Source: Gonapodya sp. JEL0774 (lineage: Eukaryota). From it: DNA of 64,000 bases. A model generated the notes under the pieces. That model was not told where the DNA came from, ran no database searches, and saw nothing but the letters and a program-made list of their open reading frames with translations. The stretch is from NCBI GenBank assembly GCA_027604505.1, contig JADIIX010000131.1:1-64000 (forward strand), given 5' to 3'. Positions 1 to 64,000 of the stretch are shown here, piece by piece. Position numbers and translations under genes: made by a program. Numbering within the stretch: position 1 is the first letter of the stretch; each line of letters starts with the position of its first letter.

Positions 1-219
1 TCACAATCACCTTCTCAAACATCCATACACTCGCCCGCCAACCTACTCCCTTCGACACCCAACCACCCCCCACACCCCCCCCCCCCCCCCCCCCTCCGTC
101 CCACCCCCCGAACCCATTCCATTCCCAAACAACCAATCCAAAAATTGCCTCGGGCGTCGGGGAGGGTATCAACTAGCCCATATGGACCCCTCTCTCTCTC
201 CCCGGCGGGCAAACCCGCA

Positions 220-728
220 TCATCTCGGTGACGCTCCAGATAGCTGGCCTCACGGTTCGCGCTTCGCTCAAGTCCGGGCCGGGCTCAACAACTCACGCGA
301 GACATCCATGGCCTGTGATCCTTTTTGATGAAGAAGAGACAGAAGATTCTGTTGTCGACTCTGAAGTAGAATTTCGGAGATCTGACGCGGAAGACCTGTT
401 CGTCTGCATGGGATGAGGGTGATTGAGGTTGAGAGAGGGAGTTGGAGTTGGAGTTGGAGTTGGCCTGAGCCAGGGCGATAGACTGCTGGATTGAGAGTCT
501 CCTTCTGTTCCTGTTTGTAGTCCAAGACCAAGAGTACTTGATTGGAATGAGAAGTTGGTCTTGGATGAGTTGTCGGAACACTCTGTCGTTGTGGAGGTCA
601 GGGAAGAAGAGAGAGTCAGGCTGGACCGCGTTGATGTATTTGATCTTGTCATTGATGGAGAGAGAGTGAGACCAGGGGAATGGGGGCTCCGATGGTTCCG
701 GGGGACTTGGGAAGTCTGGCTGAGTCAT
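220..728 (-). CDS. Hypothetical protein (2-exon model; ends uncertain)
   Basis: ORF MTQPDF...FYFRVDNRIFCLFFIKKDHRPWMSR is followed by a GTGAGT donor at ~296 and a CAG acceptor at ~244. No recognisable family. Confidence 0.35.
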
Positions 729-1539
729 GGGAGTGGGGGATGGGATGGGATGGGAGTCCGGTGGGAGTGCGATGGGAGGATGATGCACAGTGCGAAGGGT
801 GCTATGAAGTGTCCACAGGTCCAGTCCACTGCGATGACGTGTCCAATCCAATCCCCGTTCCAAACTCGGTCGGCTCCTCCCTTCCGTGCTTTGGTCTGTC
901 TACCCCCACACACCCCCCCCCCACCCCCGGCCGCTTCCCCTTCCCGTCCTCCTCTCTTTCCCTCTTTTGTTCCCTTCTCTATTATTACTGCTCATAATCA
1001 CTTCCAATATCTACTCACTGCATGTGACCCCACTTTGTGGATCCTACGGGCCAGTGCGGTATAGCTCTAGATGAGTCGAGTGGTTTGTCAATATGTATGG
1101 GTGGTATCCTGATTAGTACATACACGTACTGCCATGTTGAAGGCTGTCCTCGGGTTTGGAACGGAATTTTGTGGAATGGCACGTTGGGGTAAATCAAGCA
1201 TTTTACCTATCCAAATGCAATCACCTGTTAACCTAGCTGACTCTGCATAAAGGCAAGGTTTGAACCTGCTCGAACCCAGTGGTGCCGGCGACAAGACCTG
1301 TACCGTCGTCCAGTCCCACGCTCCGCCTCTGTTTCTTAAGACACGAAAACAGCAGTTTAGAAATAAAATGTACTCTAATCTACACCAAAAGAAGGGGGGA
1401 AAATATAATGCAATCGATAATAGTGTCCTCCAACCGTCTATTCCACGCCACTCACAAACACGCCCGGACATCCCACTCAACTTCAGCGGCCAAGTCCCAC
1501 CCCACCTCCCCACCCCATCCGACCCGCTCCCCTCTCCCA

Positions 1540-2306
1540 TCACAGCTTCGCCTCACTTTCCCGGCGGGCTTCCCGTTTCCCCTTCGCCTCCCTCTCCGCG
1601 TCCCTCCTGGCCTTCTCCTCGACCGACACCAGCTCCCCCTTGTGCACCACGATCCGCTCGTCGGGGTTTCGCCGGGGGATCCGGAACGCGCCCGTCACGT
1701 GGTGGTGGTAGATTTCGAACGCGGACGTGGCGTCGGAACCGGCGATTTGGTGGAATACGGTTTCGCCGCCGGCTGGAGGGGTGGGTGGGGGGGAAGGGGT
1801 GGGCGGGGGGGTTTTGAAGGTAGGAAGGAGTGGGTTATGGTTTGTAGTTTGGGTGTTGCGTTCAGGGTTGATTGGGGGATTGGTTCAGAACCAGAAGGAC
1901 GAAGCGGGTGTGGATCGGGACGGCAGAATGTGTTGACATTGAGATTGCGAAGCATCATCCGTCGGGGCCAATCACCACTCCCGAACACCACGTAGAAAAC
2001 AAGGCAAGGAAATGGCCGGACGAGAGTGTCCGGTTGGCGGAAGCTGATGTGTTCCAGATCACTTTGGGTGGGATCGGAAACCGACCCCACTCCCACTCCG
2101 ACCCACCCCCCGTCCCCCACCCTCCTCCCTCCCCCCATCCCCCCACCCCCCTTTTCCCCACCTCCCATCTCCCATCTCCCGACCCCCGACTACGTACGAT
2201 GAAACCTCGCGAACCTCGTCACGTCGTAAACGTGTCCGTCGATGACGACCCAGCAGTCCTCGGGCGTGGCGTGCCGCGACACTTCCTCGCGGGTGTAGTA
2301 GGACAT
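1540..2306 (-). CDS. Cytochrome b5-like heme-binding protein, soluble, C-terminal PTS1 (AKL); 113 aa
   Basis: Exons 2306-2198 and 1772-1540 (GTACGT...CAG intron) splice to MSYYTREEVSRHATPEDCWVVIDGHVYDVTRFARFHPGGETVFHQIAGSDATSAFEIYHH...RRESEAKL*. The HPGG and AGxDAT..F...H b5 motifs are present. Confidence 0.9.
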
Positions 2307-2773
2307 GATCGGGGGTGCGGTTTTCCGGAGGTGAAGTGGGGGGCGCGGGTGGTGAGGAGGGTGCCGGGATGGGGCGGGAAACGTGAGGGGGGATTGTGGG
2401 TTGGCCCAGACACAGGGCCCAATGACTCAGTCAACTGCCCACGCCACACTTCCGCGAAAACATTTGCAGACAACCATCAAGCGAAAGAAAAAGGCAAATA
2501 GAGACATTTGACCACCCGCGGTTTCGTATATGTATTTTGTTGTGATGAAAACACAATAAAAGTAAATTAAATAATTACTTTAGATACAGAAAACATTCAG
2601 CAAAATCGTACATTTAGAATGGAGTACAAAGTCCGGTTGTACCTCACTTCGCTCGACCTTCCTTGCATTCTCCCATCTCTTCCGCTCCACTATCATTTAC
2701 CCATACCATTTCTCTTTTTCCTTCCGCCCGCGCTTCCGCCCGCGCTTCCGCCCGCGCACGCCGCCGCCTCCAC

Positions 2774-5700
2774 TCAAAACTCGAGCGAAATCGCAAAGTA
2801 AATCGACGCGATATCCGCCGTACTGGCTTGGTACGAGTACGCATTTGTGCGCTTGGAGATAGTGGAGAGCGTGGCCAAGTCCGCATCGCCGCCAACACCG
2901 ATGCTGAAGATATGGAGCTGGAGGACGGGAAAGGGAGGGGGTGAGGGCAAGGTTGCGATTGAACGTGAGTCGAAATCGTTATTGCGAGGGAAAGAACAGG
3001 AACAGTGGGGTGGATGAAATGTGTGTGGAGATACAGCGGTCGGAGGACACTCCTCACAATCCCCACCAGCCTCATTCACGTCCCGCATCGCTCATGTGGT
3101 GTGCTCACCTGATCCGACTCCGTTCCATCTGGTAGCGCCGCTAACATCGATTGAGGCGTGTTCGTCGACGAACTATCGATCCCGTCCGTCAGGAGCACCA
3201 CCGCATAATTCCTCCTCACCCCCATAGATCTATCATTCGTCCTCGCCGCGCTCACGAGCTGGCTGGACATTACAACTGAGTCCCGCAGTAGGGTTTCCTC
3301 TTCCGGGAACAAACCGGCCACCAAGTTGCTGTAAGTTGTGCGGGTTTGAGAAAGCGATAGGTTCGAGGTGGGAAGAGTGTTAGGGCCTAGGATCGTGTAG
3401 TTTGTGCTGAATTTGACCAGACTAGCGTGCGTGCACCGTGGGAGAGAGGGGGGCGGCGACGTTGGTGAGTTCGTGGGCAAACACCTTGCAGCCCGATGAG
3501 CGGAAACCCCTATCCCCAAAAACTCACAAGAGAATGTCGTTGTCCCGCAATTGATTGATAAAAAGCTGCGCAGCGGCTTTTGCGGCGATGAGCTTTCCAT
3601 CCTACACAATCGTCCCAAGAAACGTGCGGAAAGTCGTCAGATCAATGCCATGCATCTGTGAGGGCTCTTTTGTCCCCCCGCCCATTGCGATCGGGAGCTC
3701 TACCCACGAATTGCATGGACCCAGACGTATCGATGACAACCGCGACCGTCACGGGCTTCTTTGCCGCGTACCACGTCTGCACCACCGTGCTCATGACCGT
3801 CACGTTGGGGTACTGCAGAAGGTGGATGTTTTCCTCGTTTTTAGTGCAGTCGACGCCGTTGGCACGGGTGAACTTGGTGTTGGTGCCGTTGCACAGCATG
3901 GCGGTCACTCCGGCGGAGCCGTTGGCGATCAGAGACGCCAGTGGGCGCAAGCCGAATTCGGGAAGCCGGTTTTGCGCGGCGCTGGATCGCAGGAAAGTGA
4001 GGAATTGGTTCGCTCCCTGCGTTCGCGTCGAGGTATGAGGTGGCGCGTGGTGGCATGCAAACTGTGTTTCTTCTCACGTCAATTTTATCCGCAGTGGCCC
4101 AGGCGACATTGTCCTGCGTACGAATCGATCAAAAATATGAAGGTGAACATGCAATTCCTACTACCCAGGAGATAAACATTACAGAAACTCACGAGAACAC
4201 AATAAGGGTGCTCTTGCCAGAAAGTTCCATCGCTGAGGTAAATGAATTCCTACAGAGAAATTGCACGTAGTTATACACGACGTTCCGCATGGCGGTGGAC
4301 GAATGCACATTCTTCGTAACTCCAACGTACCACTGGTTCGGCAATATTCGAGGCGTTGTTCACATTGGTGTTGATGACGACAGACTCGTATGTGGTCATA
4401 CCATGCAAATACTAAATTCAACCAAAATGCGATATCAGTAAAAGCCGGCCCGCCAACAAATCACAAAACGACGTCAATGAACGAACGAGAAACCACGTAC
4501 ATTGACTCCCTTGCTCAGCATGAGACTCAGCAACGCTTGGTCATTCGTGCCCATATGGTAAACGGAGCTAGCAAAGGTTTTGAGGTTGGTGAAAGTGGCG
4601 TTGCTCGTTACCAGACTCGTTGTCAGTTGAGCTCCTTGCGTTAGGTTCGAAAATGACGAGAGTGCCGCCAAGATAGACAGGCGGCCCGAATTGGAGTACT
4701 CTGGGTGTCCGTGGCCGAACTTAAAGGCTCCGTACTGAGGTTGTCCTCGGATGCTCCAACCGTCTGGTGCCGTGGCAAGGGCGAGGATGTCACGGAACCC
4801 GATGGGAGAGTCGGGCCATCCCAGAGCTTGGGCAAACGTGCGCCACATGAGAATTCCCAGCGGAGTAGTGGTTGTGGATTGGCAGGCCGTGTAGATGTCA
4901 GCGGTCTTGAAGGGCGCGCCTCTGAGCGCGGAGCGGCGGGAGTACTCTTGGTCGACCCCTGACGGTGCGGTGGATTTACCGTCGTGCTCACAGTTATTCC
5001 GAATTGAGCGTTCGGTACTCACAAAGGTAGTTCGCGGGACTCCAGGCGATTGGCTGCCAGGCATCAGTTAAGTTGGAGCTCACCGTGATGTTGACTGGGA
5101 TCCCGAAAAGCAAACGTGGGAAAACATAAACACTCAATAGCGGTGATTTCAGCTCTGATGGCTTACTCTGAATGGTTTTGGTAGATCCAGCTACTGTTTT
5201 CTGCGATAAGCAATTCAGAAGAGATGCGGATCAAGAACCCGAGTCCGGCATCTTGGGACGACAATGACTCACCTGTTGCGAGTTGAATGTTGCCGCCATC
5301 GCATTCATCCAATCCAATTTGGTATTGTGTGTCTGCACATTCACTACTACCACTCCGCCACCTGGCGAAGTGGTGCTGTTGCTGGCGCCATTCGAACCCG
5401 ATGAGGATGAATTGCTGTTATTGTTGTTTCGAACCACAACAAATGCAACGACTGCAGCAATGACGATGACGATAATTGCTCCCGTGACCATGAGAATGGC
5501 ACGACGATTCCTCTTGCGACCTCCCTGTTTTATGTCGATATTGTCGGAAATCAAGGATGGCGGCTAACACGGCTTCGCGAAAAACTCACAGTAGGAGGAG
5601 CACCAGTTTGTTCCACGTATTTGGGCGGCAAGACAGCAGGTTCTGTCGGAACAGCGACATAACCATTGGCGGCGGTTGGCAGAAGTGGTGGAGACGCGGG

Positions 5701-5932
5701 CGTAGGAGGAGATCCCGGAATTGGTGGGTAAGTTTGTGGAGCAAAGCCCAGAGGGTTGCTCAGAGGGGGCGCGGATGGGAGGGGATAGGCGAGGCTGCCG
5801 GTGGCGGTAGCTGGGTTCTCCTGGTTTGTTCAAATGGTGAAGGGAGAACAGGTTTGCTATTGGAGATCAACGCCGAAAACCAAGAAAGATTGTTCATACA
5901 TAATCATCGACAGGAGGTTGAGCTCTGGACAT
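2774..5932 (-). CDS. Type II membrane protein: Pro-rich N-tail, TM helix, bacterial-type extracellular solute-binding domain (SBP_bac_11-like) and C-terminal vWA domain
   Basis: Start MSRAQPPVDDY|ENPATA; TM segment AILMVTGAIIVIVIAAVVAFVVV; SBP-like motifs TPLGILMW..AQALGWPD.PIGF.DILALA and FKFGHGHPEYSNSGRLS; vWA MIDAS VIDTSGSM, VVLLTDG and IFSIGVGGDAD..TL..IS..T. Multiple GT-AG introns. Confidence 0.85.
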
Positions 5933-7627
5933 TGATCGAGTGAGGTGGGTTTATTGGATCTGAAATGGCGTGAACGATGAGGTGGGGGACGATGCAGACT
6001 CTGATCGTCGATGGATGAGAAAATCGACCTGAATCTGTGGTTGAGAGATGGAAGGAAGAGTGTGCGTGTCTTTCTCTCAGGAAACTCGAGTTCCAGTCGT
6101 TGATATTCCAGTGATTCAGTCTTCGTGGGTCCACAGGAGCACGTGCGTCAGTTGGGCCCGGCTGTGTCGGTGGATCCGTCACTTTACACCGGTTCCCTGG
6201 CCCCCTGCCGAAATTAATAGTTGCCAATTTCGTAAACATATTGCAGATGCAACTACTTTACCTCTGCTGTATCAAACGCTGAGAAATTAAGACTGAGAGT
6301 CGGTATGATGTGGTGGGGGAAGGGGAAAGCGGAAGAATGAAAACAAAAATTCTGACAGTCCATGGACTGCTCCCAATACTGTTAAACCTAGAATCACATC
6401 TAAGAATGGTACAAATATGCATACTATCTCGTCATAAGCGAAATGATTGACGTCTGTGTTGGGGCACGTGGTGGCAGTGAGGTTCGCGCCACTCCCATCT
6501 CTCTTTTCAAGGAAAGATGCGACAAAAGCACCTCACGCGAGCTGCATTGAATTTTGGCTGTTGACAACAACACCAAGATTTGACCAGGAGACTACTTTCT
6601 TGTTGCATCCTTCTTGGGGCAGACTACCTGCCACGTTTGGGTAAAGAGCGGTTTGGCCATGACCAGATAGCGGTAGCTCGCTTGGTGAGACGCTGCCGGG
6701 CTCGCTTACGGCTTGATTCATCCAGTTGGAAGTGCCACTGAGAACGTTTGCAAAGTGGATACAATACTCTTCGTTCAGGGCAATCCGTAACGTAACGTAA
6801 CGAAACTCTGCAATCTCTGAAAACTTGGGTTTCACAAAAGAATGTTGATGCGAGGCAAATGGCATTGCGAGAGCGTCACGCGTATCGACGGGGCGATCTC
6901 CATCGTGAAAGAAGCCAAATGGAAGGCTCACCAGCTTCGCGTTGAATGGAGCTGATATCCGTCTTCAAGACAGCTCAACTCTCATCCAGAACAAGGTCCA
7001 CACAACCTTATATGGGAAGTTCGCCACATTGAAGTTATCCGGACACAACCGCATGGGAAGCCGCATGGGAAGATCGGCACTCTCAAGATCTCTCACATCC
7101 CTCAAATCGCGCATTTATTGATAATGGTACAAATCTCTATGGGAATCACCCAAATATTTACAATTGGAAAGTCTCTTCCCTCACGGGTGCTTCGATATCA
7201 GGAATGTGGGAAGGTGGTAACTATCAGGGGTGTTTCGAACAGAGGAACTGCGGCAAGTAATAAACCTCAAGGATAACTTCAAAATGCAACGCTGGTGCAA
7301 TTGTGAGTGCGTTCATGCATGAATGCGAAATGCTCTGTGATTGCGTCGTTCCTTCATTGCGTGCTCCGCTTTCTCACTCCAAATGTTCGCATTGCAACTC
7401 TCTCCCCTCCCTTCCTGCTCACGTGTCAATACTACTGTTTTGTTCAGGTGGTCGGTTACATCATTCTCGACCGAAGCTGCAGTCCCGCTGCAGTCCGTTA
7501 CATCATCTTCGACCAAATGCAAGCCCAGCTGCAATCCAGTTGCTGTCGGTTACACCATTCCATCGAGCCATTATATTCCAACTTGAAAAAGCAGTCCAAC
7601 ATCATTCTGAGTTCCGAGCTCCACGGT

Positions 7628-10576
7628 TCATCCGATCTCATCATCTGTATCGATCTCATCATCTGTATCCATCTCATCATCTGGAAATGTCAAGTCGTCG
7701 TCCCAACCGAGCAACCAGCTCTGCTCGTCGCTTTCAACTGCCGCCGCAACGTCAATCTCTGGAAAGCTATACTTGTCGTGACGGTCTTCGACACACTTGA
7801 CCAAAGGTTGGATGGCACGAGGATCCACGCCTGGTGGTGGCAAATTGTGGTGGAACCGAAGATCCATCCGCCCGATGAGTGCATTGGCTCTCTCGTTGAG
7901 CCCCTTGTACGTCAGTACACTGCTACTGACGTCAATTGGGGAAGACAACGGACTTGATGACGGTTCACGGTCACCCCAAGTTTGGTCCGCGGATTGTGTC
8001 CCAAGTGGCGAGACATTCCAACTTGGCGACACTTGAAGGGAGGGATCCAGACTTGGCGAGAGGCCAAGATCACCCCCGAATAACGACAGCTGGAGCCACT
8101 CCTTTGAAAAGACGGGAGTTGGCGGCGCTCGCGTTGGAAATGGAGAATCAATTCTGATTTTGGAAGTGACCGGAAAAGCTATGGATCAGATAAGTTGAAA
8201 CGTTTGGAACGGTATCATATGTACCTTTCTCTAAGTAGAGCCAACTCCGATTCGCCGGGTGACGGAAGGCATCCAGACTGAGGCCGCGTTAGGGCCGCTG
8301 TATTCCCAAATGCATCAACCTCTTCAGGCGAGAGCTCATCCTGGTAAGTGTTGCCGGGGCTTTTGGTTGGCTTGTTCCGAGATAAAGTTCTCATCCTCTT
8401 GGACTTCGTCTCACTAACGGAGAGGAGGACCGGAGAGACGATGGTTCCAGGGTTAGAGAGTTTACTGGTCAACTCAAGCGATTGAAAGCATTCTCCGGCA
8501 GGCAATATGGGGTGGAAAATTGACCGTTCTGGGACAAGAGCCGATTCGAAGTTGCCCAGAGAGGGACGATGTCCAGACTGATATAAGACAGATGTGCTGA
8601 GAGAAGACTGAGGTTGCAGTACAGTCCCAATACTTTCAAATGCATTAGTCTCTTCAAACGAGACTTCATCCTGGTATGGGTCACTGGGGCCTGTGATTGG
8701 ATTGTTCCGAGAATAACTTCTCATCTTCGTCTCACTAATATAGAGCGAGGCGGTGGTACCAGGGGTAGAAAATTTGCCGGATGCCGGAAAGTTCTGTGGA
8801 TCAGATGAGTTGAAACATTTGGAACGGTACCATACTTACAGTTCTCTAAATGCCATAAATGGATCCCACTCCGATTCGCCGAGCGACGGAAAGCGTCCAG
8901 ACTGAGGCTGCGTTAGGGCTGCTGTATTCCCAAATGCATAAACCTCTTCAGGAGAGAGCTCATCCTGGTAAGTGTTGCCGGGGCTTTTGGTTGGCTTGTT
9001 CCGAGATAAAGTTCTCATCGTACTGGACTTCGTCTCACTAACGGAGAGGAGGACCGGAGAGACAATGGTTCCAGGGTTAGAGAGTTTACTGGTCAACTCA
9101 AGCGATTGAAAGCATTCTCCGGCAGGCAATATGGGATGGAAAACTGACCGTTCTGGGACAAGAGCCGATTCGAAGTCGCCCAGAGAGGCACGGTGTCCAA
9201 ACTGATATAAGACAGATGTGCTGAGAGAAGACTGAGGTTGCAGTACAATCCCAATACTTTCAAATGCATTAGTCTCTTCAAACGAGACTTCATCCTGGTA
9301 TGGGTCACTGAGGCCTGTGATTGGATTGTTCCTAGAATAACTTCTCATCTTCCTGGACTTCGTCTCACTAATATAGCGCGAGGTGGTGGTACCAGGGGTA
9401 GAAAATTTGCTGGTAAACTCAGGCGCTGCCATTGGGTTAGGGAAGTTGTCCTGGTTTCGTCGCTTCTTCAACATCTTGGGGCTGGAGATGGATGCCGGAA
9501 AGTTCTGTGGATCAGATGAGTTGAAACATTTGGAACGGTATCATACTTACAGTGCTCTTAATGCCGTAACTGGAGCCCACTCCGATTCGCCGAGCGACGG
9601 AAAGAGTCCAGACTGAGGCTGCGTCAGGGCTGCTGTATTCTCAAAAGCATCAACCTCTTCAGGCGAGAGCTCATCCCGGTAAGGATTATTGGGGCTTGTA
9701 GTTGCCTTGTTCCGATCAGAAGTCCTCATCTTCATGGGCTTCGTCTCGCTAGTGTAGAGCGGGCCCCGAGAGACGGGGGTACCAGGAAATTTACTAGTAA
9801 AATCAGGTGCTTCTATTTCGTCATGAAAGTGGCCAGCTGAGTCGTCTTGTCGCTCACTCAAATCTTGGCAACTGGAGGTGGAAGCAAATGGTGCGGTGTT
9901 CAAAACTTTTGTGGCCCCCTTGCTTTTGCCATTGACGATCGACACCTCGTTCTCATCCAGACAAACAGGTTGAGTTGAGTGCATTGCTGATTGGGTGGGA
10001 CCTAGCGGAGCTTTGTCGATGGTCTTGGGGCGAGTGTGCTTGACTGAGGGTGGAGCCAAAGGCATCCCCGCACTCCCGCAACTATTTTCATGCTGTGCGA
10101 AGTACTTTGCTTTGTGGAAGCTGGATGATTGGAGACGGGAGATGCGCTTTCGTGAGTGATTCGGTGATACATGGTCCTCCATCACGGGATATAGAGATTT
10201 GAGTAGTAAGCACGAACCCTTTCCCTGTTGATCCACAATATTGACATTGTGGAAGAGGCTTGTGCTTCTCTTTGATGTGAGCGGTGAGATCCTGTTTCCA
10301 CAAATATTCTCTTCCGCACCCGGTCTCGGTGCATTGGAATTCCCGGCGTCGGTTAACCTCATGGGTTATCATATGAGACTTGTAGTTGAATCGTCTGTCC
10401 GATGGAGTGAAAGTGGAGTTGATGTTTTGAACCGCTGTGTCGTGGAACTGAAGTCACGGGTACACCCACCTGTCGAACGTCAGTGGACATTTTTCGCACT
10501 GATAGCGTTTCGGAGGACCGTTCGTAGCACTGGGATCCTCGGTAGCTGGTTTCTGCTCTTGGATTTTGTTCGGCAT
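7628..10576 (-). CDS. C2H2 zinc-finger transcription factor with internally repeated Ser/Pro-rich region and acidic C-terminus
   Basis: Spliced N-terminus MPNKIQEQK...YQCEKCPLTFDR|RFNYKSHMITH...FQCTETGCGREYLWKQDLTAHIKEKH...CQYCGSTGKG|FHKAKYFAQHENSC. It continues through ORFs 9547-10362, 8836-9474, 8215-8724 and 7628-8032, joined by near-identical introns. Confidence 0.75.
8165..9800. repeat. Intragenic tandem duplication (~615-710 bp units, each including an intron)
   Basis: The intron sequence ggatcagat(a/g)agttgaaac(g/a)tttggaacggta recurs at ~8183, ~8798 and ~9509. ORFs 8215-8724 and 8836-9474 are nearly identical. Confidence 0.9.
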
Positions 10577-11336
10577 TGAGTATCAGCGAAGGTTCGCCGA
10601 GGATGGTGCCTTTGAAGTTGCCGCGCCGGCAGTTCCCCGAATAGGAATCACACAGAGAAGGGCAGCGTCGTGAGAGAAACGAAGAGACAAAGATTGATGG
10701 CGGACTGGTTCGTGAATACCTGCTCGCAATGTAGTCGTGAACTTTCGGGAGATATCGGCTGTGGGGCGACTGTGGCATGCAGGGGGGGATCGGGCCCAGC
10801 ACACTCACACACTCACTTACACAAGAGGCACCCAAAGTCGACTACTACTAATGAAAAGGGAATGAGACCATCAAGCTGTTTACAATAAATAAATGACGGT
10901 CACCGGCATTCTTGTCTACCCCGAGACACAGGAATCACAATGCAGACGAGAATGGCTTACGATGATCCCAGCAAGTACCTTCGGAAAAACGGTCGGTACA
11001 ACGTGAGCCACAAACGAACCGTTGACTGTGACCCCCCGCTAAGTTTATGCTGAATGCAGCGCTTTTGCATCTCGCAACGAGGAAATTTTAAGGTTTTTAA
11101 GGAACGGACCGTCCTTGGACCCATTCATAGTAGAACGAAATACAATGTGCGTTGGAAGGTCTGAGAAGTGATGGTTGTTGTGTGGTTTGGCGGCAGAGAC
11201 TGTTTTCACGGTGACTTGCTCCGTCCCTGACTGACTGACTTATCTCAACCTCACTTTAAATACTCTGAACAAATCAATATGCCCGTCTTCATTCAGGATA
11301 CTAAGCGCGATCAACTCTCCATTCTCGTCGGGCGTC

Positions 11337-12492
11337 ATGACTGCCTTTCATTCATCGCAGTCTCCGCCTCCCTCTCCCTCGTCCGAATCCTCCGCATCCT
11401 TCTTCATTCATCCCCAATCAAGAGCTCCAGCATACGTCCATCCATGCGACACCCCACAGAACTATCACTGTGTCTTTCCCGACTGCACTAAGGTTTTCAA
11501 GCGGTGGGATCCGTACCCAATTTCCTTCCGTTTCCCTGTTAGATAATTTGCGCTCTTCACGTTCGCCTCCAGCTCTAACAATCGTGCCCAGCATTATGAC
11601 ACCCACTTCCCTGATCGTCATCGCCCATTCCTCTGCTCGGATTGCCCATCTCGTTTCTTTCGGAAAGGAGATCGCAATGTGCATGTCCGTGACTGCCATG
11701 GCGGGACTCCAAACCATGCAACAACTGGCAAGTGAGCTAACGGATGCGCAGCTGTGGCTTTGTTGGTTTGGAGCGAAAATGGGGCAATGGTGGGAACCCC
11801 ACAAAAGTGTCACGCGAAATGTCGGCCTCCCAGAATGAAACGTGAGGATATATGTGTGGGGACAACCGAGTGAGAGAGCAAGGGAGGGTCAAGCGAGGTT
11901 AAGAGGAGAGAGGGTCGCAAACTCTTCACACTCTGTACCAAAACTTCTTTGTGGCTACGTTTTACAATAGTCCCGAGAGCGAGTACCCCCTCCTTGAACA
12001 CCAACAAAACTCTCTTACCGACTCGGAACCTTTCACTGGCGAACCCCTGTCGCCGAAGTCCTCCGCGGCTTCCCCTGAAGTCTGCACAACCCCATCACCA
12101 AGCCCCGAGCCGGCGCCCAGACACTTGGGGTGGGTACTAGAATTTTGTCTCATCTTCCGGACACCGCCCTCTTCTCTGACAAGGCAACAATACACAGTCT
12201 TGAAGGTTGTCCATTTTACCAAGTAACTCTGCGGGCTGAACCTATGTTGGTCCCACAACTGAATCAGGTGTACCCATCTCAAGAACCCTCGCCCCCTCCT
12301 ACCCCCATCTGTCCTAAATTTGATATCCGGTTTCCGTTGGTGACTTCGATGACAAAGCCGACACAGCCATATGCACCAATCCCGACGTCGGACACCACCG
12401 AGGCCCCTTCACCCTGGAGGTGGAACGCACAAAAGGATCTCATGCTGGCTGAGGCGCCCAGTGGACACGACGAAGAGATGCTTCTTGATTGA
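11337..12492 (+). CDS. C2H2 zinc-finger protein
   Basis: YHCVFPDCTKVFKR|SNNRAQHYDTHFPDRHRPFLCSDCPSRFFRKGDRNVHVRDCH after splicing. The 3' exons are approximate. Confidence 0.75.
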
Positions 12493-13030
12493 TTTTATTT
12501 TCGAGCATGTGTTTGGAAATCGCATCCCGCCTCTAAATGGGAATGGGCGGTGCGAACTCGTGATTGTGAGAGTGTGTTTCTTCTGGAAGAATCGTCGTGG
12601 TTAAGCGGGTCTTGGCCACGACACAGAGAATGAACGGTGGAGGAGTGGGGGGCGAACCTTTTCCTGAAGTGCGAACCTGATAGAAATTGGCTGTCGGACC
12701 CGAGAGAGAGAAATTGGGCTTTCCCTGGACTTTTCATTCAATCATGGGCCGAATTTTGAAATCGCTGGCAGTCTCACCCTGTTGGTAACTTTTAGTTTGT
12801 TAATATCTCCAGCACTTGCCTGTATGTTCAAAGCAAAATATTCTGATTACAAAATTTGAGGGATGAATTTCGAAGATTTACAGAAGGAGATGATAGTAGT
12901 GGTCATGAACTGAAACTGCAGTCAACACTCTCGTAGTGGTACCCTTGGAGGGGAGCCTGCACAGTACAAACAAGGAGTACAAGAGAGAAGTATTCCAAAG
13001 GCTTTCGCAATCTCCACGCCAAACCCCCCG

Positions 13031-13875
13031 TTACCTCGCATGTCCCGCCAGCATCTCCCGGTTCTCTCCAACGGGGTAGCAAAGCGGGAAGTTTCCAACA
13101 GGATACTGAAACGAATCGTTCGCATGGCGAAGATCCATGTCGATCTTCACTATCGGGTGTGAAGTCTCCATGGTGTGTTGGCTCCGCACATCCCTTTTCT
13201 CAAGTTCCGCATGTACTTTACTTGCCACTTCAACTAAAGCCATGAACCGGTCGGGGTCGGGGGGCTTGGCAATTTGCTGAGATTTGTCGTCAACTTGTGT
13301 AATGAACTGCTTCTCAGTTACCGAGGCGAGTTTGGTGGTTTCACTTTTATGCAGATTTAATCCACGCCTGAGTATCAGGAGTGGGGGTGGTTGATGGGAA
13401 GGGGAGGAGAGAGCTGTGGGGAGGTGGTTGTCGGGACACCAGTTATGCTTACTCACTCCTTTCGTCGCAAAGCGCGCGTTGGGCATTTGAGAATCTGCTG
13501 AGGATCTGGGTGGGCTTCCCGAATGTGTACGTTCAGGTCCCCGACGCGAAAGAATGAGGATGAGCACAGTGGGCATTTATATGGTTTGGGACGGTTCGGG
13601 TTGTGGGTCAGTTCGTGTTGTGCTCGATTATTGGATCTGAATAAGATAGAATTTGTGGCGTGAGTTCACAGCAAAGGCGGGGAGGGCCGGCAGCAGTAAA
13701 AAAGGTCCAGCAGGCACAGTGGCGACAAAACTGACCGATTGAACACTTTTCTGCAAATCTTGCAGGAATAACTTTTCGGTGCATCTGGAGGGATGGTTGG
13801 CCGCTTTGAGGAAGGAGGCTGAGTTGACGAAGGGGGAGATTGCGACCGCTTTTCAGCCGAACACGGAGAAAACAT
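13031..13875 (-). CDS. C2H2 zinc-finger protein (paralog of 11337-12492)
   Basis: YSCKICRKVFNR|SNNRAQHELTHNPNRPKPYKCPLCSSSFFRVGDLNVHIREAH; same intron position as the neighbouring gene. Confidence 0.75.
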
Positions 13876-14780
13876 TTTGCGTTGCGCTGCGGATGGGAAT
13901 TAGTGCGGAAACGCTCACAGGATAAAGAAGAATATGCGCTCTTGCGTGTCTGCTCACGTATTTGAGTGTGTGCTTCCGCCAGTCTGCTGTGGAAGAGGTG
14001 TTGTGGCAGGTTGTGCTGGCGGAACGGTTTGGGCTGTGGCACTTTGCCACACTAATAGAAACCTGTGGATGTGGCATACTGAACTTATCTATCTATGCAG
14101 GAATCTCACAGCACTATTATTATTCTATTTTTCTGCAAGTGCCATACTGTGTGACGTAAACGCAACAAATTCCGCACTCTTGCTACACGTTGCCTCCACT
14201 AATACGCGCACTCGAGGGAATATCCCATTGGATATGAGTTGTAGCTGTGACGACGTCGTACAAAGAGATCTCCGAGCTTGGCTGCCCACTGAAAACTGGA
14301 GCATATCGATTTACGTATGTGTTAGTGAGCAATAATATAATGTCGTCTTTCGTAAATCAACGCGCGATGAACACCCCAGGTCATAGGTCAAGCGATTCAA
14401 GACTTATTGCAAACCTAGAATCAATCACATGCGGAGAGAGAGCAAGCTCACTTTGCATAATCAGAAGTGCATGTACATCTTACACCCTCTTTGAAGTGCA
14501 CACATTCATTTGCTTGCACACAGGCGCATGCAATATATGCATTGTCGCAGTTTCTGCCGTAGTTATTATTATTGTTTCCGCATTCAGGCCTGGTGCCCTA
14601 GTCGAGCGGTTGGTCGGTGGACTAAGCGAATGACGAAGCAAAATCATGTCTGTCACAGATATGCTTGGTAATGCTCACATGTTTTGTACTTGGGAGGGCT
14701 GTAAGCAATCATATATAAATATGGGAGGGACACTGGTATTCATGTAAGGATTCATTGTTATTATTGTAGAATTCTTCTTG

Positions 14781-17700
14781 ATGGACGATCGCGTAGCCAT
14801 TCTCAAAGTCGCGCGATACGTCAAGGCTGGAAAGGAATCAGTTTCTGGAAGCATTGGTGGTAGCGGGGAAAGAGCGGACGGAATCGGAGGCAGAGACAGG
14901 AGTAGGCACAGGAGGAGACGAGGAGGAGGTCCTGGTGGCGGCGCTGGCAATGAACGCACGCGATGGGCCAGTGCGGCTGCAGCACCGTTATGGCAGTCAG
15001 CGCAGCCGCAATCGCTGCGGCATTCAGCTGCTTCTTCGTTCACATCGATCCCATCGCACGGAACGGTGTCCGGTCAAGCTCGGTGGTCTTCGTCGGAGCC
15101 GAGCCTCGTGTGGGCGCAACACGTGAACTGGACACAGGCACAGTCTGCATTGGTCTCGGCTTCTCAGAGTAGACCGGGGCCGTCGCTTCCATCGAAGGAG
15201 ACCGGGACTGTTGCCCGGCCATTGGGGATGCCTGCTCAGCTCGCTCGAGCGCCCACAACTGCCCGTAAAGAAGACCTGGTACTGCAAAGGGTGCAGTCAT
15301 TGGCGGTGCCTCACCCGACGGCCGCCTCTCAAACGAAATCGCAGTTCGCCCAGGGCATAAACCCACACGCCAACTCCCGCAACTTGCTCGCCCCGATGGC
15401 ACAGCACCCACAGGATTGCATCCAATCACAAATTCAACGCACGTGGCTAGAAAATGCAGGCACGCTTGGTCAGCTTCCATCTATCTCGTCGTCCCCTCTG
15501 CCCCCACTCCCTTGCACTCCTACTTTGGACCCAACCGCGCCTCCACCCCCGCCGCCACCTTTACCCTATCTATCCAACGATACTACCACTGACCCGTTTG
15601 AAAGAATTGACGGCCTTCTTTGGCGCCAGCCGTATGTCCGATTATCGTCATCATGTGACTCAGAATCGAACTCGATGCCTTTTCAGCACTGCGTACCGCT
15701 GCCCGTTCTCTTTGAGAGTATGACACTTAAGCACATCTGGGAATCTGCTGGTGGGTATGGGGACTTGGGTGTCCAAATTGTTTGAGCATTTTAGCGAGGT
15801 TCCGTTCTTCGCCGTTGGTTGTGGGGCATCGCGGAATCAGGAGTTGCGATGCCAGGTGTTGGGATTCTTCCTACCCTCATGCAACTGAGCCGCGGCACAC
15901 ATGCAAAGCGTTTCGCTACCCCTGGGAATTCGATCCTCCCTTGAATGGGCTTTGGATGTCAATCACGACAGTTCGTCCAATAATCATTTTTTGCCGATGA
16001 TTCGTTGTTTCACGCTTTCGCGCTTTCCTCCACATAATTTTCTCGGCGCTCTCAGCTCGACACTCCTTTCTCGAACACACCAAGCGGCACATTCCTCTCC
16101 CCTTTGCACGACACGCAGTCCGTCGCGCGCTAACCCACCTCTACTTCCTCTACGCCACGAAAATGAACACCTCGACTCGAGTTGCCGTAGACCAGAATGA
16201 GTGCGGAGGGGCAGCAGACACATTGGAACTAGCACATTACTTGGACCTGCAGGTCTTGGTAGAGGCTTGCTCGAGAGAGCTGGCGGAGGAGGCTGATCGA
16301 ATTGAATGGAGTGTCGATGGTGGTGTAGGTGAGTGTTGGCCTCGGATAGACGTGCTCGCTCTCTCCGAGCTACCCTGCGAACTCTTTTCGCGGTGCCAGA
16401 ACCGCTCTGTCCAGAACCACCTTATTCCAAACTGTCCACTTCGTTGGTGCATCTTCCACTCCTCCATCTCAAACATCCCGTTGCTCTTCTCATCGCGGAG
16501 CGCCACCACCGACACTCACTTACTCCCGCTCTTTGGTCTTCGCTCTGGCGCCGCTGCCTGGCACGCTCTCGTCCACCCGGTACTGAACATGAGGCATGGG
16601 GTGTGGGAGCTTCGGAGGTGAGAGTACGAGTGGTGGCAAAGTGGATTGAGGATGTGATCAGCGGGGAAAGGAAGGTGCGAGTGGGAATGGTCCGGGAGGT
16701 CGTGACAGCGGTGGGGAGTGTAGGAGATGTTCTTACGGTTGTGCTTGGGCGAAGTGAAGAAGATCTGTGCAAAGATTCTTTATTGGAAGTGGCTCAATAC
16801 GCGGATGGACTTAAGGAGGTGAGAGTTGTGTGCCATATGGAGATGTCTGGATGGGAGAAAAGCGCAACAGAGTCCATCGAGGCAGTCGCTGAGGGGACAC
16901 GGAGGCGAGAAGACGGGAAGTCTAGTGGACCAGTGCTTGTCCTTGAGCTACGGTGCTCGCAACTTGGTGATGCGGGTTACATTGCGGGACTCTGTGCAAA
17001 AGCTCCCACCAGCACCCTACTGGCCGTTTCGCCTTCTCCAGGGCAGCAACCAACTTCCCTGCACCGCTACGTTCGACTTGTTCCGGATCAGACCATTGAT
17101 GTTACACCGGGTGTGCAAAGACACGATTTATCTGCCAAATTGCGATCTCGCATTGGTGCCGGAATGGTTACCTCGATTCCGTCAACAGTTGCAGACTCTC
17201 GCGATACCAAATCCTCCAAAATTCATATACGCATCAAAGCTACGCACGACCCACGTGCTCCGATCCTTTCTTCTTCTCTTCGTACGGTGCTCGCCTCGAT
17301 AGCCCCGGTACGACTTGTGGGTTTCGACGTGGAGCGATTGATCATTTCCACACAAGATGGTGAACAAATAGCGTCCATGATGTCAGCAGCCGGAAATCAT
17401 CTGACAAGGCTGAGGCTCACTGGATGCTTTCTTGCGATTGAGGACTTAGTGTCACTGTGTGAGGTGGCCGCCAGGAGTGAACTTTTGGAAGACCTGGGGC
17501 TGGAAGATCTGAATTATCTCGGTGGTCTACAAGGACGAGAAGACCACGAAGACCAGGATACCACAGCTCGGCTGGCTTCCGCTCTCGTTGCTCTTTTTAA
17601 GCGACGCCCTTCGCCTCTCCGAGTTCTCGTGTCGGGTGTTGTGTTTCCCGGTCACCCATGCCTCTCCATGTGCCGTGCGGCAGTAACATCGGGAACTCGT

Positions 17701-18471
17701 GAGGTGCGTCTGCGCAGATGCGGCATCGGCGCCGCTGGTATTAGTGAAATGGCATCGATTCTGGACGAAGCGGGACAGGGACGAGAGACAGTGTTTCCTC
17801 ACACGCTAGATTTGAGCGAGAGTGGCGCGCCTCCAAGAACGATCGCCACATTAGTCGCGGAGATCACAAGATCTGGGTGGGCTAATGTACTGAAGGAATT
17901 AGATTTGTCTGGAGCGGGGTTTGACACGGGTGCAGCGGTTGCGATTGCGCGCTTTTTGGAGCGCGGCCCCAACGCCCTCCGGGTGTTGAGACTTCGAGGA
18001 ACTGCGGCCGGGCCGCACTTGGGAGACACAGGGTTCAGAGAAGTGATGTCAGGGCTAACTCGCTGTGAGGGACTGGAGACTGTGGACTTTCGGAGACAAA
18101 GAGTGGGAGACTTGGGCGCGGTGTGGTTGGGAAAGAAGTTAGGGAGTGGCGTGTGGCCCAACATTCGAAGGATTGGCTTGGAAGATAATGCAATGACGGA
18201 CGTCGGGGCAAGCGAAATTTGGGCAGCAATTGCGCGGCGGTATGAGAGCTGGGACGGTGGAGGAGAAGTTGGCATCAATGGCGTCAGTGGCAGCATTCAC
18301 CACAATGAACCACCAAGGTGGGGACTTGTTATTGAACTGGACGGCAACTTTGTGTCCCCATTAGAGGCATGCCGTCTGGAATCTTGGAGGACCCAGATCC
18401 ACTTGCAGGGGGCGGTGCAGTGCATTGCAGGGGTCGTCCGATGCCCCCGACAGAACTCTATAGGGTTGTAG
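14781..18471 (+). CDS. RNI-like leucine-rich repeat protein with probable SKP1/BTB-like segment and low-complexity N-terminus (may be two genes)
   Basis: The 712-aa ORF 16333-18471 has LRRs (LTRLRLTGC, LKELDLSG, LRVLRLRG..LGDTG, IRRIGLEDNAMTDVGA). An upstream exon encodes TLELAHYLDLQVLVEACSRELAE. Linkage to ORF 14778-15785 is uncertain. Confidence 0.65.
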
Positions 18472-18939
18472 GATGATTGACAAGCTGAAAAGGACATTCA
18501 CATGAGCGTCAAGAGCGTCTAGTCGAGTTGCGTGTTCTGACGCACACTTCTTGCACGCGATACTTCTTGCGGCACTGGCGAGTTGTCCTCGTCTTAGTCA
18601 CTATTAATGTAGGAAAGTGACGATTGAAGGCATTTTGAAAATTTTTCGTTTTTGTATGCTACATACATGGTATGATCAAACCGTGCAACTGCTACAGTGT
18701 CCGAAAAAACTGATGGTGGTATTGACATGAATATCAAGAGTTTCTTTTTCATCCTCCGCAAATACAACACACAACGTGTTGCAGTGTTGGTCTGCGTAGC
18801 CGCAAATGAGCAAAAGCAAGAGCATGACAAGCATCAGGATACGATCCGAGAAGGATCCAAACAGTTGCGAATCGCGGGACAATATATGTCCTTTCAACCA
18901 CCCATCACCACTTCCACACACCAAGCCACAATGCCACCA

Positions 18940-19242
18940 TCAATAGGATGAGTTCCATTCGCCCAGGCGGTCGTAAATCGCAAAAGTAGCGTCCCGGGTT
19001 GGGGTAGGCGCGGCAGTATCCACCATGTACGTTTTGCCATCCACCTCCACAGTCTTGGTTTCTGACGGACGGCGGAGGGGGTTGGTAGGGGAAGCATACT
19101 TGGATTGAGAAGGTAGAGCAAACGCAATTGAATTTATGTCCACCAAAGACGGATTCGGAGCGATGCCAGTGTTGATTGCAGAAGGAGAAGGAGTGCGGGC
19201 GTGTACGGATGGGCTTCCAGTGCGTTGGATTGGATTCATCAT
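18940..19242 (-). CDS. Hypothetical ~100-aa protein
   Basis: Natural-looking ORF MMNPIQRTGSP...IYDRLGEWNSSY with pyrimidine-rich upstream flank. No family recognised. Confidence 0.35.
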   Translation of the reverse strand: MMNPIQRTGSPSVHARTPSPSAINTGIAPNPSLVDINSIAFALPSQSKYASPTNPLRRPSETKTVEVDGKTYMVDTAAPTPTRDATFAIYDRLGEWNSSY

Positions 19243-20328
19243 TTTCGGTGAAATATGAATGGTGGGATGATGAAGAACGACTCAGAGGAATACAAGCTTG
19301 GAATCGAAAGAAAAAGAAAGATAAGTTTGAAGGAATGATTGTCATTGCGATGGATGTATGCGGGTTTGGTGGGGGATACGAAATGACGCCAAGCGTTGCA
19401 GAGCAATGTCGTTAATGAGAAAGCGACGTCGGACGCAATAGGAGACCAAAGATGATCAGTTCAAGAAAGAGACAGAAAGAATCAAGAATGATTTGGGACG
19501 TTCCATTGACAGGGATGTTCAACGTGATCCACATGCGACGAGCGCCAAGAACCATTGAATCACTCAGTATTCCGCTTCAGCTTACCTGATTGACAGAATA
19601 TACGAACAGAAAAAGTGGCCGACTTGCTGCAACTGCGTTTGAATGTATCGATTGCGTTTGAAGGTCTAGATTTTATTCACCGACCCCGGTGTGAAAGATC
19701 CGAAAGTGATAAGGCCACTTCCTCTAGATGATAAATGAACTTGTGCAAACTTTGGCACTTTGCTTACCAGCGTCAAATTCCTTCAGCAAATTATTGCGAA
19801 AGTTTGCGAAAGGCACTCACACTTACTTTTATCTTCTCGCCACTGCGTTGTGCAGGCACAGCTTGGGGCACGGTTACTGCGAAGCCCCACTTGGACTTTG
19901 CGTTACAAACCGCCAACACCCAACTCCTATCTGCGCTCTCTCTACTCCTACCCCATTACACCACAATTGGCAACCTCCTGGTGGAATTCAGACACAATAT
20001 TTTAATCTACTATATGCATCCATAAATGGGAATAATTCTCTGGGACATCGTCTCGCTTTGCCCATCAGCTCTGACTTTCTGATGGGTTTCCCGTTTTCCC
20101 TTTCTCAAATAATGTGGGTGCTCATGAGCGGTTGCGGTTGAGATGCCGGTGACCGTGCATCCCCATCCAAACTAAAGGCTCGCGGCGTGCACCAACGACC
20201 CCCAGGTCGAATCACTGCAGAACGGAACAATTTTCGCAGATAATTGGCTCGGATCGTGCTGAACCTGAGCTCAGCTTGGCACACAGCTCTGGAATCCCTT
20301 GAATTCTCACCACTGAATATTTTCCGCT

Positions 20329-23300
20329 ATGACTGGATCAAACTGCCATATCAACGGAACAGCGCACGCAACAAGCTTCAACGGTGGTGGGAAGTCTATT
20401 GTGGAGTGCCAGAAGTGTGGTGGGAAAGTCGTGGACGTTTCGGGAATGATCTCGACTGAGGATGGAAACTTTGTCGTGGACGGTAAGTGCGAGTCGCGGA
20501 AGTGGTCATTCTGGGACCGGAGTTGAAGGAAAGGAATGATGTTAGCTGTGCTAAGACTGGCAATGGGATATTGCCGCGGGTCTTTGGCAATGATCCCAAA
20601 ATGCCATTATGAAAACCTTGTCACTGACGTCCTCAATCAATCCCTCCCGAAAGCGGCTACGCTCTCGGAGCACTCGAAACTGTCTCACATCTCAGATACT
20701 ATTTCCTGCTCCAAATGCAAAGCCACCATTGGGCACCGCCTGTCCGTCGTGCCAAGCAGGGTACCTGGTTCTTGGGCGGAACCTGTGGTGCTGGATCCCA
20801 AAGCAGTTCATGTGCCTGTGTCTAAAATCCTTCAAGGGAGGAGTGGAGAGGGTGACATGGATGAAGACGAAGGAGGGCACAGTGGTGACAGCCTGAGTCC
20901 TCCTCCACTTTCGAATGGTCACAGAGGTGACGGTGAGGCCATCAGTGAAATGGAATCCTTTCTGAATCTCGACGGAGGTCAGACAGAGGGGATATTGGCA
21001 TCTTCTGCTTCTGTGCATCGGGTGGATGGAGTCCTGCCAAATGGAATTCGCAACCGAGCACCTCCCGTAATTGGAGCACACCACGCGAACACCAACGGAA
21101 CGCACTCAAAACGTCACGATAGAAATCATAGTGTATCCTCGCGGGAGAACGCTACAAATGCGCCCGCAATGCGCCCCACTCGCTCACGGACGCCCGTCCC
21201 TTATGACACGTTGACCTCGGCTGCCGCAAGTGCACCGTCCTCGACCCAACCCACACTGCCTGTACCCGCTCAATCACAACCAGGAGTCGTGCGCCCACCG
21301 TCCACAATATCCCTGCTCTCGACACTGGATCCGGCTCCCACCACTGCACAACCCCCGCCAGCTCCACCCTCTTCCCCACCTCCGGCACCAGCCGTCACCA
21401 CAGATGTCTCGATTGCTGGGGTTGAATGTGAAGCTGTGCTGGCCCGTGACAAGGGCAAAGGACGTGCAGACGTTGCGGCAATCGGAAAAGATGCTGCTGG
21501 TGTTCCTGCGGGCCGGATGGATCACTCTCCCTTGCGAGGTTCCGTGTCACCGAATCTGAGGGCCAGCTCGAGAAACAATATGACGGATGCTGATAGCGTT
21601 ACTGCCTTACACGCTCGCGAAACGTCAGGCCCCCGCGACAATGATGTTGAATCCGAGGTCGACTTGCGCAGCGAGAGTACTCCGTCAAGGCCCCCTCCGC
21701 ATCGAGGCGTCTTGGATCGACTCGTGGAAACTACTTCTGACCTTGATCCGCCAACCCCAATCGACCATAGTGCGCCTAACCGCCGGCCTCCAACCGTTCT
21801 ACCCCAACCCCTCCTATTGCCCGCCACGCACTTGGATCACTCAGACCTCTCTTGCCTTAACCACAACCCGCCCGTTCGATCTCCTGTTCTTGCAAGCACA
21901 GGGTCCACCCATCGCACGTCTGCGAATAGCACTGAACCTCGTGAAAACAATGGAGCTTTGGGGTTACCACGAACCACCGCGAGCGCAACGGCGTTTTCGG
22001 CGGATGGCAGTTCGAACGGCAACGAGCAGAATCGCACACCGGGAGGGTTTAAGAATGGTTTGGGATTCGAGCACGTGACGATTGAGGACATTGATCACAG
22101 ATTTGGGGATGTGAGTGGTTCTGTGATCCTGGAGTCCCCAACCAACTTTAAAGTCTGCCGTTTCTTTCAACAATTAGATTGAAGAAGCCTTCATCCAGAC
22201 AACACACCTCCTTGCACACCTGAAACTTCGTGTTGATCGCACTCTACCCCGGCATGCTCTTGACGACTTCGAGTCCGACCCGTTCGGCTTGCGGATCAGG
22301 CGACGCGACGAGGACCCCCGCGTAGATGATCTCCTCCGAAGAGTGGAAGATCTCGAGTCTCGAGAGAACACTCGACCAGCAGCGGCGGGGGCGGCCGCCG
22401 TTGTGGATGATGCGCGTCTGCGGTCATTAGAGCTGAAGTTGGGCAACGAGACCACCGAGCGCGTGGCGGCGCTTGAACATATCAAGAAGGAACTCCTTGC
22501 AGTAGGGAAGGCAGCACAGAAGATGTCTGAGAAGCTCAGGAAGGAGATGTCCCTCCCAGCACGAAAACCGAGGTCTGGTGAAGACTCCGACACCGTTCAA
22601 AATGTTGGCGGCTCCTCCTTCGCTGTCATGTCATCACCTGTGACGGATAGGAGGGGCTCAGGGGGTGATGCTCAGGGTGCGCTGGAAAGCTCGGGCCTGT
22701 TGACTGAGGAAGGTCAACGACAACCTCCTGATCGGCTTGTAAATTTGCATGGAGGCGTTAGCGATAGAGTTCCAGAAAGCTGGTTTCGGGAGCGAAATGA
22801 CTTGAGGCGGAAGCTGGATGAGCGTGGAAAAGAAAGCGAAGAGTTACGCAGTAGACTCAAACTACAGGAAACGGAAGGGAGAGAGTGGCAGCGACGACAC
22901 GAGGAGCTCGAAAGGCAAATGCAGCAGCGATTGGAGAACAGTGAACGAGATGGGGCGGACTTGCGAAGACGAGTAGACGAACTCTCAAAGGAATTGAAGG
23001 ATGCTCTCGGCGCGCGCACTGAAACCAACGTCGTCCGAAGTGTGGTTGAGCATTCGCCTTCGATCACATCTGTCGATAGCCACACGATCCCTTCTCGAGG
23101 TGGAAATTCCGCATTTGCACAGCTCACTGCTTCTTCACAACAGCGGAAATCTTTCAGTGGCGACAACATCCAATCAATGGGATCTGTTAATGTCGCAAGC
23201 CTAGATGCTTCTCGGGCACAGTCTGTTGGCATTCCACAAATACAGGTCGCCGCCCCTCCTCGGAGAGCGCCAGCAAAGTCTCAAAAGAAACTTGTCAAAC

Positions 23301-24949
23301 GCGATAAAGCGCCGGAGCAGGAAGCAGAAGCCGTGCCTAACCTCAACGATGAACCACGACTCACTGATGATGCCACCACGACCGCGAGCGCTGTTGCAAT
23401 GGACGCAACACTCTCCAAGGAGCTCCCTGCTCCTTCTGCGCAAACGTTGAAACGTCGGGAACGACCTTCTTTGGCCACCAATCGCGCTGCAACAGCTGTC
23501 AAAGCGACTGGACCGGGTCGAGGTCACCGGCCGGGACGGTCGGATTCCAATACCCCTACAGCACCCATACCTGACACATATGATGATGGGGAAGGGACAG
23601 ATGTTTCAGAGATGGATTCACCCAAAGCCGGGGGAGGTCACGGACGAGCGCGGACTACAGACTTGCGCATGACCACGAGTGCAAGTGATGATGGGCACCA
23701 GACCTCGTTCAATCCCGAGTTGACGCTCTCTGGCAATCTAAAAATATCCGAGCCTTCTGTTAATCCAGAGAGTTCGTCAGTGTGGGATGATGTACCGAAC
23801 CACTCTCCATCAGCTCCCTATCAGTCCCCGAGAAAGACTTCCGTCCCGAATCGCAGCAAAATCAATGCCCCACCACTTCAGGAAGGAATTTCTGCAACGG
23901 CCCCCAATAGTGGAACAAAGGTTGCTACAAGCGTATCGCGCAAACGGAAAGGGCCTCCAGCAAATGAGGAGACTGCAGCCGTCACCAATGGGAGCAGCTC
24001 TCAGAGTGTTGCTAATGAGATGGACAAGACATCGACGAACATTGACTCCAAACCCAGCTCCGGCAGAGCTTCCATGACAGGCAAGACACCTCGTCCGTCC
24101 TCATCGTCAGATGAGCCCCCAAAAGATGGCAAGTTCTTTTATTATGCTGACGAGCAGCACACTCCGGCGAAGAATATTTTCGAGACCACTATCCTCGAGA
24201 ATTCAAGCAGACGATCCAAATTGATGCAGTCTAAGCCGGCCCCCGTTGCGCCTGTTGGGCTGTCTACAAGAACTTCTAGTCGTGCAACCGCCATTATACG
24301 ACCGACACGGCGCACTCTTATGGCCGCTACAAGTTCACCCGGAGGACGAGATCCGCTGACCATGGCATCTGTCGAGAGAAGTATCGCCCCCGTGCCAAAC
24401 AGTATCTCTCAGTTCCCGCTCCCGAACCCTATGACATTTGGTTCAGAAGACCCACTGACTGCGGATTCATATCCGGTACCCACGACTAGTCCCGTGCAAA
24501 AAACGCAGCGTTCTGACAGCGGTACCTCCAAAAAAGCCAAGGGCACTAAGCGGATAGCTCGCGCAAAGGATCCCCTGCCGAGCGATTTACAGACATCCGA
24601 AGATCCTCCACCTTCTTTGACAACCAAACTGGGAGGAGAAGCACAACAGATCCCCAAGGCGATTGTGCACAATCTGGATGAGTTGGAGGAGGTAGATGAG
24701 CTGGAGGAGGTGGAACAGGACAGGGGGGTCCAAGAGGACAAGGCAAGGACCAAACCTGACGGTGCGTTTGATGGACGTGCTGGTAAGCGGCGAGCAGGTG
24801 CTGCTGATACTGTTGAGGGTGAGTTTTCAACGTTTCTGCTGTGGAGGTCTATCGGTGCGGAAATGCACAATGCATGCAGCTGATTAAGTATTCTTGTTTT
24901 CTAACTAGGAGCTGCGAAGCGACCTGTGAAGAAGCAAAAGAAGAGGTGA
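20329..24949 (+). CDS. Large (~1400 aa) mostly disordered protein with N-terminal twin CxxC (Yippee/Mis18-like) domain, central coiled coil and basic C-terminal NLS
   Basis: VECQKCGGKVVD...ISCSKCKATIGHRL; ORFs 20536-22182 and 22289-24883; last exon GAAKRPVKKQKKR* after a GTGAGT...TAG intron. Confidence 0.65.
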
Positions 24950-25599
24950 CGTTCTATCGCATTTGTATACTCCTCACCGACTATAGCCGGTTTGCAGGCG
25001 CCGTCGGCGTCAGGGTGGTGATTTGGGTTGAGTTTGAGAATTTATTGTCTCAGGAAACGAGTGCGTTGCACTTGGATAGACAATTGGGACGCGGTATTGC
25101 ATGATACCCTCGGTACAGGTACAATTATGAATTTAACTTTGTCGTTTCCTCAATAATGTTTGACGCACGTGATTAATTTTAAAAATGTGGTACTGCTCCA
25201 TTTGGTCGCATTTGGAACAAAACACCGCTAGACAATTTCACCACTTCACCGCACTTGATGTACAAACCAACAACCAGCAACCGCAAACGCCCCAAGGTAG
25301 TAGAATTCTCCATTTGCGGCATGGAGGATGCCTACTTTCCAACTCTGTTCCTCTGTTTCTTGTCTTCAGAATCTGCCCTGGCGCTGTCCGCTCGTTCTGC
25401 CTTCACAGACGTGCTACAACCGTGCATCCATCGCCCAGTCCGCATCAAAGTGCATGTACGTGTTCTGAGATTTGCACCGACATCTTCCCTTGCCTCTGTA
25501 AATGACAGAACATGCTTGTACAGCGCACGTGACAGGTTCTCCACCTCCCTCCTATCAAGATCAGAACTATACGTGCTTCCTGTGCATATCGAGAAAAGT

Positions 25600-26600
25600 C
25601 TTGATGCTGCATAGCATGCATTTGGGAAGGTTATGTAGAGTGACGTGGTGCTCCACCAATTCCTCGCACCATGCACGCAGGACTGCCTCGGAAATCGGGG
25701 AAGTTCGGGGTTGTGCTCATGCACCGCTGATCTTTCAGAACACTATCGGAAATTCTCTCCATTTCTCTGTAATGTTTCGTTCCGAGAACCGTCGCCCTCG
25801 AGAAAGCGTCTGTAAATACAGGTGTTGTAATGAGTTTGCTCGATGTCACGAAAGGTACATCTTGACACGGTGGATCAGTTTGACATGGAGTGGTCAACTC
25901 GAGTACCAACCGCCTCGTTTGGGGATTTTGGTTTATGGGTTTCGTTTCTTCAAACTGAACAACCCTTTTCCTCCTTCCTCTGATGTTCTAGCGTCACTGA
26001 CTCGTGAAGTTTCGAGTTGAACATCGTCAATCTCAAATCCTGCAACATTCTGCATTGGATGGTGACTCTTGCTTCTTGCTGGTTGGTGCGATGTATGACT
26101 CCCCCAAGCGGAGAAAGGAGGTTGGTGGGCCACAGTGCGGCGCTCTGGAGCATGCTTCGAGCGGCTGTTGGGGTGTCCTTACCGTAGCCAGTCCGACGCC
26201 GAGTAATCCGACTTGGAGAAGTTGTCGGTTGTGCTCATGGAGCTCGACATCCCTCTGCTTTCAGCGCACTAACCGAAATTGTTTGCACTTTTCTGTAATG
26301 TTTGGTTCCACTACCTGCATCCTCGAGGAAACTTCTTCGAATAAAAGTGCTTGTATTCGTTTGTTCGATGTGACATAAGGTACGTCTTCTTTCCTTGCGG
26401 TGCGAACACACAAATGAGGAAGTGGATGTTGGTGGACTAGAAGGCGGCGCTCTGGAGCATGCTTCAAACGGCTGTTGGTGGGTGGCGCCCCGCGGACCAG
26501 TCCGACCCCCATACTCCACGGCGCACTCACGCCTCTTTTATTTTGGTTTATGAGGCTCATTTCGTCAAACTGCTTAAACTTTTGCCCTTTTCCTCTTATG
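25600..26600 (-). pseudogene. Degenerate duplicated, frame-disrupted coding-like sequence
   Basis: Diverged direct copies (~25700-25980 vs ~26230-26590; ~26116-26190 vs ~26425-26510) encode related peptides (DVPFVTS / DVPYVTS; GTKHYRE / GTKHYRK) in different frames. Confidence 0.35.
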
Positions 26601-28577
26601 ATTTTTGCCGGTGAGGTCTGACTCCTCGAGTCATGGTTTTTCTCAGCTCAGTTGTCCGCAAAGGTCTGCATGAGTTTTGTAACCTCTTACCCTAAAATAG
26701 AGTTGTTTTGTCGTTATCACAGACTAATTTGTTGTTGCTTTGAGACAAGGACCACGTCAGGGTTCTCACGCCACGAGCCCAATTGTTGCACACTATAAAG
26801 AAGCAGTTGCGGTGGCTTTCTTGACGTGTCCCAAACTGCACCGAAACGTATTTCAGCGCAGTCGTTACCGGAACAAAAGCTCGTATCTCGATGCCGATTC
26901 TTTTGTTTACCTCTCCATTTCTCTGCTGAGTCTGTGTCTACGTCTGCAATGACCAGCGGTAGCTCTTTGCAAGTGTCATCACATACAGACATTTGCTCTT
27001 GCACAGGCTTCATCTTCCTCGTGTACTTTTCTTCCAGTGATAGCGACAGAAGTATGTCCTTGTGTCGACTTTGCGAAGCCGATTCCCCCCACTTGTTCAA
27101 ACTCATTCAATCACAGCATCGCCAATGCAGCAGCAAATGTATGTATCAACGCCCTGCTATCATTGCAATTGTGCTGACATCTGAGTTTGCTTGACTTCTA
27201 TACTGCAAAACCGGACATTCCACTCTTGGTTCCATGGCTCTTTGACACGCTTGAGACCATCAAAGAGACCGCAAAATTTGGTGCAGTTCGGTTTCATGAA
27301 AGGTTCATGGGTCTCACGTGAGTTTTCCGTCAGTGATCTGAACTGAGGCTCAACGGACTTTTCATATGAAACGGAACTGCACATTCCATTTTCAGGCTCT
27401 GGCCTGTCTGACCAATTAATCTACTGGTTTGCAGGCACATCAATGAAAACCTTTATGGTAAAGATAACGTCTCAACAGCCTCTACTACGGTGAATTGCGA
27501 GGAGGGAGGACTGACGTCACTCCATGTGACCAAGCGCGCTGGAAAAGTGCGTACTGCATGCATTCATACGAAAATCTGCTGTACCTGTATGTATTTGACG
27601 ATTGACGCTTTTTCAAATGTTCCCTTGTGGCAACATTTGGTGTGATGAGCAACTGCCGTTGCTGTTTGAAGCCAACTTGGACAAGGAGGTGAGTGAGACC
27701 TGCGGAGGCTTGACTCGGACAAGGAGTCGTGAAGGGCCGTACGATGAAAATTGAAAAGCGGAGAGATCAAGGTCCGGTCATGTGTTTGTATGAGATGGGT
27801 GGTGTCCTGTGGGTCATGGTGTGGGGAGAAACAAAAGATCGATGCATACTGTAGTTTGAACAAATCACACAAGGTCCATTCATCCCAGCACAACAAGAAC
27901 AACAAAGACATTTTTCGATTCACTGGCGGCAAAGGAAAAAATTTGTGTTATTATTCCCGTCTCGTCACACTCTGGACGAGTTGGTGCGCAAATTTCGACG
28001 CAGCGTGTCAAAACTGCAAAGGCATGAGTAGTTGTCGCCCGCCACCATCGCCCGTCGGCGATCCGGCCCCCCAGACTCCCCCCAGGAACCGTCGGCGCTG
28101 CACACACAACACACACGCACATGTACAAATACACACGTATACTCGTTTTTCAACTTCTCGGTGTTTGTGTTGGGGTCGGGGGGGTTGGGGTGCGTTCTGT
28201 TACCACTCAACAACAAACAAACCTGCCCCCCCCCCCCCCCTCCCTTCCCCTGCCCACGAGCCCACGAATTGCGAACAAAAACAAAAAAACGTTTCGTTTG
28301 TTGTATGTGCTTTGATTGTTTCCCCACACGCACCCACTGGGGCCCCGAGTAACTCCCCCCCCCGCCCACCACAATACAGAATACACAGCGGTGCATGTAT
28401 GCGATGCCCAACACTTGTACCACTCGCCACAACAACACGCACGGACCAAACCACCAAACCACCACCATCACACCACACCCAACCACACCTCCCACATACG
28501 CCCCTACGCCCTTCCCCCCTTCCCCGCTGCCCCCCCCTCACTCTCCCCACTCTCACGAAACGAGGGCAAGGTGTGAT

Positions 28578-30007
28578 TTAGGAGGATTGGGGAGATGGGT
28601 TCATCTGCAGGTGGAGCGGGGGAGCGGGGAGACGGGGAAAAGGTGTGAGACGGGGAAGAAAAGGGGCATGGGTCAGCGAATCGGTGAGTGGAGTGGGGGG
28701 GGCACACCACGAGGCGGACGGCGGGGGGCGGGGACCCCGTAGGGCACGCAAACGCACAAAGCCCACCACGACCCACGACGGCAGGCCGAGGGCGAGTGGG
28801 AGTGGGAGTGGGTGTGCGGGGGGCTCTCACTCTCTCTCGCTCTCTCTCCGTTCCCTTCCCGTTGGTTGGCACGCACGAGTGAGGAGGCCTCCTTCTCTTG
28901 TCCATCTCCCACGCCAAACCACAAACCGTTCAGGAGGCGGCATTTTTGTCCATGTCCCATCTTCCTCTTCCCGCGACCCATGTCGCATGTCCCACCCACC
29001 ACCCAACAAACCAACAAAACACCCCGGCCACACCACACCCATACCACACCACAACACACAAAAGAACAAAAAAAAAAACTCACCCTCCGCTTGCCGCCGA
29101 CCAGGGTCACGTTGACGAACCGGCGGGTGTACAAGAGTCTCTTCTTCGCGCGGCCTGGGTTGGGAAAAGAGGTGGGGGGCGGGAAGTGAGTGAGCACGTG
29201 GGACGGATAACCAAAGGGATGATGGGTGCAGATCCCTCCGTTGTGTGGGTTGGGTGCTCTGTGTTGGGTCCTGATTCAAGTCCGAATGGAGTGTCTGGCA
29301 CAGGCCTGTACTGTACAGGCTGGATGGTGTGCGTCCCAGTCCCAACCTCCAACCACCCAACCCACCCACTTGAACCAAACCTCTGATTTCCACAAACCAG
29401 TCGCATAAGGGAACATGGGCCCCGCCTCCTTCACTGGCGTGGCATGTGATGACCTCGCGTCGTGCGACTTTTCCAACATCACACCCCCCATCAAAGTGGC
29501 GGTCCAGTCCAGTCCACCAGGAACGAGCAGAGTGGTGGCAGGACTGGTCTGGGTCGCCAGTCTGTCGGTGCCAGCACCGCGAGTCAACTCACCCCGGGGC
29601 TTCTTCTTCTTTTCCTGCTTCTCGGCCTTTGGGGTTTGGCCCTTGACCTTACCGGCACGGGCGAGTGAACCGTGAACTTTACCCTAGATGGATGGATGTG
29701 GGGGATGGAAGAGAAGGGGGAAGGAGAAGGGGGAGTCAGCGGGGATAGAGACGATGGGGAAGGGGCGAGAGGGCAGAGAGGGCAGAGAGGGGAGAGTCGG
29801 GTGTGGGAGTGAGAGGTGTGTGGAGTCTTTTGCTGTCGTGTTGTCGTTGTGTCCCCTTGAGCCAATGCCCTCTCTGTCCCCTTCTCCATCCCCTGGGTCT
29901 GTCCCTGCCTTCCCCGCCCTTCCCCGCCTCCCCCCGTCCTCCCTCCAGTCCGCGTCCGCGTCCGCAGGTGCGTCTGTGGTCTGTGGCTGTGCAGGTCCAC
30001 TCACCAT
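28578..30007 (-). CDS. RPS30: 40S ribosomal protein S30 (eS30), no ubiquitin-like fusion
   Basis: Exons 30007-30005, 29683-29593, 29154-29084 and 28604-28578 give [63 protein letters not shown]. Confidence 0.97.
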
Positions 30008-30386
30008 GCTGATGCTGTTGTCCGATGCGCTCGATGGATGTGTCCAACACGGGGGGCTGCGGGGTCACCTGACTCCCTGCACCCTGCACCCTGCACCCGC
30101 CCACCATCCACTGCTGTGGTCATTCCCCCACTCATACAAGCAATCTGCTTCACTCATTCACTCGGCAAAACAATCTGCACACATCAAACAAACAAAACAA
30201 CTAAAATTCATGTGTTCATGGATCCCTGGCTTGGCTATGCATCCCGTGTGTGTGTGTGTGTTGAGTGTGCGTGTGTGTGTGCACTCTATATATACCTGCT
30301 CTGTCTCTCTCCCCCCACTCCCCCCACTCCCTCCACCACCACACCGCCTGCCCCCTCTCTCCACCCCACTCCCCCCTCTACCCCAT

Positions 30387-32883
30387 CTACCCCATCCCCC
30401 CTCCCACTCCCCACCACACAACTCCCACAACTCCCACCACGGTCACTCCCACACTCACAATCACCACACTCCGCTCTAACGCACTGTACCCTCCTCCTCC
30501 CTTTACCCTCCCCTTCCCCTTCCCTCCTTCCCCGCTCACGGCTCCATCTCCAACGCTGTCCCGCACCGCTTTCCGCACAAGCACCACCAGGGAAACAACA
30601 GTGGCTGGTATCATCGCCACAGTGAGGAAGCTCAATATGGGGGGGACTGTGGGCGGGTGGGACGGTACGAGTGGCGGGTCGAGTGAGGGGTCAAGCGTGG
30701 GTGCAACCGTCCGTGACGCCATCCACAAGGGGGGTTGGGGTCAGCGTGGTGCAACCGTCCGTGACGCCATCCACAAGGGGGGTTGCGGTCAGCGTGGTGC
30801 AACCGTCCGTGACGCCATCCACAAGGGGGGTTGCGGTCAGCGTGGTGCAACCATCCGTGCCGCCATCCACAACCTCTCTCCACCCTCCACCCCACCCCNN
30901 NNNNNNNNGGGTGGGTTGTTCCCCCCTCCCCGTGGGTGGTTCTTCTTTGGTTTTTTGGTTTGGGTGTGGGGGGGGGGGGGGGGGGGCGGGCGGTTGTGAG
31001 TGTGGGGTGCGGGGTGTGCACAGGTTGGTTCGTGTTGGTAATAGTGGCACGCGTGCGCACAACCATCGCTACCCCCCTCCTCCCTCCGCTACCCCCCTCC
31101 TCCCTCCGCATCCCAACACCCGAAGAACCCACCGTATCCACCCCCACCGACGTCAAACTCAATATATAATTGAGCACAGAAAAGGGGATCAGAGGGGTCA
31201 GGCGGAGGAGGAGGAGGGAGGTGAAGGCTTGGTCGCGGGGCGGGTGGGGGGTGGTACATATGTACACCGACACGATATGCGGCGGACAAGAGACACGATA
31301 AGCCACCACCCCCAGTCACACACCCCCCACCCCCCCAGCCCTCCCCCCTCCCCAACACCACCCCGTGGGCTCACCGTTCTCCGTCACGGCCCTATCCACC
31401 GCCAAAAACTGCAGATACCGCTTTTTCCGCCGGGCGCGCGCCCGCTCAGTGGGAGTGAGAGTGGGAGTGGGAGAGGCGGCGGCGGCGAGGGGGGAGGATG
31501 ATGGGGAGGGGGAGGGAGGGTAGTGTGTGCGCGTTGTGGAGGTCGTAGTGGAGGTTGAGGTGGAGGTGGTGGTGGAGGTGGAGCTAGCCGTCCCTGTCCC
31601 CGTCCCTGTGCCTGTGCCGCTGCTCATGGAGAGTATGGGCGCGTCCGTGTCCGCGTCCGTGTCCGCGTCTGTGTCCGTGTCCTCATCAGACCCGGCGTCG
31701 AACGCGGAACCGGAGCCGTCACCAGAACCAGAACTTGAACCTGAACCTGAACCGAAACCACCTTCAACGTCTCTGTCCACGTCCACGTCTGCGTCCCTTA
31801 CCGCGGTCTCGGTACTCCCAATCCCGCTGCCCGCGCTCTCCCCCTCCCCCTCCCCCGCTTCCCCTCCCGCTCTTCCAAACTCCTCCACGCCCATCACCCG
31901 GAGCACCCACCCCCTCACCACCCACCGGCCCACCACCAGGCCAACCACGCTGGCCACAGTGGTGGACACAACGTTGACAGCAACGGCGAGCCAGAGGGGG
32001 CGAAAAAAGGCGCCCGCGGCGATGTTGAGGGGGGAGATGGGGAGCACTGGGGGGTGGCGGGGGGGTAAGTTGTGTGGGTGAGAAAAGGCGGTGGTGGGGT
32101 GGGGAAGGGGAGAGCAAGAACGAAAGATGACCCACTGAATACGCTGGATGCGGTGACGATGAGCGTGAAGAGGAGGAATGACGATACGAGGTTCATGTCG
32201 GCGAAGGGGAGGGTCGTGCTGGCCGGTGGAGGAGGAGTTTGCGGGAGGGGCGGACTCGCGACCGCGTCGTCGTCGTGGTCCGCAGAAGGCGATTCAAGTT
32301 CATCATCATCACTGCCCGCGGTGGTGGTGGACGTGGTGGTGCTCGCAGTGGTGGAGGTGGTGGCTGTGGAGACCTTCCAGCTGCCTGCCCACCCCGTCCC
32401 GTCCTTGGTGTCCACCGGTGAAAGTACTCCCTTTGCCGTCCCGGCCCCGTTCCCATCGTCCATGGACCCGTGCCCTCCACCTCCACCGGCCTGCTTGGCT
32501 CCAAACCCCTTGAGACTCACCGGCACCCCACCCCGCCAGTCTCCAGTCGTCTGGTACGAGTAGAGTGCCAGGACCGACAGCACCGTCACCCCGCACAGAA
32601 CCCACACGGGGATCACAAGGGTCCGGCTCCGACGCGATCCCCATCCCCAGCCCCAGCCAAGGTTGAGCGATAGGGAGCGCCCAGGGTGGGGGAGGGGGAG
32701 GTATCGGCGGCGGATCGAGACGAAGCGGGTCAGGGGTAGGCAGAAACAGCCGGCCACAAGGTTGGGCGAGCCGGGGGAGGGGGCGAAGGAAACGCGGCGT
32801 TTTATGGGGGTAGATGGGGTGAGGGGTTTGGATGATGTGGGGATGGCAGGTCCTGGTGATGATTCGGGCATTCCTCCGTGCAT
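30387..32883 (-). CDS. TVP38/TMEM64 (SNARE-associated, VTT/DedA family) membrane protein
   Basis: Motifs LPISPLNIAAGAFF, AVDRAVTENG and LLLRLTPLIPFSVLNYILSLTSV; multiple TM segments. An assembly gap lies inside an intron. Confidence 0.8.
30694..30870. repeat. 48-bp tandem repeat, ~3.7 copies (intronic), next to the N-gap
   Basis: Unit agcgtggtgcaaccgtccgtgacgccatccacaaggggggttgcggtc. Confidence 0.9.
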
Positions 32884-33117
32884 CACATGAAGAATGTTGG
32901 TGGTTCTGGTGTGGGGTCGGTTGCTCACGTACCCATCATCACCACACCGCAACCGACAGACCAACCAACTCGCTCGCGATTACATAACAACCGCACTTAT
33001 TCACGCACACCACAACAAAATTACGAGAGAACCCCCAAGACAAGTTGTGATTGGATTTTCGAGAAATTACAATCTGACGAATCAAACAGCAAACGCCTCT
33101 CAATCTCAAACATCATT

Positions 33118-35446
33118 TCAAGCCGTAGCAACGGCAGCCTTCTCCCAGGTCTGCGCTTCGCCAACGCCGTGGAACAGGAACGGCAAGGGCGAAGTCTTGG
33201 CGTGCTCGTCAGCGAGTGGCTTGATCCCACACATGACGTCTTCGAGCTTGACCAGCTGCTCCACCTTGATGCCGGCTCCAACATCCGCGACAGGACCTTC
33301 GCGAACGTAGTCAGACTAGAACACATGTGGAACAAGGGCTCAGTATCGTTCCACCACGCAAGAGTGCGAGGTGCTCGCTCCGACGCACGACACGACACTC
33401 ACCGTGTACTTGAGACCACGCTCCGCCCAAATCGTGCAGAGCGCCTCAACCAACTCGTCCATCATCTCCGGAGTGTGACCCGGGGTGGGGGTGATGCGAA
33501 GGCGCTCCTCACCCCTGGGGACAGTGGGGTAGTTGATACTCTGGACGTAGATGCCGAATCTCACGAGAAGCTCATCCGAGACCTGCTTGGCATCTTCTGC
33601 GTTCCCAACGAGCACAGGGACGATGTGACTTGGGTTGGGAATAACAGGAATATCGCGCTCCTCGAGGTGCTTCTTGAGCTCGCGCACATTGAGCTGCTGA
33701 CCCGCACGCTCAACCTGAGAAACTTTGAGGTGACGGACAGAGTGGAGGCAACCCGCGACCGTCGCCGGTGGAAGAGAGGTCGTGAAAATAAAGCCGGGGG
33801 CGTAAGAGCGCACCATGTCCACGAGCCTCGCCGAGCTATTGGATGCACCAAAGAGAACGCACGCACGCATTAGAAGCATCCCTTCCAACAAATTGCAGTG
33901 TTCCACTATACTCACGCAGCAATGTAGCCACCAACGACACCATAAGCCTTAGCAAGAGTCCCCGTAATAATATCAACACGGTGCATCTGATTGATGTACT
34001 CCGCCACACCCGCACCATGCTCCCCATACATTCCCACCGCGTGAACCTCGTCCAAGAACGTGATGGCACCATACTTTTCGGCAAGGTCGCATATCTCCTT
34101 AATCGGACCAAGGGAACCGCACATAGAATAAACTGTTGGGAAAATTTTTGTGGCAGGATGAGTGCCATGGATAAAAGAAATTAGGAAGGCTATCAATCAG
34201 ACAATCACCAGACTCAAATGCAATCAATTTAGGAGTCTCCTTCGGAATGGACTTGAGCAATTCCTCCAAGTGCTCCAAGTCATTGTGCCTAAAAATCATC
34301 TTCTTCGCCCCAGAGTGTTTGATCCCGTCAATCATAGAAGCATGGTTCTTCGCGTCCGATAGAATAACGCAACCAGGAAGCTTTCCACACACGGTTGTAA
34401 GAGTAGCATCGTTTGCCACAAAACACGATGAGAAGACGAGCGCTGATTCCTTTCCGTGCAGAGATGCAAGTTCCGCCTCCAGGCTGAGGTGAAGCTGAGC
34501 GTTGCCAGCAATGTTACGAGTACCACCGGCTCCAGCACCATAAGTGTCAAGGGTGTGCCTAGTTTGTTGAAAAGTTGATGTGTAATCAGTCACGACTCAT
34601 TGTGCATTTGGGAGTGGATGCCTAGATCTCACTTCATGGTCTCCAGAACAGGCTTGTTCCGACCCATACCCAAATAATCGTTGCTGCACCACACGTTAAC
34701 GAGATCTCCTTTGCCAGTGTGGGCAACGGGGAACTTGGCCGCAAGCCGGTTGATGCTGAGACACATAGTATGCAACAGAGTCGCGCGTTTCAAATGGCGG
34801 GCAGCAAACACCGCAAAATCGCCAGTACTCACTTGTTAAAGTACCTGTACGACTTGTCTTTGTGCTTCTTGTCCAGCTCTTGAGTGTAGAAAGCCTCGTA
34901 GTTGAAGACTCCGTTTTGGACAAGCTTGCCCTGCTCATGCTCAACAGTTGCATGCTTGTGGCTGTCGGAGTGCTTAACGTGCGGCTGAGAGTGTCCGTGG
35001 TGCGAATGCGCGGCAGAGACTGCCTCGGGCCGGTGGACCGCTGCACCTGTCACAATGGCCCGACGAGTCACCACCCGAAAATTTGTCTCCCACTGGTTCA
35101 TGTACAACTCACTCATCGAGTGCGGAACGGCTGTCGCCTTAAGCGGCATGGTCTCATGTGGAAATGGACACTTGCCAGAGGCAGAGAAAGGGCGCTTCTG
35201 GCCCTCGGAAGCGGTTGCAGAGGGCGCTGAGCTGACACCCTTGGACTCGAGAGCAGGGCCCATGATGGGGCATTTCGTGGCATGAGCCAGCAGCACCGAG
35301 CTGTTACGTGCAGTTCCGGCAGTCGTGGAGATGGAGCGCACGACAGGGCGCGACGATGGCATTGCTGCCAGAGTCCGCAGGGTCTGGGCAGGGGTCTGCT
35401 TGAGGAAGGGGCAGAGAGACTTTCCAGCGAGGGCAATCTGCTCCAT
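33118..35446 (-). CDS. HEM1: 5-aminolevulinate synthase, mitochondrial
   Basis: Motifs [48 protein letters not shown] (PLP lysine), [12 protein letters not shown] and [22 protein letters not shown]-terminal CP heme-regulatory motifs LCPF, KCPI and KCPF. Confidence 0.97.
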
Positions 35447-35854
35447 TGATGCAAATTCTGTGCAAATTTGATGGAGAGTGGCAAGGAGAAGAAGGCACTG
35501 GGTCAGGTGGGGCTTCGAAAAGTTCGGAACCTCGATCTTGCATCGGCTGGAGACAAGGTGGACAGGCTCCAACATCCGGGGATTCCGGAATATGGGACAG
35601 GCCGACATCGCGCTGTTCATCTACGTACCTTTGATAAGTAGAAGGAAACGAGTGTGGTCTCACCAAAGTGTGTGCGGTGATCTGTGTGACAACAGCCGCT
35701 CCGAAGAAAAAATGACCATAAGGGGCTTGGGTCAAGCCGTCACAGCCCCCCAACAATTATTTGTGCGTTCACCACAAGTAGTTCTCGAAATCGTATCGTA
35801 CGAAATGTATGTTGCAGAATGGGTAAAACTAGGTGATTCTACTGTTCATTTTTC

Positions 35855-38202
35855 TCAGGAATGGCGTGCGACCACTCCTCGGAGCCCCCCATTTGTCCTT
35901 TCCCACTCTCGCCGAAGCTAACACAACGGCAAAAGGTTCCCGAAATTGACAAAAGTTCCGTGAAAAGGAATATAAATAGAAGTAAAATATTTGTGACTGA
36001 GTTCACTCACATGAGCCATCCCCGAATCCACGAGCAAGACGACCTGGGCGACCCCAACCACGAGCGTCGCAGCGTAGAGGTAATTTGAGTTTGCTCGACC
36101 CTGGTAGATCCACAAGAAGTGGAATGTCGGGGGTAGCATCAAACATACGGGGGTCACAAAGAGCAGGGTGACCGTTTGCCGCATGTCTGAAATGTGGAGA
36201 GTTTGTGCAAAATGCCGACACAAAAAGTGATAGGGATCAAAGAAGCCACGGTCCAATAGCGGTAAACGTTGAGTATGTCAGAAACTCCATGGTGACGACC
36301 CACATTTCATCACCTCAGGATGCAAGCTGAAGAGAGACAGATAGAGCACCATGTCCAGTACGGACGGGTACGACTTTGTAATCGCCATTATCAGCGATAG
36401 AATGTACGCAGCAAAGAGAGGATGCGTCCTACATGAACACAAAACAATGAAGGCGTCAGGGAGATGGCACATTCAGTTAAATTCGGAAATCCTGTTTGAA
36501 GACAATCACTGACTTCATGCGAACAGCAACTGGTACACCAAACACAACAACAAGCAGGTTGAAAACCCCCACAAAGAACGTTCGGAATTCGTCAAAAATT
36601 TCAATGTTAAAGTACCACCAGAGTCCAACGTTTGGGGAAAGGTCCGGCGCGGAAAGTCTTTGCATCGACACATCATTTGATTACGGTAAGACACTTGGTG
36701 CAATTTAAAAGATGGACTCCGTACCCTCACATGACACCATAGGTTGATCCGAGGAATTCCCACGAGCGGCCCATGAGCTCGTACGAGAGGTAAATGAGAA
36801 TCACGAGAAATGTGACGAGAAGCACACCACAATTTACGAAGATTGGGAGCTGCGGAGCCCACGTTGACATTATGACGAATCTGCCATGAGTCCGGGGAAC
36901 ACAGACGAGTACACACCTTGGGGTTCACACCGGCCAGTAGGAGTACACACGGGCCAAGCAACACGATGGGGTAGAGCGAGAGGTAGGTCGCGAACGACAG
37001 GAAGAGCATCGAGAGCGACCGCTTGCCTGTTGGACAGCGTGGTTACCTTACGAAATCACAAAATCCGACACCCTCACAGAAATGAGGGCTTCCGCAGATA
37101 GCAATTTCACCTACCCTTGACCGAAAAATACAACGCACCGACAACTGCGGCGTTTGCGAACACGGCCGACGACCTTCCCACGCATCCTGCTATTGCAAGT
37201 GGATTCAAGGAGTGAAGGGCTGCAACGAGCTCCGGAAACGACTCCTCATCAATTGGACGAGTTGGGTCCAGCGGGAGCTCCTTGGCGGGAAAACGGTGTG
37301 TGGTCCCTTGAAAGAGGTCGTCCTCGGAACCAGTTGATCCCAAGTCTTTGAACAGGGGAACACCCTGTGTGGAGTCTAGTTTTGTGCGGGGCTCGCGATT
37401 GTGGCTCAGCTCAGTGTTTCGTTGCGACAACTTGGGATCGGAGCGGTCGTTAGTTGTTCCGTCGAGAGCAAGCTCGGCCCACACGGGGGGGCCTCGAGGT
37501 TCCCAGCGCTCGGACTTTTGTAAAATGAGCTTGTATCGGGCCATGCGGAGAAGGGCGAGAGAGGTTAGTGCGTCGGTGCCGGAGAAGAGAAGGGGGGAAA
37601 CGATGGAAGGGAACTTGGAGAGGACATGGAAAACTAGAAGGAGGAAGGGGGCCTAAACAGGGCAACGCTGCTTGGAGAGGTGCATTTCAATTAACGTACG
37701 GTAGAGAAATCGCTTACCTGGTGGAATATCCCTCCATCATACGGGGAGATTCCATGCTCAAAGAGGAAGACACCCTCCTTGACTTCCGGACCCAGAGGCA
37801 TTAAAGATTTTCATTCACGTAAAACGAAAGTAGCACGCAATAAGTTTCATGGTAGAGAGGAGAATTTTCGGCACGCGAGTAGATATCGGTCTCACGTCTT
37901 TTAAAGCTGGTTACCGGTGTCGCTATCTCGAATCTCTCCTCAAGAATGTCGGACAGGCCAGTGAACAGGAAAATGAACATCCTGAAAATAAATCCGGCAT
38001 GGATCGCGTATTTGAGGTAGGGCAGAAGGAATAGGGAAGTTGGGGGTACAATGTGGGGGTTTGGGATGGCAGGCCGAGAGTTCGCTGGATCCGGACGTCG
38101 CGGAGCAGAAGCGAGTTGTGAAACGAGAGACGACAAGGATACAGAGCCTCGTTGGGGATGAAGACTGGACCCTGGCTTGTTCAAACGTCCGTTCGGGAAC
38201 AT
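35855..38202 (-). CDS. GAB1: GPI transamidase subunit PIG-U/Gab1
   Basis: Motifs RFEIATPVTSFKR, LNPLAIAGCVGRSS, ATYLSLYP, DLSPNVGLWWYFNIEIFDEFR, KSYPSVLD and LWIYQGRANSNYLYAATL. Start approximate. Confidence 0.9.
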
Positions 38203-38809
38203 TAGCAGCAGGTGTGGGGGTTGTCTTATTTGGGTATGAAACCGATGAGACAATTTCTTTGTTCCCTGCTGGTTCAAATACAACCCCAACAACGGGCATC
38301 TTCGAGCATGCAGATGAGTCAAGAGAATCATAAAAGTAACTTTGAGGGCCCACACAGCTCAAACCAATTCAGGATTAGAAATGACATGCAGGTGATATGG
38401 CAGATATATGGCAGAGATGGGGAAAGGGGTCAGGAAATAGTTCGTTACTCAAAATACTTTGCAGACATTTGCAGTGGCTGAAAGAGTCTGGAAACAATTC
38501 AGATTTGTTTAGATGATCAAAGGATGAAAGACCAGAGATTCGATGTGTGGCGCAGTCTGAGATGGACTTGGTTGAAAAGCAGAGCATTCCCAGACCAAAT
38601 CACCGGACCCGGACGCCAGCGCTCAGCTCACAGCGTTCACGTGCCGAAATCCGCTGTCTCGTACCAAGTTGGACGATTTCGTGGAACAGCAGCCCCGAAT
38701 CAACGCCTGCGACGCTGTCTGATCTGCGACGCCCCCTCCACCCTCCTCTCATCTCAGACAGAGGTCTACCCATCCACCTTCGCAAACTCCAAAAAACAAA
38801 CACTGGTTC

Positions 38810-40421
38810 ATGTCTCCGCGTCCTGGAAGCTCTTCTAAGCGTGGAAAGGCCGATGACGATGATGACTTTTCGTCTGGTTCGCCAAATAGAAAGAGGCCCA
38901 AGGTTAAGCTGCTCAAAGACCTTGGCTCGGGCGACGAGAAGCCCAAAAGCAGTCGCAAAAGAGCTCCACAGAATCGAGTATGTGGTGAGTACTGCTCCAG
39001 ACTTAGTTCTCGTTGGTGGCGCCGGTGATGGGTGCGCCAAGTGGAATCCCAGGGAGCGGGCGTTGTGACTTGGGTGGGATAATGCACTGCAACAAGCCGG
39101 CCATCACAAGGCGCCTCAATTAGACCTGCCTACTACATACCAATAATGTCCTATGGTCTTTCGCATCTGGTGTTCTGTGTCACTTGCATCGTTGATGCTC
39201 GAAGGGAGTTTGGGACGAATGCCGCCACTGACCACACAAATTTTCTTCATTCCACTGCGCTCCACTACCCAAATGTGAAATTTACTTATTTTTTTGTTGT
39301 GATCCTGTGCCGGGACACGTCTGGCCTTGGCTTCGCACCTGTTCCCCGCACTTCCCTCAGAGTATTGCGGAGCCACCGAAACCCCTATCTGGCGTCGGGG
39401 ACCCCACGGCAAAGGAACTCTCTGTAATCGCTGTGGCGTCAAATGGATGACCGGAAAGATTGTTCTGGATGAAGAGGGCAACCTAAAGTACATCGGAGGT
39501 GCCCCACAATACGCTCAGCGCAAGCAGACCCGAGTCATGAACCGCAACGGAACGGGCAAGAAGAAAAGTGATGGAGGGGCTTCCTCGGCTGACGACATTG
39601 CTCGACCAAAGCCGGTCGGCCAACTCGTGAGGCCTCCGCCTGGTCCATTGCGGCCGCTGCCCCCCATTCGAGCAGGTCATCCGAGCTCGTACATGTCGGA
39701 AGCTGCTGAGCTGCTTTCTTACGAGCGGAAGAAACTCCTCTCTGATGCGATCGGCCACCTTTCGGATGACCACATCGACGAGGTCGTTGAGATCATCAAG
39801 ATGCGCGTACCTGACCTACCAACGTCCCAGCAACCCGATGACGAGGACGAAGAAGAGATAGAATTGGATATGGACACCATTGATCAGGCTACGTTGCAGC
39901 TACTCTATACGTACGTGGAGAAAATTGGAATCATCAAGGACGGCAGGCTCGTTGGCGGCGACTCCGAAACACCCATGAACGTCGTTACACCGATGAACTC
40001 ACTTCTCGGCCCTGAGTTCGCTTTCAATGGCTCGCAGGATCCTTCGTTTGCCCCTCACGGTTCTATTGTTCCGACGTTTGGGGTTCAAACCACTCGTCCC
40101 ACCCCCCGCAACCTCCCACCATATCCACCTCCCCTTGGGGCAGCTCGGTCCGCCATCGGTGCTGGTGCTAACGGCATTCCGTCAGGCTTTGTGGCTGCGG
40201 GTGTTGACGCTATGGGTGGCCTGGAAGGAATTAAGAGTCGGAGCACAAGCGACGACATCGATACTAGTTCAGGACGGGAAGGGGACGGATCCAGCATCAA
40301 AGATGACGATATGACGAGAGATGGTGATGTGAAAGATGAAGACATCTCGGACCGGGAGGACGAGGATTCTGGGGACGATGCAGAAGATCGGGAAGGGGAC
40401 GGGGACGAAGCAGTCATGTGA
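38810..40421 (+). CDS. GATA zinc finger + extra-terminal (ET) domain protein
   Basis: Exons 38810-38984 and 39361-40421 give [30 protein letters not shown] (Cx2Cx18Cx2C). ET motif [16 protein letters not shown]...VVEIIK...[22 protein letters not shown]. Confidence 0.88.
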
Positions 40422-40724
40422 CGGAGGTTGGACCTCGAATCGTTGATCATACGAGATGTTGGCGCCTCGGAACGTTGATTGGACGGAAAGTACTAAAACG
40501 GAAAACGGATGAAAACCGCACTTAATGCGTCGCGCACAGCGAAACTTCGTAGTCACAAATGTAATGCAGATCCGTTTCTTTTTGTTGCTATATAATCGTG
40601 CTTCGTGTAGATACAATCATCACTCTTTTCGGGGTATCGTGAAGTTGGACCGCACATTACAGGTGAATGGTCGACGAATGCCAATGCAAACATTAATGAG
40701 CAAAACATGAAATATCAACCCCTG

Positions 40725-43700
40725 TCAGACGGGGAATGGTGCAGGATGGAACTCTTCAGGTTTAAGAGCGGCCCATGGTTTCGCTCCACGAAACGAGTCG
40801 TACAAGTCCCTAGCGTCGTAATACCTCAGCTCATGCAATGAAAACAGACGGCACAAAACGCGAAATCCGCACCTTACGTTCTTCGCCACACTGCGCAAGC
40901 TCCAAATGCCTACACGTCGAATGCGCTTGACGCGTTCCCGGTCGTCCTCCATTAACGCGACGACTCCCTTACCCATCCCGTCCGCAAACTTGTCATAGAG
41001 ATAAGCATCAAAGACGGTCCAAGCTCCATGGAAGTGAGACTGGAAAAAAATTCGTCAACCACGGCGGGCACTTTCTCTCGTTCGGATCAAATGCACCAAC
41101 CATTGGAACTGTGAGGCTCATCTCAATGGGTACCAATGTTCTGTGCGCATTCATGTATGCCACTAATGGTCGCACCATAGTTCCTTGTAAGTAACCGATT
41201 TCCGGTGTGGCCAGTGGGACTGCGGCCTTGAGATTGTTCATCCGGATGCGGTAAAAAAACTGAACAGTCTGTTCGTCTGCAAAGATTGGAGGATCTGCGG
41301 AAGAATGAGGCACTGGTCGTCCTGTCGAGTCCGTGATATGTGATGTGGCAGCAGAGGCTTGAGCTACTGTCATATCCGAGTGAACACGGGCTGCAGCCTT
41401 CACTCGGTTCTGTTGATGCATCTTCCGCCATAGAGGATTTTGCATGAAAACATCTTCGACAGACTCTTCTATGCGTGTCTGAAGCGTTCGACCGGGAGTA
41501 CTCTCCTCGTTATGATGTATGAGCACGGGGAGCTCCCCATCGATAGTTGCTTTGATATCCCTCACGACAGGGTCTGTGATAATGGATTGAGCAGCATTTT
41601 GCGGTGTGGACACTACATCCGATCCATCTGCTTTGTCTTGTATCCGATCAATTATATCCTTTGCCTCGTGCGCCACAACACCTAGGATAGAATTTAGAGG
41701 ATTGGAGGAAGGGAGAAGAATCTTGCAGTCAATATCAACGTTCCCGCTCGTGATCCAAGCAAACGGCCCTATTGTATTGTTGTTGAGGTGGTCTATTGGA
41801 ACATGGTCGATTCGCGCGTGAGTCTGAATTTCAAACTGCATGTTGGGGATTCGATCACAGGAAAAGGTCCAGCAAACTGGAACCTACCAGAACGGTACCC
41901 GGAGGACATCGTGCAAGGAGCTCGTCGTCTTCAAGAGTCCAGTTCTCAGCCACACCCCGTGATCCAGCGCTGATGGCTCTCGGCAAGTCTGCACTCCCAG
42001 TGCCAAACTTCCTTTTCCTGAGACTAAACAAACAATTATCAAACATTCCAACCATTGCATCGGCGTTCAATAAGTCAAACAAGAACCACTCCCACCGCAA
42101 TTGTGGGGTTTCGAGATTAAATACTGAGAGTGTAAACGGTCGGAAATTGGGTTGATAAACGGTAACAAGGACATCTTGTACCGTGAACCGATCCATCTCG
42201 AAGAATCCAGGTACGTTTGCTGCCCGCGAGACATCCGCGGACCAATTTATCCCAGTGAAATCGACATGTCGCCTGTCGATAACACCTTGGACGTTCTTGA
42301 TCGCACAGTCTTTGACGAGACCCTTTCCTGCGGAGCCAAGTTTCCGAGTGATCATGAAGAAGTGAACATAGTACACCCCGACATCCGTCTCACCTTCGAG
42401 AGCACGCCATAGGCTCAGAGTGAGATCCAGTTCTCCGATTAAAACTTCGAAAACCATGAAATTTTTCTCCGAGCGAATGAGCCCGGTTTCTTCATCGAAC
42501 TCATCCCCAGGTTCCACTTGGGCTCCGACCTTCCTTGCTGTCACCTTTTCGGGGTATTTCTTTCTCCAAAGATCGTAGTGACGTTTCTCCGATTCAAAAG
42601 TTCTTCGGACTGTGACGTTGTTAAGGCGAATGACCCCTTCACGCCATTGCGGTACGATTCCCGACTCAAAGGAGATGTCGGTCCATGTTATGTCGGAGAT
42701 ATACTGTGCAACGAGGCGAGAAATCATGTCTATAAACGTTATCATGTGACAGCAATCAAGTTAGATTAGCAACTCCCACTTGTTGCGATTAGGCTCGATA
42801 ACGTACCTTGGAAAGGGAGACTATTGATCACCATCAATATCAAGCTAATGAAGGTCGTGGTGGCCACCAGAATGAAGAAAAACTGGCTAAACACCATCAA
42901 GCTGATGACAGCCAGTATGTCATCCGCCCGCCATGCACGCCAAGTGTGTCCTAAGAGAACCATTCGCACACGGAGTTTCAATCGAGGCCAGAAACCTTGG
43001 GCAGCTTTGACGAGGTCTGCCATCTTGGGTGGATGTTGCAGCATCTCTGCAGACCTTAAAGATGCCGAGTAGATACGCGAAGAAACTTGGGAAGCTGATG
43101 TGAAAAGTGCTGATGCTGTGGTGACTGGCTTCGCAGGCGCCTTCGTGGCTGCGGTGGGTTCGTCTTGTTCGGATTTAGTATCATGTGCAGGATCAGACTC
43201 CGATTGCAGGGAGGATGATCGCATTGCCCGACGTTGCCCGGTATCTCTAGCAGACAATGTTTCGGCGGTGGGTATTTGGCAAGGAATGGAAAATGACCGA
43301 TTGCGTGCAGCCATCGTCAGCGAGCGAGAGCAGAACCCTGAGTGGCGCATAGAAGAATACCCAAGGGGATTGTTGAGTGTTGGGTTTGTCCATAACAAGT
43401 CGGAGTTTGCGCAGGATCTCCTCAAATGAAGTCCAAGCGGGATTAGGCTGACATCATTCCGTTGGTCGATATTTGAGTGAGAAAACGTGCCTCGACGGGA
43501 ATATAGACCACGATCAAAGATCCATGACGTCTCTTCGATCTTGTCTGGTTTTCTGTCCTCCACTAGCAAACCAAAAGAGGCAGGCCCCGCATGTATTCCG
43601 TACGCATACGGCGGGGGGCGAATCCGCGTGGTGGAAAGTGAAGAGGGTTTGGGCAATGTTCGTCGCGACAGATTGCAGTTGATTCGAAGAAGCAACTTTC

Positions 43701-43740
43701 CCGACACGACGTGCGACTCCGAGAGCATGCGCATGCTCAT
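40725..43740 (-). CDS. MDM31: Mitochondrial distribution and morphology protein 31/32 family
   Basis: Motifs RAWRADDILA, ATTTFISLIL..INS, ISFESGIVPQWREGVIRLNNV.V.R, GKGLVKD, GMFDNCLFSL, RIDHVPIDHLN, GPFAWITSG.VDI, VRPLVAYMN and R.KRIRRVGIWSL. Confidence 0.92.
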
Positions 43741-43936
43741 CCCTGCAGCGATTCAGGAGAGTATGCACCCGCCGGCTTCAGCGAAACATGGTCCAGCTGC
43801 AACGCTACAACTGCCCTTGTTGTCTATTACTGTATGTACCTCATTCTCGTCATACAAGAGCCACTCACGGCACATGAGTAAACTTTTAGGCGCATAAAAT
43901 TTTTCTGAATGAATGCGGATGTAATATTTTTCGTGT

Positions 43937-45090
43937 TTAAGCGCCACCAATATTGAACAGCATCCCGCCCTTTCCAGTTGGGAGGTAAGACACATTCTTA
44001 GAGTTGGCCAGTGTCCCTGCAATCTCCTTGCTAGCTTCAATTCGGCGAAGCTCAACGAGCCCCATCCCAGCCTTTTGCAGGGAGTTTGAAATGAGCTCAG
44101 CCGCTTGTGCTTCACCCTCCGCACGAATAACAGCAGCCTGCTTCTCTTGCTCTGCCATCTCAACAACAAAACGGGCACGCTCAGCTTCTTGTTGAGCTGC
44201 AGGTTTCGAAAATAAGCGAGTGTTAAACCTCTCAATCTGACTGTGTATGTATCTCTTCAACACAAAGAAAACCAACCAATTTGCTTCTGCTCTACGGCTT
44301 TCGTAAAGTCCTGCCCGAAAGTCAAATGAGTCTGCAATCATGTTGTGAAGTGAGTTCAACGACCTTGAAGCAATATCTCATAGCGAGTGCACTACACTCA
44401 CAATCGAGACGTCCTCCAGGACAATGTTGAATTCCTTAGCCCTTTTCATCAGGTCCTCTCGAATACGGTGCGAAACCTGTTCAGGTGCTGCGCGTCGGAC
44501 AAGAGAAACTCGCGGTAGGCAGTGATTCTCTGTCACGTACCAGTTCTCGCTGAGTAATGAGCTCCCCTGCATCAAACTGCGCTACGATAGCCTTTAATAC
44601 CTCGTTCCCGATACTGGGTAGTACCCGTTCATCGTAGTCCAGACCAAGGTTTTGGTAAATCAGTGGTACTTGCGTGTAGTCAGGACGGTGGAGTACCCTC
44701 AAAGTCAACGAAACCATTTGCATGTCCTTGGAACCGGTATTTGTCGCAATATTGCGGGGACGTGTTCGAACATCCATCAGTATAGCGCGTTGGAGCCAGG
44801 GGACAAGAAAATGTGTTCCTTCCCCCACTGGCTCGGGGAGAACACCACGAACACGATCGAATAGAACCGCACGGTGGCCCCCTTGAACTATCAATTTGAA
44901 ATGTGCGGTTTATAATTGTGTAATGTTACCGAGTGAATGGTTGGGTCATTTCGATTCTTTACAAATTCAAAACTTCCGGCGACATACCATCGTACATGGA
45001 GTATTGAAGCCCTGTGATGGCCGCACCAATTGGAAGCGCCCAGCGCCCAAGGCGCTCTAAGAGAGCTGCGGCTGCCTGTTGTCCTGCCAT
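43937..45090 (-). CDS. PHB1: Prohibitin 1
   Basis: Motifs [68 protein letters not shown] and [13 protein letters not shown]. Confidence 0.97.
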
Positions 45091-45195
45091 GTTAGTTTTA
45101 TGCGTTGAAGTTAGCACACGTGTCCATCGGGGGCACAGAACTGTGGTTGTGTCGATGTGCACATCGAGGTATCTCAAGAAATAATCTCTATTATT

Positions 45196-46247
45196 CTATA
45201 TGTCCCCTCTTTCTTTCGATAGTTTCCCATGAACGCAACTGAGAACTAGTCGTCTTATAGTCTCGGCCCCTCCTCCACCCACTAACTCTTGTGCACGCAT
45301 CCACTCATCAAAAGTAAACACTCCTATCGACTCCGCTGTGCTCAATTTTTGCGCTCTGCTATGCAACAAAGTCCCATTCCCAGTTTCGGGGGATCGCTGA
45401 TCAAACACAAAAACGTGGTTGGACTTGCAAGAACTCGCCATGCTTTCAGCTAATGTAGGATCAATGAGGAAGACGGTTCTGTGATCCACGTCGTCTATTC
45501 GTAATGTACCGTCATTGAGCGAAGTACTGTGGACAGAAACGCTCAATGAGATTGGAGTGTGATGCAGGGGAACTCCAGCATCCAAGAGAGCGAGCAAGAT
45601 GGCGGAGAAGGCACAAGACAGTAACTAATGAGTTCCGTAGATTCAAAGAGGATGGGTGGTTTTCGCTTATCCGGTGGCCAGTTTAAGCATTGTGAAGATG
45701 TTACTTACAGACCCGTCGTCGCTGATAACCTGGACAGTAATCGAAATCAAAGTACGTGGGTGTAGCGGCGTTACAATCGCTGATTCGAAACAATCCCGGA
45801 GAATCCGCTCATACGATGTTTCGGTGATACCTGGTGGTCAGACCATGAAGAGCACTGTCGACAGAAAACTTTTCTGCTCACGGGCATGGCTCACCTGGTA
45901 GCCCCACGATAGGCTTCCAGATTACTTCCACTGTAGCTTTATCAAGCTTTTCATCCCGAATTCTCACTTCTTTGGGTCCATACACCGATGCAATGACCTC
46001 GGTATTGCCTTCCCGTCGCGATTCATTTGGGAATGGCAACCACAATAGCGCCGGTAGCAAAATTTAGCAAATATCCACATGTTACTTCCACAGAAGGTGT
46101 GGATCCCCAGCGTCAAACCGCGATCTCATATTGGATCGCACCTGTTCTCGCTTTTCCGGAACCATCCGCTTTCGAAAGCACCCCAAGGCCCAGTGTGACT
46201 GGCCGCAGTTGCGATGGATTTCGCCCGTCTGCTCGCTCAATACTCAT
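45196..46247 (-). CDS. RRP46: Exosome complex RNase PH-like subunit Rrp46/EXOSC5
   Basis: Motifs RADGRNPSQLRP...LSKADGS, VIASVYGPKEVRIRDE..DKATVEV, HPRTLISITVQVISDDGS, LALLDAGVPL and IDPT..E. Confidence 0.9.
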
Positions 46248-46555
46248 TTGGTGATTCGTCGTTTTCTTCCTGTACAATATAAAGCACTCACTACGGCACC
46301 CTTCATGAATGCGCAGCTCCAATCACCGGATGGAATGCAGAAAATCTCACTGGCGCGAACAACTAGTATGCAGAAAGTATTCAGGGGATGACTGAATGCA
46401 GAGGAGCTCCCGTCAAAATGTTGCTTTGTTGTGTCAACGCATTTCGGGCATTCTCATTATTCACTTTCAATAATATCACTAGATATATGCGAGTGATTAA
46501 GTTATGTTTCGTGGAAAGTTCGAACTCATCTTGAGCCGGTCAGGGTAGCGATCGG

Positions 46556-47177
46556 ATGAATCAAATCAACGAGACGTTGATCGCGACGCGGAACATCCGT
46601 GATGCAGCCATTGTTCGGAGAAAGGACGGGGTGATCAAGGCAAAGACGCTTGGATTCTTTGTGAGTCTCGCTTTTCCGCAAGCGTAACCAGTCACCAGTG
46701 GAACACCACGAGGCTCCCGTAATCGTTACTTAATATGATCCCACTCTCGCATTCCTTTAAGCTCGTCAATGATGAGCTAAGCCGAATGTCAGCTGCGATG
46801 GACAATTCCCAGCATGCCCGATCGAACGGCTTCGAGCTAATGGGAACGCACTACAAAGCAGTGAGAGCGGATGGATTGTCATTGTACGGGAAAAACGTAA
46901 GCACATTCAGAGGTGTGTTCAAGATCGACTACCTTGAGAAAGAGACATCATACCGTTTTCATCACCTGGCGCCAGGAGAGCGCTGGCGTCATCTGCTCGA
47001 GAACGACAGACTTTTTCGTGATAGGAACTTATGACGCTGCAACAATGCAACCAGCCATCGCTGTCGAGGCCGTGGAAAAACTGGTATGACTACAATGAAG
47101 TGCGGGTTGACAGCAATTGCCCACTTAAACAATGTCCGTGGCAACAGGCAGAGTACTTGAGACAAAAGTCCAAATGA
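46556..47177 (+). CDS. Profilin, PFN4-like
   Basis: Four exons: MNQINETLIATRNIRDAAIVR...GF|...GFELMGTHYKAVRADGLSLYGKN|ESAGVICSRT..FVIGTYD..MQPAIAVEAVEKL|AEYLRQKSK*. Confidence 0.88.
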
Positions 47178-47516
47178 ATATTTCCATTTACGCGGTGCAA
47201 CAGAACCCGTTAGTGCATGGTAACATCAAAGTCGCGACTGAACATTGAACTTCAGTGCCCGGAGCGATTTCAATTTCAATACTGCAATCACTGAAATGTA
47301 TTGGATTTATTACCTATCATCTATCATACAGTAGCACAAGACTGGGATTCTGAGAGGGAAAGGCGATGTTTCATATGTATTTACGATAAATTGCAGGACC
47401 CTCCCCCCTGAGGGGGATACACCAACTCTAACCCTCCCGCCTCGGGGATTCATACCTCTGAGAAACTTTTCGATTCAGCCAAACTCCTCTCCCTTCTGCT
47501 CGAGCCCCCACTAGCC

Positions 47517-48411
47517 ATGCCTCCTGGCTCAGCATTCTTTACCGACGCGCAGAGTGAGGGTCCACCTGCTAACATCCCAGTCCATCAGTTCAGCCGAGAA
47601 TGCTCACATGGCCCACCATCTTTTCACCTGAATTGTGTTTTTTGGACTTGACTGGACGAATGCTGATGCAGAAATTGGGGTCGGGTTGACAGCGTTTGGA
47701 GTCTTTTTTATGTTCCTCGGAATTCTGCTTTTCTTTGATTCTGGGCTGCTGGCGATTGGAAACGTATGTAATGAAAGCAATTACCACTTGATGAGACTAC
47801 GTGGGGTATCTGTTTCGAAAGCCCATCCAGCTCAGATGGGGGGGATTGCTTTCATTCTGAAACCAACCATCTCTCATATTTCAACAATGTGCAGATACTG
47901 TTCCTCTCTGGGATCACTCTTATAATCGGATTAACATCCACAATTCAATTTTTTTTCCGACGGCGAGATAAGCTTCGTGGTACCATTGCATTCTTCCTGG
48001 GGATTGTTCTCGTGTTCGTGCGGTGGCCAGTCACTGGCATGTTTGTAGAGCTAGCAGGATTCGTAAATCTCTTTGGGTGAGAATTCCTCTCGTTCGGCAT
48101 GGAGTGAGATATGTAGTGCTAACACTCATCTCTTTCCTTTCCATTAACATGTTCTAGGGATTTCTTCCCAGTCGTGTTGAACTTTCTGTGAGTCATATAT
48201 CACTTTTCTTCACCGAATCAGATTTTGAGACTTTGACCTCCTTGTGTAGACGCCGATTGCCTGTCATTGGTGATTATCCCAGACTTTCAGCCTGTTGCAT
48301 CACTTGCAAACGTACTGACGAATCCGTCGTTTCCCAGGCAATTTTCTAAATCTACCAGTTATATCTCCCGTAATGGACCGATTAGCTGGCGGCAGAAAAC
48401 TTCCCGTGTAA
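47517..48411 (+). CDS. GOT1: Golgi transport protein Got1
   Basis: [41 protein letters not shown]...[24 protein letters not shown]|...LPV*. Confidence 0.95.
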
Positions 48412-48842
48412 ATTCGTGTCCCCTAGATGCACATACGTACACGTACTTAACCAGAATGCACGACTAAACCAATGCAAGTACTGAACCAATCAATGGAACG
48501 CACGCGAGAATAAAGGTCACGGTTGGACTCAAAGTTCTCACTTTTGCCACGGCCAGAAGTCACGAATGATCACTTAGTGAGGAGGTTCCGCCTTTTTGCT
48601 CATACATAAAATGTGTACTCAGAATGTAACTAGAGCATATGACCTCCCATGTGCTTTCAGCTTGCGAGAGTGGGAATCGAAATGAATAGAGTCTGCGGAA
48701 AAAGAACAAATGATTGATGAAACAACGTGTTGGGGTCGGGTACTGGTTTAGCCGGCGGTGAGTCATGATGGTCACATAAAAGGACGACGTCCATCACTCA
48801 GCACTCACGCACAAGCAAGTCAAAACACATCAAGCAAAAACA

Positions 48843-50194
48843 ATGATCTCCGAACAAACCGTAATTGAGACCCCCACTCCAACTCCCGGCGAGGGTCCCC
48901 TTCCCATCACCCGTGCCGAAACCCAAATCATCGCGGTTCGTTCGAACTCTTTCAAATCTGCCTTGTTCCCGTTTGACCCTTCATCCTTCTAATCATTCTT
49001 GACATATTTGCGTAACACCCTCCTTTTCTCCACTGCCCGCCATCCTTTGACGTTACCCTGTAACTTCACTCGTCTCCCAGGACCATCCCGCTCCTCACGT
49101 CGAAAACCAGAGCCAAATTACGCGTGTACTCGTAATATCTCTTGACAGCTCAAGTGAGTGCTCTCTTCTCCCTCGTTACTTGCACAAAAGTGATAATGAT
49201 CGCCATCACTCTCGCCCAGTCCACTCCCAATATGCTTTTCAATGGTCAATCGAAAACTTCATCAAGCCGGAAAGCGATTTGGTTGTCCTCGTAAATGTGA
49301 GGCCAGTCGCCACGATACCTTCACCTTACGGAACATCGTGAGTATGATTTATGGACAAAGAGGAATCGTAGAAAATTGGAATTGAGTCCATTCGCGGTGG
49401 TTAGCGGGAAACCGGAATGTATTTTTGCGTTCAGATGAGCCAACTTGTTTGAGCCGGGATAGTCACCAACCACCACTCTCCACAGCTACATGGATTTCAC
49501 CGACTACCTCGTTCAAATCGAAGAACAACATCGCATCGGTACGTGTTTAATGTATTGCATTTAAACTTTTCGGCTTCGTGGCTCACGTCCCATTTCGAAC
49601 GCCACTTCAGCTTCGCATCTTCTCCTCCAGGCTTACGCCCAAAGATTGAAGAAGAAGCACATTTCCGTCAAAGCTATTGCCATGCGTGGCGATCCGCGTG
49701 ATGAAGTGGTACGCAAGGTTACAGAATTGGATGCGGATGTTTTGATTATGGGTTCTCGCGGGATGGGAGCATTAAAAAGGTGTGTTTCAGACATAAAAAA
49801 GTTATCGGAGTCCCTGCGATGGCCAGAAACTGCAATTTGGGATGTTGTAGCCGGGGCTCTTGTGGGGCTTTTCGTTTTGGTTTGTTTGTCTTGGTTTCGA
49901 AGTTAATCTCTGTGCATCCTCCCCACTGCACTCCACCATTCAGAGCATTCATTGGCAGTGTATCAGATGTACGTATCCTGATCACCCCTGATCACCCCTT
50001 GCTCATATCACTCAACCACCGTACTCTCCGATCCTCTTTCTAATCTCTTTTAGCACCTCGTCCACCACTCCCCATGCGCAGTTGTGATCGCGAAAACTCC
50101 CGCTGATTGGCAACCCACTGATCCGATTGTGATAGCTCAGCCAAGTGCTCCTGCTGCAACAGCAGGTGCACCACCCGCAACTCCATCTTCGTAA
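48843..50194 (+). CDS. Universal stress protein (Usp) family
   Basis: RVLVISLDSS..SQYAFQWSIEN and GDPRDEVVRKVTELDADVLIMGSRGMGALK|RAFIGSVSD|HLVHHSPCAVVI; many short introns. Confidence 0.92.
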
Positions 50195-50659
50195 AAGCGG
50201 CTTGGAAGATGATTTTCGTGAAGGGCGAATGGCAAGATGTTTCGTTGGCTTATTTCTCCACTTTGCTGTTGTTGTTCAGAAGGAGATTCGAATATAGAGA
50301 GTTTCGTGAAATAGTATCAGTACTGCAGAATGTATTCTGTTTTTGTGAAAACAGTGGATGATCTCCTTCGCCCAGTACATAGAATTTGCCTCTCAGCCCC
50401 TCATTAATCAAAACAGGTGCAGTCTGTTTTGTTGCCCGCCTCGTTGACGCCACAACTTCAGAGAAGTCTGGGGCAGCCATGTAAGTGTTGGTTTAGGTAC
50501 TCCAAGGAAGGCGAGGGAGCTTCATATGTGTAGTGGGTGTGATCAAGTGCCTTGTTAAAGCTCTAGATCAAACGGAATGTCCAAATGGAAACGATGAGAA
50601 TGAGTGGACGAGAATTGGAAAGGAGAGGAGCACAGAGATGGTTCCACAAGACGAGGAAG

Positions 50660-50862
50660 ACAAGGTAGGGGTAAGTTAGAGGGGAGAGGATGAGGAGGAT
50701 GCATGTGAGGATGGGGTAAGTTAGAGGGGGGAGGATGAGGAGGGTGCATGTGAGGATGGGGTAAGTTTGTGGTGGAAGTGAGAGCAGGAGAGGAGAGGAG
50801 GAGAGGAGGAGAGGAGGAGAGGAGGAGAGGAGGAGAGGAGGAGAGGAGAGGAGCAGAGGAGG
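50660..50862. repeat. ~45-bp direct repeat plus (GAGAGGAG)n purine microsatellite downstream of the SPS stop codon
   Basis: gggtaagttagaggg...gaggatgaggagg.tgcatgtgaggatg occurs twice, followed by a GGAGA/GAG run at 50785-50862. Confidence 0.85.
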
Positions 50863-50978
50863 AAAGCCAGCATAAATGTCGCCCCGCGAAAGTTCACACA
50901 AATAGGTCCTAATCCACGATATCAACCACACACGCATAATAAGACAAATGCCATTGACCGATTTGGCGACTCTTTCAT

Positions 50979-52995
50979 TCATTCGTCCCGTTCAGCCTTG
51001 TACAATTCCCACCCTTCCTCCCACCCTTCCACCTCTGAACTGCCGTCTTCGTTCCATTGGTCATATCCCCTATATTCCACTTCGACGATCTTCGCATCAT
51101 GGATGATACGCGCAGAACGAGCTCCGGGAGAATGAAGAGGGAATGAAGAGGGCGGCGAGCTTTGTGAGGAGGTTGAAGGTGAGGATGAGGCATCAACGAC
51201 ATCGCCGACTATCCATGCAGGCCACCCATCGAGACGAGTGATTTCTTCAATAAAGCTTCGGGCCCGGTCTCGAGGAATTGCAAGGAGGAGACCGCCTTCA
51301 CGGAAGGACCGGGGAGAGTGAATACTGTTGCGAGAGGAGTGTCAGCTGAGCTGTATACCACACACGCACCACTTGTCTCCGCACTCCTTCCCTCGGTCAG
51401 ATTATAGTTGACCACGGTATTCACTGCAGCCATCTTCTTGATTATTGGAAGTGTGTGGATGACGAATTCGACGGGTCGAGTTTGATTCGAGGCCAAGTTT
51501 TTTGCGTGGCCCAACAAGCCAAACCCGGTTACGTCGGTACAAGCGTGGGCACCTTTCGATGGTATACAAATATGATGTTGGGGTATGGCAGAAGGCCTGA
51601 GCGGAGATAGAGCACCACAACTCACCGTATTTGCGTGCGAGCTTGGCACCTGTCCTATTCAACCTTGCCATGGTCAAAATCTGGGTCACATACGCGGCCA
51701 CCGCCTCTTCCTCTGTGATTACTCCCGCCAACCTGTCCCATCGTTCCGGCTTTTGGTCGCGCCCTTTGAGCCATACATGCACGTTGGAGGCAACTTGCGT
51801 ACCGAGGGGCTTTGTGAGGACGAGGACGTCCCCAGGAAAGGCATTAGTGGGATAGATAATGGAGCTAGACGATTCGACGGTGGTGGCCACGCCACCGATG
51901 ATGAACCCTGCGGGTAAGAATCGGGAAGGTTTAGAACAATTGGTTCAGGAGATACGGGACATGGCGAGATCTTCCCCAGTTGCTTCTGCACTATCCCAAC
52001 TCGTCAAGACATCTTGAAAACTCACACGGCGACATGACGGTCTGTCCCCCCCTCACACTCGTCCCCGCTTGTGCACATGTGTCTCGGAAGCCCTCCATCA
52101 TGAGCCTCGCCGCGGCATCCCGGTCGGATCGAAGCATGCGAGGATCGCGGCAGATACCGAGAAGCATAAGCACGTTATCGACTTCGGGAACACCCATGGC
52201 GTAGAGGTCGGAGAGAACGTTTGCAGCGGAGATTCGGCCCTGAGAGGGAATGAAGCGGGCCGATCTTAAAGACATGATCGCAATTTCAATTTATTCAATT
52301 TATTCACCTGCCAATACGGGTCATCCACGTTCGGATAAAAGAAGTCCGTGGTCTGCACCAACTTGACTCCCTTAATCCTCGTATCAGTGACGGAGGAGTC
52401 CATGAGCAATGTTGCAACATCTCGCTTGGTCAGGGCGGTAGTCAAAGTGGGGTTGGGGGTCAATTTGGGAGCGGTGGTTGATGCGGAAACGGGATCGGGA
52501 TGCTGGTGAGCAGGAGCGGGTTGGGGATGGAACACGGAGTCGGAGCGAGCGGAGGCGGAGGCGGATTCGGAAGGATTACTGTCTTCATTGATGCCCTCGA
52601 GTAGAGCATAGAGATCGTCTTGTGGAACCTTGCAGCCTTTGTTGGTAGGAACAAGTCCACGTTGTGAATGAAGAGAGCATTACTGAGTAAGACCCAAACA
52701 TGCTCTGTACCTCATCCTTTCAGTTCCGCCCATTCAACGAGGCGGAATGTTGGTGAGAGACCGACGGAGACGGGGTTGTAGGGACCACCTCGGGTCTTGA
52801 TTTCGGGTTCAATGGGGTTCAAGGGAAGTATCGTTCACGGAAGAATTAGACACGCAAACGACCATACAAAGATATCAAATAGCGGGTTTTTCGCATAGCC
52901 AGAAGAGATGAAACATTCTGTCTCTTCCGGCCGTTCAAGTCTCGTTTGTATAGTTGCTGGGTCTGCACGCACTCGCTCACCTCATGGAGTCTCAT
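50979..52995 (-). CDS. SPS2: Selenophosphate synthetase (SPS2/SelD) with in-frame UGA at the catalytic site (probable selenocysteine)
   Basis: Exons 52995-52981 (tentative), 52795-52711, 52636-52308, 52239-52026, 51907-51626, 51552-51370 and 51295-50979 total 1425 nt, in frame. Motifs FRLVEWAELKG-TGA-GCKVPQ, LVQTTDFFYP.VDDPY.QGRI..ANVLSDLYAMG, GGQT, PGDVLVLTKPLGTQ, AHACTDVTGFGLLGH and ETSGGLL. Confidence 0.95.
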
Positions 52996-53249
52996 ATTCA
53001 ATCCCAGTAGAGATTCAGATTTGCCACACGCTAGAGAGAAAACGGTCTTGTTGATTAGAAAGCGTCGTCAAATGAGAATGGTGTTGGATGATGTGAACCC
53101 CTTGTTAACTGTAAGTGTGCACCAATCAAAATCCAATTTCATCTGGACAGCAATTATATAATGTTGACGCAACGTTTCCCACTTCGATTCTCTACATTTA
53201 CATGTCAAGCATGAATAGGTAAATCCAAGTCCGCGATGCGCATCATCAT

Positions 53250-53912
53250 CTATTCTTCCCCGGCACTGAGAAATTGAAGTTGATAAGTACGTGCGAGAGG
53301 AAGGAAGTGGAACGGAATGAAGGACGACAATAAAGGAGAGTGGAAAAAGGGTCAGTGGGGTGAACTCGAGCGCTGAGCACGCAAAGACGCCATCAGTCCA
53401 CTTCCGCTCAAATCCACAGCACTACTTTCACTCGTGTTCCCTCGCAAGCAAGAATGCACAGCTCAAAGTAGTTGTCCGTGACTTCCGCCGCCATCGATAC
53501 ATATGGTGGACCCGGGACTTGGCGACGGTTGCTCCCATGCAAGGCAAGTCCAAACGGGAAGAAAGCTACTATCGACTCACCGAATTGACCTCTCGTATTC
53601 TTTCACACCCCACGAGTAGACACCGCAGAACACCAGGATGGCGGGTCCAACGTAAGGGAGCTGGGCAACTGTACGACGGTAGACGTTGTAGATGGATTTT
53701 GAGAAAACACCGGCAAAGGGTTTTTGGCGGAAAGGCGAGATGGCATAGGCCTTGATGCCCATGTGGGGCAAGTTGCCAAGGTGACCCCTTCGAAGCCAGT
53801 TGAGGACGGGATGTGGGAACAAGGGAGGACGAGAGCGGAAGCGTGAAAGTTCAGTGAAGATTCGAGAAAAAGAGGGGGAAGCGGAAGAGCGTGCGCACCA
53901 GTGTTGACCCAT
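53250..53912 (-). CDS. QCR8: Cytochrome bc1 complex subunit 8
   Basis: MGQHW|GHLGNLPHMGIKAYAISPFRQKPFAGVFSKSIYNVYRRTVAQLPYV...WGVKEYERSIR|AGEE*. Confidence 0.9.
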
Positions 53913-54342
53913 GAGTGTCGTAGGGAATTCAAGACAAGATCAGAAAGGCTCCAAGAAGAAAACTTCGGTCAACTCGCTCACCACACACAATGCTATTACA
54001 TAAATTATACAATTGTACCTGATGACAGGTGCTTTCATATCAATTCGGTAAAGTCCACATGAATATGATGCGGCTCCAAACAATTCCGCATGGTCTCATC
54101 GAGAAAGATGCACTGTTGCCGTCGTCTCAGATTAGCTAACCCGGCATGGCTGCAAACAATGAAAGTGCCCGCAGCATCACTTTTACGGTTGCAGGAATAG
54201 TGATTACCCTCTGTGATAGCAAGAGGATTACGAGGAATGAGTTTTGTATATTGGTTTGTCCCAGCGTGGTGTAACATGTGTTTGTCGTTTCCCAATGGGT
54301 GGCCGCAGTCCGAGAAAAGCCTGGCGTCCACAATCTGACGAA

Positions 54343-57300
54343 AATGACCGAAAACAAACCTCCGCCGTCGCCACCTTCTGAGCAAAACTGGCAAGCTCTT
54401 CAAAGCTTGACCCCACCCCCGCCGCCTCCTCCGGCACAGGCTGATCCGCCCCCACCTGGTCTCAGCGTTATGCCAACAGCGACCACCATTGTTCCTCAAC
54501 CACCACAACACCAGCTCGCTCAATACCCCCAGTATGGTGCCTATCCTAGTTTTACTGCCTCGCCAACCTTGCCAAGCTCCCAGCCGTTTGGCCGAGACGC
54601 CTACAGCGGGTACCAGTTCGATTCCAGAATGCTTGAACAGTACTGGGCACAGGCCTATTATCAGACTCAAATGGCTCAGTATTATGCTAGTGCAGCTTAC
54701 ATGGCTGCCGCCGCTAATCAGACTCCGACATTCCAGGGAACGCCGGTATCCCAAACCCAGTCCGCAACCACGGCCGTCTCGGCATCACAACAGTCGCCAG
54801 ATACAGAGGACAAAATGGACATTTATCAGAACTCTGAAGGTAAACTCATGTCGACCGCGAGCTCTGCTTCCGTTGCCGCCAAGCCTGCCGGAACTGCGAA
54901 CTCTGTTACCGTTGCCGTCAAGCCTGCCGGAACTGCGAGCTCTACTTCCGTCGCCGCCAAGCGTGCCGGAGCCGCTGTGCAGCCCAAGCTGGAATTAAAC
55001 GATCCTGCTGATGCGTCCTCTGCGAAACGCCCAATCGCTCCAACTCCCGATGTGTCTGCTGGCTCTGCTAGCGCTGTACCTGCTGCGAAGCAGGCGCAGC
55101 AACAGCAGCTGCCTGTGTCACGCAAGGAGATTGTTGTCGGGAGGGTGCACGTAGTTGAACGGGTTCCGGAAAGTATACCTGCGCGGTCGGCATCGTCGAA
55201 GCCATCTCCGCAGGACTGTTTACCTGCGCGATCAGCGTCGTCGAAGCTATCGATGCGAGATAGTTCATCGGAGGTGCGTGCGAGTGCGAGCTCTGGATCA
55301 GATGCAAGACAGCCGCATCGGGATGGTGGTGGGTATGGTGATTCGATGTATTCGAGCAGGCTTCCAGAGAAACAGACGCGCACAGAGGGGGGACCTGCTC
55401 CTGCGCAATCTTTGAGTAGTGGGCCTGGAGCCACTTCGAGGCCCATTGGAACTCAGATGCGTAGAGAAGGTGAATCTGCTCTTACGCAAGCGTCGACCAG
55501 TGGACCTGCAGCTACTTCAAGGTCCACTCAATCTTTGAGGAGTGGGCATGAAGAGACCTCAAGACCCGCGCAATCTTCGACCAGTGGTCCTGGAGCAATT
55601 TCAAGGCCCTCCGTTACAGGTCCTGCAACGACACCCTCAACTGCCCCTCCATCATTGTCTGCCGCAACTGCGCCTCCACCATTGGCTGCCGCAACTGCGC
55701 CTCCACCATCGGCTGCCGCAACTGCGCCTCCACCATCGGTTGCCGCAACTGCGCCTCCACCATTGACTGCCGCAACTGCCCCTCCATCGTCGGCTAGCTA
55801 CATAAACCCACCAGGATTGACAGCTACATTACCGATGGTACCGCGAGACACGGGACCATTTCTGTTCATCCCACCTTCAGCAAACGCATTTTCCAATGCT
55901 GCCAACAGTAACGGACCGATTCCAGGACCTGGTCATGGGTCCATTCGCACTCATGACATTCAATCTCTATCCAAAGCTGCCCGAAAGAAGCTCCGCAGGG
56001 GAACTATGGCTCAGGCAGCCGAAATTGGTGTTCACGCCCCACTCGCGCAATTCGTACTTTCAACTACGAGCGTTGTCTACAATCCTGAGGCACCCAACAC
56101 CTGGTACATCGCTTTTCCCCTGCCATCTGTTCTGCCAAAGCCTCAGCCGATGCCAACTACAGCGCCTCCTTCCTTTGTCCCGGTGGTAGGAAGCGCTCCT
56201 CCACCACCACACCAGGCCCGTGGCAACCTAAGTGTGACAGCTCCATCCAGGCCCACTAAGAACGGCAACACTGTTAAGGACCTCGGTATTGCTGCGTTCG
56301 CAGCAGACGTTGCCAACAGACTACAGCCCCAGCCCGATGCGTCCTCTGACTCCGACTCTGAGTCTGAGTGGGAGATGCCAAAGTCGGTGAAGCCCAAGAT
56401 CGTGAACGTGCGTCCGGGACCACGTCCTTACAGTGTCGAGATTGCCACAGGAGGTACCTCGGTTGTAATGTTCGGGGATCATCAACACTCAGCCAACCCA
56501 CCAGCGCCTACCCGACAAAAGCGTCCCCTGTCGCCGCCACCAACAAGGCAATCAGCGCGATTGAAATCTGCCAAAGAACTCGATAGGAACTCTCCGAAGG
56601 TGAACTCTACGACAGAGAGACCCGATCAGCACGAGGAGCAGACACCTGGTTCGAGGCCTTTGCTCTTCAGCTTCACTCAGGCACTGCAGGCAGCATCTTA
56701 CGGAAACAAAAAGCCGAAGGACAGCGATGGTTACTGCAAGCGTTGCGACTATCTGGGAAAGGTCAGTGCATACCTCTGTGTTGAGTCAATGTGCCCGATT
56801 TCTCGTTCTAATACTGATTCCTTGAACATTTCCTCTCGCATGGCCTTGATTACCGTCCTATCCCGCACTTCCGCTTCTTGTGTCGCTTCGATAGCACATT
56901 GTGCGACTCAAAGCTGAGCGAGAAGCCCACAGGGAGCTCGCTGTCACATTCCGCGACTCGCTTCTGGTTCTCATGCGGGTTGTTAATCGCGCCATGGATG
57001 AACGCCGGTCTAGTGGAGATCTTCAAAGCCTTCCAGAAAATTCACCGGAAATTCAACAAAGTTCTTCTGCAGTGGTCGATCACGAAGACAATGCTGCGGT
57101 TCCCATGGATATGTGTGCAGATCAGGCAAATAATTCGCAGGTATTTACGGAAAGCATACTCACACAGATCGATGGCAAGGTTACCGCACACGCAGAAACA
57201 TCGGTAGAGTCGAATCTGAAGGACACTACCGTCGGATCAGAAGACATTTTTGTTGAGGAGGGTGAGGTGCTGGAGCCATCACATGACAGTCCCCAACCAA

Positions 57301-57938
57301 TGGCAGAGGACCCTGGTCCCATCAATTCCGCTTCGCCTGGACCAGATCAAACGATGGGCACCACACCAGCAGCCCGCCGTTACCTCCTTAGCGTATTGAA
57401 TGAATTTGAACTCTCATTTTCTGCAGTTGATCGAATCTCCGTCCTTACAGGAGTGGACCTCCTTGAGGTTGTAGGAAGGCACGTGAGAGGCACTGCCGTT
57501 TTGAGTGGACGCACGGCAGTTTCGATCACCCCAGATGCAACAGAAACAGAAGATCTCATGGGCAACAGTGGCCCTGAATCTGAGATAGACCGGAGGGTCA
57601 CTACTCGGGCCTCGGAGGAGAACAAAAGGAGGGTCGCAGTGCCGCGGAACCATGCACAGGCACCTTCCGAGCCCATTGATGTGGATGCTATGTTCGGTTC
57701 TAATGAGGATGATGATTTAGCGGACATGGATGTGGTGTGGGTGAAGTCAGACACTGGACACTGGGGTTTGGGTTTAAAGAGAGCAGACCGGCCTGTAGAG
57801 AAATCAGAAGATCGACCACAAAAGAAGAGGAAGCTCAACGAGCAGGCTTCAGCAAGCGCGCAAGCTCCCAAGGTGAGAAAGAAGAACTGGGAAGACGGTT
57901 GGAGCCATCCTCGGATGCAAGTGTCGGATACCGAGTAA
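54343..57938 (+). CDS. Large Pro/Ala/Ser-rich hypothetical protein
   Basis: ORFs 54278-56917 and 56901-57938 joined by an intron (GTCAGT...TAG), giving YCKRCDYLGK|HIVRLKAE. Contains 27-bp AATAPPPxA repeats. Confidence 0.65.
55640..55790 (+). repeat. 27-bp coding tandem repeat (~5.5 copies; AATAPPPxA)
   Basis: Unit gccgcaactgcgcctccacca(tt/tc)ggct. Confidence 0.9.
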
Positions 57939-58146
57939 AGTTTGAATTGGAGGTGGATAACGGAACCCTGTGTAAGGTCTGCAGTACAATTTTCTCCCAC
58001 TTTCTTTAAATTGATGCGGTGACTGGGGGGAGAAGAGGAAGCGAGGGAGTTTTTGAGCACCATGTGTATACAACATGAAAAGCTTTAAACAATCATCAAT
58101 AATTCTGCCACTGCCAATTCTGTTAAATAGTTGGAGAGCTACAGTG

Positions 58147-61100
58147 TCAACTTTGCCGCGACTTGGGCAGCGCATCCGTCGATGGGGGAGGACGGCCCCG
58201 AACGAGCGAGAGTGGCAAGGCAGGAAGATCTGAAGGGGGGTACCGCCGCCCCAATGTATGTGACTTGTAAGGAATAATGGGAGGCGGTGCACTTCGCCCG
58301 GAGAGTGGATTATCCGGGACATCTACGTGTCCAGGTACTTGTCGCCTAGATTCCGGTAGTGATGCAACAGCCGCGTCACCACGGCGGGTGGAATCTACTA
58401 ACGAGCGAGGTCCACCTTCTGCTAGTTCTGATTGCAACGGTCGCTGGAGTCCGGAGTCTCTTGTAGCTTGGTGCCGCGGTCGGGTGGAGGAGCTCGAAGG
58501 AACAGAGGCCTCTCTACCCAAGTCTGTGGGTAGTGTCATAGAAGTCACTAATGCTGATGGCTTTGAGACAGCGACAGCAGACGAAGGTTGAGTAGGACGT
58601 TTCGATACAGCGGAAGGTTTTTGGGAGGATGAATGGGCTACGTGTGTGCGCGATGTCCCTGAGTGCGCCTCAAGCTCAGTAGATCTTCTTCCTCTGGACC
58701 TCCTATTCTCCGCACCAGATTCCATATGGGGCTCTTGAGCGACTGGATTCGAAGCACTAGTTTCAGATCGTGACCGCGTTCGGAGCTGATGTACTTGGGC
58801 AGGCAAGGGGTCCATAGGGGGAACAGCTGACATGTCCACACCAGATCGCGAGCTTGTTGACATCGCCACACCAGATCGTGAGCTTGTCGACACCTCCACA
58901 CCAGATCGTGAGCTTGTGGGTATTCGATATTCTCCTAGTTTTGGTGGGGATTTTGGGGAAGGCATGGATGATGCTGGTGGAGTTTGCAGGCGGCCCTTGC
59001 CAACAATTATATTTAATCCCGATTCCCTTTTCAATGAGATCAAAGGTGTTGCAGCACGTTCACGCTCAGCTGCATTCGGAGGTAAAACAGATTGCGAAGA
59101 CACCTCCATCCTGGAATGGGGGTCAGGTGTGACATGAAACACAGGTCCCACTGCACTCGAATGATCTTGTGCCAGTGCCACCACTCTGACACGGGGAGCC
59201 GGAGACTGCGCTCCCTTCTCCCCGGAATTCTTCATTAAATCACCAGTTTGTTGAACAGCCGAAGGAAGGTCGCTGTTGCTTGTTCTCGCATGCGATGGGC
59301 GAGACAGGGAGTTTTTTTGACCAATTCGCGATGAAAACGGTTTGTAGGGAACGTAGGTTGGCTGAACAGGGAAAGAGGTGACATTGGGAGAGAGATTGTC
59401 GGGCTTCTGGTCCTGCCGATGAACTGCATCAGATGGGGTCATCTCGTCAGAGGCGATGCTATCTACAGCAGCCGAGGATTTCAAAATCGAGACGGGATCT
59501 GATCCCTTAGAAGCTGCAGAAGAATATTTGAGACTTGTTCGTTCACTACCTGGAACGTTCGGGTTGGATCGCTCGGTTTGTAAGTTATCACCAATGTTCG
59601 GCTTTGTTCCAGACTTGAGATTCTCATTTCGTCCCCGCGAATTATCCGCCGCTGATATCGACGTGGGCCCGCCACCAGGATTAGGTCTTGATGGAGTATT
59701 GCGTGGGGATTTAGAGAAGGACATATTGCCTTCGCGAATTTGAGAGGCGATCCGTTCCAATTTATCCAGCAGTCGTGGGCCAGCGTGTGGACTTGTATTA
59801 GAGCCATCAGCATGACCAACAGTCTGCGCCTTTTGGAGGGCCGAGTTCATTTGATCTTTCGGTGGTAAACTGGACACGTCCAATGTGAAACGTCGTGACG
59901 ATCAATGTATGACTAATCGGATCGTCATGACTCACATTGTCCCAGATCCCATAGAAAGTTTCGTGCGGGAAGCCATGCTAGCCCGAGACATAATGACTCG
60001 GGAGGAGATTTTGGAATTGTCAGAGTTCCCAGACTTCTTTTGAGCGAATTTACGTTCTTCCTCTTCGAACTCTTTTCTCCGTTTTTCTTCGGCTTCCCGT
60101 TCTAGCACAATTATGTTTCATTTGCATTTTTTGTTAGCCGGTAATCGGATGATGAGAAAGTTTTGCCAAAGAGTGAAGTACCTTGTTCAGCACGTCGTCG
60201 TCTGTCTTGCTCCTTCTTCTCCTCAACATACTTCAAAATTTGCTCTCGCACTGAAGGTCTACTGGCCAGAATGGCATCAAAGTCCTCACGTGTTAAAACT
60301 GCTAGCTCCGTCTGTGCTATTGCCCGAATAGAGGCAGTTCGTTTAATATTCTCCATGAGAGCAATCTCACCTAGTTACCAGCAACGATGCATTCGTGTGT
60401 GCGTGTGTGGGGGGGTGTTACTTGGTGCTCTGGCCATTAGCCATAAAACGAAGTATTCCTCACCAAAAAATTTGCCTTCTCCAAGAGTCACAAAAACTTT
60501 CGTGTCTTTAAAGACTTCCACTGCACCGCTTTTGACGAAGTACATCTCGCTGGCTTCATCTCCCTCACGAAAGACACACCATCCTGGGAGCACGGTTAGT
60601 GGCCGCAGCGCCAACACTATGGATTGTTGAAAGGACAAGTCCAGATCTTTGAACAAGGGAAGACTTTGAACTAGTTTGAGGTAGAAATGTGTGTAGATGT
60701 CCACTTGCAGGACACGAGGAAGTTCCTGCGGGGTCAGTTTTGGCTTCAGCAAAGAAACCGTACGCTTGATTCAGAAGAGCGAAGCATACCCTGAACATAT
60801 TTGACTCGTCGATTCCTTGCGTTCTAACGTATCGAAACTGCTCGTGATCCAATATCCTTTTCTGAATCTCCTTAGGCAAAGCTATCCCGATATCGAACAT
60901 CAATTACTGTTCAAGCTAACAGGAAGCTCACACAAAGCCAGTACCTTTCTGCTGCATGTACTTTTGCAGCTGGAAGACTCTACGACGATGTTTTTCGGCA
61001 AGCTCTTGCTCCTCCTCGGACGAATCCATATATCTGGCGAAATCACGTTGTGAGTAAACAACCGGAAAACTTTTTCCATAAATTAACGACTGAGCGCACC

Positions 61101-62573
61101 GTATAATCGATGCCAGTGATCCGAAGAGACTACCGTAAACAATCTGCGGAAATGCCAACAAGAGTATCAGAACTTAAATTGCCTCATAGTCAATCGACGA
61201 CCCTAATACGTACGGCAGCCAGCAAAATCTCTACAACCAGATGATAATAGAAGGTGCATTTGTCGGTTGTACATGATTATTCTTTGACGACGCAAGGAGC
61301 TCACCGACAAGACAGTAGACCCTCTCGGGGACAGTCTCCACGTCTCTAAACACGAAGAAAACCGCTTTCTCCGCTGCAAACAAGGATCGCAGGTACCGAT
61401 AGCCTAGATCCACATCTGCGTGTCTGTACTGGTCCTCATAGCCGAGCATGTTCAAGCGGATCCATGATTTCTCATGTGACAAGATGGACGAGAGGAACCA
61501 AAAGGCGCAAGCGCTCAGATGAGACACCAAGACGATCAAAAATATATTTTTTGCGAGTCGAGATACCGTCATCTGTTGTGTAAAGTGAACACCATGAGAT
61601 CATTCTTCATGCCTCAAACACGACAACCCACATGGATCATAGAAAGTTTGACGGTGATGAGAAAGTGCAATAACTTGCTCATTGGAATGAATCGTAGGAG
61701 TCTTAGTATTGCCCACAGACGGTAGGGATCGAAAACGCTGGATAGTAGGAATGCTTAGAGTTCACTGCATCCTCTGAGGTTCGCCCGCAACAATGGATGC
61801 TTACCCAAGCGGAGAACACGTAGCTTCTTCTATCAAAAATTCATACAAAAGTGGAGTAAGGTCCCATGGAATGTTTGCCAGAACGGACAGCCATCCTCGT
61901 CGCTTCAAAAAGTATTCGTTTCGAACTGCAGACCCGGGCAGAATAACGTGTAAAAAGGGAGAGTTCTCCCAGATTAGGTGCTCAAACGGGCATTCGCTCT
62001 ACGCACTCTTTCTGAAATCCGTCACCAGCAAACCGAACTCGTCCCGGTATGACTTCGACATGTCAATGATGCAATCCAACAAACCCACTAGGTCACTGAT
62101 ATGTCGCAGAGGAGAATGAGTCTAGTATCTTGGTAAAGTCTACCCCTTTCTTCTTCTGGTGGTGCTTCTCACCTGAGGTAGAAGAGTGCCAGAATGGTGG
62201 GATGCATCAAGTCACACGTCCACGCCACCGCCATGGGTATGAATATCATGTTGGCAAACTGCGACACCAGCAGAACTCTGTCGAATGCCTCCCATACAGA
62301 ACTGCTTCCGTCCAACGGTTTGATACGGCCCATCGCCTCTTCGACAGCTCCAATTGCCTCCATCATCCGATCCCAGCATCCAAACGTAAACCTCAAGACC
62401 ACCCTGGGTATCCAATGATGCTCCACCTCTCCTACAATGTCCAGAGCATCGTCATCGTCAGAGTGCGTGGAGAGATCCCCTTCCTCTCCCTGGGTGGGCC
62501 GATCGTCGGAAGGGGATGAGACGAGCACCGGCGGGACCCCCTCCTCCATGCGGCCAGGATTGCCTTCGGGCAT
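58147..62573 (-). CDS. Cyclic-nucleotide-binding-domain (CNG/HCN/EAG superfamily) 6TM ion channel with long disordered C-tail
   Basis: S1-S6-like segments (W.AFD..LL, ANIPWDL, LRLLRF, SHLSACAFWFL, IVYGSLFGSLASII); C-linker (LQKYM..K, LP..LQVDI); CNBD VFREGDEASEMYFVKSGAVEV...GKFFGE|IAL..RTASIRA. Confidence 0.88.
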
Positions 62574-63469
62574 GGCAATGTTAAAGTCGAGACTCAACCT
62601 CTAGGGCAATTTGGATGGTGCGATTGTAGAGAGCTTAGAGTAAGATGAAGGTGGTTGAGGTCCTGTGGTTGATCGGGTGTGTATTTATTAGATCGAAAGG
62701 GTTGCCTTCCACCCACCCTTCGGGATGCCTGACTGGCGCGCCAGCAGGCGTCTCCCTCCACCATCTCTCCAACAGTCTAGAAATGATGTATTATTATATT
62801 AACTTATCAACTTCGGAACAATTGAGGAAGAGGTGCCCTGAAGAGACGCAGAATAGCAAGGCCTGTATGGCACACGCCTGAACTTGCAACAACGGATATC
62901 TGCTGTTCGAGGTGATGGGAACGCGGCATCAGGCATGTGCAAGCGCCTTGATTCATAGGAATGCAGAGTTGGGGAGGACGCATTGTGACCACATATTGAA
63001 AACGGCTGAAGCAGGATGGAACTCTCGGTGGACGCGGACAGGAGAAAGAACGCCAACAATTGGGATATTGATTAAGTGAGTAAGTACGTCATTTAATAGC
63101 TTGATTTACAGGTCTGGAGTAGTGTGTGAATGCATGTGGTGGGTTCCGATCCCCTTGTTAGGGTCGCCGGTGTTGCTTAGATGAAATTATTCACACACGT
63201 CACCTTCACACGCATCAAGGGTGGACTGAATAGATTTGTTTACAATCATTCCGTCGTGAGCTTGTTCTCTTCTCCTCTTTGTCGACTCCTTCACCAATCC
63301 GATACATTTTACCTCGAAAATTACCTGAGCAATATTGCGATCCGGAAGGGACCCATCATCCGCGCACTCAATTCCCTCACGACGTCATAATTTTATCTAT
63401 ACACCTTCAATTTATTTCCTCTCTCCACTCGCCTGCCACCATCCCCACCCGACTCGCCACCCCCACATC

Positions 63470-64000
63470 TCACGACACGAACACCTTGAAGTTCTTATAA
63501 AAGTCCACCATGGGATCCTCTCCACTCTTTGTCCTAGTACTTTTCCCATCTCCCCACTTTTGCAAAAACTCCTTGTGCGTGAACACCTGGGCGGCCCTCT
63601 TGGCCTCCTCGTCGTCCGGTCGACGGCACACCGCCAGGTACATGGACCGCAGCAGCTCAAAGTCGGTGGGGAAAAATATGTCAAAGTAGCCGGGTTGGAC
63701 AAGATAAGTGGAGCTAGGGGAAGTGGGGAGGGTGGGGGGGTGAGGGTTGCGAAGGTGGGAGCGGAAGGTGGCAGTATGAACGGTCAAGTAGTCTGCATGA
63801 TCCACTCGAAGGCACGCCTCGTCTTCCAGTGCTCGGCGAGCCAAACACAGCCCATACATCCCCTGAAAAGAAGGCTGGTAATGGAAACCCGAACCTGAAA
63901 ACTCTGTCTGGTAGGATGCGGGATGCCAGGCATCTCTGGCGGGTTGGACCCATCCCCGGTCCCTGGGAACAGATCCGAGCGTCCCTTTGTGCAACCCTTC
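63470..64000 (-). CDS. Mitochondrial SAM-dependent (arginine) methyltransferase, NDUFAF7/MidA (DUF185) family, 3' part
   Basis: STYLVQPGYFDIFFPTDFELL, HKEFLQKW and TRTKSGEDPMVDFYKN. The gene runs off the window end. Confidence 0.75.
   Translation of the reverse strand, partial: EGLHKGTLGSVPRDRGWVQPARDAWHPASYQTEFSGSGFHYQPSFQGMYGLCLARRALEDEACLRVDHADYLTVHTATFRSHLRNPHPPTLPTSPSSTYLVQPGYFDIFFPTDFELLRSMYLAVCRRPDDEEAKRAAQVFTHKEFLQKWGDGKSTRTKSGEDPMVDFYKNFKVFVS

What the first reader, a model, noticed from the sequence alone, without database searches (positions are those of the whole stretch)
52620..52795. In-frame UGA at the catalytic position of a fungal selenophosphate synthetase: probable selenoprotein
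Seen: the minus strand reads ...TTC CGC CTC GTT GAA TGG GCG GAA CTG AAA GGA TGA G|gtacag...aaag|GC TGC AAG GTT CCA CAA. This translates to FRLVEWAELKG-U-GCKVPQ, with the TGA at 52714-52712 and a 74-nt intron at 52710-52637. All downstream SPS motifs are intact and in frame, so this is not a decayed gene, and no splice donor could remove the TGA. Known: SPS2/SelD enzymes carry Sec or Cys in the G-[U/C]-G-C-K loop, and animal SPS1 reads FRLTRFTELKGTGCKVPQ at the same place. Most fungi (Dikarya) lack Sec; its use was reported only in a few early-branching fungi such as Gonapodya (Mariotti et al. 2019). Inference: this genome recodes UGA as Sec and should hold the full machinery and further unannotated selenoproteins. 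ORF callers truncate this gene.
Basis: partly seen in the sequence, partly recalled or inferred. Interest (0 to 1): 0.92.

Follow-up and report, generated by a model that had tools for sequence, protein, structure and literature searches.

The report
Selenocysteine enzyme gene in aquatic fungus
An otherwise intact selenophosphate synthetase gene of the aquatic fungus Gonapodya has a UGA stop codon exactly at its active-site position, likely read as selenocysteine, a trait already reported for this genus.

Summary
Observation confirmed. TGA 52714-52712 sits before a 74-nt GT-AG intron. The six exons give one 469-codon frame whose only internal stop is this TGA. It falls on the Sec/Cys column: of 80 prokaryotic SelD loci, 50 have TGA there, 17 have Cys and 13 were not matched. 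An exon is 100% identical to an NCBI protein of Gonapodya sp. JEL0774, whose model skips the UGA exon and fuses Qcr8 to the enzyme. The closest relative is G. prolifera SPS (84%), already published as a selenoprotein. So this is likely a new member of a known kind. The claim of 'full machinery' was not confirmed. No SecS named for this strain appeared among proteins of 363-1155 aa. The only G. prolifera SecS I recovered has Thr in place of the cofactor lysine kept in 147 of 150 rows. No canonical SECIS was found; one weak K-turn candidate lies in the 3'UTR. The start codon is unresolved. No run covers the TGA.

The parts
52712..52714 (-). In-frame TGA at the Sec/Cys position of the catalytic loop (codon 28 of the six-exon frame)
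   Evidence: aligns with Cys46 of the PDB 5l16 chain and with T29 of ape SPS1 P0082
52711..52795 (-). SPS exon 1 (conserved N-terminal arm and the UGA); 5' boundary inferred from an AAG acceptor ending at 52796
   Evidence: missing from the public model P0001
52637..52710 (-). Intron 1, 74 nt, GTACAG...AAG, phase 1, one base after the UGA
   Evidence: the acceptor is also used by the P0001 model; not confirmed by RNA
52308..52636 (-). SPS exon 2 (GCK loop end, Pro/Ser-rich insert, first Asp motifs)
52026..52239 (-). SPS exon 3
51626..51907 (-). SPS exon 4
   Evidence: 100% to P0001, 85% to P0002
51370..51552 (-). SPS exon 5
   Evidence: Pfam AIRS_C
50979..51295 (-). SPS exon 6, ending in a terminal TGA (50981-50979)
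52796..52995 (-). Region that must hold the start: 16 ATG/donor/acceptor combinations keep the frame; ATG 52995 with donor GTGAGC at 52980 has the donor most like the gene's own
   Evidence: unresolved without RNA
50870..50935 (-). Weak candidate for a non-canonical SECIS: K-turn geometry (helix I, 3-nt bulge ending in U, tandem G.A/A.G, 7-bp helix II), 43 nt after the stop; no RUGA, no apical AA
   Evidence: not more stable than shuffles (z 0.59); no Rfam SECIS match

Best explanation
This is the selenophosphate synthetase gene of a Gonapodya fungus, and its in-frame UGA is likely decoded as selenocysteine, which would make it an SPS2-type selenoenzyme. Shown: the exon structure of the frame, the position of the UGA in the catalytic loop, intact core motifs, and kinship with G. 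prolifera SPS. Inferred: a tRNA-Sec/EFsec/SBP2 system reads the UGA with help from a 3'UTR element that is not canonical or not yet found. Also inferred, from recalled SelD/SPS2 biochemistry: the Sec side chain holds selenide while the neighbouring Lys and the Mg-binding Asp residues transfer phosphate from ATP, giving selenophosphate, the selenium donor for making Sec. The enzyme would thus feed the pathway it needs for its own translation.
For: The only internal stop in 469 codons lies on the Sec/Cys column. Of 80 prokaryotic SelD loci, 50 have TGA there, 17 have TGC/TGT and 13 were not matched; no other residue was allowed by the pattern. K31, D108, D126, D149 and the TDVTGFG motif are kept, and the protein differs at only 5 of 93 conserved columns. 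TIGR00476 SelD scores 207 bits against a cut-off of 125 (P0001). The protein is sister to G. prolifera SPS (100/99 support, 84% identity), and the Mariotti preprint states that SPS is a selenoprotein in all its Sec-using fungi, including G. prolifera. A shared UGA in two assemblies argues against a sequencing error. None of 8 other named fungal SPS models contains the loop, as expected if UGA truncates them. Hyaloraphidium, Paraphysoderma and Bifiguratus have canonical SecS. TGG is used 10 times for Trp and the gene ends in TGA, so UGA is not simply reassigned.
Against: No SecS named for this strain appeared among the best 120 of 772 hits (363-1155 aa only). The only G. prolifera SecS recovered has Thr at the Lys284 position and 6 of 67 conserved columns changed, against a median of 1. 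No canonical SECIS was found. There is no in-frame ATG in exon 1. The named fungal SPS proteins did not form one clade in my tree (3 changes), unlike the published tree. tRNA-Sec, EFsec, SBP2 and PSTK were not tested in this genome.
Confidence: 0.8

Rival explanations
1. The UGA is kept and read through, but not as Sec, because Sec synthesis in Gonapodya is decaying or rewired. This would resemble insect SPS1-UGA, which has UGA at this column, no SECIS and non-Sec readthrough.
For: SecS was not found for this strain. The congener's SecS differs from the canonical form in most active-site motifs checked and lacks the cofactor lysine. There is no canonical SECIS. The precedent is described in 10.1101/014928 (passages).
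Against: The six bases after the UGA are GGC-UGC, not the GGG-UG[C/U] conserved in SPS1-UGA, and only weak hairpins follow (-7.3 kcal/mol over 50 nt). G. prolifera is reported with tRNA-Sec, Sec machinery, five selenoprotein families and some SECIS elements. The SecS search could not see models under 363 aa or unannotated genes, and the Lys/Thr difference rests on one annotated protein that I could not check in DNA.
Confidence: 0.12
2. The TGA is an assembly error or a recent nonsense mutation in a Cys-type SPS, or the gene is a young pseudogene.
For: No reads cover the codon. TGA is one base from TGC/TGT. The start codon is not obvious.
Against: There is no other lesion in 469 codons. The chance of hitting this codon is about 1 in 469. 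The congener's SPS is reported with Sec and its public model is likewise truncated. The same paper saw no Sec-to-Cys conversions in fungi.
Confidence: 0.05
3. The real product skips the UGA, either as the annotated Qcr8-SPS fusion or as a short protein starting at a downstream Met.
For: The NCBI model P0001 joins Qcr8 residues 1-52 to exon 2, and P0002 starts at the downstream Met.
Against: The skipped exon matches the N-terminal arm of SPS proteins residue by residue, which implies it is translated. The fusion cuts Qcr8 inside an open frame that Pfam matches further (UcrQ 3-69 of 78 in the genomic frame against 12-63 in P0001) and needs an intron of about 970 nt where the gene's own are 68-118 nt.
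Confidence: 0.03

Closest known systems
Gonapodya prolifera Sec-SPS (P0002; Mariotti et al., 10.1101/314781)
   Same: Orthologue: 84% identity, sister in the tree with 100/99 support. Reported as a selenoprotein. Its public model also lacks the loop.
   Different: A different species of the genus. Its N-terminus and 3'UTR could not be fetched, so the start and any SECIS could not be compared.
Eukaryotic SPS2 / prokaryotic SelD (TIGR00476, Pfam AIRS + AIRS_C)
   Same: Sec/Cys column, loop lysine and Asp motifs are kept. Human SEPHS1 structures match at E 4e-96.
   Different: It carries a Pro/Ser-rich insert after the loop and another near the C-terminus. No canonical SECIS was found.
Metazoan SPS1 (Thr/Arg/Gly at the loop) and insect SPS1-UGA
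   Same: Very similar N-terminal arm. SPS1-UGA also has UGA without a SECIS.
   Different: The window protein lies outside the metazoan clade and lacks the GGG-UGY readthrough hexamer.

Membership tests
Selenophosphate synthetase (SelD/SPS) | AIRS + AIRS_C fold with a SelD family score above cut-off | tested here: met
   P0001: TIGR00476 207 bits against a cut-off of 125; below the cut-offs of two prokaryote-specific models. PF00586 and PF02769.
Selenophosphate synthetase (SelD/SPS) | Loop lysine and metal-binding aspartates (roles recalled, not from a call) | tested here: met
   K31, D108, D126 and D149 align with K32, D69, D87 and D110 of P0082; TDVTGFG at 309.
Eukaryotic selenoprotein (SPS2-Sec) | In-frame UGA at the Sec/Cys column with coding conservation on both sides | tested here: met
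Eukaryotic selenoprotein (SPS2-Sec) | [quoted passage not shown] | tested here: inconclusive
   No Rfam SECIS match. No convincing RUGA/AA/GA element between the stop and the convergent gene. One non-canonical K-turn candidate. Only 5 of 16 published fungal selenoprotein genes had a detectable SECIS.
Eukaryotic selenoprotein (SPS2-Sec) | SecS with its PLP lysine in the same genome | tested here: inconclusive
   None named for this strain among 363-1155 aa proteins; the congener's recovered copy has Thr at that site.
Eukaryotic selenoprotein (SPS2-Sec) | tRNA-Sec, EFsec, SBP2 and PSTK in the same genome | not testable with these tools
   No whole genome is held. Within the window: no tRNA and no SecS- or SelB-like match.
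Eukaryotic selenoprotein (SPS2-Sec) | Sec shown in the protein | not testable with these tools
   Needs 75Se labelling or mass spectrometry.
Insect-type SPS1-UGA (non-Sec readthrough) | GGG-UG[C/U] directly after the UGA and a strong hairpin next to it | tested here: not met
   GGC-UGC follows, with weak hairpins only (definition).
Insect-type SPS1-UGA (non-Sec readthrough) | Membership of the metazoan SPS1 lineage | tested here: not met
   Groups with Gonapodya and chytrid SPS, outside the metazoan clade.

The most novel reading that the evidence does not exclude
Gonapodya decodes the UGA of SPS by a non-standard route. Either it uses a SECIS reduced to a plain K-turn (50935-50870), a first example of the cryptic fungal SECIS that Mariotti et al. 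predicted, or it keeps UGA selenoprotein genes while its Sec synthase has lost the cofactor lysine (G. prolifera) or is missing (this strain), which would mean Sec synthesis is rewired or caught in mid-loss.
Probability: 0.15. Interest if true: 0.75.

Novelty: new member of a known kind. Interest (0 to 1): 0.32.

Why it matters
As a Sec-SPS in a second Gonapodya it mostly confirms published work and corrects a public gene model that fuses Qcr8 to SPS. Its practical value is comparative. The authors who found fungal Sec wrote that most fungal SECIS elements are undetected and that more genomes would allow comparative prediction; a congener's 3'UTR is what that needs. The odd SecS in the genus is a cheap, checkable lead on how the Sec trait is lost or altered in fungi.

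Tried and rejected
Whole-genome search: no genome held. Sequencing runs: no RNA holder listed. The one run X1 gave a single 246-nt contig at 51715-51960 that does not cover the TGA, so it says nothing about the codon or splicing. Metagenome scan for related loci: 3 weak matches (E about 5e-4, 28 residues), treated as chance and not used. First prokaryotic genome scan: nothing. Rfam: no SECIS at E up to 10 in 49500-54000 or 50850-50985. A SECIS-like fold at 49995-49950 was rejected because it lies antisense to exons and an intron of the convergent Usp gene, whose stop is at 50192-50194. A candidate at 50404 with AUGA and AA was rejected for a poor helix. Global reassignment of UGA was rejected. 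The search for a paper on SelD catalytic residues returned nothing relevant, so those roles are recalled. Earlier findings: three look-ups, nothing shown. The final Nature Microbiology version and the PNAS supplement could not be read.

Full report
Observation. Six exons (52795-52711, 52636-52308, 52239-52026, 51907-51626, 51552-51370, 51295-50979) give 1410 nt with stops only at codon 28 and at the end; introns are 68-118 nt, all GT-AG, and 3 of 5 end in AAG. A single nonsense change would land on this codon about once in 469. No RNA data test the splicing: no RNA holder was listed, and the one run laid does not cover the site.

Identity. Exon 4 is 100% identical to P0001, which NCBI names a hypothetical protein of Gonapodya sp. 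JEL0774, and 85% identical to G. prolifera selenide water dikinase P0002. Gonapodya belongs to the Monoblepharidomycetes. P0001 is a faulty model: residues 1-52 are the upstream Qcr8 gene (53762-53607) and residues 53-492 are exons 2-6, so the UGA exon is skipped. P0002 starts at the Met downstream of the loop. In a 42-row tree the window protein is sister to P0002 (100/99; 84% over 313 columns), next to chytrid SPS proteins with moderate support (81/80) and outside the metazoan clade. The nine named fungal rows did not form one clade (3 changes; 0% of bootstrap trees with one). The rows were a hand-picked 37 of the 223 SPS proteins fetched, plus four prokaryotic loci.

The UGA column. Exon 1 read with U aligns its last residue with Cys46 of PDB 5l16 (E 0.25, a short query). 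In the full alignment it matches T29 of ape SPS1 P0082, with K32, D69, D87 and D110 kept and 5 of 93 conserved columns changed. Among 120 proteins, 50 contain the loop, with T 32, R 12, W 3, G 2 and M 1 at this column (one W is the chimeric P0001). Among 80 prokaryotic loci, a pattern that allowed only Cys or stop found the loop in 67: TGA 50, TGT 9, TGC 8; 13 were not matched. None of 8 other named fungal SPS models contains the loop. UGA is not globally reassigned: the gene uses TGG ten times and ends in TGA.

Prior art. I read the whole text of the preprint 10.1101/314781, without figures or supplements. It reports Sec machinery in five early-branching fungi, SPS as a selenoprotein in all of them including G. 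prolifera, a SECIS in only 5 of 16 genes, and no Sec-to-Cys conversions. PMC9457484 (passages and section 7) reports Sec in 11 early-diverging fungal genomes; the list is in a figure and a supplement that I could not see, so this strain may already be counted. The final Nature Microbiology paper is not held. Searches (listings) showed no paper describing this gene or a fungal SECIS variant; the library lacks most subscription papers.

Machinery. No whole genome is held; the window has no tRNA and no SecS- or SelB-like match. I reached eukaryotic SecS through an archaeal one and named 10 of the 150 representatives, which gave G. prolifera P0353 and SecS of Paraphysoderma, Syncephalis and Ramicandelaber. 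A search with P0353 residues 1-480 listed the best 120 of 772 hits among 7980 scored candidates of 363-1155 aa. It found Hyaloraphidium (47%), Paraphysoderma and Bifiguratus, but nothing named for this strain and nothing above 52%. Shorter or unannotated genes could not appear, so this is a gap, not proof of absence. P0353 has Thr290 where 147 of 150 rows have Lys (2 gaps). This position aligns with the human QSLDKNF motif; the number 284 for that lysine is recalled, and a passage of PMC10164584 names the Lys284-PLP linkage. P0353 differs at 6 of 67 conserved columns against a median of 1 among 232 near-full rows; five rows differ more and two tie. It departs from the canonical form in most of seven motifs that Hyaloraphidium keeps. 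This is one annotated protein of a relative, unchecked in DNA, and a second copy may exist.

SECIS. The 3'UTR must lie between 50978 and the convergent Usp gene, which stops at 50192-50194. Rfam gave no SECIS. A pattern scan found two cores there. The one at 50935-50870 has K-turn geometry: 8 of 9 pairs in helix I, a 3-nt bulge ending in U, tandem G.A/A.G, U.C, and a 7-bp helix II. It is the only one of 495 loose cores in the window to meet strict criteria, met by 2 of 2000 shuffles; a looser rule was met by 32 of 2000. I set those criteria after seeing the candidate, so the numbers flatter it. Against it: UUGA instead of RUGA, no apical AA, three G-U pairs in helix II, and folding no better than shuffles (z 0.59). 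PMC1874613 (abstract and first part of the discussion) shows that SBP2 can bind K-turns with a protruding U, but it prefers a large internal loop and a purine-pyrimidine pair at position 4, which this element lacks, and it cites near loss of Sec insertion when the loop is closed. I give the element about 10-15%.

Start codon. An in-frame TGA at 52837-52835 precedes exon 1 and no in-frame ATG follows it. Sixteen ATG/donor/acceptor combinations keep the frame. ATG 52995 with donor GTGAGC and the AAG acceptor at 52796 has the most typical donor; a lone ATG at 52865 gives a typical 67-nt intron but a poor donor. This is unresolved.

Mechanism and rivals. Most likely (0.8) the UGA is read as Sec and the enzyme makes selenophosphate; decoding and catalysis are inferred, the chemistry from recall. 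Non-Sec readthrough or a decaying pathway (0.12) has a precedent in insect SPS1-UGA (passages of 10.1101/014928), but the hexamer after the UGA is GGC-UGC and nearby hairpins are weak. Error or pseudogene (0.05) and exon skipping (0.03) fit poorly.

Verdict. Real, well supported, and a new member of a known kind: interest 0.32. The leads worth following are the missing or altered SecS in the genus and the 3'UTR comparison, together about 0.15 likely to reveal something new.

Noticed in passing
P0353 (Gonapodya prolifera SecS model, 1130 aa): Thr290 stands where 147 of 150 SecS rows have the PLP lysine, other active-site motifs are altered, and the model is fused to an RRM-containing tail. It may be a dead copy, an error or a sign of a changed pathway.
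   Followed up: partly
window 53250-53912 (-): Qcr8 (UcrQ) gene directly upstream of SPS: first intron 53898-53788 ends in AAG; its 3' end is either an unspliced stop near 53577 or a short last exon from 53265. The public model P0001 fuses it to SPS.
   Followed up: partly
P0006, P0010, P0042, P0121, P0123, P0205, P0208: SPS models from Endogone, Paraphysoderma, Quaeritorhiza, Jimgerdemannia, Polychytrium, Synchytrium microbalum and Furculomyces all lack the catalytic loop, as if cut at a UGA; none of these is among the five species of the preprint I read.
   Followed up: partly
P0287, P0307, P0334, P0377, P0387: SecS with the cofactor lysine in Paraphysoderma, Ramicandelaber, Syncephalis, Hyaloraphidium and Bifiguratus, which suggests further Sec-using fungi; the Bifiguratus model is fused to a phosphatase.
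   Followed up: partly
window 48843-50194 (+): Universal stress protein gene convergent with SPS; the two 3'UTRs share about 790 nt. The 5' coordinate is read by eye.
   Followed up: partly
window 50668-50863: A 45-nt tandem repeat (2.2 copies, 96% match) and a purine/pyrimidine microsatellite just downstream of the SPS 3'UTR candidate.
   Followed up: no
window 51296-53898: AAG 3' splice sites are unusually common here: 3 of 5 SPS introns and the first Qcr8 intron.
   Followed up: no
L004 and L084 (handle G001): A Helarchaeota genome has TGA at the same SPS column, and SelB and SecS as adjacent genes.
   Followed up: partly
window 16333-62600: Other genes by Pfam among 73 ORFs scanned: LRR, VTT domain, class I/II aminotransferase, PIG-U, GATA+BET, MDM31/32, Band 7, cNMP-binding; none belongs to the Sec machinery. 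Ten N lie at 30899-30908.
   Followed up: no
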